NCBI GenBank assembly: GCA_964534375.1
Contig: CAZHPN010000174.1
Location: 1-12,542, forward strand
Reading direction: 5' to 3'
Source: an uncultured bacterium
GTDB taxonomy: Bacteria; Lernaellota; Lernaellaia; Lernaellales; Lernaellaceae
Length of the DNA: 12,542 bases
The position numbers and the translations under genes were made by a program. This document shows positions 1 to 12,542 of this stretch, piece after piece. The notes beneath the pieces are model-generated. The model was not told the origin of the DNA, did no database searches, and saw only the letters and a program-made list of their open reading frames with translations. The stretch's first letter is position 1. Every line of letters begins with the position of its first letter.

Positions 1-2
1 CG

Positions 3-449
3 GCCACGCTTTCGCGTTGCTCGGAGATCCTAAATCGACTTTGCCGTTGCCCTGCCAAGGTGCTGTACGTGGGCGATGCGGAGAATAAGCTGCTTTACCT
101 GGACCAACCTGGCCTGGATGCACTGAATTTTTTCGAATTGAAACACGGAGAATTGCCCGACATCGTTGCGTATTCCCCCGCGAAGGCATGGCTGTTCCTG
201 ATTGAGGCCGTTAATTCGTATGGCCCGATTTCCCCGATTCGCTTGGCGCGTCTGAAGGAACTGACCCAACAATGCCCGTGCGACCCGGTTTTTGTCACTG
301 CGTTTTTGACTCGCAGCGATTTTCGCAAGTTCGTTCACGAGATCGCATGGGAAACGGAAGTTTGGATCGCGGAAGATCCCGATCATCTGATTCATTTCAA
401 CGGCGAAAAGTTTCTCGGACCGTACGCCCGGGAAAAGCCCGCTTCTTGA
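3..449 (+). CDS. BsuBI/PstI-family type II restriction endonuclease, C-terminal part (5' partial or truncated)
   Basis: Frame is open from base 3 to TGA at 447-449. Motifs VLYVGD, HGELPDIVAY, WLFLIEAVNSYGP, VFVTAF and IAWETEVWIAEDPDHLIHFNGEKFLGPY are typical of the BsuBI/PstI C-terminal domain. Confidence 0.9.
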   Translation, partial: ATLSRCSEILNRLCRCPAKVLYVGDAENKLLYLDQPGLDALNFFELKHGELPDIVAYSPAKAWLFLIEAVNSYGPISPIRLARLKELTQQCPCDPVFVTAFLTRSDFRKFVHEIAWETEVWIAEDPDHLIHFNGEKFLGPYAREKPAS

Positions 450-465
450 CCCGTGAGCCTTTCGG

Positions 466-906
466 GTGGACGTATTTTCAAAAGACAAACGAAGTCAGTT
501 GATGTCCGGCATCCGAAGTTCGGGAACGCAACCGGAAGAAGTGCTCTTCGCGATGTTGCGCGAGATCCTCGGAATACGAATTAAGATCTTGCGGAATCCC
601 ACGGAATTGGCGGGGTCGCCTGATCTGTTTGTGCAACGCTATCGATTGGCAATATTCGTTCACGGCTGTTTCTGGCATTGTTGCCCGCAACATGGGCGGG
701 TTCCGGCCACGAACAAGTCGTATTGGCTGCCCAAACTTCGGGCGAATGTGCAACGCGACAGGCGCGCCGAGCGCGAATTAAGAAAACAGGGCATGCGAAT
801 ATGGCGCATTTGGGAACACGACTTGAAACCGCAAAGACAGCGCGCGACATCCGCGCGAATCGCGGCGCGGTTTCAGCGATTGCACGAAAAGACCAGTCTG
901 CCGTAA
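466..906 (+). CDS. vsr: Very short patch repair endonuclease Vsr
   Basis: GTG start. RSQLMSGIRSSGTQPE, GSPDL, FVHGCFWH, YWLPKLRANVQRD and RIWEHD match Vsr motifs. Confidence 0.93.
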   Translation: MDVFSKDKRSQLMSGIRSSGTQPEEVLFAMLREILGIRIKILRNPTELAGSPDLFVQRYRLAIFVHGCFWHCCPQHGRVPATNKSYWLPKLRANVQRDRRAERELRKQGMRIWRIWEHDLKPQRQRATSARIAARFQRLHEKTSLP

Positions 907-911
907 GAACC

Positions 912-933
912 CGGCGGCGAAACCCCGCCGCCG
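912..933 (+). terminator. GC-rich hairpin just after vsr; possible terminator
   Basis: CGGCGGCG-aaaccc-CGCCGCCG, a perfect 8-bp stem 5 nt after the stop. There is no clear U-tract. Confidence 0.4.
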
Positions 934-1000
934 TTGACTCGCCGGCGCGTCCCGATTACCCTTTGACCCTCGCCGACTCCCACTTTCCATCGAGGGGAAC

Positions 1001-1966
1001 ATGAGCAATCTGGCGGCGCTGTTGTCTCCGGACAAAATGGTCAAGCGAATCCACGGCATTCTGTTGCGTACGATCCGGCGCAAATTGCGAACCCGGCAGT
1101 TGACCGAATCCGCCTTCGAACCGATCTACATCCCGCGGACGGCGAAGCATCTGGTCGAGGTCGATCTGGCCGCCGAGCGCGACTTTCAGGCCGACATCTC
1201 GGCCGAATTCGGTGACGAATTCGCCGTCGTCGGCGAGGAAAGCCTGACCCGCGATCTGGATTTGCGGGCCGAAAAAAGAAAATGCCTGCTCGTCGACATG
1301 ATCGACGGCACGGACCTGCTGCAGCACAATTTCTCCAATTGGTGTTTCGCCGCCGTCGCCTTCGACCCCTGCGAGCCGAAAATCCTGGGGTCGTATGTCG
1401 CGTTGCCGAACGCCATGCCGCTCGAAGTGAATCGCCCGACCGACTACCTCTACTTCGCGACCGACAGTTCCGGCGTCGGCAAGAAGCCGTTGCGCGTCAA
1501 GAACAACGCGACCCTCCGCTTTCCGCCGCTGAACAAGAACCAGAAGCTGCGCCACGCGAGTATCTGCATGAACACGCAAAAGGCGCAAAACCTGCAAGCG
1601 TTTCTCGAACTGGCGAAGAACGGGAAATTCGCGGAATGGGTGGCGAAAACGGCGGCTCGCAAGGAACCGGCGTTCCGCTTTTACAACTTCGCGGGCAACC
1701 CGATGATGGTCCGGCTGGCCGACAGCAACGTGAAGAACGGCTGCGTCGACGCGGTCATCGATATCGTCGGCCAGGCGCCGCACGACGTCGTGCCCGGCGC
1801 GCTGGTCGCCCTGCGGTCCGGCGCGGTGATGAAGGATCTGGACGGCCGGAACATCACCGAAGAAATCCTCGCCGAACTGCTGCTGCAACCGGGCAAGAAC
1901 AAGCTGAAGTACGTGCTGGCCGTCGGCCCCAAACTCGCGGACGAGATCATCGACTTGCTGAACTGA
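1001..1966 (+). CDS. Inositol monophosphatase/FIG-superfamily metal-dependent phosphatase, divergent
   Basis: RBS GAGGGG before ATG. Motifs VDLAAE, VVGEES, LVDMIDGT (canonical DPIDGT) and PHDVVPGALVALRSGA (canonical WDxAAGxLIxxEAGG). Confidence 0.8.
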   Translation: MSNLAALLSPDKMVKRIHGILLRTIRRKLRTRQLTESAFEPIYIPRTAKHLVEVDLAAERDFQADISAEFGDEFAVVGEESLTRDLDLRAEKRKCLLVDMIDGTDLLQHNFSNWCFAAVAFDPCEPKILGSYVALPNAMPLEVNRPTDYLYFATDSSGVGKKPLRVKNNATLRFPPLNKNQKLRHASICMNTQKAQNLQAFLELAKNGKFAEWVAKTAARKEPAFRFYNFAGNPMMVRLADSNVKNGCVDAVIDIVGQAPHDVVPGALVALRSGAVMKDLDGRNITEEILAELLLQPGKNKLKYVLAVGPKLADEIIDLLN

Positions 1967-1973
1967 AAGCGTG

Positions 1974-2105
1974 TTGACAGGATCGACAGGATTCATTTTT
2001 TGCGATGTTTTGACAGGATCCCTAGCGTTAGTTATTAAGTTTTTTTGACAGGATCAACAGAGCCTGCCCCCGCGAAGGCGGGGGATCAACGGGATCATGA
2101 GGATC
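1974..2105 (+). repeat. Degenerate 9-mer array (GACAGGATC-like) with an internal palindromic insert
   Basis: GACAGGATC at 1976, 2012 and 2047. Variants GACAGGATT (1985), AACGGGATC (2088) and ATGAGGATC (2097). A split unit AACAG...GATC flanks 2061-2083. Confidence 0.8.
2061..2084. repeat. Short REP-like palindrome AGCCTGCCCCCGCGAAGGCGGGG(G)
   Basis: 7-bp stem CCCCCGC-gaag-GCGGGGG at 2067-2084. Confidence 0.65.
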
Positions 2106-2146
2106 AAGGCATCGTTCAATTGAAGGCCGCATTTGACGTACGACCG

Positions 2147-2195
2147 CATTGGTCGCTGTTCACGGCCCACTGTTCATTGCTCACTGTTCACGGCC
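2147..2195 (+). repeat. Heptamer tandem array (CACTGTT consensus), 7 units
   Basis: cattggt cgctgtt cacggcc cactgtt cattgct cactgtt cacggcc. Confidence 0.8.
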
Positions 2196-2203
2196 CCGCG
2201 AAA

Positions 2204-2250
2204 CCACAGCATCTTGTGTCCGGGGCGCGCGTTGCGCCTGCATCTTGTCT
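2204..2250 (+). promoter_or_regulatory. Tandem NrdR-box-like operator pair
   Basis: CCACAGCATCTTGTGT (2204-2219) and CGCCTGCATCTTGTCT (2235-2250) share GCATCTTGT at a 31-bp period and resemble the consensus acaCwAtATaTwGtgt. Confidence 0.45.
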
Positions 2251-2277
2251 TGACTTTGCCGGTCGGTCGGCTAACCT
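2250..2277 (+). promoter_or_regulatory. Putative sigma70 promoter of the ompA/FG-GAP operon
   Basis: TTGACT (2250-2255), 16-bp spacer, TAACCT (2272-2277). RBS AGGAGG lies at 2330-2335. Confidence 0.45.
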
Positions 2278-2344
2278 GAACCCGTCGAGACTGCCTTTCG
2301 GCCATCACTGACTGCGGCGGCGCCGCCGCAGGAGGCAGCGTGGA

Positions 2345-4090
2345 ATGCGCCAACGTTTGCGGGCCATGTTTGCAGTTTTGTTGGCGCTGTCGCTGGCGGC
2401 GGCGGCGTTGGCGGCGGACGGCTACAACGCCGACATCTTCTACCCGACCCCGTTCGCGGGCCGCTACCTGACGTTCGAAGACGCGCAGACGCTGCCGCAA
2501 TTCCGCTGGGCGGCCGGCGGCGTGCTCGACTACGCCAACGCGCCGGTCGAGGTGCGCACCGACAACCGGCGCTCCGGCGGCGTGCTCGACAGCGTGCTGA
2601 CTTCCACCCTGACCGGCGCGTTCAGCGTCCACGACATGCTCAATTTCGGCGCGCAGATGCCGATTTTCTGGTGGAATCGCGGGCGCTCGTTCGGCGACCT
2701 CGCCTACGGGACCGGCGCCACCGTCCGCGAAAACGCCACGTCGATGGGCGACATCCATTTTCTGGCGAAGGTGCGGGCCATCGAAGAAGGCGTCTGGCCG
2801 TTCGGGCTGGCGATCACGCCGTTCGTCACGTTCCCGACGGGCGACGCCTCGCGGCTGCTGGGCGAAGACCGCTTCACCGGCGGGCTGACGGTCACCTACG
2901 AGATCGACCTGGCGTGGTTGCGGATGGCGCTCGACGGCGGCTGGCATTATCGCGGCCCGTCGCGGGTGCTGGGGACGCGGGTGGACAACTCGTTTCCGAT
3001 CGCCGCGGGCCTGTCGCGCAACGTGATCGACCCGCTCAATCTCAGCCTCGAAGCGCACGGCGAAATCTACGATTCGAGCGACAACCGCCGCTTCGCCGGC
3101 GATCCGTTCGAGTTGGATCTCGTCGCCCGCTACAGCTACGACAAAAACCTGCGCATCTTCGGCGGCGGCGGCGCCGGCCTGACCAGCGGCGCCGGCAGCC
3201 CGGCGTTCCGCATCTTCGCCGGCGTCGATTTCCAACCCAAGCCGACCGCCGTGCCGCCGCCGAGTTCGGGCAGTCTGCGCGTGACGGTGCAGGACAAAAC
3301 CGGCAAACCGCTCGAAGCCGAGGTCGGCCTCGAGGGTCCGGAACTGCGCGTCGGCAACACGGTCGACGGCGCCTTCGCGCTGTCCGGCCTCGCGCCGGGC
3401 GACTACCAGATTCGCGTCTCGCGGCCGGATTACGAAACGGGCAAGGCCGAAGCCGCGGTGTTCGCCGGCCAGGCCGCCGCCGTCACGGTCGTGCTCGAGC
3501 CGCTGGAAACGCGGTTGACCATCGTCGCGCTCGACAAGGACAAGAACACGCGTGTCGCGGGGCGGATCATTTTCAATGCGGGCACGGCGAAAGAACGGGT
3601 TGCCGACAATCCGAGCGGCGACTACACGTTGCGCGTCGACCCTGGGCCGGTCAACTTCACCGTCGATGCGCCCGGCTACGAGGCGATCATGACCACCGCC
3701 ACGGCCGAGCCGCACGTGATGACGACGGTCACGGTCCCGCTGCGCCGGAAAATCCAGCAAATCGGCAAGATCTTCTTCGACTTCAACTCCGCCAAATTGC
3801 GGCCCGAAAGCGCGCCGACGCTGCGCGACGTCGTCCGCCAGATCAAGGAAATCAAGCCGCAACGGGTGATCATCGAGGGCCATTGCAGCGACGAGGGGAC
3901 GCACGAATACAACATGAAACTCTCGAAGGCGCGGGCCGAGTCGGTCCGCGATTTCCTCGTCAAAAACGGCGCGCCGGCGGGCGTATTCGAAGTCATGGCC
4001 TACGGCGCCGTGCGGCCGATCGCGTCGAACGAGACCGACGAGGGCCGCGAACGCAACCGGCGCGTCGAATTCATCATCGAGGGGGAATAG
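2345..4090 (+). CDS. OmpA-family outer-membrane protein: signal peptide, probable beta-barrel, two carboxypeptidase-regulatory-like beta-sandwiches, C-terminal peptidoglycan-binding OmpA domain
   Basis: Hydrophobic signal ending ALA. Alternating aromatic beta-strands. LAPGDYQIRVSRPDYE. C-terminal IFFDFNSAKL, IIEGHCS, YNMKLSKARAESV, YGAVRPIASN and GRERNRRVEF. Confidence 0.92.
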   Translation: MRQRLRAMFAVLLALSLAAAALAADGYNADIFYPTPFAGRYLTFEDAQTLPQFRWAAGGVLDYANAPVEVRTDNRRSGGVLDSVLTSTLTGAFSVHDMLNFGAQMPIFWWNRGRSFGDLAYGTGATVRENATSMGDIHFLAKVRAIEEGVWPFGLAITPFVTFPTGDASRLLGEDRFTGGLTVTYEIDLAWLRMALDGGWHYRGPSRVLGTRVDNSFPIAAGLSRNVIDPLNLSLEAHGEIYDSSDNRRFAGDPFELDLVARYSYDKNLRIFGGGGAGLTSGAGSPAFRIFAGVDFQPKPTAVPPPSSGSLRVTVQDKTGKPLEAEVGLEGPELRVGNTVDGAFALSGLAPGDYQIRVSRPDYETGKAEAAVFAGQAAAVTVVLEPLETRLTIVALDKDKNTRVAGRIIFNAGTAKERVADNPSGDYTLRVDPGPVNFTVDAPGYEAIMTTATAEPHVMTTVTVPLRRKIQQIGKIFFDFNSAKLRPESAPTLRDVVRQIKEIKPQRVIIEGHCSDEGTHEYNMKLSKARAESVRDFLVKNGAPAGVFEVMAYGAVRPIASNETDEGRERNRRVEFIIEGE

Positions 4091-4092
4091 CC

Positions 4093-6033
4093 ATGCGCGC
4101 GTTTGTCGTCGCGGGGTTGCTGCTGCTCGCGCTGACGGCGACGGCCCCGGCGACCGAATACAACCTGGCCAACGCCGGCACGGCCACGCTGCGGGCCGAC
4201 GGCCCCGCGAGCGGCGCCGACCTCGGCTGGAGCGTCGCCGTCGGCGACCTCGATGGCGACGGCAAACCTGACCTGGTCATCGGCGCGCCGAGCCTGATCG
4301 TCAGCGGCGCGCGGGCCGGCGCGGTGTACGTGCTGCTCGGCAAGAACGGCCTGACCGGCCGCGACATCGATCTCGCGACGCAGGCGGCCGACGTGACGAT
4401 CGTCGGCGACGCGGATTCCTACTTCGGCTGGAGCGTCGCGGTCGGCGCGGTGACCGGCGGCGCAACAGCGGATCTGATCGTCGGCGCCGCGCGCTCGACC
4501 GGGCCGGGCGGCGAAGCGGTGCTCGGCGCGGTCTACATTTTTCACGGGCGCGCGACCTGGCCGGCGCAACTGACCCCCGCCGACGCCGACGTGGTCATCT
4601 GGGGCGAATCGGCCGGCAGCGAATTCGGCGACGCCCTGGCGCTCGGCGATTTCAACGGCGACGGCAAGGTCGACTTGTTCGTCGGCGCGCCGGGTTTCGA
4701 GGCGGTCGGCGCGCCCTCCGCGGGCAAGGTGTATGGCTTTCTCGGCGGCGTGTTGCCCAGCGTCATCGACCTGCGCCAGCCGTCGGTGTCCGCCAACGTC
4801 GAGGTGACCGGCGAGGCCGGCGGCGACCGGCTCGGCCAAGGTTTGACACTCGGCGATTTCGACGGCGACGGCTATGCCGATCTCGCGATGGGCGCGCCGG
4901 GCGTTTCGTCGCCGCTGCCGGGCCACAAGGAAGGCTTTCCGGGCACGGTGTACGTCATTCGCGGCCGCAAGCTGACGCAGCCGCTGGCGATCGACCTTTC
5001 TTCGGCGGCGCCGGATGTGCGCATCACGTGGCCCGGCGAGTTGAACAACCTGGGCACGGCGCTGGCGGCCGGCGACCTCAACGGCGACGGCCTCGCCGAC
5101 CTGGCGATCGGCGCGGCGAACCTGCCCGATAAATCGACAGCCGGCGAGGTGTTCGTCGTGTTCGGGCAATACACGCTGCCGGCGACGGTCGATTTGTCGA
5201 CCGCCGACGTGACGATCGACGGCGGGCAGGCGGGCGAGCGGTTCGGCTACGCGTTGACGATGGGCGACGTGTCCGGCGCCTGCCTCGACGACTTGGTCAT
5301 CGGCGCGCCGAATTTCGATTCGCTGGGCGTCAGCCACGTCTACGTGATCGCGGGCGGGCGCAACCTGCCCGCGCAACTGCACATCGACCTGGCTGCTGGC
5401 GGCGAGCCGTACGACCTGATCGACGGCGCCGTCGTGGGCGACGAGGCCGGCTTTGCGTTGGCGCTGGCCGATCTGAACGGCGCCGGCGTCGAAGACTTCC
5501 TCGTCGGGGCGCCGGCGGAGAGCGTCGGCAATCCGACGCGCACCACCGCCGGTTCGGTGTTTGCGATCATCAACCAGGCGACGATTCAGCCGCCGACCGC
5601 GAACGCCGGACCGGACCGCACAACGGTCGTCAACGTGCCCGTCGCGCTCGACGGCAGCGGCAGCCACGATCCGGCCAGCGCGCCGCTGACGTACGCCTGG
5701 ACGCAGATCGCCGGCCCCGCCCAGGCCACGCTGCTGCAGGCCGGCACGGCGACGCCGCTCGCGATCGCCACCACGCCGGGCGCTTACAGCTTCCAGTTGA
5801 TCGTGGCCAATTGCGGCAAATCCAGCGCGCCCGCCGACGTCGCCGTGATGGTCAAGGCGTTTCCGGGCGGGACCGACGACGACACGACGGACGACGACGA
5901 GCAAGCCGACGACGACAACGCCGATGACGACAATGCGGATGACGACAACGCCGGACACCACCACAGCGGCGGGCCCTTCGGCTCGAGCGGCAAAGACACC
6001 GGGGTTTACGGCGGCGGCGGCTGCGCGGGGTGA
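4093..6033 (+). CDS. Secreted FG-GAP (integrin-alpha beta-propeller-like) repeat protein with PKD/K319-like domain, Asp-rich linker and C-terminal GGGGCAG
   Basis: ATG 2 nt after the ompA stop, followed by signal peptide MRAFVVAGLLLLALTATAPA. About 7 repeats of (F/L)G..(V/L)A.GD(L/F)(D/N)GDG..DL.IGAP. PTANAGPDRT...LDGSGSHDP...LTYAWTQIAGP marks the PKD-like domain. 646 aa. Confidence 0.92.
   Translation: MRAFVVAGLLLLALTATAPATEYNLANAGTATLRADGPASGADLGWSVAVGDLDGDGKPDLVIGAPSLIVSGARAGAVYVLLGKNGLTGRDIDLATQAADVTIVGDADSYFGWSVAVGAVTGGATADLIVGAARSTGPGGEAVLGAVYIFHGRATWPAQLTPADADVVIWGESAGSEFGDALALGDFNGDGKVDLFVGAPGFEAVGAPSAGKVYGFLGGVLPSVIDLRQPSVSANVEVTGEAGGDRLGQGLTLGDFDGDGYADLAMGAPGVSSPLPGHKEGFPGTVYVIRGRKLTQPLAIDLSSAAPDVRITWPGELNNLGTALAAGDLNGDGLADLAIGAANLPDKSTAGEVFVVFGQYTLPATVDLSTADVTIDGGQAGERFGYALTMGDVSGACLDDLVIGAPNFDSLGVSHVYVIAGGRNLPAQLHIDLAAGGEPYDLIDGAVVGDEAGFALALADLNGAGVEDFLVGAPAESVGNPTRTTAGSVFAIINQATIQPPTANAGPDRTTVVNVPVALDGSGSHDPASAPLTYAWTQIAGPAQATLLQAGTATPLAIATTPGAYSFQLIVANCGKSSAPADVAVMVKAFPGGTDDDTTDDDEQADDDNADDDNADDDNAGHHHSGGPFGSSGKDTGVYGGGGCAG
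5905..5949 (+). repeat. 15-bp coding tandem repeat x3 (ADDDN) in the acidic linker
   Basis: gccgacgacgacaac gccgatgacgacaat gcggatgacgacaac. Confidence 0.8.
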
Positions 6034-6037
6034 GGAG

Positions 6038-6235
6038 AGCGGTCACCTCTCCCCCTGGGAGAGGTCGCCGAGCGTAGCGAGGCGGGTGAGGGTCATGCAA
6101 AAAACCCTCGCCCCGACCCTCTCCCAACGGGAGAGCGAGAAAGCGGTCACCTCTCTCTCTGGGAGAGGTCGCCGAGCGTAGCGAGGCGGGTGAGGGTCAT
6201 GCAAAAGCCCTCACCGCGAGCCTCTCTCAGAGAGG
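6038..6235 (+). repeat. Two tandem copies (104-bp period) of a REP/REPIN-like palindromic element
   Basis: AGCGGTCACCTCTC..TGGGAGAGGTCGCCGAGCGTAGCGAGGCGGGTGAGGGTCATGCAAAA..CCCTC starts at 6038 and again at 6142, between convergent genes. Confidence 0.9.
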
Positions 6236-6302
6236 GACGGAGAAATTGACCTCTCAGCTCCGCGGCAACGCCGCGCAGCCTCTCAGTCTCCCAGCCTGTT
6301 TT

Positions 6303-6482
6303 CTAATTCTTGCGATAAACGTTGACGCCGATTTTCTTGTCTTCGGCGCCTGGAATGCTCACGTTGCCTTCCGTCGTCGCGATGATGGTCGTCTTGCCGG
6401 ACGCCGACGGGCCGAATTCTTTGGTCAAATCGATTTTGACGGTCAGAATGTTGTTGTCCACGGTCAGTTCGACGTTTTTCAT
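6303..6482 (-). CDS. 59-aa small hypothetical protein (absent from the ORF track)
   Basis: Hand translation: MKNVELTVDNNILTVKIDLTKEFGPSASGKTTIIATTEGNVSIPGAEDKKIGVNVYRKN, ending in TAG. Strong RBS AAGGAG upstream and host-like third codon positions. Confidence 0.88.
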   Translation of the reverse strand: MKNVELTVDNNILTVKIDLTKEFGPSASGKTTIIATTEGNVSIPGAEDKKIGVNVYRKN

Positions 6483-6621
6483 GTGCGCTCCTTCCGGATC
6501 ATTGTTTCAAGCAATGGGTATGTTTTCATCCCGATAAATGCGCTCAGCCCGCGTCTTCGGTGCGGACAGGCCCGCGCGATCATTAAATTCTTTGTCTGGA
6601 AACCACCGACTTGACGTGAAT

Positions 6622-7479
6622 TTATCCGGAACCTGCCGGTTTGTCAAAGCCGCCGCCCGCGGCGTAAGTCGCGGCGACGCCGGGCGCGTCGGCCGGCGGC
6701 TCGGCGGCCGGTTCGGCGCGCTTGCCGAACAGCGTCACCGACAACGCGCCCGCGATGTACAGCAGGCATAGCGGCACGGCGAGGATGAGCTGGGTGACGA
6801 TCTCCGGCGGCGACAGCACCGCGGCCGCGAGAAAGATGGCGATCACCGCGTAACGCGCGCCGCGCCAGAACGCGCGGGCCGACACCACGCCGAGTCGTCC
6901 GAGCAGGAACATCACCACCGGCAGTTCGAACGCCAGGCCGAAGGCGAACAGCAGCTTCAGCGAGAACCCGAGGAACGAACTGATTTTCATGTACGCTTCG
7001 AACGGGGCGTCGGTCTCGAACGCGCGGACCAGCACGCGAATCGCGATCGGCAAAATGCCGAAATAACCGAACAACGAGCCAGCGACGAAGACCAGCGCGG
7101 AGACCGTGGAGAACGCGAGAAAACGGACCTTTTGCCGGCGGTACAAAACCGGCGCGGCCACCCACCAAATGTGGAAAAACACATAGGGCGCCGCGGCGAT
7201 CACCCCGGCGACGGCCCCGACGACCATGTAAGAGATGATGCTTTCGGTCGGCGAGGTGAAATACAATTTGTTGTGCGGCCCCATCACGGTCAGGAAAGGC
7301 CGCTTGAGCAGTTCGATGAGCGTGCCGCTGAAATAGATGCCGATCCCGGACGTGACCAACACCGCGACGGCGCACAAAAAGAACCGCCGCCGCAAATCGG
7401 CAAAGACCGTGAACACGGCGTCGAACCGCGAGGCCGAGTCGGGCGGGCTTTCGTCTTGTTGGTGCGCGGCGTCTTCCAT
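6622..7479 (-). CDS. tatC: Twin-arginine translocase subunit TatC (atypical)
   Basis: Six hydrophobic segments. DLRRR, LYFTSPTE, APVLY, FGYFGILP, AFGLAFELP, RYAVIAIF and LSPPEIVTQLILAVPLCLLY. Confidence 0.92.
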   Translation of the reverse strand: MEDAAHQQDESPPDSASRFDAVFTVFADLRRRFFLCAVAVLVTSGIGIYFSGTLIELLKRPFLTVMGPHNKLYFTSPTESIISYMVVGAVAGVIAAAPYVFFHIWWVAAPVLYRRQKVRFLAFSTVSALVFVAGSLFGYFGILPIAIRVLVRAFETDAPFEAYMKISSFLGFSLKLLFAFGLAFELPVVMFLLGRLGVVSARAFWRGARYAVIAIFLAAAVLSPPEIVTQLILAVPLCLLYIAGALSVTLFGKRAEPAAEPPADAPGVAATYAAGGGFDKPAGSG

Positions 7480-7492
7480 CGGGGCGAACTAT

Positions 7493-7541
7493 AACAGTTA
7501 ACAGTGAACAGTGAACAGTGAGCCGTGAACAACGAGCAGTG
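7493..7541 (-). repeat. Heptamer tandem array (AACAGTG on +, CACTGTT on -), 7 units
   Basis: aacagtt aacagtg aacagtg aacagtg agccgtg aacaacg agcagtg. Confidence 0.88.
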
Positions 7542-7556
7542 TCGAAATGCGCTTTG

Positions 7557-8216
7557 TCAGCCCTTGGTGAGTTCCCGACGTACATCCGAGGCGATCCAGC
7601 GCGCGCTCGGCGCGTCGATTTTCGCGATCTGCTCGGCGGTTTTCAGGGCGCGGGCGCGCAGGGCGGCGTTGCGTTTGCCCATCTGGCGCAGCGCCCAACT
7701 CACGGCCTTTTTCACGAAGTTGCGATTGTCGGCGGCGGCGCGCCGGGCCGCGGCGAAGAACGGCACGAAGCGGGCATTGGGCGCGGTCTTGTCGTGCCAC
7801 GCCAGACTCGCCACGAGCGCAAAACCGGCTCGTTTCACGTATTCCTCGTCGCGCGCGCTCCAGGCGAGCGCTTTCTCCCACGCCAGCGACGTTTTGTCGA
7901 AAAGGTAGAAACAGAAACAATCGCAGGTGTCCCACGAGGTGAAGCCGGCGACCCAGCGCTCCATTTGCGCCGCCGTCGTCCGCGCCGGATCGGCGATCAA
8001 CGCGGCCAGCGAGCGCGCTTCGTGTACGCCGGAGCGCCACAGCCGCCCCGCCATCGCGTGGTTGCGGCCGATGCGTTTGGCCAGCTTGTGCAGAACGGGC
8101 GCCCGCACGCCGAGCACCGTGTCGTCGTTCACGCCGAAATGCCGCGCGCTCGCCACGCCCGCGTCGCTGCCGGCCGCGCGCAACTCGTTCATGATTTCGT
8201 CGTAGGTCATGAGCAT
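7557..8216 (-). CDS. DNA alkylation repair protein (AlkD-like HEAT-repeat family)
   Basis: LGVRAPVLHKLAK, LWRSGVHEARSLA, FTSWDTCD, DEEYVKRAGF, DNRNFVKKAVSWALRQMGKRN and SARWIASD. Start is ATG 8216 or 8210. Confidence 0.9.
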   Translation of the reverse strand: MLMTYDEIMNELRAAGSDAGVASARHFGVNDDTVLGVRAPVLHKLAKRIGRNHAMAGRLWRSGVHEARSLAALIADPARTTAAQMERWVAGFTSWDTCDCFCFYLFDKTSLAWEKALAWSARDEEYVKRAGFALVASLAWHDKTAPNARFVPFFAAARRAAADNRNFVKKAVSWALRQMGKRNAALRARALKTAEQIAKIDAPSARWIASDVRRELTKG

Positions 8217-8222
8217 TGCCAA

Positions 8223-8310
8223 ACCTCTCGCATTGGGAGAGGTCGCCGAGCGAAGCGAGGCGGGTGAGGGAAAAAGCCCTCACCCCGACCCTCTCCCAAA
8301 GGGCGAGGGA
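8223..8310 (+). repeat. Third copy of the REP/REPIN-like element
   Basis: ACCTCTCGCATTGGGAGAGGTCGCCGAGCGAAGCGAGGCGGGTGAGGGAAAAAGCCCTCACCCCGACCCTCTCCCAAAGGGCGAGGG. Confidence 0.9.
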
Positions 8311-8312
8311 GT

Positions 8313-9059
8313 TCAAAAATGCCGAATTTCCAGGAGCCCGTCCATGTCGTTGACGACGGACAGGTAATTTGTGCCTTTTTTCGGATCCTTCGGATCGAGC
8401 AGGGGCAGCAACTGTTGCCGGTTCTTGAAGTATTCGGCGTACTCGTCGGCGGAACTGCGCACGAGGCCGTCGCGCACGGTGCGGGCGTTGGCGGCTTCCG
8501 CGGTCTTGCCCTGTTTGTCGAAGACCAACGCGAAGCGTTCGAGCACGCGCGCGAGGGAGGCGTAGTTGCGGTAGAGATTGTGCGAGAGGATCGCGCGGCT
8601 GTACAGGAATTGCCGGCGGTCCTGCTCGTCGGCCTTGCCGGCCTTGGTCTTGGCGTCGAATTCGGCCTCGCGTTCGTTGCGGCGCTCGGTGGTGTTGGCG
8701 ATCTCGTTTTGCAGCAACTCATGCGCGCCGGCGTAGAACGTAAACGCGTCGTCGAACTGGCCCAATTGGAAATGCTCGTCGCCGGCGTAGATCGCATATG
8801 GGCTGCACAGCATGAAGCGGCAATCGTCGGTCTTGTTTTTCTCGATGCAGCCGAAATATTCGCTTTTGTTTCTTTCGAGTTCGGCCGGGCGGCCCGCGTC
8901 GTCGCGCGGCGCCATGGCGATTTGCTGCTGCACGTAAGCCACAATCGCCGTCGGGCTCATCGGTTCGACTTTTCTGGCGGTGACCGCGGCGCGATGCTTG
9001 CAGTCGGCGAGGGCGAAACACACCAGACCAATGGCAAAGGCGATGCAGAAATGGCGCAC
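8313..9059 (-). CDS. Hypothetical exported, probably alpha-helical/TPR-like protein (possible lipoprotein)
   Basis: GTG start 14 nt after the isochorismatase stop. Hydrophobic N-terminus ending ALADC. TPR-like segments AGDEHFQLGQFDDAFTFY and FALVFDKQGKTAEAA. Host-like codon usage. Confidence 0.75.
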   Translation of the reverse strand: MRHFCIAFAIGLVCFALADCKHRAAVTARKVEPMSPTAIVAYVQQQIAMAPRDDAGRPAELERNKSEYFGCIEKNKTDDCRFMLCSPYAIYAGDEHFQLGQFDDAFTFYAGAHELLQNEIANTTERRNEREAEFDAKTKAGKADEQDRRQFLYSRAILSHNLYRNYASLARVLERFALVFDKQGKTAEAANARTVRDGLVRSSADEYAEYFKNRQQLLPLLDPKDPKKGTNYLSVVNDMDGLLEIRHF

Positions 9060-9073
9060 GGCGACGGCCCGGG

Positions 9074-9631
9074 TTACTTCAGCAGATCGAAAACGGCCTG
9101 GTGGTCGTCGGTCTTCGCTTCAGCCAGCATTTCGTAGAAGAACATCTCGGCCGTGCCGACGATCGCGCCTTCGTCGCCGAGGCGCCGCAAGCTCATCTCG
9201 TGGTCGAACTTGTTGCGCGCCGACACGCAGTCAGCGAGCACGAGCATGTCGAAATCCGACGACAGGCCGACCAAGGCGGTTTGGAGCACGCAAACGTGCG
9301 TCTCGATACCGATCAGCGCCACGGTGTCCACTTCGAGTTCTTCCAGCGCGTTGACGAATTCCGGTTCGCCGAAGCACGAAAACGCCGTCTTCGGAATCGG
9401 CCGGTAGGCGTCGCCGAGCGCTTCCTTGATCTTGGGGACCGTCGAGCCCAGCCCCTTCGGGTACTGCTCCGTGACCAGGATCGGGATTTCCAGCCGTTTG
9501 CAGAAGTCGATGACCTTCACGCACTTGGCGAGCATCGCCTCCTGCTCTTGCACATGCGGAAACAGTTTCTCCTGAATATCGACGACGACCAACGCGGTCG
9601 CAGAACGCGGCAACAATCCTTCGAGTTCCAT
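9074..9631 (-). CDS. Isochorismatase-family cysteine hydrolase
   Basis: LVVVDIQEKL, VTEQYPKGLGSTV, KTAFSC and GIETHVCVLQTA give the Asp-Lys-Cys triad. RBS GGAGG upstream. Confidence 0.93.
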   Translation of the reverse strand: MELEGLLPRSATALVVVDIQEKLFPHVQEQEAMLAKCVKVIDFCKRLEIPILVTEQYPKGLGSTVPKIKEALGDAYRPIPKTAFSCFGEPEFVNALEELEVDTVALIGIETHVCVLQTALVGLSSDFDMLVLADCVSARNKFDHEMSLRRLGDEGAIVGTAEMFFYEMLAEAKTDDHQAVFDLLK

Positions 9632-9718
9632 TTCCCTACCTCCTCGGACGCTTTTGGGTTTCTTTGTCTGTCATCCTAGTCATCCGGGGCCGTGCCGGTC
9701 AACCGGGGTGGAGCGTGC

Positions 9719-10501
9719 TCACGGCGGATTCTTGTTTTCGCCGCCGGCGGTCCAGATGCCGCCGGACTGGTGGTAGGTCAACGCCGGACTGCCGGTGAAG
9801 ACGAAGGCGGCGGGCTCGAACGCGAACGTGGTTTCCGGCCAGCCTTCCCACAGGCTGCGGTCCGTCGGTTCGGCGTACGGATTCCGGTTGCCGCCGAACA
9901 AATCGATCAATGTTTCCCGTTCGCCCTTCGCGCCGAATTGCAGCGGCGCCCAATCGGCGCGCAGGCCGCCGGACACGGTCGATTCGAATTTCGGTTCGGC
10001 GCCCACATAGCCGAGCGCGCCGAAACGCATGCCCCACGTTCGCCCGGGGTCGTCGGTCCAGTAAGCGTCGCCGACCCAGGCGAGCGCCGTGGCCCCGACG
10101 GCGTAGTCGGCCCATTTCCCTTGGCTGAGGCGCCACGAATAATCCACGCCCGCGAAGCCAGAGGTCCAGCCGAACCCGACGCGCGGCCGCACGACGACCG
10201 ACTCGTCGCGTTTCTGCTTGAAGCCGAACGCCGTGTTGACCGTGCAATTGTCGACGGCGACGGTCCAGTCGACGCCGTCCGCGACGCCCTTGCGAAAGTA
10301 CACGCCGAAATTCGCCACAACGCCGCGGAAGCCGAGCGGCCGCACCGTGCGGCCGACGTAGCCGAACGACGCGTACGCCCCGGCCTCGAATTCGTTGACG
10401 CCGGCGATGCCGACCGGGTTGACCGGCAGGTAGGTCGGATTGCAGGCCGCGAGGGCAAGAAAGGCCAGCGATACGACTACGTATTTCGTCGCGATCCGCA
10501 T
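9719..10501 (-). CDS. Hypothetical lipoprotein, beta-strand rich
   Basis: MRIATKYVVVSLAFLALAAC has lipobox LAAC. Gly/aromatic beta-strand-like segments follow. Alternative start at 10525. Confidence 0.75.
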   Translation of the reverse strand: MRIATKYVVVSLAFLALAACNPTYLPVNPVGIAGVNEFEAGAYASFGYVGRTVRPLGFRGVVANFGVYFRKGVADGVDWTVAVDNCTVNTAFGFKQKRDESVVVRPRVGFGWTSGFAGVDYSWRLSQGKWADYAVGATALAWVGDAYWTDDPGRTWGMRFGALGYVGAEPKFESTVSGGLRADWAPLQFGAKGERETLIDLFGGNRNPYAEPTDRSLWEGWPETTFAFEPAAFVFTGSPALTYHQSGGIWTAGGENKNPP

Positions 10502-10585
10502 CGGGTCCGCCGTTGTTTCGGGCATGATGGCACGAATCCGCGCGCCGCGTAAAGCGCGACGGCGCCACGCGCAGGGCTGGCCTCA

Positions 10586-10677
10586 CCGTCTCCCATTGGG
10601 AAAGGTCGGGGTACGGGCCTTTGTATCGCCCTCACCCGCCTCGCTACGCTCGGCGACCTCTCCCAGGGGGACAGGTG
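10586..10677 (-). repeat. Fourth copy of the REP/REPIN-like element, inverted
   Basis: Reverse complement reads CACCTGTCCCCCTGGGAGAGGTCGCCGAGCGTAGCGAGGCGGGTGAGGG...CCCCGACCTTTCCCAATGGGAGACGG. Confidence 0.9.
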
Positions 10678-10755
10678 TACGCAGCCTTCTTTCAGATTTT
10701 CACGTTCACGCAACGAAAAATTATCGAATTTGGACCCTCCGGCGCCTGCCAAACG

Positions 10756-11041
10756 GTCGCAAGTACGCGTCATTGTGGAACTCCGCTGCTTGGCGCCGTG
10801 CTTGCAGTCCTCATCGCGGATCTTCGCTCTTTCATATGCGTGTCGGGGGCCTTCGCATATACCGCTCGTCTGCTGAGAAGCAGTCGCGAAGGCCCCCGTA
10901 GTTCCCACGACCCATCGCCCTGAGAAGGGTTTGCAAATCCCTGCGAGGGCTCGGATCGAGAGTCCTCCGGAATCCTCCATCTTAGGTGACCCTGTCCGCA
11001 CAATGATCTACGACTTGCGGCGGAACCGAAAAGGTTTCGCC
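10756..11041 (+). ncRNA. Candidate structured non-coding RNA, family unassigned
   Basis: Long-range closing helix, perfect 13-bp internal stem and several GNRA-capped hairpins on the + strand, in a region with no credible CDS. Confidence 0.5.
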
Positions 11042-11150
11042 GTCCCGCCTTGTCTTTTTCCTGGATCGACCGCAGGCTGCAATAGTCATTGTTCTTGACA
11101 TTTGATTGGCGCTAGAATGCCGCGCCTGGACGATCGGGGGGAGACGTCAC

Positions 11151-11876
11151 GTGGACGGTTATCTCGATTTGCACAGCCATCTGTTGCCGGGTTTCGACGA
11201 TGGCGCGAAGGGCGCCGACGAAACGCTGGCCATCCTCGCGGCGGCGCAGGCGGCCGGGTTCGCCGGCGTGATGGCGACGCCGCACTGGATGTCCGGCGTT
11301 TACGAGCACGATCGCGCGATGGTCGCCGCGGCAATCGCCGCGCTGGCCGCTGAACTGCGCGATAAACTCCCCGAGATTACGTTGTACCCGGGGTCGGAAT
11401 ATTATTTCGAAGAGGGTTTCTACGGCCGGCTCGAAGCCGGCACAATCACGCCGCTCGCCGCCGGCAAGCACGTGCTGGTCGAGCTGCCGTTGCTGCGCCT
11501 GCCGCCCCAGGCCAAGGAATTCGCCTTTCGCATCCGCATCAAAGGGCTGACTCCGATCCTCGCGCACCCCGAGCGGTGCGCCGATTTGGGGCGCGATCCG
11601 AAGACGGCGGAGGCGCTCGTGGCCGCGGGCTATCGGCTGCAAATCAATCTCTGCAGCCTATCCGGCTTGTACGGCCGGCACGCGGCCAAGGCAGCGGAGT
11701 GGATCGTCAAACACGGCCTGGCGGATTTCGCCGGTTCCGACGCGCATTCGCCGGAGCAGGCGGCCGAGGCTTTCGGCGAAGGGATGCAACTGTTGCGCAA
11801 ATATGCCGGCGCGGAGGGTTTGCAGCGGATCTTGATTGACAATCCGCGGGCCGTGCTCGGCGTGGAGGGCGGATGA
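11151..11876 (+). CDS. CpsB/CapC (YwqE-like) PHP-family tyrosine-protein phosphatase
   Basis: GTG start after a GGGGAG RBS. DLHSHLLPGFDDGA, ATPH, PGSE, VLVELP, PILAHPER and GSDAH. Confidence 0.92.
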   Translation: MDGYLDLHSHLLPGFDDGAKGADETLAILAAAQAAGFAGVMATPHWMSGVYEHDRAMVAAAIAALAAELRDKLPEITLYPGSEYYFEEGFYGRLEAGTITPLAAGKHVLVELPLLRLPPQAKEFAFRIRIKGLTPILAHPERCADLGRDPKTAEALVAAGYRLQINLCSLSGLYGRHAAKAAEWIVKHGLADFAGSDAHSPEQAAEAFGEGMQLLRKYAGAEGLQRILIDNPRAVLGVEGG

Positions 11877-12542
11877 CCAAGCCGATTCCCGATCTGGATT
11901 TCGGTCCGTATGAAGTCGATCCCGAGAGCGTGCGCCTGCTGCCGCAGATGTTCTGCCTGACGCACGATGTGCTGATCCTCGGCAAGGTCGACGCGAACGC
12001 AGCGACGCCCGTCGTCGTCGGGCTCGCCGATCTCAACGACATGGACACGCTGGATTCGGTCAGCCGCGTGCTGCGCGGGCGGCGGGTGCTGCCGGTGCGC
12101 GTTTCGTCCGACAAGATCCAGCGGGCGCTGGCCGCGGCGTACGGCCTCGACAAAGTGGCGGTTCCCAATCTCGACAGCAAAGATCCGCCGCAGGTGCTGG
12201 ATCGCGAAACCATCCTGGGCGAAGGCGATCAGGTCGAGCGCGCGACGCCGAAGTCGCATATTCACTCCGCCGGCCTGGATCGCGACGACGACGCGCCGAT
12301 CAAGCACCTGGTCAACGAAATGCTCGTCGACGCCTTGCGGCGCGGCGCGACGGACATCCACATCGAAAACTTTCGCTACCAGGCGGTCACGCGGCTGAAG
12401 ATCGACGGCATGCTGCAACGCATCCGTTCGCCGATCAACAAGGCGAACGCCGACGAAGTCGTCAATCGCATCAAGATCCTTTGCCGTCTGGACATCAGCG
12501 AACGGCGCGCGCCGCAGGACGGCCGCCTGACGCTGCCGGTCG
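11873..12542 (+). CDS. GspE/PilB-family secretion or pilus assembly ATPase, 3' partial
   Basis: ATGA overlap with the upstream stop. Hand translation MTKPIPDLDFGPYEVDPESVRLLP...DDAPIKHLVNEMLVDALRRGATDIHIE...RLKIDGML...NRIKILCRLDISERRAPQDGR, open to the window end. Confidence 0.93.
   Translation, partial: MTKPIPDLDFGPYEVDPESVRLLPQMFCLTHDVLILGKVDANAATPVVVGLADLNDMDTLDSVSRVLRGRRVLPVRVSSDKIQRALAAAYGLDKVAVPNLDSKDPPQVLDRETILGEGDQVERATPKSHIHSAGLDRDDDAPIKHLVNEMLVDALRRGATDIHIENFRYQAVTRLKIDGMLQRIRSPINKANADEVVNRIKILCRLDISERRAPQDGRLTLPV

Follow-up and report, generated by a model that had tools for sequence, protein, structure and literature searches.

Genes and features of the locus

The window, i.e., the whole 12,542-nt stretch of DNA that was analyzed, comes from an uncultured peat bacterium of the phylum Candidatus Lernaellota, with which PMC9324843 equates FEN-1099 and which is small, comprising 17 species genomes. 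The predicted RNA gene sits in the gap between two protein-coding genes (Table 1). Third-position GC places the coding signal on the minus strand until approximately 10525, in the frame of the open reading frame (ORF) at 9719-10525, and on the plus strand from approximately 11150; by the same measure, codon periodicity is absent across 10530-11100. Long spurious ORFs lie over the RNA element, two of which were searched against Pfam with no match, and two small ORFs within the RNA (ATG at 10837 and ATG at 11001) were dismissed on the grounds that, by eye, they are absent as conserved frames in the homologues.

The gene to the left encodes a lipoprotein-like protein for which no match was found in Pfam or NCBIfam. 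It is present in all eight genomes of the family that carries the RNA and in none of the 13 other genomes searched, and in six genomes it is divergent to cpsB, the first gene to the right. In relatives, a GT4 glycosyltransferase gene comes third, after cpsB and the gspE-type gene. The resulting operon order, CpsB tyrosine phosphatase, GspE/PilB-type ATPase (MshEN), and GT4 glycosyltransferase (11151-12541 in the window, 4104-7603 in L205), combines a secretion-type ATPase with polysaccharide genes, which is an unusual pairing.

Two further features of the window were recorded. An FG-GAP/PKD repeat protein is encoded at 4102-6033 (plus strand), and a longer frame there weakly matches a myxosortase-dependent protein family at its C terminus. 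Between the lipoprotein gene and the RNA, an 18-nt motif occurs in two copies, TCTCCCATTGGGAAAGGT and TCTCCCAGGGGGACAGGT, 70 nt apart (10587-10680); two contigs of the RNA library described below match 10615-10677 at 90-95% and then continue into unrelated sequence. The motif resembles a repeat dispersed between the genes of the host or of related genomes.

TABLE 1 Features of the RNA locus and its surroundings (window positions)
Feature	Position	Strand	Remarks
Lipoprotein-like protein, 268 aa	9719-10525	-	Signal peptide and LAAC lipobox (by eye)
Upstream motif TTTCAGATTTTCA-N-GAAAAAT	10690-10722	+	Conserved; candidate enhancer (UAS)
Sigma-54 -24/-12 promoter TTGGCGC-CGTGC-TTGCA	10790-10806	+	GG at -24, TGC at -12
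Predicted transcript, ~240 nt	10817-11059	+	Both ends predicted, the start from the promoter
5' motif GCUCUUU (G.UCUUU)	10826-10832	+	~+10 to +16 of the RNA; 10/10 homologues
Helix F	10844-10898	+	13-bp outer stem, asymmetric internal loop with AUACCGC, inner CUGCU/AGCAG capped by GAGA
Helix G, GCCCU-GAGA-AGGGU	10917-10930	+	5 pairs, 2 compensatory; 96% of cells paired
Helix I, GAGGGC...GUCCUC	10945-10967	+	9 pairs, 7 compensatory; 91% of cells paired
CCUCC stretch	10974-10978	+	9/10 alignment rows, outside the covarying helices (by eye)
AGGUGACCC stretch	10984-10992	+	5' arm of weak hairpin J in 8/10 homologues; GGUGA in 10/10 rows (by eye)
Helix K, GCGGCGGAACC-GAAAA-GGUUUCGCCGU	11017-11043	+	11 pairs, 3 compensatory; 100% of cells paired
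Sigma-70-like promoter of cpsB, TTGTTC-N18-TAGAAT	11089-11118 (TTGTTC 11089-11094, TAGAAT 11113-11118)	+	Outside the RNA
cpsB, CpsB/PHP tyrosine phosphatase	GTG start 11151	+	Right-hand neighbor of the RNA
GspE/PilB-type ATPase with MshEN domain	after cpsB	+	Right-hand neighbor

A sequence-only reading had delimited 10756-11041 as a structured RNA candidate and proposed a search for homologues, and these were indeed found by blastn and nhmmer, the element being present in all six syntenic gaps. Local blastn aligned the G004 gap at 66.6% over 299 nt and the G001 gap at 61.1% over 306 nt, at very nearly the coordinates of that reading, while a BLAST-type DNA search of 61 relatives returned only G001 (E 0.0032) and missed G004. 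A three-sequence profile detected the element in the three genomes of genus g3 (E 1e-12 to 1e-14). The RNA is single copy in the host genome (one match; one significant match with nhmmer), not present in several copies per genome as a dispersed repeat or mobile-element end would be.

Two covariance models were then available for wider searches, R1 (141 positions, 3' domain) and R2 (87 positions, helix F). R1 found exactly one copy in each of the eight genomes of one Ca. Lernaellota family, G003 and G006 with their differently placed lipoprotein gene included, and none in nine genomes of three sister families. R2 was strong for its four seeds only, with weak matches in two g3 genomes (E 0.18-0.38), and recovered none of G007, G003, G006, and L052, in which helix F rests on separate folds. 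A pattern scan of metagenomes gave 71 stretches, six of them confirmed by R1 (E <=1e-18), of which four duplicate the sequence of G000, G005, or G007, whereas L098 and L052 are new. Applied to 185,579 species genomes, the same pattern yielded 89 stretches; R1 confirmed five of the 80 examined (E <=1e-18), with the same scores as the family genomes, and the other 75, from many phyla, had no R1 match and, like the unconfirmed metagenome stretches, were set aside as chance matches of a GC-rich pattern. A weak match in L066 (R1 E 0.0011) was likewise treated as chance. The comparison set comprises ten distinct sequences from approximately seven lineages.

Promoter, transcript, and helices

Immediately before the predicted RNA, TTGGCRY-N5-TTGC is kept in all ten distinct homologues, with GG at -24, (T)GC at -12, and the spacing of TGGCAC-N5-TTGC, the form reported for ChIP-defined sigma-54 sites in Salmonella, including those of the sRNA genes glmY and glmZ (PMC3844500). 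Sigma-54 itself (rpoN) is encoded in the host (PF04552 match of 211.6 bits in a 478-aa frame), whose genome also has 23 matches to the AAA+ domain of sigma-54 activators (PF00158), 19 of them above 200 bits. Across the host genome, TGGCRY-N5-TTGC occurs 182 times compared to 81-121 times for spacings of 3, 4, 6, or 7, and there are 26 copies of the strict motif TTGGCRY-N5-TTGCW, most of them before ORFs in non-coding stretches (no codon bias). By eye, the ORFs following the strict motif include type IV pilin-like, GvpA-like, flagellar-switch-like, and poly-Asp lipoprotein frames (e.g., C133, C29, C32, and C38), and the -24 element in the host mostly reads TTGGCGC, with G, not A, at the fifth base. 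Given the position of the promoter, the RNA is expected to start at approximately 10817 (+/-2 nt).

Farther upstream, the CAGATTT with which the conserved upstream motif begins lies 96-99 nt before TTGGC in 10/10 homologues, the intervening DNA being variable. The motif is retained with either divergent neighbor, the lipoprotein gene or a PBP1A-type gene, and hence belongs to the RNA gene. According to PMC3844500, upstream activator sites (UAS) are usually 70-150 bp away from the sigma-54 promoters that they precede; position and fixed phasing fit, and the motif is likely an enhancer to which a sigma-54 activator would bind. No activator gene adjoins the RNA in any locus examined.

The predicted RNA, from its expected start to just past hairpin K, measures 229-246 nt in the ten homologues. 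Its 3' end should lie between 11043 and approximately 11088, i.e., past hairpin K, close to the T-run (11055-11059), and short of the promoter of cpsB. The T-run begins 12 nt 3' of the helix K stem; a scan of 10400-11300 found no canonical intrinsic terminator, and K has no U-tract directly after it.

The helices are kept through compensatory substitutions in both alignments that were scored, with far lower values for slid controls. In a MAFFT alignment of four sequences, 8 of the 18 pairs of helix F are compensatory, a count that none of 500 shuffles reached, and a long hairpin occupies the place of helix F in each of ten separate folds, with differing stem sequences. In the 3' domain, 96.0% of 249 cells are paired and 12 of 25 pairs have changed on both sides across ten sequences, figures to be read with the knowledge that the sequences were aligned to the R1 structure, which favors pairing, and that only approximately seven independent lineages stand behind the covariation counts; here 0 of 500 shuffles reached the count of 12 or any other measure except one, and slid partners gave 32-55% paired. 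Helix I has a UCG/CGA tip and, in the host genome, a 2-nt bulge. The 3' domain is near-identical across genera in which the flanking proteins are only 50-63% identical.

As to the strand, folding of the single sequence is of no help, since both strands of 10750-11060 fold about equally well and far better than shuffles, the plus strand at -128.8 kcal/mol (z -4.73) and the minus strand at -132.1 kcal/mol (z -4.96), each with 0/100 shuffles as good. The comparison of folding with shuffles that the sequence-only reading had suggested thus came out better than chance, but on both strands. The plus strand, which that reading had favored, is nonetheless settled by the alignment and the promoter: the 249 paired cells of the ten sequences divide into 216 Watson-Crick, 23 G-U, 4 A-C, and 6 other, and the excess of G-U over A-C agrees with the direction of the promoter. 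Read on the plus strand, 96% of cells are paired, compared to 88% on the minus strand.

Several elements of the sequence-only reading recur among these helices. All strings that it listed were found where it had placed them. Its perfect 13-bp stem (10844-10856/10886-10898) was recovered by an inverted-repeat search and is the conserved outer stem of helix F, its inner hairpin CUGCU-GAGA-AGCAG forms part of the same helix, GCCCU-GAGA-AGGGU is the covarying helix G, and its 3' hairpin is helix K. The supposed CCT-GCGA-GGG tetraloop hairpin, in contrast, does not form, its GAG opening helix I instead (GAGGGC 10945-10950 with GUCCUC 10962-10967). The GNRA loops stressed in that reading do cap F or G, each in about four to five of the ten sequences by eye, and are not universal. 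Both of its long-range closing helices, as well as its TCCGC/GCGGA pairing, had to be abandoned: the sigma-54 promoter begins only downstream of their 5' arms (10756-10786) and, in the alignments inspected by eye, complementarity between the partners is missing from the homologues. The 8-bp closing pair TCATTGTG/CACAATGA (10770-10777/10999-11006) exists as a repeat and is not a conserved helix, the closing-helix arm ACTTGCGGC overlaps hairpin K, and the minimum free energy (MFE) fold of the plus strand makes no use of the closing helices. These pairings are chance features of the host genome. The expected start of the RNA therefore falls inside 10756-11041, the first ~60 nt of that interval being promoter DNA and not RNA. 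A related pairing of our own, in which RNAalifold joined TTGGC to GGUGA or to the 3' tail, was dropped once TTGGC had been recognized as promoter; the case shows that an invariant promoter can be taken for part of an RNA fold.

Outside the covarying helices, the GCUCUUU motif lies 21-26 nt past the C of TTGC in 10/10 homologues. MFE folds predict that it pairs with the purine run after helix F in the seven homologues outside G000, G004, and G001; in these three, the host's own group, no pairing partner was seen. The stretches at 10974-10992 are candidate contact sites, C-rich and anti-Shine-Dalgarno-like. Hairpin J, GGUGA-N5/6-UCAYC, is possible in eight of the ten homologues, the host genome and G004 being those in which it is not. 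The segment following AGGUGA (within 10993-11023) has two possible partners, GGUGA and the 5' strand of K; it reads UCCGCAC in the host and UCACCACCC in most homologues, and the host also has GGCGG for GGUGG. By eye, this region may represent an alternative-structure switch, of only 5 bp and with one event.

In one wetland metatranscriptome run, a 168-nt contig matches 10844-11011 but for a single mismatch and does not extend beyond the predicted RNA. The run consists of contigs at a depth of approximately 3, which show neither ends nor strand and in which DNA carry-over is possible, so that the contig agrees with expression of the RNA and supports it weakly. The flanking genes have no contig in this run, and the contigs carry no evidence on their expression.

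No Rfam family accounts for the element. Searched against Rfam 15, the window gave no match at gathering thresholds and, at E <=10, three weak minus-strand matches (<=17.8 bits, E 1.7-6.5) to two snoRNA families of eukaryotes and a family of microRNA precursors; seven homologous loci gave a single match (E 0.88), unrelated and away from the RNA. The 6S, RNase P, tmRNA, and SRP RNAs were each found elsewhere in the host genome above cut-off. These results agree with the earlier failure to recognize any tmRNA, SRP, RNase P, or common riboswitch signature by inspection and, together with the covarying homologues, support the suggestion of a novel or poorly known plus-strand ncRNA. No regulatory RNA appears among the titles listed in the literature on Lernaellota/FEN-1099.

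Gene status and mode of action

Overall, the locus combines a conserved upstream site, a canonical -24/-12 promoter, an RNA of uniform length, four covarying helices, and one copy per family genome. The sequence-only reading had left undecided whether the RNA stands alone or forms the leader of the cpsB operon, and three of the ten loci are informative in this respect. In G003, G006, and L052, an opposite-strand (convergent) gene follows the RNA within ~70-170 nt and a PBP1A-type gene replaces the lipoprotein gene as the upstream neighbor, with RNA, promoter, and upstream site all fully retained; cpsB lies 4.1 kb (G003) and 2.3 kb (G006) from the RNA, with opposite-strand genes in between. The RNA is thus not always directly upstream of, and co-transcribed with, a given gene, as a cis leader or riboswitch would be.

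cpsB, in addition, has its own promoter. A (G)GTTGTC-N17/18-TACAAT-like motif precedes it, by eye, in eight of the nine genomes looked at (the host and L201-L206, L098, and L016; the match in G004 is poor), and it is also present in three genomes in which the RNA is 2-4 kb away. A simple promoter scan missed this promoter because its -35 element matches at only 3/6 positions. The motif may show the housekeeping promoter consensus of the lineage, with a -35 of the TTGTC type. A second sigma-54 promoter before cpsB, TTGGCGC-TAGAA-TGCC at 11106-11121, was considered and rejected, its spacing being one base short.

The convergent gene after the RNA and the separate promoter of cpsB together indicate a separate gene for the RNA, and of the two options left by the sequence-only reading it is the stand-alone one that is favored. 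We consider it highly probable that 10690-11059 constitutes an entire stand-alone gene, driven by sigma-54, whose product is a structured ncRNA of ~240 nt on the plus strand. The fuller statement, that this stand-alone, sigma-54-driven gene is switched by an activator and that its product is a trans-acting regulatory sRNA, includes an inferred mechanism and seems to us, on balance, probable. One of the approximately 20 sigma-54 activators would bind the upstream site on a signal and switch the RNA on, and the RNA would then act in trans as a regulatory sRNA. Its GCUCUUU, CCUCC, and C-rich post-AGGUGA stretch could pair with the purine-rich ribosome-binding sites of target mRNAs, whose translation would be repressed, possibly with the help of Hfq in the pairing.

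Base-pairing to ribosome-binding sites is our first choice for the mode of action, and a tentative one. It is preferred because the unpaired stretches with the highest conservation are rich in pyrimidines and complement purine-rich ribosome-binding sites and because Hfq is encoded in the host genome. Among the features of classical Hfq-dependent sRNAs, Hfq and pyrimidine-rich motifs outside the covarying helices are present; a canonical terminator is not, the T-run lying 12 nt past K, and in having no adjacent U-tract hairpin K is unlike its counterparts in those sRNAs. GCUCUUU, for its part, may not be a free seed, given its predicted internal pairing in seven homologues. An RNAduplex scan against the start regions of the lipoprotein gene and cpsB gave only meaningless full-length duplexes.

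The main rival to base-pairing, to which we assign a rather low probability, is a structured RNA that, like GlmY, CrcZ, or 6S, binds a protein or a ligand instead of pairing with mRNA. The uniform length of 229-246 nt, the strongly conserved architecture, and the near-identity of the 3' domain across genera with 50-63% identical flanking proteins all speak for this, as do, by eye, the conserved asymmetric internal loop of helix F and the GNRA-type loops of several homologues, which would also fit an RNA held by tertiary contacts. GNRA loops are not universal, however, and neither repeated binding motifs, e.g., GGA or CA-rich loops (by eye), nor a linked partner gene were seen in the loci examined. 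We regard as decidedly unlikely that the sigma-54-controlled RNA, instead of being an ordinary pairing sRNA, has a defined three-dimensional fold, binds a protein or the ribosome, and acts as a decoy, either for Shine-Dalgarno sequences or for a factor recognizing them. The decoy is suggested by the resemblance of the CCUCC and AUCACCACCC stretches to the 3' end of 16S rRNA, and the fold by the uniform length, the asymmetric internal loop of helix F, the GNRA-type loops, and the near-invariant 3' domain. If true, the RNA would represent a functional class not described before, one that modulates translation globally when induced by a signal.

Very unlikely, in our estimation, is a cis-acting leader or attenuator, in which the sigma-54 promoter would drive the cpsB-gspE-glycosyltransferase operon and hairpin K would gate read-through. 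RNA and cpsB are on the same strand in 9/9 genomes with cpsB on the contig, cpsB is only ~100-200 nt downstream in G000, G004, G001, and L098, and the post-AGGUGA segment has, by eye, an alternative pairing with GGUGA or the 5' strand of K. Yet that pairing comprises only 5 bp against the 11-14 bp of hairpin K, K has no U-tract, the element is fully kept where a convergent gene follows it, and downstream of K cpsB has a promoter motif of its own, clear in eight of nine genomes. As for readings with no functional RNA, namely a region that regulates only as DNA (binding sites for the divergent genes), a decayed coding sequence, or a mobile-element end, the divergent intergenic setting, the about equal folding of the two strands as single sequences, and the long spurious ORFs over the element would be compatible with them, but the compensatory changes and G-U versus A-C asymmetry, the single copy in the genome, the absence of codon periodicity and of Pfam matches (decayed coding sequence and mobile-element end having been named from the outset as what might overturn the RNA), the retention of the element when its neighbors change, and the RNA-library contig inside it make these readings extremely improbable.

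Comparison with known sigma-54-controlled RNAs

The Lernaellota RNA is a new family, but a regulator of a kind already known in other bacteria. GlmY and GlmZ are RNAs of ~200 nt with several hairpins that work through RapZ and glmS, CrcZ sequesters Hfq/Crc via repeated A-rich motifs, and the Qrr RNAs are Hfq-dependent pairing sRNAs of ~100 nt. The RNA described here has no match to the GlmY/Z Rfam models, neither the CrcZ nor the Qrr hallmark was found in it, and its lineage is unrelated to those of CrcZ and Qrr.

Its likeness to these RNAs lies in the control of transcription. In Enterobacteriaceae, the sigma-54 promoters of glmY and glmZ are described as of the TGGCAC-N5-TGC type and as requiring the activator GlrR (PMC3844500), and the Lernaellota RNA is likewise an sRNA gene with a sigma-54 promoter of this type. 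The same source reports that in Salmonella these promoters overlap sigma-70 promoters (PMC3844500), whereas none was seen here in a promoter scan. CrcZ/CrcY in Pseudomonas (CbrB) and Qrr in Vibrio (LuxO) are presented as switched on by a two-component sigma-54 activator (PMC8871633, PMC6296734, PMC4878744, PMC11407668).

A further likeness is to Pxr of Myxococcus xanthus and relatives, which PMC5568312 describes as a lineage-restricted, stand-alone intergenic sRNA with multiple stem-loops, whose transcription appears to start at a sigma-54 promoter of its own that has an enhancer binding site. The Lernaellota RNA shares with it the stand-alone intergenic gene, the several stem-loops, the sigma-54 promoter of its own, and the restriction to one lineage. 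Pxr, as described there, is 108 nt long and folds into three stem-loops, and its gene closely follows nla19, the presumed activator gene (PMC5568312); the present RNA is set apart from it, by description, in its ~240 nt, its four helices plus a weak fifth, and the absence of an activator gene nearby. By model, the RNA matches no Rfam family, and by description its size and architecture differ from those of Pxr, GlmY/GlmZ, CrcZ, and Qrr.

For the Lernaellota, which have no cultured member, the locus gives a complete and testable gene model consisting of candidate enhancer site, sigma-54 promoter, and structured RNA, and the homologues provide a clean seed alignment with which Rfam could be extended by a family. 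The sRNAs known to be controlled by sigma-54 are few, and the present one extends them to a lineage distant from those of the proteobacterial and myxobacterial cases.
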